DNA of 64,000 nt. Origin: Octopus bimaculoides (lineage: Eukaryota). The position numbers and the translations under genes are program-made. Shown here piece after piece: positions 1-64,000 of this stretch (the stretch's first letter is position 1; every line of letters starts with the position of its first letter). The stretch lies in NCBI RefSeq assembly GCF_001194135.2, contig NC_068989.1, positions 81,454,729 through 81,518,728 of the forward strand. Direction: 5' to 3'. Below the pieces are notes generated by a model that did no database searches, was not told the origin of the DNA, and saw nothing but the letters and a program-made list of their open reading frames with translations.

Positions 1-1415
1 TTAGTTTTCTATCTGTTAATTACTTGGTTTTATTACGTAATACCCCACAGAGCACATGAACCAATCAATACTATGTAAGAATAAAGCCTTGCTATGTAAT
101 AATGTTCATTTAAAGTGACTATATGAATCTGACAACTAACCTTGAGTGATTCAGGCAGTGATGATGCTGAATGAGAATCAGCTAATTCAGTTATCAGACC
201 TGCATATTCTCTCTCATCATTATAACACCAAAATTATATTACAATGAAAAAAAAAAAGAAAAAACTTTTATCTAGAATTAATTTTGTTATAGTAGGAAAA
301 TTAACTATTAAGTAGGAGTGGTGAGAAACAGAGAAGCTTAGCTTAATTACTAATATTCTTTTAATCATTTCAGCAAGTATGGGAAAGAACTTCAGACATG
401 TTTTGATGTTATTGCATTTCCTCAGTGAAACATAAACTTCTTCATACTAGGTGAAGTAGTGATTAGAGAATAAATCAGTATGATTGCAGTAATGTACCAT
501 GACAAGTTGTGGAATATTTGCCTAATTACAAAGAAATTATTTAAGTTAATTACACACAGATGCTATATACTTACTAGATATTAAGCTAACTTTCTATTCT
601 CTCTCCACTGCATAAGTATATTTCTAATTAGATTTATGATGTCCTGAATGAAATATGTCCACCCACCTACTTAACAGTCAAGTTATAGACTGTAATACAT
701 AATGCAATGAGGAACAAAAGTCTAATTAATCAATAGTACTTAAAGCAGTAAGAAGAAAACATTAACTTTCTGACTAATATTAATTAATTTTCATGTGAAT
801 GGTGTCTGTGGGTAATTACCTTCAGGCCTTATTATAAGTAGAGTAGTGGTTACTTGTGTACATTATTGTACATTATTATAGTGATTCTCAAATCACTAAT
901 CTGGTAGGTATGTATGTTTCACTGAAGAGATCTAATAAAACTGAAACACACCCTAAGTTGTCCCCCTTACTGCCTAAGATCAGGTTAAATCAATATCACA
1001 TCATCGAGCTATTATTTTCTTCTCATTAGCACTAAGTATTATTAATACAACACAACTAAATGACATGCACTCTAGATTTAACTCCTAATTCTTTGACTAA
1101 TAGATCCATATGTCATAAATTCAATATTTAAAATAAATAGTAAAACAATTCTATATGGAATCGACAAAGTACAACAGAATTGTCTCCCATGCACAGATTT
1201 TTTTTTTGTTTATTAATGTTTTGAATTTTGAATATTTCACAATTTAATCTTATTGCTATTATACTAGTTTCATGAGTTGATTACCAAAATTATTTTCATC
1301 AATATTTAATTTGCCTTTAAATTGAAATAAATAAATTTGTAAAATTATAAACTTTTCTAAAGCTTTTAACTTTTAAAAAGTAAAATTATGTTTTCTGGAT
1401 TATTTTGATTTTTAG

Positions 1416-1574
1416 GTGGAGTTTTACCGAAATGAAGAATTTAAAACTAAAGAAGGAATTACTTTCTTTAAATCTGGGATAAAATTGGATGGTGTTGAAT
1501 TCAAGAAAATAGGATACAGCTCAGGTGTTGATATTGAGCCTCAATTCTTCCTCGGTGGAACCAAAGAAAACATT
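1416..1574 (+). CDS. Internal coding exon of an unidentified gene (VEFYRNEEFKTKEG...GGTKENI)
   Basis: tttttag| acceptor at 1415 and |GTATGT donor at 1575. The exon is 159 nt (53 codons), open, phase 0-0, with GAA/AAA-rich coding-like composition. Confidence 0.7.
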
Positions 1575-2480
1575 GTATGTTGTTTTTGTCATTAATCTTA
1601 ATATTTTGCATATCTTACCATTTGACATTTATTATTAGTATTTTATTTTTATTTTATTTGTATTTATTAGTATTTTATTATTAGTTCATCCATCATTGTC
1701 GACAATGACCAAATGACCATGAAAGAACTGCATGAGTTGCTGATTGGTTATGGATGTGAAGCTGAATGTAATTGAGACAAAACACCATCCCAACATGATT
1801 TTATTTATTCCACACAAGTCATACTAAGATTGGTCACAAATGACAAAAATCTCTACATAGAAGGAATGAGATGTAAGAAACATAATACAACATGCATGAT
1901 AGCTGGATACAAGAGCTTAGCACAGGGACTGAATTAAACACAGGAATGCATATGCATGTTGCTTCATATCTGCCATCATATAACACATATCAGGTTGAGC
2001 ATGTAGTCATTAAAATGACTATTTGAGAAGGAGTGTGTGTATTGGACTACTACTTTGCACATACTGCAGTTTGGTGAGAGTGGAGACAACATTCCTATTG
2101 AATGCCTACAACACTGCGAATCGGTGCTTAAAACAGATTGTATTTATAAGCTTATTACAGAGAACAATCTAGAAGGAGCTGGAGAAGCTATCATGTGAAA
2201 ACCAACAGCTGATTGGCTGATAACCTGACCTTACGCATGAAAGAGTTGAACAATGCCATGGCTTCAAGTCCATGATGTGGCAACTCAGGTTTGAGTCTTG
2301 CTACAAGATAAAAGAAGATACATTGCATAAATAAAGCAACTTTTAGATAATCGTATTTTTATTATATTTTTATTTGCTACAAATAAATTTTCTGAATTTT
2401 TTTTTTTTTTTTTTTTTTTTAGACTTGTATAAATTATTAACAAACCTCAAACAAACTTTACTCTTTTTCTTTTCTTCTAG

Positions 2481-2597
2481 ACAACAGAGGTTCCGAAATT
2501 CAAAGGGATAATTAAAAATTTCATTGAAGAGACAACTGGTCAAATATTCGAAAAAGCCACATTTGAGCAAAATATACAAACTTGTGAGAAATCATAA
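2481..2597 (+). CDS. Probable terminal exon of the same gene (TTEVPKFKGIIKNFIEE...CEKS*)
   Basis: Strong ctttttcttttcttctag| acceptor. Phase 0 joins in frame to exon 1416-1574. 38 codons then TAA at 2595-2597. Confidence 0.6.
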   Translation, partial: TTEVPKFKGIIKNFIEETTGQIFEKATFEQNIQTCEKS

Positions 2598-2631
2598 GAA
2601 AACTTTAAGATGAAAGGGGAAAATATCTTGC

Positions 2632-2823
2632 CTGAAAAATACATTTATCTCCATTCACTGACGCAAAGTTCAGTTTTAATGATTCAGGACTCAAATCATC
2701 ATCTATTTTCAAGCTACACTTTTGTAATTCTCTCTTCTCTACTATTACCATAACTTCACTCCAGATTGACGCATTAACATATTCATCTTTCAAGCATGCA
2801 AAACAGGGACCCATAGCAGCCAT
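2632..2823 (-). CDS. Candidate first coding exon of an unidentified minus-strand gene (MAAMGPCFACLKDE...DKCIFQ)
   Basis: aaaaATGG start 12 nt after a tttttag| acceptor (2835). 64 open codons with globular-protein-like composition, then CAG|GCAAGA, a GC-type donor consensus. The ORF otherwise stops at 2605. No homology recognised. Confidence 0.4.
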
Positions 2824-2952
2824 TTTTTTTTTTTTCTAAAAATTGGCTGGTTTGAAATGAAAAATAATAATGATAATAACAACAACAGCAACAACAATAA
2901 TAATGATTTTGTACTTTGGTAAAAAGGAAGCTGAAAATACATTTAATTGCTA

Positions 2953-3262
<310 letters not shown>

Positions 3263-4036
3263 TATGTTTCTTTTTATATCAAATTATATGTAAAAAGAAT
3301 TTAACCGTAAACTGAAGAATTACTCAATACTTTTTATTAGAGTAAATATTTGTTATACTTTTACAAGAAGAGGAGAGACAGTGTCTAAGCCTTCATCTGA
3401 CAGTCTGACAAGGTTAGCAGGCCAAAACTTCGCAGTCACTATCATCCTTTTTCATGCAAAAGTTAATAAGCAATTCAAATATGTAATGCTGTACCGAAGA
3501 TTTTCTATTTCCAATTCTACTATTCGACTATACATATATGTATACATATAATATGCACATGCATACATACATACAAAGATATATATATATGCATATGCAT
3601 ATACAGACACGTACACACATCTGCACTCACACATACATACAAGCACACATATTTATATACATACATATAATATATATATATGTCTGTGTAATATGCATGT
3701 ATGTATTTATGACTTTGGTCATAATACGATGATCCAATATGGCCTTATTTGTAATGGCTAAAATCAACTAACAAATTAAAGAATCTGTTTGTAGGATATG
3801 TGATATCAAGAGAGTAATCATTGAAAAAGAAAGTGAGAGGAGGGAGGTGGGTATAAAGCAGTAGCACACTCACAAGTGTTTCTAATTAACATAATGAACC
3901 TTGATTTTTATGGCCTCTTGTTGGGCAATCATGTTTATAAAGGTAAATTTAGTCCTTACACCAAAAACTGTTGGTTTCAGCTGATCCACATTTTGTGATG
4001 TATCAATATATATACATATATACATANNNNNNNNNN

Positions 4037-4067
<31 letters not shown>

Positions 4068-4289
4068 GAGGGGATAAGTATAATCCTGGAGATCACCCCA
4101 TCACCACTTTTCATGCAGGAACCTGGCTAGCATAGTGTTCTAATAACTGAAGAAGTGAATGAGCGCTAATGTTATTATATTTATTGCATATATTGCATAA
4201 CTTTGTATGTGATATGAAATAAATGACATTCGTTCACGGAAACATATGTAACATTGATTTGACTTTTCTTTTCCTCAATTCAAATAATT

Positions 4290-4396
4290 ATATGCATGCA
4301 TGCATGTATGTATGTATGTATGTATGTATGTATGTATGTATGTATGTATGTATGTATGTATGTATGTATGCATGCATGTATGTATGTATGTATGTA
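4290..4396. repeat. (ATGT)n microsatellite
   Basis: Direct inspection. Confidence 0.95.
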
Positions 4397-4934
4397 TTTA
4401 AAAACTTTTGTAAAAATTACTTGATACAATTATAATGATTAGAAAAAGATTCTTTTAAAAGTTATTAACTTAATTAACAAAACCTTTGTGGAAGAATTTT
4501 TCATATACTATTTATATCTAGTGTGCATTTTGTGTGTAAGCACTTTCATTTTTCAACTTTGCAAACACTTATGTTCTGGACTAATGCATGAATATGAACC
4601 ACAACAGCTTACATTCATCCAAATGATACCTCCTGACAATTCTACATCAATTGTCAAATCTCCAACGAATAATTTTTTGAAAATCACTAATCATCAACAG
4701 CCAAAGACAACCATCAAATCTCAAGAGAACTCTTACAGATGAGAGATTTACCGAATGTAATAATGTCTTATGGTTGAGTTGATTTTTTTGTATTTCCCTG
4801 AAGAGAAGATTACATCTTTCTCAACATCACTCATTCCTTTGGAATGAACCAATTGTAATCTTCGAAACATATGTCGGAAATAAAAGAAATCATTTAACAC
4901 ATGCGTATAATTCCATTTATTTAATCTTATATAT

Positions 4935-4979
<45 letters not shown>

Positions 4980-5162
4980 GTGAGAATTTACAAAAAGACA
5001 AAGACGGGTGTGCAAACAACAAACAGATGTATTAGTTTAACGCTCGGGAAGTGAGAAAGCCTTTTACGTTTCAAGCCTACACTCTTCGACAGAAAGGAAC
5101 ACAGAAAGAAACAAGGAGAGAAAACAGAAAAAGTTTTAGTGGCTAGCGATCTATCATGGCGA
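4980..5162 (-). mobile_element. Penelope-like element terminal fragment with hammerhead-like motif
   Basis: Contains a minimal hammerhead-like fold at 5060-5097. Family assignment is inferred from the known association of Penelope-like elements with minimal hammerheads. Confidence 0.45.
5060..5097 (-). ncRNA. Minimal hammerhead-ribozyme-like motif (variant core CUGUCGA)
   Basis: Minus strand reads CCUUU-CUGUCGA-A-GAG-uguagg-CUU-GAAAC-GUA-AAAGG. Stem I is a perfect 5 bp, stem II is 3 bp, stem III is a palindromic ACGU, and the cleavage triplet is GUA. Confidence 0.5.
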
Positions 5163-5190
5163 ATATATATATATATATATATATATATAC

Positions 5191-5480
5191 ACTATAGCCT
5201 CAGGCCAACCAAAGCCTTGTGAGTGGATTTCATACACGGAAACTGAAACAAAACTGTCATATATATGTGTGCATTTGTGTGTGTGTGTTTGTATCTCCAC
5301 CATCGCTTGACAACCAATGTTGCTGTGTTTACATCCCTGTGACTTAACAATTTGGCAAAAGACGCCGATAGAATAAGTACTAGGCTTATAAAGAATAAAT
5401 CCTGGGGTCGATTTGTTTGACTAAAGGTGATGCTCCAGCATGGCTGCAGTCACATGACTGAAACAAGTAAAACAATAAAA
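5191..5480 (+). mobile_element. tRNA-derived SINE family A, 5'-truncated
   Basis: Matches the body and tail of the full copies (e.g. 16860-17272). Confidence 0.85.
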
Positions 5481-5700
5481 AATTATACCATTTTAATCCT
5501 GAGGAATGCCAGGTATCTCTGCTACTTTTATATGAAATATCATAAAATATCAAATATTTTTATTACGTATGAAAATGGAGAGATCTAATGGATACAAATT
5601 AATTTATTAATTAATTAACATATCCACCTACAATTGTTTCATTTCACAACCAAAATTAAAGCTACAAAATATATATAAATATATATATCTTGCATTTTAA

Positions 5701-5921
5701 CCCTTTAGTGTTCACATTATTCTGCCATAATTAATGCTTTTTTATCCACATTGCTTTGAACTAATCATGCATTATCTTGTAGCTATGAGATTTTGATGAG
5801 GTAGCTGCTAATTTTTAAAATGTTATTGTAGGGTTGGTGTAAAAGACTAGATCTGGTCAGTTTGAACATAGAATAGGCAGAATACTTTTGGCCGGATATG
5901 GCCGGTTTAAATGCTAAAGGG
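5701..5921. mobile_element. piggyBac-type MITE
   Basis: TTAA|CCCTTTAG ... CTAAAGGG|TTAA. Related copies lie at 11694, 23488 and 57283. Confidence 0.8.
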
Positions 5922-6301
5922 TTAAAATACCTTGGATGGGGAATCATCAGGATGCACAAAAGGACAAGACAAGGATTACATCATGATCCATTGGAATACT
6001 TAGAATACATAATCATGTTTATTATGTGTGTATGTATGTGTGTATGTGTGTGCATGCATTAAAATTATTCTTTTATTTTTAATTCAATAATAATAATTAA
6101 AAAAATAATAAGAAGAAGAATGAATGAATAATAATATGTTAATTAAAGAATAATATGTTAAGTAATTAATCTGTTAATTAATTAATAAATTAATTTGTAT
6201 CCATTACATCTCTCCATTTTAATAATTATATATATATATATAATACTTTATACTTAATAATAATATATATACATATATTTATACACACACACACTCACAT
6301 A

Positions 6302-6470
6302 TATGAGGTCTGATCAATAAGTATCCTAACTGTTGCCATAATAACAAAGCTAAAGCATGCAGAGTGAAGCCAGTTGGCAAAGATTGACCTTAGACTCTGC
6401 TGTGCATGCACACTAAGTTTTAACATCCTAGCTTACTTCTGCTGTTTACGGCAGTGTTTGGAAGGAAGGT
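6302..6470 (+). mobile_element. mariner-type 5' end/TIR remnant
   Basis: TA followed by TGAGGTCTGATCAATAAGT, resembling mariner TIR starts. Confidence 0.4.
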
Positions 6471-6479
6471 GTAAAATAC

Positions 6480-7525
6480 AAAAATGGGACAAGAACACAA
6501 AACATCCAGACAGGTGATACAAAAAAGGGACAACAAAACATCCAGACAGACGATACAAAGAAAACAAGGACAGGTCATTCGGAGTTTTCTTTCCTCAGTC
6601 GAATTCCAGATTATCTTTGCGATTTTGGTTGGTTATACTTGAGATTGCTCCAATCTGGCCAGCCCCAAGCAAAAACTAAGCTAAGAGCATTAGATTCCTT
6701 AGAAGAAAGCAGTGAATGTATACGAAAACAAGGACGGAAAAAAAAACAGAGAAATGTTACACAAATACAAATGCAAATAACAGGGCATAACAACTGGTGT
6801 CTTTCAACTAAGAATGATTAAATTAAGCTGGCGTGTGTGGAAGTAAAGCCTTATGGTAGGGACCTAAGATTTGACAAGCATAGGGAGGAATATAGATGTT
6901 GCACAGATGGTAGTCAAACCAAGAAAGAAAGGTCAGGCTTGGCCAAACACCAGTCACGTGGGGAGAGAAGAGAGAGAGGTAGAGGCAGAGGGATAGAAGA
7001 ATTAAGGAGGGGCGAGAAAAAAATGAAAGGGACAGAGTGAGGTGAAAGAGGAGGGAAAGTGAGCATGGAGAGAAGGCCAGGAAATGTGAGAGAGGGAGAA
7101 CAAAAGAATGAAGAGTGGAATGAATGAGGTAAGTGTGAAAGGGCTGATAGAAAGAAAGAATACAAAGAATAATAAGAGTCATACAAAATTTAGATATGTA
7201 TATATACTTACATATAAGAGACCAAAGTGTATGTACGCCGCTATATTTTTATATATAAAAAATACAAAAATGGCACAAGAACTCAAAACATCCAGACAGT
7301 TAGGTGATACAAAAAAGGGACAACAAAATATCCAGACAGACGATACAAATAAACGAGGACAGTTCGTTCGGAGTTTTCTGTCCTCAGTCGAGTTCCAGAC
7401 TATCTTTGCAATTTCAGCTAGTTATACTTGAGATTGCTCCAATCTGGCCAGCCCCAAGGAAAAACTAAGAAAGCAGCAAATGTATATGAAAACAAGAATG
7501 GAAAAAAAAAAAAAAAAAAACGGAG
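6480..7525. mobile_element. Direct-repeat-flanked element (about 270-bp repeats at ~6480-6760 and ~7262-7525), Penelope- or LTR-like
   Basis: Two clearly homologous copies (acatccagacagacgatacaaa...gagattgctccaatctggccagccccaag) flank a purine-rich core. Confidence 0.5.
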
Positions 7526-7529
7526 AAAG

Positions 7530-7787
7530 CATTGGTGCTTCTGTCACAGTAAAAGCACTTGCACTGGTGCCATGTTGAAAGCACTGGTGCCATGTTGAAA
7601 GCACTGGTGCCATGTTGAAAGCACTGGTGCTGATGCCATATAAAAAGCAGTCAATACACTCTGTAAAGGGGCTGGCATTTGGAAGGGCATCCTGTCATAG
7701 CAACCATGCTAGAACAGGCAATGGAGTGTGGATTGGTCCCCAGTCTTACAAGCTCCTGTCAAACTGTCCAACCCATGCCATGGATGA

Positions 7788-7790
<3 letters not shown>
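7530..7790 (+). mobile_element. RTE-LINE 3' end with 20-bp internal tandem repeat
   Basis: ggtgccatgttgaaagcact x3 followed by ggaagggcatcc...aacccatgcc tail sequence. Confidence 0.65.
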
Positions 7791-7830
<40 letters not shown>

Positions 7831-7834
7831 TATA

Positions 7835-7881
<47 letters not shown>

Positions 7882-8079
7882 ATGTGTGTGTGTGTGCATG
7901 TGTGTGTGTGTGTGCATGTGTGTGTGTGTATATATATATACACAGGACGCATTGGGTAAATTATCACCACCTTATATTTTTAGTTTCATGCATGCACATT
8001 GTTTGTTTTTGATTTTGTTGACTACACAGTATAGTAGGCTCAGTGGGGCATCATCTGTGAGAAAAACAGCACCATGACA

Positions 8080-8810
8080 CAATTCACTCTGCCAGAAATT
8101 TGGAAATGACATGCTGTACTGCTTGGCATTTGTGCCAGAAGTCCCAGTATGAACATTTCAGAGTGTTTGGGTGTCAATCTGAGGACATGATTTAAGAGTG
8201 ATAAAAATCAAGCATCCAGTTAACATCATGGTGTTTGGAGTGATCACAAGTGATGGTGACGTTATGCCTCCATTCATCTTCCCACACAGCCTCAGACTCA
8301 ACACGGAGGCCTATATAAAGTGCCTGAAGGATGTAGTGCTGCCCTGGCTCAAGAGGGTGGCTGCTGGAAAAACCTATGTCTGGCAACAGGTGCACCATGC
8401 CATACAAGCAGGAGAACCCAGCCATGGCTGTCAGACAATTTCTGCAACCACATCATTCCTAACATCTGGCCACGTAACTCCCCAGACTGCAAACCCCTTG
8501 GTTATTATCTGTAGAGTACAGTTGAGAGAGAGAGACCAACAAAACTCCTTGTAACACCAAAGATGAACTGAAGTCAAGGATTATGGCAGCATTTACCAAC
8601 TTAAACAAGTAGACCATCCAGAATAGTTGTAGGAGATTCCAAAGTTGTCTGAAGGCCATGATTGAAGCCAATGGCAATTTTATTGAATAAATTTATTGTT
8701 TAGTATTTCAAGATATTTTTAACTAACTTTGGTAAATACATCTGTTAAAATGAGATGTCAGTGTTATCATTTTTGCATAATTTATATGACAGTTTATTCA
8801 CTGCACCAAG
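8080..8810 (+). mobile_element. Decayed Tc1/mariner transposase, maT (DD37D)-like
   Basis: MVFGVITSDG, WQQ, then APCHTSRRTQ...IWPRNSPDCKPLGYY. Restoring D-S before APCH gives 37 residues between the 2nd and 3rd D. The copy is frameshifted and the 3rd D is mutated to G. Confidence 0.8.
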
Positions 8811-9839
8811 ACTAATTTCTTTCAAAATTTGATAAACCTACAAGACTGGGTGAAAGCGCTAATTTATAAAACATGTGACATATGAATAAAAATCTGTAAA
8901 TATACAACCATACAGACATCTGAGTACCTGATTATTATTTTTTCTAANNNNNNNNNNNNNNNNNNNNNNNNNNNNNNNNNNNNNNNNNNNNNNNNNNNNN
9001 NNNNNNNNNNNNNNNNNNNNNNNNNNNNNNNNNNNNNNNNNNNNNNNNNNNNNNNNNNNNNNNNNNNNNNNNNNNNNNNNNNNNNNNNNNNNNNNNNNNN
9101 NNNNNNNNNNNNNNNTGTATGTAATATGTAGATATATATATATGTATATATAATATATATATTTATATATGTGCATACATTTAAAAAAATTTTAGAAGCA
9201 TTAAAATATCATTTTGACTTCCTATTGACCATCTATGTACTATTTAGTTATTTTGAAGCTATTTTCTGAAGTATTAAAATATTCAGGCATTCAATCAGTC
9301 CATTTGAAAATGTTTATCACCTTTTCATTTGCCAATATTTTGAATTTTAAATATTTTTTTTAAAAACCTTGTTACATAGCAGTAATAGATACTTATCAAG
9401 TCTAACACTGACTTTATTTTTATTTCCATCAAAATATATTTCCTATCTACATTGAGTTTTGGCAGACATTGCATCAGAACTTACAACCATTACATAATCA
9501 AAACCTCAGGATGAAGTCTAGTTCTTCAATATTCTCCTAACAAATTTAAATATAGGCACAACTCAATGAAATATGTTCTCTATTAATTCTGCCCTTCCAG
9601 CCACAAATTCTTAAGAATATTGAAATTTCATATTTCTAGGAGTGAGTGAGTCTCTGTTATGGTTTTCAGTGCCTCAATTTTGACATCCTCTGCACCCACT
9701 CAACATATGTATCTTGTTATTTAAATATCTCTACCTATTTCTGTATACTCACCAGACATATACATACAAGCTAAGGCAACAATATATATTTGTAAATTCC
9801 TATTGCACCCCCCCCCATTTCATACACACACACTCCTAC

Positions 9840-10640
9840 ATGCACATACATATACATATATCTATATATACATACATACACACTCATATATATATATGCA
9901 TGTATATATGCATAGATACATACACATGCACACGTGTTTGTGTATGTATATTTGTATGTATATATGTATGTATGTATGTTTGTACATATGTACATATGTA
10001 TGTATATATGTTTGTATGTATGTATGTACGTATGTATGTATGTACGTATGTATGTATGTATGTATGTATGTATGTATGTATGTATGTATGTTTGTATGTA
10101 TGTATGTATTTATGTATGTATGCATGCAAAAGCTTCATGAAGCTGTTGTATAAAATGTGTTTACCATCAATATTTATACTATATAAGTCTATTTACTCAA
10201 GTGTTTGTTTTGTTGTTGAATATTTTAAATTATTATTCTGTCCTTTACTCGCTCTCTCTCTCTCTTTCACTGACTCTTTCTCACTCCTTATCTCTCTCAC
10301 TCTGCTATTCCCTCTGTCTCACTCTTCCACACTTTCTCTCTCTTTCTTTTTCTTGCTCTTTCTCTCTCCCACTTTCAGTCTCTCTTCGTCTCTCTCTCTC
10401 TCACAATCTCCCTACTCTCACTCTCTCTTTATCTCTCACTGTCTCTCACCCTTTCTCTCACACCCTCTTAATCTCTATCCCTCTCTCTCCTTCTCTTTCC
10501 CCATCTCTTTCTCTCTCACATACTCTCTCCGTCTCTCTACCTCTCTTTCTCCCTATCTCCCTCTCTATCTATCCACCTATCTATCAAACACCCTCTTTCA
10601 TTTCCATCTTTCCATTATCCCATCCCTACTCCATCTTGCA
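9840..10640. repeat. (ATGT)n microsatellite followed by a long degenerate CT-rich tract
   Basis: Direct inspection. Confidence 0.9.
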
Positions 10641-10819
10641 TGTTTTCTTCCTCTTCAACTCACAGTTTTCATCTTCCTCATCACAGTAGATCTTAATCCC
10701 CGAAGTTACAACCAACACAAACTGCCAGACTCGCTAAGATATTTCCATAACAACACACTTCAAATAAAAGCAAAATAGTTACACAAAAGAAAGATACACT
10801 CAAAATAACCTCTCTCTCT

Positions 10820-11470
10820 TTACTCTTTTACTCTTTTACTTGTTTCAGTCATTTGACTGTGGCCATGCTGGAGCACCGCCTTTAGTCGAGCAAATTGACC
10901 CCAGGACTTATTCTTTGGAAGCCTAGTACTTATACTATCAGTCTCTTTTGCCTAACCGCTAAGTTACGGGGACGTAAACACACCAGCATCGGTTGTCAAG
11001 CGATGTTGGGGGGACAAACACAGACACACAAACATATACACACACATACATACATATATATATANNNNNNNNNNNNNNNNNNNNNNNNNNNNNNNNNNNN
11101 NNNNNNNNNNNNNNNNNNNNNNNNNNNNNNNNNNNNNNNNNNNNNNNNNNNNNNNNNNNNNNNNNNNNNNNNNNNNNNNNNNNNNNNNNNNNNNNNNNNN
11201 NNNNNNNNNNNNNNNNNNNNNNNNNNNNNNNNNNNNNNNNNNNNNNNNNNNNNNNNNNNNNNNNNNNNNNNNNNNNNNNNNNATATATATATATATATAC
11301 ATATATACGACGGGCTTCTTTCAGTTTCCGTCTACCAAATCCACTCACAAGGCTTTGGTTGGCCCGAGGCTATAGTAGAAGGCACTTGCCCAAGGTGCCA
11401 CGCAGTGGGAATGAACCCGGAACCATGTGATTGGTAAGCAAGCTACTTACCACACAGCCACTCCTGCGAC
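10820..11470 (-). mobile_element. SINE family A, full length, with an assembly gap in its internal microsatellite
   Basis: The minus-strand head has A-box-like TGGCTGTGTGG and B-box-like GGTTCATTCC. The tail is (GTAAAAGA)n. N-run at 11065-11282. Confidence 0.9.
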
Positions 11471-11693
11471 TGGAAGTTTATCATAGAAAATTAAACTACA
11501 ATCCTAAACTAGGATTACATGATAATTAAAATTAAACAGTTTGATTAAAATTTTTATGATTTTAATGTCAGAATATTGGTATATGGTTGAACTGGCTCCC
11601 AGCCTTTTTTTACCTATGGACCCCTTTCGATTCCTATTCTATTTGACAGGACTCCCACATTTAAAAAAAATCCTATTGTATTTTTATGATTAA

Positions 11694-12402
11694 CCCTTTA
11701 GCATTCAAATTACTATGTCAAATATAATGCTTAGTTATTCAAATAATGCTTAGTTGTGCATTATCTCATAACTTCAAAATTTCTATGAATGTTACTGTTT
11801 ATCTTTAGAATGATATTATAGAGTATGGGGCAAGTGAAATCGAAATCGTAATTGAAACATATTCGATGACTGGCACATGTGCCAGTGGAGCACTAACAGC
11901 ACTGTCCGAGCAGCTGTCTGGCTTCCGTGCTAGTGGCACGTAAATAGCACCATTTGAGCGTGATCGTTACCAGCATCACCTTCCTGGCACTTGTACCGGT
12001 GGCATGTTAGAAAATCATTCGAGCAAGGTCGTTGCCTGTGCCACTGGACTGGCTCCTGTGCAGGTGGCACATAAAAAACACCATTTTGAGTGTGGTTGTT
12101 GCCAGTACCGCGTGACTGGCTCTCGTGCCGGTGGCACGTAAAAGCACCCACTACACTCTCAGAGTTGTTGGTGTTAGGAAGGGCATCCAGCTGTAGAAAC
12201 TCTGCCAGAATAGATTGGAGCCTGGTGCAGCCATCCGGTTCACCAGTCCTCAGTCAAATCGTCCAACCCATGCTAGCATGGAAAGCGGACGTTAAACGAC
12301 GACGACGATGATGATGATGTATGAGAGGCCAAATCTGGCAGGTTTGAACTTAAAACAGGTATGATATTTGGGCTGGATATGGCCCATTTAAATACTAAAG
12401 AG
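11694..12402. mobile_element. piggyBac-type MITE interrupted by an RTE 3' fragment
   Basis: TTAA|CCCTTTAG ... CTAAAGAG|TTAA, homologous to 5701-5921. Confidence 0.75.
11860..12320 (+). mobile_element. RTE-LINE 3'UTR fragment
   Basis: gtggcacgtaaaagcac repeats, the tail acccatgctagcatggaaagcggacgttaaac, then (GAT)n. Confidence 0.85.
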
Positions 12403-12899
12403 TTAAATATTGTTAAAAATTATTTTTAAAAAATTGTTAAAATATTTTGTGTATTGTAAAAATATAAACAATTTATTGCACATAAACTTTAACAACAAAA
12501 TCATACATGGACCTATTCCTCAAGGATCATACAGACCCAGTTAAGAACCACTGAGTTAGAATATTCTAATTCTTCATTACTAAATAAAGGTTAATGTAAT
12601 GGAATAGTCCATAACTTAGGTGCAGGTAACATGCTGAAATGGTATATCATACCAGCTGGTAACAGTTACATATGTAAAACTCTTGTGTATCGTAACACCT
12701 GGTTGTTTTACATCACTAAAGAGATGTACTTTATAGATTCAGACAAATCTTCCTTTCAGAGTAAAAGAATATGATGTATAGTTAATCTTTGTGGTAAAGT
12801 TTTAAATAAATCCAAATATTAATACTTTTGTTGTTGTTCTTCTTTAAATTTCATTGTTTTGTTTTGTTTTTGTTTCTTTTTTTGTAATTTGATTTATTT

Positions 12900-13295
12900 A
12901 TCTCTTTTACTCTTTTACTTGTTTCAGTCATTTGACTGCGGCCATGCTGGAGCACCGCCTTTAGTCGAACAACTCAACCCCAGGACTTATTCTTTGTAAG
13001 CCTAGTACTTATTCTATTGGTCTCTTTTGCCGAACTGCTAAGTTACGGGGATGCAAACACACCCACATCGGTTGTCAAGCGATGTTGGGGGGACAAACAC
13101 AGACACACAACCATATACACACACATATATATATATACATATATACGACAAGCTTCTTTCAGTTTCCGTCTACCAAATCCATTCACAAGGCTTTGGTCGG
13201 CCCGAGGCTATAGTAGAAGACACTTGCCCAAGGTGTCACGCAGTGGGACTGAACCCGGAACCATGTGGTTGGTAAGCAAGCTATTTACCACACAT
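12900..13295 (-). mobile_element. SINE family A
   Basis: Near-identical to 16860-17272. Confidence 0.9.
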
Positions 13296-13419
13296 ATGTA
13301 TATTACATTATATATTGTATCTATACATAATATTTATACAGTATATTCATATAATTTGCTTTATTTCTGATGATTTTTTTTTCCAAATAAAATCCATACT
13401 TGAAAAGCAAAATCTAAGA

Positions 13420-13620
13420 AAATAGTGGTAGGAGGAGATGTTGGGACTGGCGGCCACAGCGGTGGTGGTAGCAGTGGCAGGTGTATTGACGGTGGTGGCA
13501 GTGGTGGCAGTGGTGGCAGCAGCAGCTGTGGCAGTGGCAGCAACAATAACAACAATGCCAATGATGATGTGATGATGTGAAGATGATGAGGATGATGATG
13601 ATGAAGTGACCAATCATGAT
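13420..13620. repeat. Mixed GTG/GCA/GAT trinucleotide tract
   Basis: Direct inspection. Confidence 0.8.
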
Positions 13621-13817
13621 TGTGGTTTGTCAATTCCACATTTAGCTGCTATAGCAAACAGATTAATGTGTAGAGATTCACTTGTTAATGTGCTATAACA
13701 ATTTTTCTATCGGTAGTATATTCGTTAACTTAATTTTAATTTATTCTGGACAAAACACAAATCTTGTATACGTGTATAGAAAAGGAGGGTATATTTCATT
13801 TTAAAAGTATTCATTTA

Positions 13818-14228
13818 TGCAGGTGTAGCTGTGTGGTAAGAAGTTTACTTGCTAACCACATAATTCCAAGTTCAATCTTACTGTGTGATACTTTGAGCAA
13901 GTGTCTTCTGCTATAACCCTGAGCCGACCAAAGCCTTGCGAATGGACTTAGTAGACGGTAACTTAAAGAAGCCAGTCGCATATAATGTATATATCTGTGT
14001 GTGAGTGTGTGTCTTTGTTAATGTGTTTGTCTCCCCACCACCACCACCTGACAACCGTCGTTGGTTTGTTTAATTCCCCATAACCTAATGATTCTGCAAA
14101 AAGAGAGAAGAGAATAAGTACGAATCTTAAAAACGGAAATAAAAAGAATTGCCTTTGATTTGTTCCACGGAGCCCATCAAGGCTGTGCCTCAGTATGGCC
14201 GCAGTCTAATGACTGAAACAAAACAAAG
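13818..14228 (+). mobile_element. SINE family A, diverged
   Basis: Head gcaggtgtagctgtgtggtaagaag through tail gactgaaaca. Confidence 0.8.
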
Positions 14229-14361
14229 ATCTACATTCCTACACGACTGACAGATTGTGAGGTTGGAGAAATACAAGGCAGTCTAAGGGCAATAACTCTG
14301 AAGGTTTCATGAAACAAAGCTAGCAGATTCATCTAAATTCAATATTAGTTATTAAACTGTA

Positions 14362-14580
14362 AGGCGGCGAGCTGGCAGGATCGTTAATATAACGGACAAA
14401 ATGCCAAGCATTTCGTTGGACTTTACGTTTTGAGTTCAAATGCCACCAGGATTGATTCTGCCTTTCATCCTTTCGGGAGCAATAAAATAAGTACCAGTTG
14501 AGCCCTGAGGTCAATTTAATCAACTTAGTCCCTTCCCCAAAAGTGCTGTCCTTGTGCCAACATGTCAAAACCAATATTAG
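14362..14580 (+). mobile_element. SINE family B
   Basis: aaggcggcgagctggcag...gagttcaaat...ctttcatcctttcggg...gtgccaa. Many other copies are present. Confidence 0.8.
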
Positions 14581-14769
14581 TCATTAAGTTTTTTTTTTCC
14601 TGTTTGCTGCATTAATTATCAGTTAATTAGCTTATTGTCTTAACACTAAATAGATGATTGTCCTTACTAAGTTCTTCAACAGCTGAACCCGTTTAAAATT
14701 CTTCAAGTTAAATGAATTTATGAAACCCTTCTATCAGACATTCCCTTAGACAGTCAAAATTAACTTTTT

Positions 14770-15295
14770 CTAGTACTTAATTAGCCACAGTCCTGCCCTT
14801 AAAAAATCGTGCATATGTCTAATGAGCCTTAGATCATTCTGAAATGAAATTTAGACCAATCCTAAACCTTAGCATGGAGCCTTAATAATTCTTAGCCCAG
14901 TTCAATGTTTACTAAGCTTTACTCCAGTCCTTAATAAACTTTTACCCTGTCCCTTAACGAGTATGCCAAGTCCTTAATGTGTCAGTTCAATCCTTAATGA
15001 GCTTAGTCTAGTCATACTTAGCCTTAATTGAGTCTTTTATTAGTTTTAGACCAATGTTTAGTGATTTTAGTCCAGTCCTTAATGAACCATAGTCCAATGT
15101 TTATGATCCTTAGCACTGCCTTAAATAAATCTTAATTCAGTCCTTTATGAACCCTGGCTCTACTCTAATTTTATAGTCAAACCCTTAGTAAACCGTATTC
15201 CAGTCCTTAATGGATCTTAGTTCTCTTTTTAACAATAATTACTTCAGCTGTTAATGATACTTAGTCCAGTCCCTCATGAACCTCAATCCTAAATG
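14770..15295. repeat. Highly degenerate ~22-bp tandem array (ttagtccagtccttaatgaacc-like)
   Basis: agtccttaat / tccagtcc recurs at roughly 20-25 bp spacing. Confidence 0.55.
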
Positions 15296-15945
15296 CTTCT
15301 GGTGGGTCACTGTATTTAATTTGTTCAACTGAACAGTATGCATCTGAACTGATGCTCCTATCTGTCGAGCAAAGCTCATTAAAATCAATACCCTTTCAAT
15401 CCCACCAAACTGAAAGCATAACCTTCTTCAAGGTGAAATCCTGCTTTGGAGGTTGTTTGTGGTGGTTTGTTGCACTTCACTACGATCTTTTGCACTTCCT
15501 GCTGTAACAGACAATCAATTTTTTTATCCCCTGTCACCTTTCTCTTCAAAACAAAATCGTTTTCTTCACATTTCTGCAACAAATTGCAGATGATAATCAT
15601 TTGGGAAAGGTTAGCCTTATTCTATTGATGTGGAACCCAAACATTGAGCCTGCGAATGCATTCAAGTTAATTCAGGCAGTTTCAACTCTCAATTTGGATA
15701 TTTGGAAAATAACTGTAATCATGAATATTATGGGCGTTGGTACTGACTAACTCCTTTATTTTGTCATCATCAATCTCAGTTGGCCAGCCAGAGCAAGGTG
15801 TATCTTGAACCAAAATATTTCCTGATTGAAATCTTAAAAACCATTTTTGGCACACACATTCCATAACAGCATCCTCTCCAAACACAGCACGTATCTTCTA
15901 GCAAGTTTCTGTTGCTTTCTTGCTCTTTCTAAAATAAAGAAAAAG
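15290..15945 (-). mobile_element. Decayed mariner transposase
   Basis: FGEDAV..CQKWFLRFQSG...D..CSGWP (HTH region) and VLKRKVTGDKK (first catalytic D), with frameshifts. Confidence 0.85.
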
Positions 15946-16859
15946 GCATGATGTGTTGTAAATGTTTGTTTGGTTCTCCATTTTCAGTGTAATCCCAAGC
16001 ACAGAAAATACTTCCTGTTTCATCACAAATTCACGTTGAACTATGTTGAAGTGTCAAGTATCCAACAAGTATGCATGCACAAGGAACAGACAGACGTTAG
16101 CTACATATTAGAGTGCTGCTTGAAATTTAGTCTCAACAAAAACCAAATGAAGGAGAGCTAAGGAGAACAACTTTGGTTGAACTGTAGTAAAACTGATGAA
16201 ATCCCAAAATATTAATATTGTGAATCAAGATAGTATGAATCATCATTTTAATGACCAATTCTGGTGAAGAGGAGCAGGGTAGACAACTTCTGGAATTTGA
16301 ACCAATTAAAGTTAATAATAAAGAGTATGTGAACAATACAGAAGAGAAAAAAGCTGGTTTTGGTAGTACAGTGACTAAAGATTTACTTCATTTGATTTTC
16401 TGGAGCACAAATGATCAGTGAGTCAATGACTCCTTCTCTTCACTACAGATGTATATTTTATTCAACTAAAATATCTTACCTCACTACCTTAAGTATGTTA
16501 ACACAAACCTTGACATTTGCTTTTCATTCAAAGTAAACCCCTGGGTACTTTTCCTCTACACCTTCTGAAATTCTTTAGCAGAATGTTTTCTCTTCGGTTC
16601 ATAATTGCAAAATATTTTAGAGCAAGTCAAGAAAATTTTTCTACGCACACACATATACAAACAAACAAACAAACAAATATAATGCATACCAACTTGATGT
16701 TTCATTGTACTTCACAACCAGTTTTATGATAATGCTGTTGACAACTTGAAGAGATTTCACTTCAAGCTGAAGACAGAAGATGGTCCATCAAGTGATTACT
16801 TCAATCACTACATTTACAAGTTACACCCTCCCAGTTACTTACATCTTCTATCCTGCCCA

Positions 16860-17272
16860 TACTCTTTTACTCTTACTCTTTTACTTGTTTCAGTCATTTG
16901 ACTGTGGCCATGCTGGAGCACCACCTTTAGTCAAACAAATCAACCCCAGGAGTTATTCTTTGTAAGCCTAGTACTTATTCTATCGGTTTCTTTTGCCGAA
17001 CCACTAAGTTACGGAGACGTAAACACACCAGCATCGGTTGTCAAGCGATGTTGGGGGGACAAACACAGACACACAAACACACATATATATATATACATAT
17101 ACATATATACGATGGGATTTTTTCAGTTTCCGTCTACCAAATCCACTCGCAAGGCTTTGGTCGGCCCGAGGCTATAATAGAAGACACTTGCCCAAGGTGC
17201 CACGCAGTGGGACTGAACCCGGAACCATGTGATTGGTAAGCAAGCTACTTACCACACAGCCACTCCCGCGCC
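16860..17272 (-). mobile_element. SINE family A, full length
   Basis: Minus-strand head ggcgcgggagtggctgtgtggtaag...ggttcagtccc, internal (TA)/(TG) microsatellite, (GTAAAAGA)n tail. Confidence 0.9.
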
Positions 17273-17314
17273 TATCTTCAGTTTATACATAATAAGGCTA
17301 TATGCCAAGGAGTG

Positions 17315-17349
<35 letters not shown>

Positions 17350-18429
17350 TTGTGCATATATGCATTATGTATGTATGCATGCATGTGGGTCTACGTATGA
17401 AGAGTAGGTCATCATAAGATAAATGTAAGAATCATTAAGTTTTTAAACAAATCTGTCTGCATGAGAAATATGTTACTGCCACTTTAAAGCTTCCCAGTAA
17501 GAGTACATCAAGTTTAAAACATAAAACTTTTGTCACTATCAATAAATTGCCATGGATTACAAATCTACATAACGGTTTTCCAACTCCTTGTGATAACCAA
17601 ACTTACAACCAGCTACAAATTCCTATAGTTACCAACACATGCCCTCATCAGTTTCCTCACATTCTGGATTTCAGTTTTAAAAAAACGCTGACTTTACAAC
17701 AGACATGTAAAGTCTAAATATTTTGAAATCTGTATTGAAAGTGAAAGTACGATAAGAGAGAAACCTGATGGCTACCAGCTTATATCCAACACATGAATAC
17801 TGCACATATCCATATAACCATGTTTACTGTACACATTGATGCATGCAGGAAATGAAAAACAGAATGACATTATATTGTTTTTATTTTATTTCATATTTCA
17901 TTTCTGTTTTTAACAAAATCACCAAATTTGACAAACAAGTTACAATATGATTTCAAAAAATAAATAATGGAAAATAAATAAAACGCTTCAAACAAAATAG
18001 TCACAGAAAACAAAATAAAAAAAACAAAATATTTAATAATAATAATAATAATAATAATAGCAGCAGCATGTTGAATCTTAGTACAACTATGGGAGACTTT
18101 TGTCTTCAAAAAAGGATTCCCTAGACTGTTTTGTTATTGCTTTTTCGAGACCCATGGAAGGATTAAATATAGCAACGCAAACATACAAAATACTCCTCAA
18201 TAATAATGTCCCTATTGCTTATTGCAATGAATTACACATCCTCATTGTACCTATTTATATCTGGGTGGATTGAATTACTGGGAATCATCTTTGCCAAAGA
18301 CACACCCCAGTCATTGTGATAGCATTATATTGTTAATTTTTCTACCAACTGGAAAAAAAACAAGAAAAACACAACAAAGTTTGTACATGTACATAATCTT
18401 ACAACAAAAACAATGAGGTAACAAGAAAA

Positions 18430-19480
18430 TTTTAATAGTCACTAATTCCCCAGAAGTGGGGGAGACTTCTGAGGGCTGCTTGTGCAAACCTAACAAAACT
18501 ATGGTCACCCTGACCACTCAGGCAAGTACCTCTTCATATCCCCCTCCCTCAATCTACAGGCACATGCTCAGAGCAGAGAGCAGGCTCATTCACTCAGACC
18601 ATTAGCTATTCTCACTCACCTTTCAACAAATTTGCTGGAAGATACAACTTCCCTCTACACCCTCACTTTTCTTTTCAACTGAAACTTGAAAAAGTTGACG
18701 AGGGTCTGGCCAAAGAGGAATGTGTCTATCTTCAGCCATTTCTCTCTGGTTCAATATGTAACTTCATTTGATAAAACCACCAAATAAACACTTTCTCTCC
18801 TTTCCAGGCAAAGGAAGGTGGTGCGATGATCTATGCAATGAGCTTGGCCAGCAGCAGAATCTATCTTACAGATAACAACAGGTGTTCGACATAACTCCAC
18901 AAGTCAGCAATGTTCAGGTACTAAGAGAATGCATGCAGAACAGTTTCATTGCTTTGTATATGTCTCAAGCAGACCCAGCTAACAACCTGTAGAATTTATC
19001 TCAAACTCGCAATGCCACCCATTAGAACTGCTAAATGAGAGATTTTGTGGAAATTATCCATGAGCCCCAGTCCAAAAGTTATCTGGAACAGACCAGCCAG
19101 TTGATTCTCGTCAACACCCAGTCTCTCCAAGAACATTGTCACTCTTACTTGCCACTAAACCTCTTCAAAATGCCAAAGTGGAATTTCCATTGACTGCATT
19201 GCCTGGCTGGCAGAGGGCTGTGAGTGCCTTATGGTACTGTATATGTCAGGCTCTCTGCTTTGGTGTATACTTTGATCCAGGACTGCAGTTCAGTGAAAGA
19301 AATGAACTATGGAAAAGAGAGATTGACAAATGGCAGCCACACCTGCACACCATAAAGGAAATGCTGAAGATATCACACCCTCAATATGTCTGCACAACAT
19401 CAGCCACAAGCCCAGTCCTTCACATCGTGGGTATTGGCAACAAATGAAATGCCTAATTAGTAGAATGCATCTCCTTCACA
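18430..19480 (+). mobile_element. Decayed non-LTR retrotransposon RT fragments, L1/Tx1-like
   Basis: FGVYFDPGLQFSERNELWKREIDKW resembles the (I)LGVWFGPDLQ..NW motif that follows the RT core. The GC level is above background. Confidence 0.4.
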
Positions 19481-20059
19481 GAAAAAGTGAACTCTTTAAA
19501 AATGAACTTATTTTTAAAGAATGAACTCTTTAAAAATGAGAAGTAAACTCAACCACAGTAGGATTTGAATTCAGAAAGTCTGACATTATTGATTTAATCA
19601 AGAAGATGATAATCAGCACATTAATGAATGCTATTGTCTACCTTGGTAGAAATGTGGCATCTGAGAATAACAACTGTACATGTGATCATCACAGCTTTGT
19701 GGATAATATCAAACAACACTCTTAAACATTATGGTCCAAATACCAGGAGACCCAAAAGGTATAAGAACTACAAAAACTGTTCTCGTGAGTTCTGCCCACA
19801 TCCTCAGGAAAACATTGTCAACCTGAGAATAACTGATTTTCTTAAAATCCTTTCAAAAATTAAAATATTACAAATTTAACAGCATCTTAGTTCTCAAAAT
19901 CTGGTCTCTTTTCCCTACAAAATACATCATTGCTAATCATAAATAACACCCATAGTAAAACATCCAACTTGCTGTTACTTGAGGTCGCTGGGTGAGGCTT
20001 GAAACAGATTATATGAAATAAAGCAGTAACAAAAAGTAATAGTAGTAGTAGTAGTAATA

Positions 20060-20282
20060 ATAATGATCCTTTCTACTACAGGTACAAGGCCTGAAATTTG
20101 GGGGATGGGACTAGTTGATCACATCGACCCCAATGTTTAACTGGTACTTATTTCATCAACCTTGAAAGGATGAAAGGCAAAGTTGACCTCGGCATAATTT
20201 GAACTCAGGACATAAACACGGATGAAATGCCACTAAGCATTTTGCATGGTGTGCTAACGATTCTGCCAGCTCGCTGCCTTGA
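20060..20282 (-). mobile_element. SINE family B
   Basis: Reverse-orientation match to 14362-14580. Confidence 0.8.
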
Positions 20283-21542
20283 TGATAATAGTAATGATAA
20301 TCACAGATGAACAAAACCTTAAAAAAAAACAAATAAGAAATTATTAAGACAGTGGTATGTAAAAAAAAAAAATATTTACTTAGGGGTAACAAGTGTTCCC
20401 CCATGTTTTTGGTCTGATATCTTGTTAGGAGACACTTTGAATGCAAAAGACACACAAAGGAAAAAGTAATAAAGAATAGGTTATGACTAGCTCAGTTAGC
20501 ATGAAAGGAACCAAATAAGTATAGGAGCGTGGGAAGACAGCATCAGTTTCTTGTGTCACTTTGAAATATCTTGAAACGATATCACAGCAAAGTAAAATAT
20601 TTCTTTTTCATTAATGAAATATGTCTAATGACAATGAAACTAATAATAGCTCTTCATTTGCTACAAGAGTTTACAAGCAAAAACATTACTAAGAAGGGAT
20701 TGATGATTACACAAAAAAATTAATAAATAGAGGAAACTGTAACAGAAATAGAATCCCCGGAAAAGGGAGGGGACAACCCCCTACAGAGAATAAAAAGAGA
20801 TTACTGTTCTCCCAAGCCTATACTGAAGCTCGGATACAAATAAGGCCAGGATACAATGGATTTAATCAACCTCCAGTATATTGCTTGTATTGTGTATGAA
20901 CTCCAAAGGATTCATAGACAACACAAAGTTGACTCCAGAATGCAGAAGGATATAATAAGGTATTCGGTTACTCCTCTCTTTGTTTCTTAACTCACTGCCC
21001 TTGAAGAGCAAATAACATTTGTGCACTTTGACATCATAATAATAAATAATGATTTCTTTATTACTGGCATGAAGACAATGAGAGGGAGGACACTACAGAG
21101 ACAAGTTACAAAATATGTGTGAGTTTTAAAAAATGTCAGATGAATGCAACAGAAGATAAACTGTTTTTACTTCAAATTTTTATAAATTTTTACTGATATT
21201 TGATACGAAGAGATTCATCATCGAAACCAGTAATATTTTCTTCATATGATTTTTTTAATCATTTTTATTAAATTCCTTCTTAAATTGAAATGTCTTAAAC
21301 TTACTTCTGTGCTATATCCACCTCCATCTTTTATATATAAACACTTACACAGACATACAAACACAAACATATATAAAAATGCAAAACAAGGTCTACCACC
21401 TAGAACCAAAACTAACAACAAAGAATTATATTTACTGTCTACAGGATACATAAAAAAATACAGTAAACATATTCACATACAGAATCAATCAGTTTAACAA
21501 TCTTTGGTTTCAATGAGTTGATTTAAATATAAGGAGGAGAGT

Positions 21543-21601
<59 letters not shown>

Positions 21602-22320
21602 TTGTGTGTAGGTATTTGTTCATTCATTTTACATGTTTTTTCCATGCCAGCATGGGTTAGACAAATACATTATTGAGGTATCACTTTACATCCAGATGCT
21701 ACTCCTGTAGCCAACATTTACCTATTTTTTTCAAATAAGGGATTTTTTAAATTCTATGTCTTTGAAAGCACAGAGCTATTTGTTAACTGGGAATTGTTAA
21801 CATTCACCATATATATTCTGTGAAGCAAAGAATTTAAGCTTTCACCTGGGCATACACACAAACCTCAAACCACCAGGGACTGTATAAACATGAAGAGTGA
21901 AATTTTCTCATCATGTCCACACTTTAGAAAATATGTTGAGTGAGAAGTAAAAATAAACCTCCAAACAGGCTTGATGCACAGGCATCTAAACACTGATAAC
22001 CCCTACATCTCAACTTCTTCTATCAGTGCAATAACCTCCCTACTGTTTGTTTGCCCTTTGTGCAGTCGGTTTACAAAATTTTCACTTCTGGTAAAAGCCT
22101 AGCTCTATTTACTGTTCAGTAAATTATCTCCCTTTGATAATCTCTTGTGTTTTACAAACTACACATTCTCACTTAAATCTCACTTCATACAGATTTGCTA
22201 ACCTATCATGTTGACACTAACAGTTTGAGAAGTGGTGACATAAATTTAATATTCTGGCCAGGAAACCATAGGTAGCTGAATTCCACATGATTTTTATGTG
22301 GCTTTTATTAATATATATAT

Positions 22321-22432
22321 ATCAGATTGGAGCCTGGTGTGGCCTCCTGGCTTGCCAGTCCCCAGTCAAACCGTCAAACCCATGCCAGCATGGAAAACGG
22401 ATGTTAAACAATGATGATGATGATGATGATGA
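22321..22432 (+). mobile_element. RTE 3' tail fragment
   Basis: cagattggagcctggtg...catgccagcatggaaaacggatgttaaac followed by (GAT)n. Confidence 0.8.
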
Positions 22433-22964
22433 CAAAGAGAAATAATAACAACTTACAGAAAACAGGCATGATATTCAATGCTTTACAGAACATACACATA
22501 TTTCAGCAAAATCCCTTTAATAATTACATAACAGTTGTAGAAACATGTAGTCTTGCACTACGTCTAATCGAAGGGCAAGATTGCATAATGTTTCTATACC
22601 TGTTACGTAATTACTGAGACATTTTGATGAAACATGTGTATGTTCTATAAAGCATTGAATACTGGAGCGATGTGTGGAATCCACTATTCAGCCTGATCTT
22701 TCGTTATATGTCATACCTCACAGTGTCTTTTTTTTGATACACACATACACATCCGCACACGCATATAAACATATATATACATATACACATAGACACACAG
22801 ACATGCACAAACACAAACACACGCACATAAATACACATCATACATAAGTATATATACATTATACATGATTCATACATAACGGTGAAGTGTGTGATACATC
22901 AAAGAATATTTGCAAACAATTATAATATAACATTGTAAAACTGATAACATTACTAACAACAGCA

Positions 22965-23100
22965 AGTGGTGGTGGTGGTGGTAGTGGTGGTTTTGGTGGT
23001 GGTGGTAGAGGAGAAAGAGGAGAATCACTATGGTAGTTGTGGTAATGGTGAAAGATAACAGTGGTGGTGGTGGTGGTGGTGGTGGTAGTAGTCGTTGTTG
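22965..23100. repeat. (GGT)n/(GTA)n trinucleotide tracts
   Basis: Direct inspection. Confidence 0.8.
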
Positions 23101-23487
23101 TCCTGATGGCAGAGAATAAAGTAGATGACATATAATGGGAAGGTGATGGGAAAGTTTGTTCTTAAAGTTTCTTCCTTTGTTCTGAGTACAAAATAAATTA
23201 TTTCAGAAAACTCTCCTACACACACACACACAAACACAAAATTGTGATATTGACCCCTAAGACACCTCCCTACCTTAGCTCCTGTATTACTTTAACAAGT
23301 GATAGTAACCACGCTACAATTCTCACTTACAACAGACAACTGATTTCACCAGCTCTTCCTATTATTCCCAACAAACATACCAAAAAAACAGGTACTGAAC
23401 ATTCTTAAATGTTAATTCTATAATTCCATTAAAAAAAAAAAAATACAGAATAGCTGCAGCTTGAACACTCATTCAGATTTCTTTTAA

Positions 23488-23707
23488 ACCTTAAGCATTT
23501 AAACCAGCCATATATGGCTCAAATATTCTACCTGTTTTATGTTCAAACTAACCAGAGCCAGCCTCTCAAAGCTACCATTCAATGTCATTCTAAAAATGAA
23601 CAATCACATCATTGAAATCTCAAAGCTATGAGGTAATGCGTGATTACTTCAAAACAATGTGTATTAAAATGCATTACATTTGACAGAGTAGTCTGAATGC
23701 TAAAGGA
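23488..23707. mobile_element. piggyBac-type MITE, opposite orientation, diverged
   Basis: ttaa-accttaagcatttaaaccagcc ... tgctaaagga-ttaa. Confidence 0.7.
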
Positions 23708-24872
23708 TTAAATATTAATTTCATAATTTCATGATACAAATAGAATGGCCATGACTAGAATATTCATTCAATCTTCTTTCAAAGGAGAGCTCAACTGAGC
23801 TGGCTGGCTGGGAGGAGATAGGTAGGGAAAGGGTCAACTCCAAGAACAACAATGAAAAATATATATTAGAGGTACAGTTATGAGAGTCATAACAGCAGCT
23901 GTATCTCATTACTGTTTAAGTTGATCATTATTCAAGAAATAATATCTTAACAGAAAAGTTTTTAATTAATTAGAGCCAGGCTTTGTTTTTGTTCAATGGC
24001 ATCAATAATTGACTTTCTGCTGTTGGTATTTAAGCAAAATGCTTGGTACCATTCCAAGTCCAACTTTCATACAGATTTAATAGGATTAAATATATTCAAA
24101 TGAAAAACAACAGTTAATTAATTTGTGAAGCAAGCAAGTTAGGTAGTGCATAGACAGTGCCGAAGAAAAAAAAAAACTATACCGTGTCTAAAATTATTTG
24201 TATTCATGCAGGGATTAATGGTAATGATAACAAAAATCAGTGATGAGTTCAATTCAGATTATTAACTAGAGACATGGAGACTGACATATATAACAAAAGT
24301 GAACAACTGACAACTTAAGCTCTATGTCTGCGTCTCAGTGAAATTCTGTGTATGTTTTTGTGTATAAACACACTCACACACACACAAACATATATANNNN
24401 NNNNNNNNNNNNNNNNNNNNNNNNNNNNNNNNNNNNNNNNNNNNNNNNNNNNNNNNNNNNNNNNNNNNNNNNNNNNNNNNNNNNNNNNNNNNNNNNNNNN
24501 NNNNNNNNNNNNNNNNNNNNNNNNNNNNNNNNNNNNNNNNNNNNNNNNNNNNNNNNNNNNNNNNNNNNNNNNNNNNNNNNNNNNNNNNNNNNNNNNNNNN
24601 NNNNNNNNNNNNNNNNNNNNNNNNNNNNNNNNNNNNNNNNNNNNNNNNNNNNNNNNNNNNNNNNNNNNNNNNNNNNNNNNNNNNNNNNNNNNNNNNNNNN
24701 NNNNNNNNNNNNNNNNNNNNNNNNNNNNNNNNNNNNNNNTCCACGTTCAGTCTTACTATGTGGCACTTTTAGTGTTTTCTACTGTAGCCCTGGGTTGCCC
24801 AAAACCTTGTGAGTGGATTTGATAGATGGAAGCTGAAGGGGTCTTGTTGTGCATGTGTGTGTATGTGAGTAA

Positions 24873-24920
<48 letters not shown>

Positions 24921-25724
24921 CTGCAGGTAAATGTGCCTACAATATATAGTATTTTGTGCATGTATGTGTGTGAGAGAGAGAGAGAAAGAGATAGTGAGAC
25001 AGGGATTATATACTCTGAAACAGCAGTTTCATAATGTTCATACATGTCAGTGGGTTAGAAATTAACAAGACAATTCTACAACAGGATGATACTAGGCAGT
25101 GTACATCATCAACTGATGTCTGTCATGCATCAAGGGTATCCTCTTTGAAATTTGGACATATGTCGGCAAGTGGGAATTAGTTCTTTCTGTTTAAGATTAG
25201 GGTAGAATGATGGATGGTAAGGAGTTCCTCTGTGAGGTAGAAGTTGTAAGACTTTGAACCATTTGTAAAAAGCCTATACCTTATCTAACACTGCTCATGA
25301 AATGTTGGTGGCCTGTTTTTATATATATATTTAAAATTTAATATATGTGTATATATATATCTATGAAATTATTATCCTTACTTTTCTAATTTTCAGAGAA
25401 TCCTACAAAATTATTGTCAGACAAAACCTTTTTGCAACAACTGACCAAATGCCAAAGCTGCATCAAAAGCATAAGCCAGGACTCTAAAATCAAAAATAAT
25501 TTGGATGACACTTAATTGTTTTTAATTGAAGTTATTAAAGACAATGTTTGTGTTTGTTTTTAAATCTAACAAAAGTAATTACTGAGAAAGAGTAAAAAAA
25601 AAAATTTTGAAAATAAAATTCATTAAAAATCTTCACAAAATATATCAGGAAAAAGGAAATCCATGACATAGTCCATATATATGAACAACTTAAAAGTAAA
25701 CAGAGCTACAGCTGCAATGAATAG

Positions 25725-27830
25725 TCACTGCAATATTGTCTCAACATCCAGGTCTTTCTTCTTTTTCTTTGCTGACTTTAATCTTGAAGCAGTTTTTGGT
25801 CGTCCTAATTTATTACCTTTAGCAGAGTTTAGTCTCATACTCTGAGTAGCTCCTTCTTTTGTGTAGGCAAGATAGACTCCAGAGATGTCAGATTCATTAA
25901 AGCTAGCTGATAGACTTTCAGTATGCGGTGACTGTTTGCGCATATTGTTCCCTGTGTATGCAACACATTTTAGCTGCCATTCCCCAATATCGTCATTCCA
26001 GTGAACATAGTGTTCCAACATTTTCTGGAATTCCATAGGAATGAAATTGTCAATAATCAGCATTTGAAGCTTCAATTCTCGGCTGAGCTGGCGAACATTT
26101 TCAAGCAGACCTTCCATTTCTCTCTGGTGGTCTTTTTGTACATCAGTAATTTCAATCTTAGCTTGTGTGTACATAGACCAGCATTTCTTGAGTTTTTTGG
26201 TTTTACCAATAATTTCTTCCTGCAAAGTGGAATATTTTTCTTCTATATCCAATCTTTCTTGTTCTTTTTCTTCTAAAGCTTTCCGTAGTTCTTCTTCTCT
26301 CTTCTTCCTTTCTTCTAACTCACAGGCACTTTCTTCCAATAGTCGTTCTTGTTCTTCAGCCTTTTCTAAAAGATTCTCACCACCAACAATAATTTTCTTC
26401 TCTATCACAGCTAACTTTTGTGCCAATTGGTGTTGTTCTTCTAAATACTTCTTCATCTCAGACTCTTTCTCATCAAGATTATATTTTATTTTCTTTCTCT
26501 CCTCTTCTGCTAAATCTTTCTTTTCTTCCAGCATTTTGCGATCATCTTCAATCTTAGACTGAATTTCAGCCATTTTTTCTTTAGAAATTTTATGTGTCTT
26601 TTTTATTTTTTTATTGCAGCTTTTCCCATCTTTCTCAATAATTTCTTCATTTCCACCAGACACATCATCATCATTATTAAACTCACCTTCTTCAAGTTGC
26701 CGTTTTAATTCTTTAATTTCTTCCTGAAATTGCCGAAGCAAAGCATCTTTTGGATCTTCGTTAACCTTAGCTTTGTTCTTTATACATTTTGCTCTGTTGG
26801 CATACCTCAGAGTGCTAATGGTCTCATCATAGTTATAATCTGCTGGACCAATATTGGCAATCATTACTGTTTTTGAGTTACCGCCAAGGGAATCTTGCAA
26901 CAAACGTGTCAGTTTGGAATTTCTGTAAGGAATATGGCTACTTTTCCCATCAACTAATGCAGAGATCACATTGCCAAGGGTAGAAAGAGATAAATTAATT
27001 TTTGTAGCTTCTTTAAGTCGCTGACCGGTAGCACCTGTTTTTGCTTGACGTTCAGAGCCTGCTAAGTCAACGAGATGAAGTTTCCCCATTCGGACATGTT
27101 GTTTTCCATCAATACCTTTCTCACTACATTCAATGGTCAAGGAGAAAATAGCATGAGACCGGGAACTGTGAGCATTCATATTAGTAGCACCCACAACCCG
27201 ATTTTTGTTCCCTAGTGTCATGATCCGATCCATATCGTCGGCATTATTTACAACAAAAGCAGAAAGGTCCTTCACGTAAACACCAATGTCAGGCCTCTCT
27301 TTAACCTCAAGCCGTTGCATTTGGTCCTTACCAAGCAAATCACGCACTTCTTCATTATAAATCTCTAGATAAGATACTCTTACCAAGAACTGAGTTTCAC
27401 CCTCAGCTTTAGCAATGGCACCAAATATATGAGCAAATGAATTAGGAATAATGCCCCGCTTTTCTGCCACTACCCTGAGGCCCTCCATTGTGAACGTTTT
27501 GCCTGTTCCAGTCTGGCCATATGCAAAAATTGTTCCATTGTAACCAGCAAGAACTGAATCAATAATAGGGCGAGCAACCTCATTATAAACATCAACCTGT
27601 TTGCAATCATGTCCAAATACAGTATCAAATGTATAAACCTTCATAGGTTCACCATGGCCCGGGGTAGGGTTTTCTACTGAGACTGTTCCTCTTACAGAAT
27701 CGACAAAAACTGTCTGCTTACATTCTGAAGAAATTTCTTTTTCATTGAGTGGCCGACAGCGAACAGCTACCTTTACATTATCGCTGTTGTCACCACCAAC
27801 CTTACCTTCCACTAACTTATTCACTTTCAT
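25725..27830 (-). CDS. KIF3A: Kinesin-2 motor subunit KIF3A, 701 aa, single-exon CDS
   Basis: P-loop GQTGTGKT, switch I SSRSH and switch II DLAGSE. KIF3A-specific stalk and tail: [55 protein letters not shown]. An in-frame TAA lies 9 codons upstream of the ATG. Confidence 0.98.
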
Positions 27831-28147
27831 ATTTCTGCTTCTATGTCTTATTTCTTATTGTTCATAGCTCTCGTCATAAAATCAGCCGTCACGGGATGTA
27901 ACATCGACTGTTACTGTGTTGTAACATCGGCTGTTACCATGATGTAACATCAATTATTACTGTGGTATAACATCAGTTGTAATTGTGGTGTAATATGAAC
28001 ATTCACTGTGTTGTAACATTAACTGCGACTGTTTTGTAACATCAGCTGTGACTATGTTGTAACATCAACTGCGACTGTTTTGTAACATCAGCTGTTACTA
28101 CTGTTGCGATTGTCGAATAACATCAGCTCTTTCTCCAGTGAAACAAT
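27831..28147 (-). other. Putative KIF3A 5' leader within the coding exon
   Basis: Acceptor tcattttatttcttttattacag| at 28148-28150. No good pyrimidine-tract acceptor lies closer to the ATG. Confidence 0.6.
27898..28105. repeat. 23-bp minisatellite, about 9 copies (gtaacatcagctgtgactatgtt-like)
   Basis: Units aligned by hand. Eight are 23 nt and one is 24 nt. Confidence 0.9.
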
Positions 28148-28953
28148 CTGTAATAAAAGAAATAAAATGAAATTGGATAAGATACAATATTTAACAACAA
28201 CAATAACAACACCAAATGCTTAAAGACAATGTTTTCTGCTAAGCTTTGCAGACCCCTTTTGACAGTCTCTTCCATTTTACCCTACTTTATACATCCATTC
28301 TCCAAAGCCTTTGCCTGGTTCTCCTCCTCCATCTATTTATATATTCTTTTATGTGTCTATTCTTTTACAAGTTTGTATCACTGGGCTATGGCCAAGCTGG
28401 GGCACAGCTTTCAATCATTTAGGTGATCATATTGACTCCATTATTTATTTCAGTCTTTGAACTATTATGGAAATTATAAAATTATATCACAAATTCACCT
28501 TTGATTTTACTGGTTAATGAAGAAAACCCTTATGTCACTGCTTGACAGGCTAGAAATAGCAGCCAAATTTCCTGCATATCACACAATACTGTCTAAAAAA
28601 AAGTAAGATATATATCTGTATACATGGCTTATATTTAAGAATTTAAAAGATTTTATCACATCCATTCAGTTCCAGAAGCTATTTTAGGATAAAGATAAAC
28701 CAGCTGACAAGATAAGTCACTCTAAATTCCTTCATATATCTAATGTGTAGGGAGGTGAGGTAAACATTTAACAAGATAGTGACACACATATACACACTAA
28801 TATTGTCACTGCTGTCATCATCATCATCATCATCAATGTAAATATCTAAGTGAATGTAGGTATATGTCAGTTAACCTCTAAATAAGTAACTGCTGTGAAA
28901 CATGGAAACATCACAAGTGATGAAGTAAAAGATATGTGGGGATATTATCAGAT

Positions 28954-29046
28954 GGTGATACCACTTATCTGGTGATACCATTTAATTGGTAATATCATTA
29001 CCTTGTGATACCATCAGCTGATGATACCATTTACTTGGTGATTTCA
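28954..29046. repeat. ~17-bp minisatellite, about 6 copies (ggtgataccatttaatt-like)
   Basis: Direct inspection. Confidence 0.75.
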
Positions 29047-29137
29047 TTAAAATAATGAATGAAAATAACAAATGTCAGTCTAGCAACAAGATGCAATATA
29101 CTGTGTGTTAAGAATATCAAAACAACTGTACCATGAT

Positions 29138-29400
29138 AATACAGTATTATATAGTGATAGTACAGTACTATATGATGACAGTGCAGTACTATATAGTAGT
29201 AGTACAGTACTATACAGTACAGTACTGTATAGTGATACTACAGTAATATACAAAAATAGTACAGTACTATACAGTGATAGCACAGTACTATATAGTGACA
29301 GTACAGTATTATATTGTGATAGTATAGAACAGGAATAGTATAATACTACACAGTGATACCACCATATAAAGGTAGTACAGTTGTATACTAAAGAAATAGT
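29138..29400. repeat. 21-bp minisatellite (agtacagtactatatagtgat-like), about 10-12 degenerate copies
   Basis: The translation shows a 7-aa period (STVLYSD). Confidence 0.85.
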
Positions 29401-30422
29401 ATAGTAAAATACAGTAATAGTAAAACATAAATTAGTGAGTAATTTAATTTAATGACACTAAAAATACATTAGTTGGTTATAAAATAAATTTTGATGAAAT
29501 TCTAAATTTAATTAATATTTGTTATTAGCAATGGAAGCAGTATTACTTCAAATTAGGGATTTTTTCTGTTGCTGTCAGTTTTTTGAAATTTTAAAATTAA
29601 ATAGTTCGCTGTTCTATGCTAAAAATCATACTCCTCAATTTCAGGAATGTGAAAGGAGGCCCTCCACAAGTCACTTAAAATTGTGGTTCCAGGAAGAATT
29701 GACTAATGTCTGCATTCCTCTAGTGTGTTGTGATTCTGACTTGGCACTGTATAAAGAAAATCATGTCTGGTCTTGCGACACACTCCTTCAAATACCTATT
29801 GTTCAGGTTATATTTATCTCTTCAGTTGTATTTATGTCTGTAGCTTAAGCAGACTATACACTGGCTTATCATGGAAACAGGCACCAATATGTCCATGGCT
29901 TTCGATTGGCTAAAATTACCCAGAATTTTCAAACTTTAAAAGCTATTAACTTTTTTATTTATCAATTTATGGCAAAAATGAATTCGATTTCCATAATTAG
30001 CACACAAAACTACATCAGTACGCCAAATTTGAAAACAATTGAAACAAGATTAAAAAAACTAAAAACTGTGACAGCAACTGAAAAGATACCACACTAGCAA
30101 TCTGTATATCACACTTAAAGTATATATACAGTTGAAAGCCTTCTAAATTGTGTTATTCATCTTGAGAAAGCATCTCTTATAGACGCTTTAAACAGAATTT
30201 TATTCAGCCTGCCAGCTAAATGCAGCATCAGTGACCTTTCAATCATTGATTAACTATATCAGCCAGCAACCAATTTTTGCTTAGCATACAGTGCCAGTGG
30301 ACCCTTGCTACTGATGAAGCTCAAAGAAGCAGAATTCCTGATTTAGCAACGCCATTACCACTGCCAGGCAATTTTCACTTGTTGCTGATATATTTCTGTG
30401 CTTTTTAACACTGTTAGAAATG

Positions 30423-30454
<32 letters not shown>

Positions 30455-30460
<6 letters not shown>

Positions 30461-30690
30461 TCATCATCATCATCATCATTATCATCATCATCACCACCAT
30501 CGCCGCTGCCGTCGTCGTCTGACACTCATTCTCCATGCTGGCATGGCTCGGACAGTTTAAACAGGTTGATGAATCACAGAGCTGTGTCAGACTCCAATGC
30601 TAGCTTTGGCATGATCTCTATGGCTGGATGCCATTCCTAATACCAACCACTTTATAGTGTGTACTAGAATGCCAAGTAACTTGTAAAACA
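30455..30690 (-). mobile_element. RTE 3' tail fragment, diverged
   Basis: (CAT)n followed by ccatgctggcatgg...ggatgccattcctaataccaaccac. Confidence 0.7.
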
Positions 30691-31574
30691 AAGTAAAGAA
30701 ATTGTTGTAGTTCGGGATGGTCATTTTATTTTATTCCAATTTTTTTTTCCAAATAAACACTTGCACTATACATATTTTTTTTTCTTCATATTACTGATCA
30801 CAGATGTGTGACAAAAGATTTCCGGATAACGGACATAAAATAAATAAAACCAGTAATAAACAAAAGAAAAAATATATATATATACATATATATATATTGT
30901 GTGTGTGTTTATTTGGCAATAAATAAATAAATAAAATGACCATCCCAAAATACAACAATATTTGTTTCAACACAAGATTTCATATCAGGAATCTTGCAAA
31001 ATGAATTGATAAACATAACAAAGTAAAGAAAGGAAAAGGGAAAAGGGAAAGGCTCCCTCGACTGAGTGGAAGTGTATTTGAGAGGGAGCAGGTGGTGCTA
31101 TGCCAGGTGTTAAAGACTAAAATATAACAGAGAGAGAAGCACAGGTGTTGTGTTATAAAGAAGATACATAGCTACCCTGCATTATACAAGGGTGAGCAAG
31201 ATTAACTGGAAGGGAGATAAAGATGGTGGTGACAGGGTACCAGAACATACTCTCTAGGTGCAAGAAGGGAAGAAAAGGGTGGGAGTTTCATAAGAATGGG
31301 GGAAGAGAGTGTTAGGTGATTAGAGATTAGGTTAGGAGTTGATGTAGGTAGTGATGAAAAATGGTGGTGGTGTAGGTGGTGGTAAATATCAGTATGAAGG
31401 AGTAAGAGGTGAAACAAGCAGCAGTATCATATATCTGTGGACAAATCAGAAAGTAAGGTGATGGTGTGCAGTGGAGGGAGTGGGAGGGTAATAAAGTGTG
31501 GCGGAGAAAGGGGTCAGAGGTACATGAGGGTGGCTATAGTGAGAGGGGTGACAAAGGGGGAATGGACAATATAT

Positions 31575-31930
31575 GGCACCTGTGCCCAGCATCGCCTTCC
31601 TGGTACTTGTGCCGGATGGCATGTGTAAAGACATTCGAGTGAGATCATTGCCAGTGCCGCTGGACTGGCTCCTGTGCAGGTGGCATGTAAAATACACCAT
31701 TTTGAGCGTGGCTGTTGCTAGTACCGCCTGACTGGCCTTCGTGCCGGTGGTACGTAAAAGCACCCACTACACTCTCGGAGTGGTTGGCGTTAGGAAGGGC
31801 ATCCAGCTGTAGAAACTCTGCCAGATCAGATTGGAGTCTGGTGTAGCCATCTGGTTCACCAGTCCTCAGTCAAATCGTCCAACCCATGCTAGCATGGAAA
31901 GCGGACGTTAAACGACGATGATGATGATGC
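31575..31930 (+). mobile_element. RTE 3'UTR fragment, young copy
   Basis: Near-identical to 35131-35490 and 60395-60750. Confidence 0.9.
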
Positions 31931-32494
31931 TGAGAGGGTGTTGAGAATGATAGCAGATGGGAGGTGTGTTAAAGATGAATTATGGTAAACTTAAGATGCA
32001 GCGCAGAGGGGAGAGACATAACACAGGTGATTGATGGTAATGAGAGTAAGGTAACTGATAGTGTCAAAGAATGTAGGGATAAAGTATGTGCAGATTCTAC
32101 TCCTAAATAATTATAGCAGCTAGGGAGAATCATTGTTAGAAGAGTGATTGAAGGATGGATGTTAAGATGTTAGGAATATGAGACATGGAGGGGGATGTTT
32201 GCTTTGGATTTGGAGCCCAGAATTTACAAACATAAGCATAAATACTTTTGGACCTCACTTTTGATGTGATGAACAGGTCTTCTTGAGCACAGTGAATTAC
32301 CAATCATCTCATCTCAGCCCTTTATTATCTCCTCTGTAAGGCTTGACAGAGTAGATGGAGATCCCCAGCTCTGTATGCCAATTCACCAAGGTGAAGCCCA
32401 TTCCAATGTAAAACCTATGACTTGCTGATCATCACAGCCATGTTAGCCCACTGAGACACTAGTCAGACCTCCAAGGCAAAAGAGTGGGCTGAGA

Positions 32495-32820
32495 TTGTAC
32501 AAACTCATCATCATCTCTGGTTTCCATGCTGGCATGAGTTGGACAGTTTGACAGGAGCTGGTCAGTTGGAGAGCTGCATCAGGCTCTAATTGTCTGTTTT
32601 GGCAAGGTTTCTACAGTTGGATGCCCTTCCTAACACCAAACATTTTACAGAGTGTCCAAGGTGTTTTTTACATGGCACCAGACAGGTGGCACGAGTGCTT
32701 TTTGTATGACACCAGCATAGGTGCTTTTTATGTGGCACCAGTATGGGTGCTTTTTACATGATACCAGCACCAGTGAGCCCACAAGGCAAGACCCTCTCAG
32801 GCATGGCCATAAAGGACTGT
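32495..32820 (-). mobile_element. RTE 3'UTR fragment, diverged
   Basis: Tail and gtggcac motifs in reverse orientation. Confidence 0.65.
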
Positions 32821-33144
32821 CTCTCATTTTAGAACCACTAAGCACAATCAGGAAGAAAAACTTTGCAGTGTCAAGGATCATTTTACATAGCCATTTGAGA
32901 GCATACATATATATATCATAGCTGTCACCGCCATCACTTTCCCTACAACTGCCATCTACTACAACTACCACTGCTATCACAATTATCCCCACCATCACAA
33001 CCACCATGGGTTAAAATAGAAAAATTTCTACTCTTGCAGCATCTTTGCTATCTCTAAAATTTCAAGCTTGTTCATCAACAAACAGGTTTTCTAGCTCATA
33101 CAGACACTTTCTATTTGAAAACACACACACGGATACACACGTTT

Positions 33145-33177
<33 letters not shown>

Positions 33178-35130
33178 TATGCAAATGCCTTAATAAATTA
33201 CCTGCACCTGTCATTTATTAATAACAGGAAAAGATATGAATAACACCCCCTCCTTCTCCTCCTCCTCCTCTACACACTAGCAGACTGACACAGCTGGTAG
33301 GAAGACTAAAAAGTACACAGCTGTTGCCCTCTCTCACCACCACACTAACACTATTAAGGCTTCCTTTTGTGCCACACATTAAGGTAGAGAGTGAAGGCCT
33401 ATATTACAAAAACCTACCCTTATAACTACTACTACTACTACTACAGCCACCACCACCACAACTGCTGCTGCTGCTATTGCACATCATATGCCAGCCTTTA
33501 CTACAACAGTATAACATAAAACAATTCTTAACACCTTTGTACATCATGACTCAGTGTACATCATAAAACTGTCCTTACTACTAATATACATCATAAGATA
33601 ATCTATACAATTACTATACATCATGAAGGCAATTGTCACTACTGTGAGTCATATGACAGATAGAAAACTTCTATATAGTTCTCTGATCTGTTAGGCATAG
33701 CAACCAAAATCCTGCTCAATTCACACTCTTGCCGTCTTAAATAAGAAAAGGATAGATTCAGTATTATAGGCCAACATCCGAAATTTACATGATGGGTATG
33801 GCTGGAATGCTTTTGATCATAAGTCTGCTCAACTGGGATTAATCTTCAGCTAAGTAAAAATATCAACAACATCAGACAATCCATACTACCAAAGCATATC
33901 ACATCTCTCCAACACACTTATTCCTTCCTGGAATGACCAGATTGCTACTTTCATACTTAAGCACTATCTACACATACATAGAGAAACATAAGCATATATA
34001 TATACACATGGAATCGCACGTGCACACACACACACACATAAACAAGCACACAGATGCAGAGTTTCTCACACTCACACCATTCTGTGTAATGTTGCAGTGA
34101 AGATCCCTAAATATAGCCAGAGTTGCTCAGCTGTGGTAATGCATTCCAGCAGACTACAGGTGTGTTAATTGTGTTAATCGTATGATGGTAGAGAGAGGGA
34201 GAGAAGGAAAGAGAGGGAGAGAGGGAAAGAGAGGGAGCAGTATTGATTACACCTCAATGGCAGGTTTACTGCAAACATCAGCATCAATAAACTGTATGTA
34301 CACACATATATACATACATGCGTATGTACGTACATACGTGTGTATGTATGTATGTATGTATGCGCGTGTGTGTGTGTATGCCTGCATCATCATCGTTTAA
34401 TGTCCATTTTCCCTGCTGGCATGGGTTGGACGCATGCATGTATCTATATGTCTCTGTGTGAATTTATGTATGTGTGTATGTAATTATGTGTGTGTGCATG
34501 TATGCACGTGTGTATGCATATATGCATTTTTGTATGTAAGTGTGTATGTATGCATGTATATGTAGTTGCTTCATCTCTCTCTCTCTCTCTCCTTCATATT
34601 TACCTCTTCATAGAAATAGAAACAGGCACACAGAACAAGTTTGAAACTAACTTCTCACACTAACAATATACACACACATATATACACACACACACATAGT
34701 AACACAAATAAGGTTAGGTAAATACACTTGTATTAGTGTATAGACATATACATACAGGTGATGGCATTCAGGTAACAGACAAGTATACTTAGATATTTAC
34801 ATGCATCGGCACAGAACTACATACATAGACCTATAAGATGTATAGACATATAACTACAGTTACAGACATAAATGCATAACCATATACTTATATAAATAAC
34901 TACAGTACCAATGCAGCACGAGTTATGAATAAATATACATAGAGAATCTCATATCCATAAGTTTAATGAATACATATTTGGTCTCACTGTGGAAGCTGGC
35001 AGGAAAGAGGAAAATCAGTTCAATTTTTATTCAAAGTTGCTAAAATCCCTGTGGTTTAACCATGGGCATCTGCCTTCAGAAAACTAAATATTTGTTTATC
35101 AAACATATATTGTTTATATATCTATTTATA

Positions 35131-35490
35131 ATCATCATCATCATCATCGTTTAACGTCCGCTTTCCATGCTAGCATGGCTTGGATGATTTGACTGAGGAC
35201 TGGTGAAACCAGATGGCTACACCAGGCTCCAATCTGATTTGGCAGAGTTTCTACAGCTGGATGCCCTCCCTAATGCCAACCACTCCAAGAGTGTAGTGGG
35301 TGCTTTTACGTACCACCGGCACGAAGGCCAGTCAGGCAGTACTGGCAATGGCTGCGCTCAGAATGGTGTATTTTACGTGCCACCTGCACAGGAGCCAGTC
35401 CAGCGGCACTGGCAACGATCTTGCTCGAATGTCTTTTCACGTGCCACCGGCTCAAGTGCCAGGAAGGTGATGCTGGTAAATATTGCTTAG
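35131..35490 (-). mobile_element. RTE 3'UTR fragment, young copy
   Basis: (CAT)n followed by cgtttaacgtccgctttccatgctagcatgg... Confidence 0.9.
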
Positions 35491-35961
35491 GCATTGCAAT
35501 ACTAATAATCTGGTGTAGAACTCAATATATGTATGCCTCTAAATGAAGCATTAGTTGAGTACTGAGCAACACTTCATGTTTGAGATGAGATTCTGATGAA
35601 ACTGTAATGTGTTATTCAAGCACTCAACTATGGAGTCTGCCACATGTTACAGAGGAAACAGCTGTAACCTAATGAAGTCCATGAGATAATGGTTTGCTCC
35701 TTTCTCATCTCATTTCTTTTATATATATATATATATATNNNNNNNNNNNNNNNNNNNNNNNNNNNNNNNNNNNNNNNNNNNNNNNNNNNNNNNNNNNNNN
35801 NNNNNNNNNNNNNNNNNNNNNNNNNNNNNNNNNNNNNNNNNNNNNNNNNNNNNNNNNNNNNNNNNNNNNNNNNNNNNNNNNNNNNNNNNNNNNNNNNNNN
35901 NNNNNNNNNNNNNNNNNNNNNNNNNNNNNNNNNNNNNNNNNNNNNNNNNNNNNNNNNNNNN

Positions 35962-36300
35962 TTACGAACCACATGGTCCGGGTTCAGTCCCACTGCGTGA
36001 CACCTTGGGAAAGTGTCTTCTACTATAGCCTCGGGCCAACCAAAGCCTTGAGTGGATTTGGAAGACGGAAACTGAAAGAAGCCCTTCGTATATATGTGTG
36101 TGTGTGTGTTTGTCCCCCCAACATTGCTTGACAACCAATGCTGGTGTGTTTACATCCCCGTAACTTAGCAGTTCGGCAAAAGACACCGATAGAATAAGTA
36201 CTAGGCTTACAAAGAGTAAGTCCTGGGGTCAATTCACTCGACTAAAGGCGGTGCTCCAGCATGGCCACAGTCAAATGACTGAAACAAGTAAAAGAGTATA
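35962..36300 (+). mobile_element. SINE family A (head truncated by a gap)
   Basis: Body and tail match the other copies. Confidence 0.85.
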
Positions 36301-36999
36301 TATATATATATAAACAGTCTTGTCACACCCCCTACTGTCTTTAACAATCTTACAGTCAATATTAGTGATAAGATATCTAATCTCTCCCCCTTCTCTAAGG
36401 AAATATTCAATACAGTAGCCCCAAAAGTGGCTTCAAAGGGAAGATGCTTAACACTCCTATCATAAAAAGAATGAAGCCTAAAAATAGACCTAAGAAAAAA
36501 CTATATGGTTTCTTCTCCACCTTCTGCAACCCCAGCCTCTTTTTTTTTTTTCCTTGAATGTGAAGACAAAACATAGAAAATTCCTAGCCTTGATAGAAAA
36601 GCATTTCCCAGATATCCATAGTATAAGAATATTTTTAATAGACATTCTGCAGAAGTTTCTTGCAGCTGCTACCTCAACACGAAGAACATTATTACATGTA
36701 AATCACACCAGGTACCCATCCTAAAATATAACTGCAGAAACCTAGATACCTGCCCACTCAACAAGGCATGCATGGCTTGCCCAGTTTTATATATGAAGTT
36801 TCAGCCACCTCACTTCTACCAAATAACAAAACTGTAAAGAAAAAAATATATTGGACAAAGTGGAAGTGATTTTTAAAAAAAAGACATATCAGCCACCAGT
36901 CTTTTTTCTGACATGGGATAAGAAGAAAATTGTTGCATGACAATACAAATCTCGTCCTTTCCAACTATCACCTCTTTAAATCACTCACACATCCTTTAA

Positions 37000-37182
37000 G
37001 AGGCTGTCGATCTACTATGGATAAAGAGGTGCAGGAAATGGTACATAAATGGCTGCACAACCAGCTAAAACTTCTTTCTCTGATGGAATAAGCAAGCTTG
37101 TAGACCACTGAAAGGAGTGCATTTAAAAGCACTGTTTTAATAAATTACAGAAACAGGAGTGCATATAATTCTTGACCTACCC
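37000..37182 (+). mobile_element. mariner C-terminal/3' TIR remnant
   Basis: DKEVQEMVHKWLHNQ / DGISKLVDH* resembles the end of a mariner transposase, followed by a TIR-like taattcttgacctaccct. Confidence 0.55.
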
Positions 37183-37184
37183 TT

Positions 37185-37427
37185 CATCATCATCATCATC
37201 ATCATCGTTTAACGTCCGCTTTCCATGCTAGCATGGGTTGGACGATTTGACTGAGGACTGGTGAAACCGGATGGCAACACCAGGCTCCAGTCTGATTTGG
37301 CAGAGTTTCTACAGCTGGATGCCCTTCCTAACGCCAACCACTCAGAGAGTGTAGTGGGTGCTTTTACGTGTCACCCGCACGAAAACGGCCACGCTCGAAA
37401 TGGTGTCTTTTATGTGCCACCCGCACA
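37185..37427 (-). mobile_element. RTE 3'UTR fragment, cut by a gap
   Basis: Near-identical to the other young copies. Confidence 0.9.
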
Positions 37428-37661
37428 NNNNNNNNNNNNNNNNNNNNNNNNNNNNNNNNNNNNNNNNNNNNNNNNNNNNNNNNNNNNNNNNNNNNNNNNN
37501 NNNNNNNNNNNNNNNNNNNNNNNNNNNNNNNNNNNNNNNNNNNNNNNNNNNNNNNNNNNNNNNNNNNNNNNNNNNNNNNNNNNNNNNNNNNNNNNNNNNN
37601 NNNNNNNNNNNNNNNNNNNNNNNNNNNNNNNNNNNNNNNNNNNNNNNNNNNNNNNNNNNNN

Positions 37662-37694
<33 letters not shown>

Positions 37695-37697
<3 letters not shown>

Positions 37698-38240
37698 GCA
37701 TGACAGAGGCTTTGACAAAAGACCAAAACCTCTGGAGATATGCTGTGACTGAGAAGACCCGGCAATTAAAGTGAGTTCACAGCTGTAGCCTACGCCAGTG
37801 TCGCATAACCAGCCCACTCAAAAGTACCTTGGATCGTAGGGCAACATGCCGTGCTTGAGGAGACCTATTGAGTCAAATGCATCAAAATCAAATGGAAATT
37901 GTAGTTGTGATCCCCATGCCAGTGGCACGTAAAAAGCATCGTCCGAACGTGGCCGATGCGAGTGCCACCTTGACAGGCTTCCATGCCGGTGGCACATAAA
38001 AAGCACCAACCAATCGTGGTCATTGCCAGCCCCCTCTGACCCCAGCGTCAGTGGCATGTAAAAAGCACCCACTACACTCTCGGAGTGGTTGGCATTAGGA
38101 AGGGCATCCAGCTGTAGAAACACTGCCAGATCAGACAGGAGCCTGGTGCAAACTCCTGGCTTCCCAGACCCCAGTCAAACCATACAACCCATGCCAGCAT
38201 GGAAAATGGACGTTAAACAGTAATGATAATGATGATGACA
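37695..38240 (+). mobile_element. RTE LINE 3' end including the ORF terminus remnant and 3'UTR
   Basis: The 5' part resembles the RTE ORF end (..T.D..LW.YAV.EKTR-like, decayed). It is followed by gtggcacgtaaaaagcac repeats and the common tail. Confidence 0.65.
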
Positions 38241-38307
38241 CACACACACATATATTTATATATACACACATATATGTCTGAGTGTGTATACATATACATA
38301 TGATATT

Positions 38308-38452
38308 ATTAGGAAGGGCATCCAGCTGTAGAAACTCTGCCAAATTTAGATTGGAGCCTGGTGTAACCATCCGGTTTCACCAGTCCTCAGTCAAATCGTC
38401 CAACCCATGCTAGCATGGAAAGCGGACGTTAAACGATGATGATGATGATGAT
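38308..38452 (+). mobile_element. RTE 3' tail fragment
   Basis: ttaggaagggcatccagctg...ggacgttaaacgatgatgatg. Confidence 0.9.
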
Positions 38453-38701
38453 ACACACATACATACATATATAGATATACATATACATACACATATATAA
38501 ACATACATATATATTATAGAATACATCCAGTACATTCAGTAAAGTGTTTGGTGATGAGAAGGGTATCCGGCTAAAGATACCATGCTAAACTTAGTGCACA
38601 TGCACAACAGAGTTCAAGGTCAATCTATGCCAAGCAGCTTCACTCTGCATACTTTAGGTTCGTTACAACGGCAAGTCAGGATACTTATTGATCAACCCAC
38701 G

Positions 38702-38739
<38 letters not shown>

Positions 38740-39504
38740 CGTGCGTGTGTGTGTGTGTGATTGTATGTATGTAACATGTACATAAGATGTACATATACAG
38801 CATAGCAATATACAACACAAGTGTGCATTGCATACTTTAATGTTTTCACAAGTAAGCCAAACATACAAACATCTATACACAAACACATGCATATATATAT
38901 AGATAGCTGTCCTTCTGCTATTGTCTCAAGAGGCTGACCAATACCTTGTGCATGGAATTGGTAGATATTAACTGTAGGAATCATGTTGTGTGTGTATTTA
39001 AGCAGGTGTGTCTGTTTATGCTCTCTCATTGTCGTAACATCCATGCACTGCATAAAAACATTGTGAATGTCTATGTCATAGTGACTGTGTTCACATATCC
39101 AGCCACTAAGTGGCTCATTGTCTGAAGGGCTAAGAAAAATAGTATCCTACTTGGAAAAAGGTGAAAATTGATAACAGGAAGAGCATACCACCATAGAGAA
39201 ACTGTCTCTATCAGTGTTATCTGAACTATACCATCGTGGGAAAGTGGACATCAAAATGATGATCACACACACACACACACGTTTACATGTCTGCATTTTG
39301 TTACAAGTTGAAGCTTCTTGAATCATTACTCAGAGTTTCACACTAGTGGTTATTCAAACAATTCAAGTATGGTAGTTGTCTGGCAAAGGACAGTATCTAA
39401 ACAAAAATATTCATAAACATGAAAATATGATTAGTGATTGAGATTTCATTGGTTGCTAAAAACTGTTAGAAAAATATGTCATTGAGTCATCTCTTTAATT
39501 GTTA

Positions 39505-39660
39505 GGTGCAGGCATGGCTGTGTGGTAAGAAGCTTGCTTACCAACCACATGGTTCCGGGTTCAGTCCCATTGCATGGCACCTTGTGCAAGTGTCTTCTAC
39601 TATAGCGTTGGGCTGACAAAAGCTTTGTGAGTGGAAACTGAAAGAAGCCTGTCGTATATA
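39505..39660 (+). mobile_element. SINE family A head fragment
   Basis: ggtgcaggcatggctgtgtggtaagaagcttgcttaccaaccacatggttccgggttcagtccc. Confidence 0.85.
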
Positions 39661-39829
39661 TACATATATACATATATATATATGGATAGGAAGGACAACA
39701 AAAGAAAGAAAGAGACCTCGATATTATGTAAATAGAGGAATTTATCTGTAAAAATATGTGGGCTACCGAATAAGTGTCACATATTTTTACAGATATATAT
39801 ATATGTGTGTGTGTGTGTACTGTATGTGG

Positions 39830-40625
39830 TCGATTATCATGAGCCCTTGTAATCTCTTTTGTGAGATTCAACATCTTGATCCCATGCCTTGCTAGCTCTT
39901 CCTGTTCAACAGGTTCCAGCCATTTTGAGTACTAAACACATCGTCTATACATGTCACATACTTGTACTAATGCAGTTTTCCCTCCTCTTATACACAACTT
40001 TCTGTCAGTTCATTTCTACTCTATTGCACAAACACATGAACATTACACATCCAGTGAAGCATGCTTGCTTCGTTTCTTTTTAGTCTTTGAAAACCAAGTC
40101 CCACATCTCACTACAATGTAACATCACTCTTTGCACACAAGCATCATACAATTTACCCTTTACTCTGAGGGCAAGACCCTTTGTTGCTAATAGAACTTTT
40201 TCCAACCTGTTCTTACTCTGGCAACTCTGCTTTCAGGATAACCATACCCCTGCTAATTAGGTCACTTAATTAAAAGAAGCTATTGAATACTTCTAGGGAA
40301 CCATCTGGGCATTTGAGAGAAGCTGTTTTTGGGGAGTTTAATGCTCTTATGAAGGTTAACTTTGCTATTAGCCTATCAGTAATCTCACTACACCTCTTGC
40401 ACATCCCCTGTTTACACTGTATGATGTTTCTACCAACTTCTTTTTTGCATACCCAGTACTGCTATGTCACTGATGGCTGCAGGATCCTGTCTTTTTTCTG
40501 ATTGACATACTTCCACATTTAGAGTTTCTTCTATTAATCATCTACAGATTCTGCTAGAAGAACAAGGTCAACTGCTACAGGAGTTCTCATAGATAGCTAG
40601 CCTTAAACTTCTCTGTCATGATTTA
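39830..40625 (-). mobile_element. Decayed RTE reverse-transcriptase region
   Basis: The minus strand shows degenerate RTE-type motifs: TEKFK..ELL-x-ADDL-like, YLSDLISRGMV-like and KGLALRVKGKLYDACVQRV. Confidence 0.55.
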
Positions 40626-40899
40626 GAGAAATAGCCATAACAGAAAAGCACTGATGGCTCCTCCATGAGTGCACAAGAGATGCAGTGGTTTCATAGGCAG
40701 GCTGACCGAGAAGAAAGACTTTGTATAAAACTGATACATAGGACTAATTAGCAGTCAGAGCACCCACGAAATAAGTGCTTTCAAATGCTTAGAACTAGTT
40801 GATAGCTTCTGTTACATAGGTAGGCCTATTAATATTGGGAACAAGTGTTCCAAGAGCAAAGATGCCAGTAAGAATCAGCTGGAAAAAAAATTCAGGGAG

Positions 40900-41290
40900 C
40901 TACTGGCAACAAGACCATTTTTTCTACAAGTAAAGTGTAGATTGTGTGATACTTGTGTACAAAGTGTGCTGTTGATTAGTAGCAACAGAGCACAAAAGAA
41001 TTGAGAGTAATAACAGGGTATAAGAGGAACCTCATACAGAAACAAGAGAGAAAACTGCATTGATACAGACATGTGATGGATATGGAGGATAACAATTTGG
41101 TATATAAGGAATTTAAGTGGAAGGATTATGTGGGACCTAAAAGGACATGAGAACAAGTGGAGAAAGTTGATCTCGAAAGGCTTAACCTCATATAGGAGAC
41201 AACAAAGGACCACAATAAATGGTAAGATGCAGTATTACAAAAGGCCCATTCAACCCAAGTATGGAAATGCAGACGTAAAATAATGAAGAT
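40900..41290 (+). mobile_element. Decayed RTE ORF end and tail
   Basis: A degenerate W-x-VEKVDLERLNL...TKDHNKW region followed by acccaagtatggaaatgcagacgtaaaa. Confidence 0.5.
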
Positions 41291-42709
41291 AATATATATA
41301 TATATATATATATATTTAACAGAAAATGTTGTATATGAATGTGTCTATGTATGTGTGAGTGTGGGGGTGTGATAACAGAACAATATAGTATCCATACCTG
41401 TAATGATTTTAGAACTCCCTCCCCACACAAATGAACCAAACAACCTCTCATGCACTACACCTGCTTTTCCTCCACCATACCATGTCTTTTTCTTGTCCTC
41501 CCCTTGTCAACTGTATCATGACAATCAACTTCTTTTATAGTTGCAGGCTGCATCCCGTTCTGCTCCACATACAATCTTGTAATAGTTCCACCCACTTCTA
41601 CTTACCTTGTGCCTTAAGGGGCCACCTGGACACCTAATCTCCATTATCTATCTCTTGCAGTTCCAACTTATCATTTTCCTTCTCCCCTACTAAATGTGAG
41701 TAACCATACTGGCTCTTCTACAAGAACTTGCTCTGACCCCCACCACTTTCTATCATACTTTAAGCTCTCATCCCTTAGCATAAAGTCAATCCCCTCCCTC
41801 AGAGTTCATAGTCTTGTGAGCTGCATGACAACCTCACTAGTGCAAGTAGCCACCCAAAAAAGCTGCAAAGTGGTTGACTTTAGGTAGGGTATCCAGTCAT
41901 TAAAAATCATGCTTAAGCAGACAATAGAGAACAATGCAATCGTTGGACCCATCAGAACCTGTCCAGCCCATGCCAGCATGGAACATGGACTTTAAATGAT
42001 GATGATGATAACAGCATCGTACTGTTGTTGATGTTTAGCCCAAATCCTACCCAGTACAGACCGATGATCAAAGGGATTCCGGCACTAGTCATCGCCATCC
42101 TGTCCTTGTCTTGAGCATTAGATATCAGGGACTATTATGCAATGCACCCTACTTTTTTTTAAGACCTTGAACAATTATTTGAGGGAAATTTGGCTACTTT
42201 CCTTAACAAAGAAAATGATCGTGTACTTGCTTAGCTCCAGGTCAACTCTGATCGAGGAGAACCATAACTAACTACCAATATATCTTAAATCTTAGTGAAA
42301 GGCATTTCATTGCTGAAATATTAGTATGTAGCGTGGCACAAGAATACCTTTACATTCATCTGTACGCATGTATCTGTCATGTTGCATTTAAACAATAGAG
42401 TAACGTGGGTAGGGATGAATTAGAAACAATAATCCAGCTTGGCCACAATTCAACGATTAAAACCAATAAAAAAACGTACGTACACACACACACAAAGAGA
42501 GAGAGAGACTATCTAGCCAGGTACACAGGCAAACCAGTGCTAATATAAAACATTATATTATTCTAAGGTTAATGTGTATATCAATGCATATAAAAATGTA
42601 GAGTTATATTTCTATAAAGTTTTAACATACGTAGCAGAAAATATCTGAAACTGAAAACAGGAGAAAGTAGCAAGCTTGAAATGATGAAGATGACAACGAT
42701 AGTTCATAC

Positions 42710-42995
42710 CTGTGTTGCTATGACAGTAACAACACTGTCAGTAGATCTATTGCACTAGATTACTGATCGATTTCACTACCTTGATTTCTCTTCTCTGTTG
42801 ATCCAAACGATATTTCTGTTAAGTGTTCGTCTGTCTTTCGCCTATCGGTCAGACAATCTGGCCAACCACAGAAATCAACTGTTGTCAACCGCTTCTCCGT
42901 GTATCACAGCAACGGCATAACAAGCTTTCAATACAAGCTTCCGGTATGTCTCAATGACGTCATTTCTCACGGAGATTGCCGGAAAGAGGCGAAAT
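42710..42995 (-). promoter_or_regulatory. Candidate promoter and non-coding first exon (possibly KIF3A)
   Basis: Locally CpG-rich, non-repetitive segment with TGACGTCA (CRE), two CCGGAA ETS-type sites, an X-box-like GTTGCTATGACAG (42714-42726) and a minus-strand CAG|GTATGA donor at 42710/42709. Confidence 0.5.
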
Positions 42996-44099
42996 TTTTA
43001 AGCTTATTTCCCTTGAATTTAAATTTTGTATTTTTAAAAATAGGTTTTTATTTAAAAAACACAATTGAAAAAAACGCAACCTTTTAAATTTATTATCGAC
43101 AGAAGTAAAAATGAATCGTCAAAACTTTTAAGCAAAGAATATTTAGAGATAATATTTTACGTACACAATACACTTTTTGTATTATTAGTTGAATATAAAA
43201 ATTAAAAACAATTTTTCTTTCTTAAATTCATTCATTAGGATAAAAAGTTTCTGCAAATAATTCAGTCGAAAAGGGATCGAAAAAGTTTAAAATGTGAACG
43301 ATATTGAACAACATTTATTACAGTATAATGTAATTTAAAATCATATCTTTTGATATCTCTTCACAGCAACTGAGATTATTTTAAATTCTATAAATTCAGA
43401 TTAATTTTTACACAACTTTTTACCACATTTGCTCAAATAGCATTGTCCTCCTGGTGCTATAACAACTGGCAAGTAGGGATTGTGTAGCCATATTGTATTT
43501 CAGAACAATTCCCTGATTGTTTTAGGCTTTCCCCTCTTTTCTTTTTCTCTTTTTCATTCAGTGAGTATATGTAAAAAAAAGTCAGACATCAGTCTTACAA
43601 CTGCTGTATACTTTACTATGTGATTAGATCATATTTATGAAGACAAGCTGAGTTGAAAACAATTTAGTGTTAGGTAGATCAAAAGTAGCTTTATTATAAA
43701 CACAAGTGACTGTTATTTTATGATGGAAGATCCAGACCTTGACTGGATAGCTCCGCAGAGATTTTCAATTACAACACTCCTTTACTCACACTCAGCTTGG
43801 CAATGGAGAATATGCAAAAAAGGTTTTCTTAGTATCTCAATGAAAGCAATATAACTTTGGATCATTCATCTTCCACAATTTAACTAAGAAGGTTTTTTTT
43901 TTTATTCATTAAACATTTTAATAATTATTTCAGCTGTAATTTCTGCTCATGTTGTATCATGGAAATGTGTTGAGTTTCTTTCTCATTAGAAACAGTAGGA
44001 ATCTTCGTACAAGTGTTGTTGTTGCATCTCCTGCCAAAATGTTTTCTATCTCACAAACAACAATTCCAGATTTTAAAATCCTTGATTATTTGAAATCAA

Positions 44100-44560
44100 A
44101 AGATTTGACATAGACACGAAATAATCTGAAACAATGTAGAATAATATTTCTTAAAAGTTCAACCCCAATGATTGTTTTTGCACTTCCTGACACCAAGAAC
44201 ATACTTTGCTAGGGGAATGTTACTGCCACCTCTTCCAGAAATATGAGTCTAGTCTTTAGATTCACTTGTATCTCCTGGTCTGAGGTCTGATACAAAACAG
44301 AAAATTGGTCTCCCACAGCTACTTTCATCTTAGGAACCTTATCACCTTCCCTAAGGAATCTGATACCCTTGGGTAGTGATGGCTGCTGCAGGTCTTTCTG
44401 TTTGGCAATTTCTACAAGAACTTTGTCATACCTCCATTTCTATTGGCTTTCTCCCAGTACCCTGTGCATCTGGTTAAAATGTGGTTTGGAATGCAAGGAG
44501 TTGCTCCATGCTGCTTGTAGGACAGATTCTTCCTTTTGCCCAATATTTGAAGATTATTTG
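44100..44560 (-). mobile_element. Decayed RLE-type non-LTR retrotransposon C-terminus (HERO/NeSL-like)
   Basis: Q*KWRYDKVLVEIA...IRFLREG...TSDQEIQVNLKTRLIF...TFP*QSMFLVSGSAKTIIGVEL matches the QGRY.WRHD.VL..IA and RPD...K.I..IELT pattern. Confidence 0.55.
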
Positions 44561-45154
44561 GGGTTGGGAAAAGGTCAACAATGGCACACAGGAGGAAGGA
44601 TCATTTTCTCTGTCAGACACTACAATGTTCAGTGTATGTGTTTTATTTATTTATTTATTTTTTTAGATAGAAGAGGGTGGTTCAAAAGAGATTTAGCTTC
44701 TAGTTCTAACAGCTCCATCAAACACATCGCTTTAGTATAAGCTATAAGTTTTTGCAGGTTCTCCACAATGGCATTTTGTTGTTCATCAGAGACGGCAGTT
44801 AACAAAGTAAAATTTCTTCCAAGCTGGCTTGGAATATGTGCAGAGTGGACTTTTCACATCTTGGAAAGAATCTTAGACTGCAACTGTTAAATACATGTAG
44901 CTATGGCAGTACAACCTCTATACTTCATTAGGGCCTTCAATTAAAGAGTGACAAAATATTAACAATTCCTTAAAAAAGCCATTATTTGAAGAACATTTTA
45001 AAACTAGTCAGTTTTCTTAAATTGATTGTGTGATGCTGTTGCATATAAATGTAGGGGAGGTTAAACGAACCTTGTGAGAACTTTGTTATTTATTTTGATA
45101 ATGTGTGATCTCAATACTTAGAACTTATGTAAGTGTGGTGATATATATAAACTG

Positions 45155-45400
45155 GTGCTCCTTCAGTTACGACGATAAGGGTTCCGGTTGATCCAATCAA
45201 CAGAACAGCCTGTTTGTGAAATTAATGTGCAAGTGGCTGAGCACTCCACAGATATGTGTATACTTAATGTAGGTCTCAGGTAGATTCAGTGAGGCACTGA
45301 ATGTGATGAGATTGGCCTTTGAAATACAGGTACAACTCATTTTTACTAGTTGAGTGAACAGCAGCAATGTGAAATAAAGTGCCTTGCTCAATAACAAGAA
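45155..45400 (-). mobile_element. SINE family D fragment
   Basis: ttacgacgataagggttccggttgatccaatcaacagaacagcctg is shared with 62505-62650. It also contains aaataaagtgccttgctc. Confidence 0.6.
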
Positions 45401-45583
45401 CAATGAAAATTTGCCTATGTAGATACCAGGCTTCTTCAACATTGTCACTTTATATAACAGTCGCTGCTCTGAATATGAAAACAGAATGAAATACTGCTAT
45501 TTACAACATAAACATATATAAACAGGGTCACCTTAACAGCATTGTAGGACCCCTGGCAACCGCCCACACCTCAAGGCAGCACT

Positions 45584-45623
<40 letters not shown>

Positions 45624-45689
45624 CTTTATAACCAGACACTCAATATTATGTATATACATACATAGATACATATACACACATGCATATAC

Positions 45690-45890
45690 ATATTCTTTTA
45701 TTCGTTTCAGTCATTTGACTGCAGCCATGCTGGAGCACTGCCTTTAGTCGAACAAATCGACCCCACGACTTATTCTTTGTAAGCCTAGTACTTATTCTGC
45801 CAGTCTCTTTTACTGGGGACATAAATGTACCAACATTGGTTGTCAGGTGATGGTGGGGGACAAAACAGACACAAACATATACAGACACAT

Positions 45891-45929
<39 letters not shown>

Positions 45930-46130
45930 NNNNNNNNNNNNNNNNNNNNNNNNNNNNNNNNNNNNNNNNNNNNNNNNNNNNNNNNNNNNNNNNNNNNNNN
46001 NNNNNNNNNNNNNNNNNNNNNNNNNNNNNNNNNNNNNNNNNNNNNNNNNNNNNNNNNNNNNNNNNNNNNNNGCGCGCGCGCGTGCTAGGCAGGCTTCTTT
46101 CAGTTTCTGTCTGCCAAATCCACTCACATG
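45690..46130 (-). mobile_element. SINE family A with a gap in its internal (GT)n
   Basis: The body matches the other copies. N-run at 45930-46071. Confidence 0.85.
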
Positions 46131-48028
46131 GCACATTCATGCATCAGCCCAGCTAATATAAGTTAGGTCGAATGAAAGTCAGGTAGGATTTGTATGGGCA
46201 GGTGCGCTTCTTGTTATCAGCCCTTACTTGCTTTTCCAAGGGATTTTTTTTTTAGTTTAAAAGACATGATTTGGAAGTTTCATTAAAAATTAAAAGGCCA
46301 CACAGTAACATTAAGTTAAAACACCAATAAAAAAATAGTTCCAGTAAGAAAAGTAAGAAACAGAATCAAGATATTTATTTAATTTGTGATTAAATGAAAA
46401 TAAATTATTTTATCAAACAGAGAAGTGTAGTAGGAGAAGGTTTTAAAGTTTAGAAATGAGACATAAAAAATATATTATTAGAGTCCATATGAATTTCTGA
46501 AGCAGAAATTTTAGTATTGCAGACACTAAAATTTTCTCTCTGGATTACCAAACAAAAGAAAAATCTTTGTAATAAGTTTTTAATGTCTGTTTAATATTAC
46601 ATTTGAAATGTTGTCACTTCACCATTCAGAGAGTAAACAGAGATAAAGATTTCATTTATAAGATGGTAAACATAACAGAGACAAGAAACTATGAGAGAAC
46701 AAAAAGTAAGGAGTTTATTTTTCATGCTCTGTAGTGGTAAAAGAATGTTTCAGTAATTGGTACAGCTGAAGTAAAGAAATTAAATCATTTACAGAACCAA
46801 GTCTCATTCAAAAAGAGATGCTTCTATCTCCAATCACTGGAATATTTTATATCAAACAACAATTTTTGAATGTTAAGCAATGAGCTGATCTTTACCAATT
46901 CTACCAAGAATTTATAAAAATACAAAATAAACTCTCAACTTCCAATACAAATGTGTCTATTGTTACAGACATCGAGTCTATTCTTAAAGAAGTTCAATAT
47001 AGAAAAATATTGTTTATATACAAGACAATGTACACAACTATATTACATTCTTTTTTCTTCATCTGGTTTGTTTCTCAGGATAATTGTTTATACTGACAGA
47101 TGCCCTTGTAATCCTACCCACTGATTTAAGGATAGAACCTGCTGCCAGTCTGGTAAACTATAATATACAAAAGTATGTTACCCAGAGATATACACAATAA
47201 TTAGCTATAGAGTGGCTTGAACTCATGACAATATGATCAGTTTTCTCCATGAAAATAGTAAAATATAATTATCAATCAATCCTTTGACAGAATGGTAGCA
47301 ATATAAAGACAGGTTTTAAAAATCAGACACCAGCTCTAAGTTTATGATCTAAGTTATTATTAATACCTTCCTCCCCCTCCTCATCATCATCAATAGCAGC
47401 AGCATCATAGAAGTAACAGAGGGTCTAATGACAATATTAAAGCACTGTTCCCCAAAATAACATTTACAACAAAATAATTAGTAGAGTAACAATTAATACA
47501 GTAATGAACAATTGTCTATATTTCTCTCAACATCTACTGTTGTTGGAGCAGTAGATAGCCTTAATAGTCTTGCTGTGGTGTGTGGGTGGATAATGAGGGT
47601 GAGGGTCTTATAAAAGGCAAAAACCTTTCTACTTCACCCAGTAGAATGGTTGAAAGTTCGATCACTGTTTACTGTCCTTACTTTATATATTGCTGCTAAA
47701 TTTTTCACTGATCTGTCACTAAAAACTTGGCCTCAATTCAAAGTTCTTATCACATGATTTGCCAGTTTTACCTAACTTGATTCTTTAAAACTATTTACAC
47801 ACATAATCAAGATAAAATATTATCAAAACAAAATCAAATTAATATTTCATTCTATCTATTTGATAAAGAAAACAAAAGAAAAAAGGAAAATAACAGAGAA
47901 AAAAAAATTAAATGTAAAGATTATAAAATATGAATTGCTGAGGCAGTTAAGTATGGACGTCGCAATCTTGGAATTGAGTTGATGTTATCAGAACTGTTGT
48001 AATATTAACAAAGGTTCTACAGGAGTCT

Positions 48029-48171
48029 TCATGTCTTTGACAGTCGATAAATAGTTTTATGGTCGTACTGCGTGTTAAGACATTGCAAATTGTCCCACCA
48101 CTGGAACAAGAAATTATCCACAATTAACTGGAACCATGGAGTCAAAAGGATACCACGGTCCCGGAAATTTT
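48029..48171 (-). CDS. IDI1: IPP delta-isomerase, last exon (K-NFRDRGILLTPWFQLIVDNFLFQWWDNL...YRLSKT*)
   Basis: cttttctcttctttctttcag| acceptor, phase 1 join, TPWF and WW motifs, TGA at 48029-48031. Confidence 0.95.
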
Positions 48172-48329
48172 CTGAAAGAAAGAAGAGAAAAGAAAAGGAA
48201 GGTTATATAGGTTATTTAGTCATTCCTTCTGAATTCCAGCATGGGCAAAGAACAAAACATTTGGAGAGTAGACTGAATCCTGTTGATAAGGTTATGATAT
48301 ATTGATGACACAAGGCCCCCAACAACAAT

Positions 48330-48560
48330 ATCTATGATATTGGTTTCAAATTTTGGCACAAGGCCAGCAATTTTGGAGATGGGGTAAGTTGATTACATCG
48401 ACCCAAGTGTTCAACTGTTATTTTTTTTCTATTGGGAGGAGGAGGAGGTGGAAGAGTGCGGGTGGAGGTTATCCCAGCACTTTTTCTATCTGTTCATGAA
48501 GTATGAAAGGCAAAGTCAACTCTGAGTGTACACAGGAGCAACTGAATACCCAACAACATT
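48330..48560 (-). mobile_element. SINE family B, diverged
   Basis: ggtttcaaattttggcacaaggccagcaatttt... Confidence 0.7.
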
Positions 48561-48822
48561 TTTATCTGACATTCTTCCAAATCTGTCAATAGCAATAATT
48601 TCTTGCATGGACAGTGTTATTATAGTTAATATTGTAGTTAATATTATAGGTTATATTTAACAATGAAAGCATTTGCTACAGTCTGGGCACAGGTAACCTA
48701 TTGACCCAGAAAGAAAGAAGAAAGTAAAAAAACCAAGACAAGAATAATGTTTATATCATTATCTCCAATAATATATAGAGAGATGAAGAGTGGAGGTGTT
48801 AAAAAGCCAAACTAGAACTTAC

Positions 48823-49015
48823 TCATCAAATCTTTCACTCCATCACAGTTTAAATACATGGTACTTTTCACTTCGTTAGGATTGAGATTTAAGTCAACGT
48901 TTTTCTTAATAAATAAAACATAATCAATTTCATGTTCTCCCCATTTACCATCAAGGGGAACATTTCCAGCTTTGTAGTGCATTCTAGTGATGTAATGAAT
49001 GTCTTCAAGTGGTAC
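48823..49015 (-). CDS. IDI1: IPP delta-isomerase exon (VPLEDIHYITRMHYKA...KWGEHEIDY...KDLM)
   Basis: tttccatag| acceptor and |GTAAGT donor, 193 nt, phase 0-1. Carries the catalytic WGEHEIDY motif. It is absent from the supplied ORF track. Confidence 0.95.
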
Positions 49016-49718
49016 CTATGGAAACCAAGGTGAGAGAAAAGATAGTTAATGCTAATGTTATAATAAATATTGAATTGTTAGGTAATTTCATTCATTTCTT
49101 TTTCAATGTTATTTAAATAAACAAGAAAAATATTTTTATCATAAAATGTTATGTTTTTTTTTCTTTTTTGTAGCTCTATTCTTCCTCTGCCACTTTGCTT
49201 TAACATTTTTGAAATTTGAATAAATTTTATCCTATTTTCAGACATATGATGATGGAGTGACAAAGAGAAAAAAAATTAGCATTTTCGATAACTGTTTCTC
49301 TCTGCTTTCAAGCAAGCTGTCAAAGCTTCTTGAGACATTTGTGCTGTGTACAGAGAAGGCACTATTACTGAAACAACTGTACAGAAATGGTTTTCATGCT
49401 TCAAAGAATGGAAATTCAACCTCAGAGACTCTCTGCATTCCAGCAAATTTGTTCAATTCAACAGGATTGATTGAACAAGCTCATCCATGCAAATCATCAT
49501 CATTCTATTGTCTACTTTCCATGTTAATGTTGCTGATTTTCTGTATAACATAATGCTTCTTACCCCAGTAATTTTGTCATCCCATCTTTGAGGTCCAGTA
49601 TCCTATGATCTGACTTCAGTACTTCCCACATCTTCAATCACGGATCCCCTTCTCTCATAGTACACTGCAGTGTTTCATCCCTGATCCATTCCCTTCCCTT
49701 GTCCACTAGCTCCTGTCA

Positions 49719-50045
<327 letters not shown>

Positions 50046-51358
50046 TTAGTATTGGCAGATTATTTCTTTACTTAATACTGAAAGTATTAATCGGATTAAG
50101 TCTGCAGAAGTTAAATAAAAGGTGCTAGTGCCACTCTGGCTTACTTCTGCACTTCTACAAATGTATTCTTTAAAAAAAATCTTGTGAACAGATGATCTTG
50201 TTAGAGAGGCAGTATTGTATGAATGAATGTGGATCTGTATCAAGCTCTTTTCTGTGTCTGCCACCCTTCCTTGGAAAGGTGTGAGCAGTGCAAGAACATA
50301 GTCTGTGACATAAGAATCAGCATAAAAAAAGAAACAACAATTCCAAGACTTCAAATTGAATATACATGTAAGCAAAAGTAAAAATAATCAATACATCAAT
50401 GTATTTCAAAGTGATTCCCCTCTCCTTAATGCCTATATTTTAATCCATGACATCTCTAGATAACATCTTTCTTTTTTTTTTTTGAGAAAATTTTACCAAA
50501 ATAATATATAGCTAATGGTAACATTTAACATACTGACATAATTTATTTTTATTAATCTAATGCTTATTAATGCACATTATTTCGAATTAATGATGCATTA
50601 TCTTCCAACTTTGAGATGTCTATTCTAAAAAGACATTATATGGCAGGTGTGAGAGGCTGAATTTGGCCAGTTTGAACATAGAACATATACTCCTGTCCAA
50701 GCTATTTGGTACTGACATCCATCATTCACCCTCACCATTCATACCTTGCTTACCCATCATGCTCTCACTCCAATCTTCCCTAATGCTAAAGCCATGGTAA
50801 AATACACCCAGAGCACTCTTCAGTGTGGGGTTCAGTGACAGTGAACCCCTTTAGTCTTGTCAAAGACATAACAATCTCTCAGATTGTTGCATGAAAAATG
50901 CAACCCACTGTGTAAAATGGTTGATGTTGGGAAGGGCCTAGAGCCATAAAAATCAAGCTAAAATGAAATTTATGATGAAGATGTTGTTCTCTGATCCATC
51001 AGTTAAGAATGCCGGAACAAACTATCCAACCCATGCAAGCACAGAAAGCAGACATAAGACAATGATGTTAATGATGATAAGTTGATAACATGAAATCTAA
51101 CTAAAACTGTTCAGATGAAAATAATGTGTGTAGTATACAGGTCATCAGTAAACTTGTTCATTAGTGATATCAGCAGTGATGTGTGTGTGTGTGTGTGTGT
51201 GTGCGTGTGTGTGCGTGCGTGCGTGCGTAATGTTTGATAATCACATGAATAAGAAATAAGTGGAAAATATGAGAGGTCCCTCACATAGTAACTGTCTACC
51301 CACTTAAAACAGTGCTGGGGAGAATTGATCATTGTAGAATGTATGTGCATGTGAGCTT

Positions 51359-51404
<46 letters not shown>

Positions 51405-51919
51405 CAACTCTCTAGAAATGTAAGGAAGTTCATTGAGACTGTTGATGCCTTTCACTTGCAATGTTTTCTTCATGTTCTGAAAGAAAAGACAAACTGTTGT
51501 TCTTCATGATTAGCCCAAGGTCAAATCCAATCCTGCAGACGTATGATTAAAATTGCTCCAGCTATAAACAACCCCACTTTTCCCAAGCTATTTATAACTA
51601 CATTATCCAACATGTCTTTATTTTCTTAAAGACAGTATGATGTGGCCTAAGGAGAGATTTGACTGGTTTTTCTAGCACATCAAGCAACCACATAGAAGTT
51701 CCTTCATTCGGCTCAAGAGAAAAACATTATTTTACTCTGCGACACCTAATACCCTCTGTAGGAAAGTCTTCTGGTAGTAGTGGTGGTGGTGGGCACTTAA
51801 AACTGTATTTGATAAGAACAGAACAAATTAAAGACCTAGTTTTCAGTACTGTATCATCACCTCTATTGCTGCCGCTGCTACTACTACTACTAACAACAAC
51901 AACAACAACATTAATAATA

Positions 51920-52322
51920 ATGGTTTCATATTTTGGCACAAGGCCAGCAATTTTGAAAGGAGCGAGTAGATGGCTATGTAGACCCCATTATTTAATTAGT
52001 ATTTAATTCTATGTATCCCCAAAAATGAGTGGCAAAGTTAACTGCAGCAGGATTTGAATTCAGAATGTAAAGAGCTGAAATAAATACCACAAGGCATTTT
52101 ATTTGGTGCCCAAACAAATCTGTCAATAATAATATTAATCTTTTTTACTAAAGGCACAATTTGGGGGAAGGAGGTGAGTCAACTGGTACTAATTTCATCG
52201 ACTCCAAAAGGATGAGAGGCAAAGTTGACCTGAGCGGAATTTGAACTTACAGCATAAAGACAGATGAAACACTGCAAAGCATTTTGTCCGGCATGTTGAT
52301 AACTCTGCCAGCTCATCACCTT
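51920..52322 (-). mobile_element. Two adjacent SINE family B copies
   Basis: Two successive reverse-orientation copies. Confidence 0.7.
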
Positions 52323-52536
52323 TCTGTAAATAATAATATTATTAATAATAATAATAATAATACAGAATGAAGTCATCCCCAAAATCAAGAGTACAACAGC
52401 AATAACTAACAAAGCAATGACAGTAATATAAATGTACAATCTTTTATATTGATCCAAAATTATGATTGATCATTGAAGTAGTTTGACCAGCTTCGGTGCT
52501 GATTTTCAGGAAAGTCTCTTGCTCCACTACACAACT

Positions 52537-52552
52537 GGTTGCTATAGCAACC
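52537..52552. promoter_or_regulatory. Perfect palindromic RFX X-box GGTTGCTATAGCAACC
   Basis: 16-bp perfect palindrome matching the GTTGCC-AT-GGCAAC-type X-box consensus. It lies in an IDI1 intron. Confidence 0.5.
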
Positions 52553-53279
52553 AATAAGAAGTGGAAACCAACAGCAAACTGGTCATGGTCTGTTAATCTT
52601 TTTTGTGACCTTGATAATGGTTAATTTATTATTTACTTCAACCTACATCGAAACAGACGTTGAGACCAGCTTCAGAACTCACAGTGCACAAGTCTAATAT
52701 ATTCTTGAGGGTTTGTTACACACTAATAGAAATAGCCACAGGTGACCAAGTTAATTAGATGTTGCTCTACCAGTAACTAACAATTTTTCATCATTGCTGT
52801 ACTCGGTCCTGATCAACACACTTTTTAATGACTCAATTCATTTAATTGCATAACCACTAAGTTGTTGTCACCGTACACATATGAAACTGTATCGTCAAGA
52901 CTATATATATATATATACACATACATACATACATACATCATCATCATCATCCAGTGTTTTAAATCTGGGTTTTGTACCCATTAATGGGGGTGACCGGATC
53001 TACCTCAATGCCATAGCAACCGAGGTAGGCAGGTGCAGCCCACCCCAAACTTTGGATTGGCTGGTGCCCATTCTCCTTTGCTATCATGAGGCTTTTTGGA
53101 ACTGGATGGGGAGCATGCCCTTGCTTAGCCCCAACATCAGTTTCTAGACATGAGTGGTCCCAAGACCAAGGCCTCTACCACGACTTTTAAGAAATGTGGT
53201 GGAAAACTAGCTCAGGAAGGTAGGGACACTACTCCCTGAGACCCCTTTCGGAGTCCCCCCAACATACATATACATATTA

Positions 53280-53910
53280 TATCTTTCATCTTTTACATTA
53301 GACTGTGGCCATGCTGGGACACCACCATGAAGAATTTTAGCTGAACAAATCAACACCAGTATTTATTTTTTATTAAGCTGGGTACTTTTTCCATTGGTGT
53401 CTTTTGCCAAACTGCTAAGTTATGGAAATGTAAACACACCAACACCAGTTATCAAGCAGTGGTGGGGACAAACACACACCGCACACATATACAATGGGCT
53501 TCTTTCAGTTTCCATCTACCAAATTCACTCACAAAACTTTGGTGGCATTTCATCCATCTTTATGTTCTGAGTTCAAATTCCACCAAGACCGACTTTGCTT
53601 TTCTTCCTTTCGGGGTTGATAAAATAAGTACCAGTTGAACACTGAGATCAATGTAATTGACTTACTTTCTCCCTACAAAATCCTGGCCTTGTGCCAAAAT
53701 TTGGAACCAATATTTATAGGTCAAAAACAAATACCTGTTTGGTAGCAGCCAAGCTGGGGCACCACCTTGAAGAATTTTAGTCGAATGAATCAACCCCAGT
53801 ACTAATTTCTTTTTAAAGCATAATTATTCTATCAGTCTCTTTTGCTGAACCCCTTACTTACAGAGATGTAAACACACTAACACTGGTTGTCACACATGGT
53901 AGGGGACAAA
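53280..53910. mobile_element. Cluster of diverged SINE A, B and A fragments
   Basis: SINE A (-) ~53280-53540, SINE B (+) ~53550-53710, SINE A (-) ~53730-53910. Confidence 0.7.
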
Positions 53911-54689
53911 ACTTTATTGCTACAAAAAAAACAAACAAAAAAAACAAAAAAAACGCTGCTATTATGTTAAACTGTCGTATCTCCAAACTTGGCCAAATGC
54001 GTTTTTTTTCAATATTTAATTCTGCTTGCAATAGCCGGTTCTTTTGGTCAAAATATCGTATCTCCAGCTGCTTCAGGTGAAAATTGTCAAAGTGTAGTAC
54101 AACGGTTAAAAGCACTTTTCAAAAGTGTAGTGAGTCTCACATATGACAGTTTTGCACAAAATATTTATGACTGAAAGTATCATGGAGTTATGATTTTATG
54201 CACCCAACAAAGTATTATTGTTAAGCTGGAACTGTTGCTAATGTAAAAAGAAATGGAATGGTGAAACTATTTTTCCATTTTCTGAAAAAGCAACGTTTTG
54301 GACTTACACTTTTGCATAATAGCAATGATATATATAACTGAATTGTTGTGATTGCATGGTTATCAGGACATCTGTGATTATGACTGTGTTGTAGATATAA
54401 AATGACTATTGAGGAAATAAAATAAAACCAGGACAAGAAACAACTGTCACTTGAAGATTCTAATACAAACATGGTGTGAGCTGATGTTCAGCAATGGGAG
54501 GACAGTGGGAAAAGCTTTAAACACACAGCTGAGCTGTACTCGTAAGTTCGGGATTTACTACAGCTATTTCAAACAGTGGAATATGCTTTTATTCTGTGAG
54601 GAAAAAGAGAAATTTGACAATTCAGTCAAGACCCTCGGAGAGAAAGGAAATATTTTCACCAGGTATTTTTTATTTTTTTTATTACTTGT

Positions 54690-54883
54690 TTCACTAATTT
54701 GACTATGGTCGTACTGGGACACCATCTTGAAGGGTTTAAGTCAAACAAATCGACTTGTTTGTTTTTGTTTTTTTTTTAATTTGGTACTTATTCTATAGGT
54801 TTCTTTTGCTGATCGTTAAGTTACAGGGATGTAAACAAGCCAACACCGGTTGTCAACCAGTAGTAAGAAACACAGATACGAAG

Positions 54884-54916
<33 letters not shown>

Positions 54917-55010
54917 TGATGGGCTGCTTTCAGTTTCTGCCTACCAAATTCACTCACAAAGTTTTGGTTGGCCTAGGACTATAGTAGAAGACACTTGTCC
55001 AAGATGCCAA
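54690..55010 (-). mobile_element. SINE family A, diverged
   Basis: Body match. Confidence 0.75.
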
Positions 55011-55253
55011 GTAGGTGAACCTTATTTTCATTATTTGAGAAATGGGTGCATCTGAAATTTTGGACTTCTCTCCTTTCTCACATCGTAAAACACAGTCCAC
55101 TATTTGTATTCTTTACTAATGTATAACATGGTTATTTTCTACTGGTCGACTACAGCTAGAGTGCTGTAGATCAAGGGACATAACTCTGTTCCTCTCAGAC
55201 AAAAAGTACAATTCTCCACATCACAACTAAGTTGGTCAAGTGACTACATACAG

Positions 55254-55503
55254 CAGAGGTTCACAATTATTTTTTGCCTTCGGACCCCTTTGATTTCTAT
55301 TTTACTCAACTGAACCTCCAAAACCATTCGATGTATATAAAAAAAAATCCTGCTGTATTTTCATAATTATTATTAGGAATTGAATAATAAAAACTTTAAA
55401 TATTTTTCTATTACAAAAGTATAACTAATTTATAGCCTATAAATTTTAACAAAATCTTATAAGGATCTCCAAGGGCTATATGGACCCCAGTTGTGAACCA
55501 CTG
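55254..55503. mobile_element. hAT-type MITE
   Basis: TIR pair cagaggttcacaa / ttgtgaaccactg. No TSD is recognisable. Confidence 0.65.
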
Positions 55504-56552
55504 GTGCAGATGCTTCTCCAAGGGCTTATGCTGAGTTGTTTGCAATGGAAAAGACAAACAACTTGCACAAACGAAATGACATATCCACACAAACATCATC
55601 AAAATATAGCACATATGTAGAAATGTTTAAACAATTCTATGATAGTGATAATGATTTCTGTGACAATCATGTGCTCTTTGATCTCTTAGTTCATAGCCAC
55701 AAATTGGTATCTTCACATTATCAATTCTATCTTTGCATTGTTACTATGCCTAGAAATTAGTTTGTAAAACAAGTCTACTGAGTAACCTAGAACCCTGCTC
55801 TGTCTATTAGATTACAACAATTACTATGTAGGCAGTGTGTTTTATCTGAGGATATATTTACTGAACTAATTTTATTTCATGTGGATCCCAGTGCCATTTC
55901 TGATATATGCCCACCACAAAGAATCCAAGTTTGTAATACTAGAATGAAGTCTGAGTTAGAAGACCATAGAGTGGATATTCCAGCTAAGATCAATTCAATG
56001 ATTGAAGTAGAAAAACTGACACATGATGAATGTGTGTTGACCCTCAAGACTAGTGAATATACCTTGATCCTAGTAGTAATTCAACTTTCCCATTCCAGTT
56101 TAAACCCATCAATGATACATTTCTTTATTAAACTTAATGCATACTTAATCTACCAGAGTTACAGCAGGTAAAGCTGACAATAAATCTAACATCTATCACA
56201 ATTGATCAACTTATTCTCCTAGATCTCTAAGCATAGGTACTGTAATCAGAATTCAATTTAATGAAAGTAAATGAATCTCTATTTTGAAGATGAGAAACTC
56301 CCAGCATTTGAGGGTAATATAAAATATGAAGTGAGCTAGATAATATAAATATGAAAAAATGCCTAATGTCTTTAAATCAGATAACAACCACTTTTACAAT
56401 GACAAAAATCCTTAATTGATTGATGTACAACAGGATATTTAATATATAAATAAAAGGGGCTTTTAACACCATGGGCAAGGACCATAATGGAAATGGTTGG
56501 ATGGCAATTTGGTTAGAGATGGAAGCAATGCCTGCAAAAGAAAAAGAAACTA

Positions 56553-56744
<192 letters not shown>

Positions 56745-57282
56745 TTATACTGGTTTAATTTAGATGGTTTTATGAAATTTCCTGTCTCTCTTTCTTCTAT
56801 TAATTTCAAAGGATTATCTTCAGACAGATGTCCAAATATTAGCCAGTTTGTTATAAGCTGACCATGCCACTACTTTTCTAGTGAAGATATCCTTTCCTGA
56901 ACTCATAAGTAAAAGTCATCCAGTTTCTCTAATACAATGCTCATACTGTTCATACATAAAACTAATACAGGTTTTGTATAGGAACTTGTATTACTTGCCA
57001 ACAATGCTTCATAGTGTAAATAGTAGTAATTATAATAGAAGTTTTCTCTTATAATCTATATTATAATTCTGACTGTTCCAACACAGGGTAGATTATGAAT
57101 GGGAAGAGAAGTAAACTAATAAATAACAACAAAATAGAATGGTTTGATCCTCATTCCAAACTTATAAAAGGTCTTTGTGGGTCTAATAGCATAACCAGAC
57201 CAAATATATATCAATTTAATTGTATATGTACTCATCTTTGTTACAGTTATTAATCTTATATGAAGCTAGCCAACACAATTAA

Positions 57283-57501
57283 CCCTTTAGCATTCAAATA
57301 TAAATTATATCATAATTCTTATTTACTGACATTGTTTTGAATTAATCAGGCATTTTCTTGTACCTTCAAAATTTTGATGATGTGGTTATATATTTTTAGA
57401 ATGACATTGTAAGGTAAGTGTGAAAGACTCAATCTGGGTGGTTTGAACATAAAACATGTAGAATATTTTGGCCAGATTTGGCTGGTTTAAATGCTAAAGG
57501 A
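57283..57501. mobile_element. piggyBac-type MITE
   Basis: TTAA|CCCTTTAGCATTCA ... AATGCTAAAGGA. Confidence 0.75.
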
Positions 57502-57879
57502 TTCAAGCAAAAGATACAGCTTATATATATTAAGGACTATATACTCATATTAAACTCAAATTTACTGGTATTTATATTTGCCAAATACTACAACCTTATA
57601 TTTACTAATAAGTTTATCCCTTCTTTCTTCATAGTCAAAATAATGGCTATTTTATCATGTGATACACATGACATTTATTTCAACAAACTTCTTAACACTT
57701 TTTGCCAACCCCACCACTCATAATGCTTTTTCTGATATACAATAATCATGCGAGAACATAGAAAGCCAAGCCTGTTTGAGTTTCCGATTTATCATCAATA
57801 AAGTTAACATTATTTATTTATATGATCTTAATAACAAAGAAACATGATGAACCATCTACCCTTCAACTGCAGAATTTAC

Positions 57880-58043
57880 CTTTGTTAATATTTGCCATAA
57901 GATGGCACTCCTGTTTTGTGGCTTTATCCAGAACTCGGTCCATCTCGTCCACAAGAATGCACTCCTCTGACATAAGTTTGGCCTGGGTTGGGTCTAAATT
58001 AACCAACACTTCAGATGCTGAATGCATTCTGGAAGCAGGGACT
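57880..58043 (-). CDS. IDI1: IPP delta-isomerase, first detected coding exon (VPASR-MHSASEVLVNLDPTQAKLMSEECILVDEMD...NINK)
   Basis: atttctattttcag| acceptor and AAG|GTAAAT donor, 164 nt, phase 2-1. Carries the E.CILVD and K..CHL motifs. The five exons splice to 235 aa counted from MHSAS. Confidence 0.95.
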
Positions 58044-58479
58044 CTGAAAATAGAAATATTATTATTATTATTATTATTATTATCATTACTATTATTATTG
58101 AGTGAGAGAGTAGCACATGCTATCAAAGTGACACAGGGGTACAAATATACAAAGCTCAATATACCTGTCATGACTACCAGTCTGATAAGGACACACCAGG
58201 CACATGCATCACAACCATATGGGCACAACATTGGTGACTTCATATCAAAATAAAAGCACATAACCATGCAAATGGGACCCAATTGACTAGGACATATTTC
58301 ATTGACCCCTGTATGATTTGTACAGGGACATAACAAAATATGGTAGGAATTTGTCAACCATCAACCATAAATTTTAAACCATAAATTCTAACAATAATTT
58401 TAAACCATAAATTCTAACAATTTTCAAATTGGAGCATGAGTTAAGTCCCCTTCTAGCGACGGTGTAGAGAGAGAGAGAG

Positions 58480-58657
58480 AGATAACAGATTTTTTCAGTC
58501 AATTATATCAACCCCAGTACGCAACTGGTACTTAATTTATTGACCCCGAAAAGATGAAAGGCAAAGTCGACCTCAGTGGAATTTGAACTCAGAATGTAAA
58601 AACGGACGAAATACCGCAAAGCATTTTGCCTGGCGTGCTAACGTTTCTGCCAGCTCA
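58480..58657 (-). mobile_element. SINE family B
   Basis: Reverse-orientation match. Confidence 0.8.
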
Positions 58658-58795
58658 AAAATACCTTAGGAATGAGAACCCAGGTTTGAAATTTCCCCAA
58701 GACACCTGATGAAGGCTGGAGGGTGTATCAGCTGAAACGTTGCGTTAACAACAAACAAGATGAGGACAAATATCCGTCAAATGTAAATAATGTTA
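58658..58795 (+). mobile_element. Penelope-like terminal fragment
   Basis: Contains a canonical-core minimal hammerhead. The family is inferred from this. Confidence 0.5.
58701..58746 (+). ncRNA. Minimal hammerhead ribozyme (Penelope-type)
   Basis: GACAC-CUGAUGA-A-GGCUGG-agggugua-UCAGCU-GAAAC-GUU-GCGUU. Stem II is 6 bp with two G-U pairs, stem III is a palindromic AACGUU, and stem I has one mismatch. Confidence 0.6.
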
Positions 58796-59196
58796 GGCAG
58801 GATTGTATATTAAAACACACAATCGGTGAATCACAGGAAAGCTGAGAAAAGCTGGACATTGTAGGTGAAATGGTGGAGATTAAAGACATGAAATGAAGTG
58901 TACACGTGTTGGTGAGTGTACTGATAGAGTAGACATGTGATGAGAATGAGACGTGGGAAAATGAGAGATGGTTAAAGATAAGGAGTGAATGAGTGGGTGA
59001 ATATAATGAAGAACAAATGTTGAGGGATGATAAGTAAGGGGAATCAGGGAAGTGGGAAGAGTGGGTGACAACTGTAAAAATTGGGTAGGGTTGAGGTTTA
59101 GGCTGACGGATGACTAATGACACATGAGTTAGTGGGGTGATAAGGCGGGGAAGATAAATGACTGCAGAAAGCAGATGAGATATTGAAGGACAGCTA

Positions 59197-59360
<164 letters not shown>

Positions 59361-59538
59361 ATAATATCATTAGCAGTATATTACTGCATTGGGTAAAACA
59401 CAGTAATATACTGCTGATATCTAGAGAATGGCTAAGATAGACCTCAGGTTACTAGATCATGATCAAAGATTGAAGTGATTGATGATTTGCCAGACCTATG
59501 TAACTTATGGCAATAGTGTTTCCTGGACAGAATATTAA

Positions 59539-59767
59539 CCCTTTCGAAACCAACTCAGCTGAAATCACCTCTGGCTTTGTAGGCAGGATTGTATACGTCT
59601 TGTTTTCCTAAGTTTTGAATTAAAATCTTCCACCAAACCTTAGTCACAATTTATGTTTCTAACACTAGCTAAATGATAACTAAATTATTTTACTAAATTA
59701 TTTGTTATATTTAAAATTAACTGAAAGAAACACAGAGCATCTCAAAATAAATACAGTAAAGAAAGGG
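59539..59767. mobile_element. piggyBac-type MITE, second family
   Basis: TTAA|CCCTTTC ... GAAAGGG|TTAA, with internal sequence unrelated to the first family. Confidence 0.7.
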
Positions 59768-59899
59768 TTAAATTTTTCATTACGTCATTTGATTTATCTG
59801 TCATGAATAAGTGGCTCCAGGAAACTTACATGTGATAAATCAGTGTGATATCCAAGATAACTGTTTTCCTTTATCTGTTTTTAATATGAACTCAAGTTA

Positions 59900-60330
59900 A
59901 GGTGGTGAGCTAGCAGAATCATTAGCACCCTGGGTAAAATGCTTGGTGGCATTTCATCTGTCTCTACGTTCTGAGTTCAAATGCCACCGGGGCCAACTTT
60001 GCTTTTCATCCTTTCAGGGTTGATAAAATAAATACCAGTTGAGCACAGGGGTCAATATAATGCCCCAAAATTGCTGGCCTTGTGCCAAAATTTGAAATCG
60101 TTTTTATAAACTACACAAGGTGGCAAGCTGGCAGAATCGTTAGCATACCAGTATTTCATCCACCTTTATGCTCTGAGTTCAAATTCCACCGAGGTCGACT
60201 TTGCCTTTCATCCTTTTGGGATCAATAAAATAAGTACCTGTTGAGCACACACTGGGGATGGGGGTTCGATGTAATTGATTTACCTCTCCACCCAGAATTG
60301 CTGGCTTTGTGCTAAAATTTGAAACCATAA
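59900..60330 (+). mobile_element. Two head-to-tail SINE family B copies
   Basis: Copies start at ~59900 (aaggtggtgagctagcag) and ~60117 (aaggtggcaagctggcag). Confidence 0.8.
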
Positions 60331-60394
60331 TTATCAGCAATGTATACATGTATACATTGTTCATATTATAAATCATAAATATTTATATTTCTTC

Positions 60395-60750
60395 ATCATC
60401 ATCATCATCATCATCGTCGTCGTTTAACGTCCGCTTTCCATGCTAGCATGGGTTGGACGATTTGACTGAGGGCTGGTGAAACCAGATGGCTACACCAGGC
60501 TCCAATCTGATTTGGCAGAGTTTCTACAGCTGGATGCCCTTCCTAACGCCAACCACTCCAAGAGTGTAGTGGGTGCTTTTACGTGCCACCGGCACGAAGG
60601 CCAGTCAGGCGGTACTGGCAACGGCCACGCTCAAAATGGTGTAATTTATGTGCCACCCGCACAAGAGCCAGTCCAGGGCCACTGGCAACGATCTCGCTCG
60701 AAAGTCCTTACACATGCCACGAGCACAAGTGCCAGAAAGGCGACGCTGGG
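60395..60750 (-). mobile_element. RTE 3'UTR fragment, young copy
   Basis: Near-identical to 35131-35490. Confidence 0.9.
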
Positions 60751-61628
60751 CACATATTTTTATAAACAATAAGTACCTTATGGAAATTATTTTAATTTTC
60801 TAATTACATAGCTTTTGTTTCTTAAATATTTTACTCTATGACAGTATGCAGAATTGCCATGAAATTTGCCAAACCGCCAGAAAAATCTCATCAAACTGAG
60901 ATGGGGGGATAGCAGCAGCAGCAGTAGTGATGGTGGTAGTATGGGGAGATGCAGTAGCTTTTGGTTTATTCTCAAGCTCTATTACAGGTCAAAGGTAGTA
61001 ATCTAGACATATTCTGTTTTCCATGGCTGTCAACATTGATAGAGGTGAGAGACTGTTGAAAAGTGATATCAGTTAAATGGGGACCATTAGATAGTTCTGT
61101 GAGTGGTAACAGATTGTAGTTACACTGTCACCTGCAAACTCTAAGAGATAAAGTACGTTCTACTTGTATATAACACTTGTTAATGAAACTCATGATAAGA
61201 ATGATTTAATAAAGCAGATAAGAATTTTATTGTCTAAGAGACCTCAATAACCTGGTCAATAAATAAAATCTAATAGCATATTCAAGGTGTCCTCAACTGA
61301 ATACTACAGAAAAATAGCTTTCATACAAAATTTTTGTTTCATCTTAGTTTTTTGGTTTTCTTTTGTAGTATATTGCATGTTTTCAGTTCAGTAAAATATT
61401 TTTAAAAATAATGAATAAAAGATGTTAATTGTTCAATTTCTTTTATTCCAAGATTGCTATCTTAACCTGCTGACATGACAGATAATATTCAAATAGTTTT
61501 TGCCTCCTAATACAACCAACATTATTCAAACTATGCATTAGAGAATTATTACTAAATTCAAAGACCACTTTTTTATCACATATCATTAAGTTCTTACATG
61601 ATCTAAATTAATCGATTGTAAAGAATTG

Positions 61629-62223
61629 GGATCTATTTTAAAACGGGGGCGCCAGTTTTCATTTATGTTTTATGTAGTGTTTTTGGTACGGAAAGACTTT
61701 CAAACTTCGTATACTTATCTATTTTGTGTTATAGAACAGAAAAATATTTTTGTATTCGAATTTATTTCATGTAAAAAATTGTCTTATTTCGATAATTTCT
61801 ACTAATCACTGACGTCTATTCAGTTGAAAACAGTTAGCGCTGTAACGGTGTATATCGTATTAATCCCCTAACCCTAAAACTAACCCTAACTCTAGAATCC
61901 GAACTCTAAAATTGTTACACACATAGATACGCACAGCGTAATTTATTATATAAACAATATTTGCGTATAAATTACGATTAAACCGGATGAAATATGTCAC
62001 AGGGAATAACATTTTTATGACCGCCCAGCAGTAACTCTATTGAGCTGAATAGATGTCAGTGATTGGTTGAAATTACAGAAATACGACAACTTTAACATGG
62101 AATAACTTGCGAATTCCTTTTTTTTGTTAAGAAGACTAAGAGTCTACCAGTGTCCCAAGTTTCAAAGTGTTTCGTTAGTGTTTCGTTAAGAAAATACTGG
62201 CGCCCCCGTTTTAAAATAGATCC
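61629..62223. mobile_element. 595-bp MITE with perfect 28-bp TIRs and an 8-bp TSD (Merlin-like)
   Basis: TIR GGATCTATTTTAAAACGGGGGCGCCAGT at 61629-61656 and its exact reverse complement at 62196-62223. TSD AAGAATTG at 61621-61628 and 62224-62231. Confidence 0.9.
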
Positions 62224-62504
62224 AAGAATTGCAGCATGATTACCATATCATGTATGCTATTGAAAATTTGATAAAGTCAGCGTGAGAAGTAAAAACAATT
62301 GCAATTAATTTTGTCTGGAGTAAAACCTATCCAAACTGCCTTACAAACTTCCTTGGTTTGGAGGAAGCAATATATAAAATACTAATCAAGAGGTTATTGG
62401 ATTGGCACACTAGATTTAATGAAATAAATACAGATGATCCAGCAGAGATACTGGAACTACACAATAAAAAAATATCTAATGAGGACCTCATAGAGATGGA
62501 GTTG

Positions 62505-62650
62505 TTGTTGTTGTTGGCACTCCGTCGCTTACGACGTCGAGGGTTCCAGTTGATCCGATCAACGGAACAGCCTGCTCANNNNNNNNNNGAAACCACGATC
62601 CTATGACCGCAAGTCCGCTGCCCTAACCAATGGGCCATTGCGCCTCCACA
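62505..62650 (-). mobile_element. tRNA-derived SINE family D (middle collapsed in a gap)
   Basis: Minus-strand head gtggaggcgcaatggcccattggttagggcagcggac...; the tail ends in (CAA)n. Confidence 0.8.
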
Positions 62651-62939
62651 GAGATGGAGTAGCACTGTGCTAAAGATGAAGATGAGAGTAAAGATGTGGA
62701 ATTATCACAGATTTTAACAACTAAATATTTATCCAAAGTTTTCCAGTTTTTAGTCCAAAAACAACATCCTCTCACCAGTCTCAAAGGCCTAAAACAGAGT
62801 TATAGACACTTTCCTTCCCCCACTGGCTAAGACATTAATAAAAATGTCTCAATTACTTAACATATGGAAAACTAGTTTTAGCTTCCACACATTGTAACCT
62901 CACATTCTCCTTCCCCTACAATCTTGCAAACCACTCACC

Positions 62940-63380
62940 CACCCACTTTTCCCCACCTTGTGCCTTGTGGAAGCTACCAGGGCATTTCACACCATCATCT
63001 ATCTCTTGCAGCTCCTACTGATCATTTTCTCTTTCTCCTCTTCACTTACTAGATGTGAGTAGCCATGCAGATCCTTCTTCTAGAACCTGCTCTGCACCCC
63101 AGCTTCCCATAGTAATCCCCCCACTACCATGTGACTGTCCTCACCACCTACTCCAGAGTTAATACTCCTGCATACGGCACAGCAACTCAAATAATTCAAG
63201 GGTACAAAAAAAAAAAGCACCAAGTCCATGCTATAAAGTGGTTGATGTTAGGAAAAGCATCCAGTCAAAGAAACCATGCCAAAGCAGGCACTGGTACATA
63301 ATGCAGTCCTTGGGCCCATCGAATCCTGTCAAACCATTTGATCCATGCCAGCATGAATTATGGACATTAAATGATGATGA
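62940..63380 (+). mobile_element. Older RTE-related 3' fragment
   Basis: Homologous to ~41590-42010. It ends catgccagcatg...ggacattaaatgatgatga. Confidence 0.6.
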
Positions 63381-63605
63381 AACAAAATAGTGAAATAATC
63401 ATATTTTAGGAGGCCAGTCTCATTGCATACAACTATCGAATGTGAAAAGTCTGATTCAAGATGTTGAAGACAAATGGGTTAATTTATCAGTCTTTTATCT
63501 AAATGCCAGAAAGATAAAAGATGTTGATTCTGAAACCTTAACAAGGTCACATCCCCTGGTGAAGAGGGTTGGCTTGCAAGGGTGCTGTGCTGGTGCCACA
63601 TAAAA

Positions 63606-64000
63606 AGCACTTGTGCCGGCGCCACGTGATAAGCACTTGTGCCGGCGCCACGTGATAAGCACTTGTGCCGGCGCCACGTGATAAGCACTTGTGCCGGCGC
63701 CACGTGATAAGCACTTGTGCCGGCGCCACGTGATAAGCACTTGTGCCGGCGCCACGTGATAAGCACTTGTGCCGGCGCCACGTGATAAGCACTTGTGCCG
63801 GCGCCACGTGATAAGCACTTGTGCCGGCGCCACGTGATAAGCACTTGTGTTGGTGCCAAGTACCACGTGATAAGCACTTGTGCCGGCGTCACGTAATAAG
63901 CACTTGTGCCGGCGTCACGTAATAAGCACTTGTGCCGGCGTCACGTAATAAGCACTTGTGCCGGCGTCACGTAATAAGCACTTGTGCCGGCGTCACGTAA
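63606..64000 (+). repeat. 26-bp tandem satellite, 15 units, running off the window
   Basis: The unit is gcacttgtgccggcgccacgtgataa. There are 10 units with CACGTG, one of them disrupted (~63841-63872), followed by 5 units of the variant gcacttgtgccggcgtcacgtaataa. Confidence 0.97.

What the first reader, a model, noticed from the sequence alone, without database searches (positions are those of the whole stretch)
27831..28147. KIF3A leader minisatellite encodes a chain of stop/start-overlapping uORFs
Seen: read on the mRNA strand, the 317-nt leader has 13 upstream ATGs. Because the unit is 23 nt (8 codons minus 1), most units give a 7-aa uORF whose stop overlaps the next start (TGATG/TAATG, six such junctions): MLFDNRNSSNS*, MLQNSRS*, MLQHSHS*, MLQNSRS*, MFILHHNYN*, MLYHSNN*. 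The last uORF (...MTRAMNNKK*) ends at 27848, 17 nt before the KIF3A ATG. Known: uORFs repress scanning, and UAAUG-type overlaps mediate termination-reinitiation in some viruses. Inference: repeat copy number could act as a translational dial or a ribosome relay for kinesin-2.
Basis: partly seen in the sequence, partly recalled or inferred. Interest (0 to 1): 0.75.

Follow-up and report, generated by a model that had tools for sequence, protein, structure and literature searches.

The report
Octopus KIF3A-like leader minisatellite with uORFs
A 23-base tandem repeat sits in the untranslated leader of an octopus kinesin-2 (KIF3A-like) gene and fills it with tiny upstream reading frames, but comparison with related species suggests a fast-changing by-product of the repeat rather than a selected translational switch.

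Summary
The 317-nt stretch 27831-28147 (minus strand) holds 13 ATGs, a 23-nt tandem array, six TGATG/TAATG stop-start junctions and the listed peptides. The window is Octopus bimaculoides. The gene is one of two old cephalopod KIF3A paralogues; it has an intron-less 701-aa CDS under strong purifying selection.

The proposed acceptor at 28148 is supported. It is conserved to Argonauta, a related species has a cDNA-like contig spliced at the homologous site, and an O. vulgaris gene model splices into it.

The functional reading is not supported:
- The chain follows arithmetically from one pentamer (TGATG) in a unit of length 3n+2.
- ATG and TGA positions are no better conserved than other unit positions, within the array or between species.
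- O. sinensis has lost array ATGs.
- The degenerate Argonauta array has no junctions.
- Two more distant orthologues have a ~50-nt leader with no array and no uATG.
- The TURBS core motif is absent.

Copy number does differ between species, in multiples of 23. Best reading: an octopod-specific 5'-UTR minisatellite, probably damping translation, tolerated through leaky scanning past weak-context uATGs. Transcript data are still needed.

The parts
25725..27830 (-). Intron-less CDS (701 aa plus stop) of a KIF3A-like kinesin-2 motor, the cephalopod-specific paralogue that begins MKVNKL
   Evidence: Single ORF. Hits are 98% O. vulgaris/sinensis, 91% Argonauta and 70-77% metazoan KIF3A, with Pfam PF00225 and PF16796. 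dN/dS is 0.11 against O. vulgaris and 0.047 against Argonauta.
27831..28147 (-). Leader part of the coding exon (317 nt) with 13 uATGs; 11 of the 13 have a pyrimidine at -3, whereas the main ATG has A at -3
27886..28092 (-). Nine in-register 23-nt units, consensus GTTGATGTTACAACACAGTAACA (TRF places the array at 27897-28099); a degenerate tenth unit lies 5' of it
27848..27865 (-). Proximal uORF ATGAACAATAAGAAATAA (MNNKK*), G at -3; its start, CTATGAACAA, is conserved in Argonauta, where it reads MNK*
28148..28172 (-). 3' splice site: pyrimidine-rich tract tttcattttatttcttttattac followed by AG (AG = 28149-28148)
   Evidence: Identical in O. vulgaris and O. sinensis. About 80 nt of the intron end is conserved in Argonauta although dS is 0.89. 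The homologous site is spliced in L005 and unspliced in L006-L011. The O. vulgaris model P0241 reads through it.
42710..42962 (-). Candidate promoter and first exon: a CpG-rich patch with CRE TGACGTCA (42962-42955) and ETS CCGGAAG (42944-42938). The exon ends CAACACAG at 42710, followed by the donor GTATGA.
   Evidence: CpG count is 13-14 per 300 nt against a window mean of 3.15. Sequence. The 8-nt CAACACAG flanked by AG and GT is the piece needed by the O. vulgaris model. The region is 96.5% identical to O. vulgaris over 404 nt. The transcription start was not determined.
44205..44328 (-). Upstream exon segment carrying the start of the O. vulgaris 66-aa 'hypothetical protein'. In O. bimaculoides codon 40 is TAG (44211-44209). 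The donor is CAAA|GTATGT at 44204.

Best explanation
This is an octopod-specific 23-nt minisatellite that arose inside an ancestrally short (~50 nt), ATG-free 5'-UTR segment. That segment lies between a conserved 3' splice site and the start codon of a KIF3A-like kinesin-2 gene.

The unit happens to contain TGATG and is 3n+2 long. Every intact copy is therefore a 7-codon uORF whose stop overlaps the next start, so the chain is a by-product of amplifying one unit. It is not a set of separately selected sites.

Inferred mechanism: the array lowers translation of the main ORF. Enough ribosomes still get through, because nearly all array uATGs are in weak context (pyrimidine at -3, U at +4) and are skipped by leaky scanning, and because 40S subunits can resume scanning after 7-codon uORFs. 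The main AUG has A at -3.

The array turns over quickly by gain and loss of whole units, without detectable constraint on the ATG or stop positions.

Shown: the anatomy, the copy-number differences between species, the lack of preferential ATG/TGA conservation, the absence of the array in more distant orthologues, and conservation of the acceptor. Inferred: inclusion of the whole array in the dominant mRNA, and the size and direction of the effect on translation.
For: - Array and uORFs are confirmed.
- Leader lengths are 317, 394 and 325 nt in O. bimaculoides, O. vulgaris and O. sinensis. Array indels are multiples of 23 (46 and 69 nt), and O. vulgaris carries a 69-nt higher-order duplication. 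O. vulgaris and O. sinensis differ by 3 units although their CDS dS is only 0.007.
- Unit positions of ATG and TGA are not the best conserved.
- Between species, ATG positions differ at 3/42 and 3/33 sites, against 31/259 and 20/205 for other leader positions. In the O. vulgaris-O. sinensis pair they differ more often: 4/39 against 5/272, p = 0.017.
- The putative 488-nt Argonauta leader has a degenerate array with 6 uATGs and no junction. L012 and the L005 cDNA-like contig have ~50-nt and 105-nt leaders with no ATG and no array.
- The other octopus paralogue has no array upstream.
- 11 of 13 uATGs lack a purine at -3; the main ATG context is AAATATGA.
- The CDS is under strong purifying selection, so the protein must be made.
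- The leader has no significant RNA structure: z = -1.75. There is no Rfam hit in the leader.
Against: - No O. bimaculoides transcript was available to show that the array is in the mature mRNA.
- GTTAC/GTAAC motifs are still recognisable at the same place in Argonauta although dS is 0.89. This needs either continued array turnover or some constraint on that motif.
- A full stop-start chain is uncommon among arrays: 1 of 22 array-strands in this window.
- Repeat alignments between species are ambiguous, so the site-wise tests are rough.
- Copy-number variation is exactly what a 'dial' would need, so the dial idea is not excluded.
Confidence: 0.62

Rival explanations
1. The uORF chain is a selected device: a copy-number-tunable translational resistor, or a ribosome relay that hands 40S subunits from uORF to uORF through UGAUG/UAAUG termination-reinitiation. 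It would set the level of this kinesin-2 subunit.
For: - Six overlapping junctions and 13 uATGs.
- Copy number differs between three Octopus species in whole units.
- Uniformly weak uATG contexts against a good main context.
- The chain is rare among the window's arrays.
- The gene is functional.
Against: - ATG and TGA positions are not preferentially conserved within the array or between species.
- O. sinensis lost two array ATGs. Argonauta has no junction. Distant orthologues have no array and no uATG.
- No UGGGA TURBS core is present.
- A 1-nt overlap gives no time to reacquire the ternary complex (review PMC5972666).
- All junctions derive from one amplified pentamer.
Confidence: 0.12
2. 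The array is largely absent from the translated mRNA. The dominant transcripts would start, or splice in, downstream of or within the array. Each unit carries a CTGAT branch-point-like motif followed by ACAG, and in the related species 6 of 7 contigs are unspliced at the acceptor. If so, the uORFs matter little.
For: - L006-L011 continue into the intron instead of splicing.
- No full-length Octopus transcript contig was found.
- A conserved gene with 13 or more uATGs is easier to understand if another leader exists.
- The unit sequence holds CAG repeatedly.
Against: - The acceptor and about 80 nt of intron end are conserved to Argonauta.
- The O. vulgaris model P0241 reads 69 nt into the leader from exactly this acceptor.
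- No pyrimidine tract precedes the AGs near the main ATG.
- L006-L011 may be genomic or pre-mRNA reads whose ends fall at repeats.
Confidence: 0.15
3. The constrained element is the GTTAC...GTAAC inverted motif, not the ATG or stop. It could be a repeated protein-binding site on DNA (an intronic or 5'-UTR enhancer) or on RNA, or a set of small hairpins. The uORFs would be incidental.
For: - TTA and the flanking A are the invariant unit positions.
- GTTAC (8 copies) and GTAAC (5 copies) persist in the Argonauta leader although ATGs do not and dS is 0.89.
Against: - The fold energy of the leader is not significantly below shuffles: z = -1.75.
- Only 3 of 9 O. bimaculoides units keep a perfect GTAACA arm.
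- No binding factor was identified, and the motif is absent from the more distant orthologues.
- Persistence can be explained by continuing unit turnover.
Confidence: 0.1

Closest known systems
Minisatellites (VNTRs) in 5' UTRs that alter expression
   Same: Head-to-tail 23-nt units, unit heterogeneity, a higher-order duplication, and copy-number differences between close relatives, all located in a 5' leader.
   Different: No expression data exist here. The unit itself encodes a complete uORF with an overlapping stop and start. I found no described case of that in a limited full-text search.
uORF-rich repressive leaders read by leaky scanning and reinitiation
   Same: Many short uORFs with weak-context uAUGs before a good-context main AUG, and a last uORF ending 17 nt before the main AUG.
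   Different: The uAUGs are copies of one site and are not conserved beyond neutral expectation. Only the proximal MNNKK/MNK uORF is shared with Argonauta.
Termination-reinitiation at UAAUG/UGAUG (calicivirus VP1/VP2, influenza B M1/BM2)
   Same: The same overlapping pentanucleotides.
   Different: Those systems follow long ORFs and need a TURBS with a UGGGA core pairing to 18S rRNA (PMC5972666). There is no UGGGA here, and the ORFs are 7 codons long.
GCN4/ATF4-type delayed reinitiation leaders
   Same: Several short uORFs ahead of a regulated main ORF.
   Different: Those depend on defined spacing between uORFs so that the ternary complex can be reacquired, and on conserved uORF positions. 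Here the spacing is -1 nt, and number and position vary between species.

Membership tests
Minisatellite / VNTR | Tandem head-to-tail units of about 10-100 bp | tested here: met
   TRF: period 23, 8.8 copies, 75% matches, no indels; nine units in exact 23-nt register.
Minisatellite / VNTR | Copy number differs between related genomes in whole units | tested here: met
   Leaders of 317, 394 and 325 nt. Array indels of 46 and 69 nt, plus one unrelated 31-nt indel near the 5' end of the leader. Within-species polymorphism was not testable.
uORF-controlled leader | AUGs with in-frame stops upstream of the main AUG | tested here: met
   13 uATGs, all closed before the main ATG.
uORF-controlled leader | The uORF-bearing sequence is part of the mature mRNA | tested here: inconclusive
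   The acceptor is conserved. The homologous acceptor is spliced in L005. O. vulgaris model P0241 runs from it 69 nt into the leader. No Octopus transcript covering the array was obtained.
uORF-controlled leader | uAUGs and stops conserved above the neutral background | tested here: not met
   Unit profile; between-species site test; losses in O. sinensis and Argonauta, absence in L005 and L012. Exception: the proximal ATGAACAA uORF is shared with Argonauta.
uORF-controlled leader | uORFs are translated and change main-ORF output | not testable with these tools
   Needs ribosome profiling or reporters.
TURBS-dependent termination-reinitiation | Overlapping stop-start (UAAUG/UGAUG/AUGA) | tested here: met
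   Six junctions.
TURBS-dependent termination-reinitiation | Motif 1 with a UGGGA core upstream of the junction, complementary to 18S rRNA helix 26 | tested here: not met
   No TGGGA in the O. bimaculoides or O. vulgaris leader; the requirement is as stated in PMC5972666.
GCN4/ATF4-type delayed reinitiation | Inter-uORF spacing that allows ternary-complex reacquisition, at conserved positions | tested here: not met
   Spacing is -1 nt at six junctions; number and position vary between species.
KIF3A (kinesin-2 motor subunit) | N-terminal kinesin motor domain and close full-length similarity to KIF3A across Metazoa | tested here: met
   PF00225 and PF16796; 70-77% identity over 96-98% of the length to named KIF3A proteins from molluscs to mammals.
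KIF3A (kinesin-2 motor subunit) | Single orthologue of KIF3A in the species | tested here: not met
   There are two paralogue groups in cephalopods, 79-82% identical between groups and at least 85% within. The other group keeps the molluscan MPENK N-terminus.

The most novel reading that the evidence does not exclude
The array is a heritable, copy-number-tunable 'uORF resistor'. Each added 23-nt unit adds one weak-context 7-codon uORF and lowers output of a cephalopod-specific kinesin-2 paralogue by a fixed fraction. Unit gain and loss would then give octopus lineages a fast way to retune the dosage of a ciliary or axonal transport motor.
Probability: 0.1. Interest if true: 0.6.

Novelty: new member of a known kind. 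Interest (0 to 1): 0.3.

Why it matters
If the array is in the mRNA, a conserved motor gene tolerates 13 or more upstream AUGs. That would make it a natural series of 11-15 uATGs across close species for measuring how many weak uORFs a leader can carry. It also warns annotators: the O. vulgaris 66-aa 'hypothetical protein' is most likely a leader uORF. As evidence for a designed translational device it is weak, because the comparative data point to neutral turnover.

Tried and rejected
- Retrogene idea. The CDS is intron-less, so I considered a recent retrocopy whose 'leader' would be flanking DNA. I rejected it as an explanation of the leader. The other paralogue is also intron-less. Orthologues down to 84% identity share the structure and a 5'-UTR intron. 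No poly(A) remnant is visible after the stop.\n- Search for Octopus transcript fragments with the N-terminal 126 aa found no near-identical fragment. Exact look-ups gave only genome records.\n- RNA structure of the leader: z = -1.75, not remarkable.\n- Rfam: nothing in the leader. Only sub-threshold miRNA-like hits (31.7 bits against a gathering score of 85) in the palindromic intronic 21-nt array.\n- The sigma-70 promoter and terminator scan does not apply to an animal genome and was ignored.\n- Searches failed on parameter limits. I got round them by doubling the 22-aa peptide.\n- timed out and was replaced by an identity matrix.\n- Reading the unit as E-box (CAGCTG), Myb (CAACTG) or RFX half-sites was only by eye and was not pursued.\n- I could not name the species behind L005-L012.

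Full report
**What is there.** Read on the minus strand, 27831-28147 is 317 nt. It is followed at 27830 by the ATG of a single uninterrupted 701-codon ORF, 25725-27830. The stretch holds exactly 13 ATGs. Three longer uORFs (20, 22 and 12 codons) that interrupt the chain were not listed. TRF reports a 23-nt array at 27897-28099 with 8.8 copies, 75% matches and no indels. Nine units sit in exact 23-nt register, and the unit occurs nowhere else in the window.

**Is it more than chance?**
- The ATG count alone is only mildly unusual: 13 against 8.6 +/- 2.05 in dinucleotide-preserving shuffles, with 69 of 2000 shuffles reaching 13.
- The chain is one coincidence amplified. The unit contains TGATG and its length is 3n+2, so the TGA of each unit lies exactly seven codons after the ATG of the previous one.
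- Such a chain is not common. Only this array-strand among 22 in the window has more than one junction.
- My own rough estimate (inference, not a computed result) is that about 1-2% of array-strands would show it. In a repeat-rich genome of this size, a few would then be expected in 5' UTRs by chance.

**Identity and context.**
- The window is Octopus bimaculoides, GCA_001194135.2, chromosome CM046609.1.
- The protein has a kinesin motor domain and is 70-77% identical over its full length to KIF3A from molluscs to mammals.
- Cephalopods have two paralogue groups. This one starts MKVNKL; it is 98% identical in O. vulgaris/sinensis, 91% in Argonauta hians, and 84% in two unnamed species. The other keeps the molluscan MPENK N-terminus. 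Identity is 79-82% between groups and at least 85% within them.
- The CDS is intron-less in all orthologues examined, and also in the other O. bimaculoides paralogue.
- The gene is under strong purifying selection: dN/dS is 0.11 against O. vulgaris (dS 0.078) and 0.047 against Argonauta (dS 0.89).

**Is the stretch really a leader?** Four lines of evidence support the proposed acceptor (AG at 28149-28148, preceded by a pyrimidine-rich tract).
- It is identical in the three Octopus species.
- About 80 nt of the intron end, including the tract and CAG, is still alignable with Argonauta although synonymous sites are near saturation.
- In the 84%-identity species, contig L005 departs from contigs L006-L011 exactly at the homologous CAG. 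This is the signature of a spliced against an unspliced copy.
- The O. vulgaris annotation contains a 66-aa 'hypothetical protein', P0241. Its last 22 codons are read from the first base after this acceptor to a TAA 69 nt into the leader. That annotation combined Iso-Seq and RNA-seq assemblies with ab initio predictions (PMC10700109), so the model is suggestive but not proof.

**Upstream exons.** The upstream part of P0241 maps in the window to 44328-44205, with donor CAAA|GTATGT. It also uses an 8-nt piece, CAACACAG (42717-42710), flanked by AG and GTATGA. In O. bimaculoides codon 40 of this ORF is TAG. It is therefore a further uORF and not a conserved protein.

The 8-nt piece ends a CpG-rich patch with 13-14 CpG per 300 nt, against a window mean of 3.15. 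The patch contains a perfect CRE (TGACGTCA) and ETS motifs. I take this to be the likely promoter and first exon, 14.6 kb upstream of the acceptor. That is an inference.

I found no Octopus transcript contig spanning the array. Inclusion of the array in the dominant mRNA remains unproven.

**Comparative test of the functional claim.**
- Leader lengths are 317 nt (13 uATG), 394 nt (15) and 325 nt (11) in O. bimaculoides, O. vulgaris and O. sinensis. Array indels are 46 and 69 nt, and O. vulgaris has a duplicated 69-nt three-unit block.
- O. vulgaris and O. sinensis differ by three units although their CDS dS is 0.007. The array turns over fast.
- Across the 19 distinct units (28 copies before removing duplicates), the invariant positions are A5, T8, T9, A10 and A12 of GTTGATGTTACAACACAGTAACA. 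The G of ATG (0.84) and the T and G of TGA (0.84, 0.79) are average.
- Between species, ATG positions change as often as other leader positions: 3/42 against 31/259, and 3/33 against 20/205. In O. vulgaris against O. sinensis they change more often: 4/39 against 5/272, p = 0.017. Alignment of repeats is ambiguous, which is a caveat on these counts.
- O. sinensis has ATA and ACG where the others have ATG.
- The putative 488-nt Argonauta leader keeps GTTAC and GTAAC motifs (8 and 5 copies) but has lost the period, has 6 uATGs and has no junction.
- The two 84%-identity orthologues have about 50 nt between acceptor and ATG, with no array and no ATG.
- The other paralogue has no array.

It is largely met. 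One exception deserves note: the proximal uORF start CTATGAACAA is shared by Octopus (MNNKK*) and Argonauta (MNK*).

**Mechanism.**
- Eleven of the 13 uATGs have a pyrimidine at -3, and only one has both a purine at -3 and G at +4. The main ATG has A at -3. By established scanning rules this favours leaky scanning past most array AUGs.
- Seven-codon uORFs are short enough for 40S subunits to resume scanning.
- Reinitiation at an AUG overlapping the stop is disfavoured, because the ternary complex must first be reacquired. The viral UAAUG/UGAUG systems need a TURBS with a UGGGA core (PMC5972666). The leader has no TGGGA.
- The leader is not unusually structured (z = -1.75) and matches no Rfam family.
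- The most likely net effect is damping of translation, not a relay. This is inferred and was not measured.

**Verdict.** The 'dial/relay' reading is unsupported by the comparative evidence and is not needed to explain the pattern. The feature is best filed as a lineage-specific, fast-evolving 5'-UTR minisatellite whose uORFs are incidental. A modest residual chance remains that copy number matters for dosage of this kinesin-2 paralogue.

Noticed in passing
window 25725-27830 (-) and L013:2001-4241: Both O. bimaculoides KIF3A paralogues have an intron-less coding sequence, as do orthologues in O. vulgaris, O. sinensis, Argonauta and two unnamed species. Each seems to keep an intron only in the 5' UTR. 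This suggests an old retroposition or intron loss before the duplication.
   Followed up: partly
window 42700-43100 (-): CpG-rich patch (13-14 CpG per 300 nt against a mean of 3.15) with a perfect CRE TGACGTCA (42962-42955) and ETS CCGGAAG (42944-42938). It is followed by a donor CAACACAG|GTATGA at 42710. Likely the promoter and first exon of the KIF3A-like gene, 14.6 kb upstream of the acceptor.
   Followed up: partly
window 44205-44328 (-); L016:1501-19260: The O. vulgaris annotated 66-aa 'hypothetical protein' (P0241) runs from an upstream exon through an 8-nt piece into the first 69 nt of the KIF3A-like leader. In O. bimaculoides its codon 40 is a stop (TAG 44211-44209). It looks like a leader uORF annotated as a gene.
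   Followed up: yes
window 28947-29049 and 29134-29324: Two more AT-rich minisatellites (17-nt, and 21-nt palindromic) lie in the intron within 1.2 kb of the acceptor, so three arrays cluster in 1.5 kb. The 21-nt array gives only sub-threshold miRNA-like Rfam matches (31.7 bits against a gathering score of 85).
   Followed up: partly
window 27848-27865 (-); L004:~4954-4965: A short uORF next to the main ATG (MNNKK* in Octopus, MNK* in Argonauta) has a conserved start, CTATGAACAA, although dS is 0.89. It is the only leader uORF with cross-genus conservation.
   Followed up: partly
window 63586-63998: GC-rich 26-nt array, 15.6 copies, 93% matches, unit TGTGCCGGCGCCACGTGATAAGCACT containing CACGTG. 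It has the highest CpG density in the window.
   Followed up: no
L012:~4600-4860 and L006:1-60: In the 84%-identity species the intron just upstream of the acceptor holds its own tandem repeat (GGTCAGGAAT.AAGACAAGC...). The Logan contigs L006-L011 all break there.
   Followed up: no
window ~24370-24740 and ~35740-35960: Two assembly gaps (runs of N) flank the locus. Neither touches the leader or the CDS.
   Followed up: no
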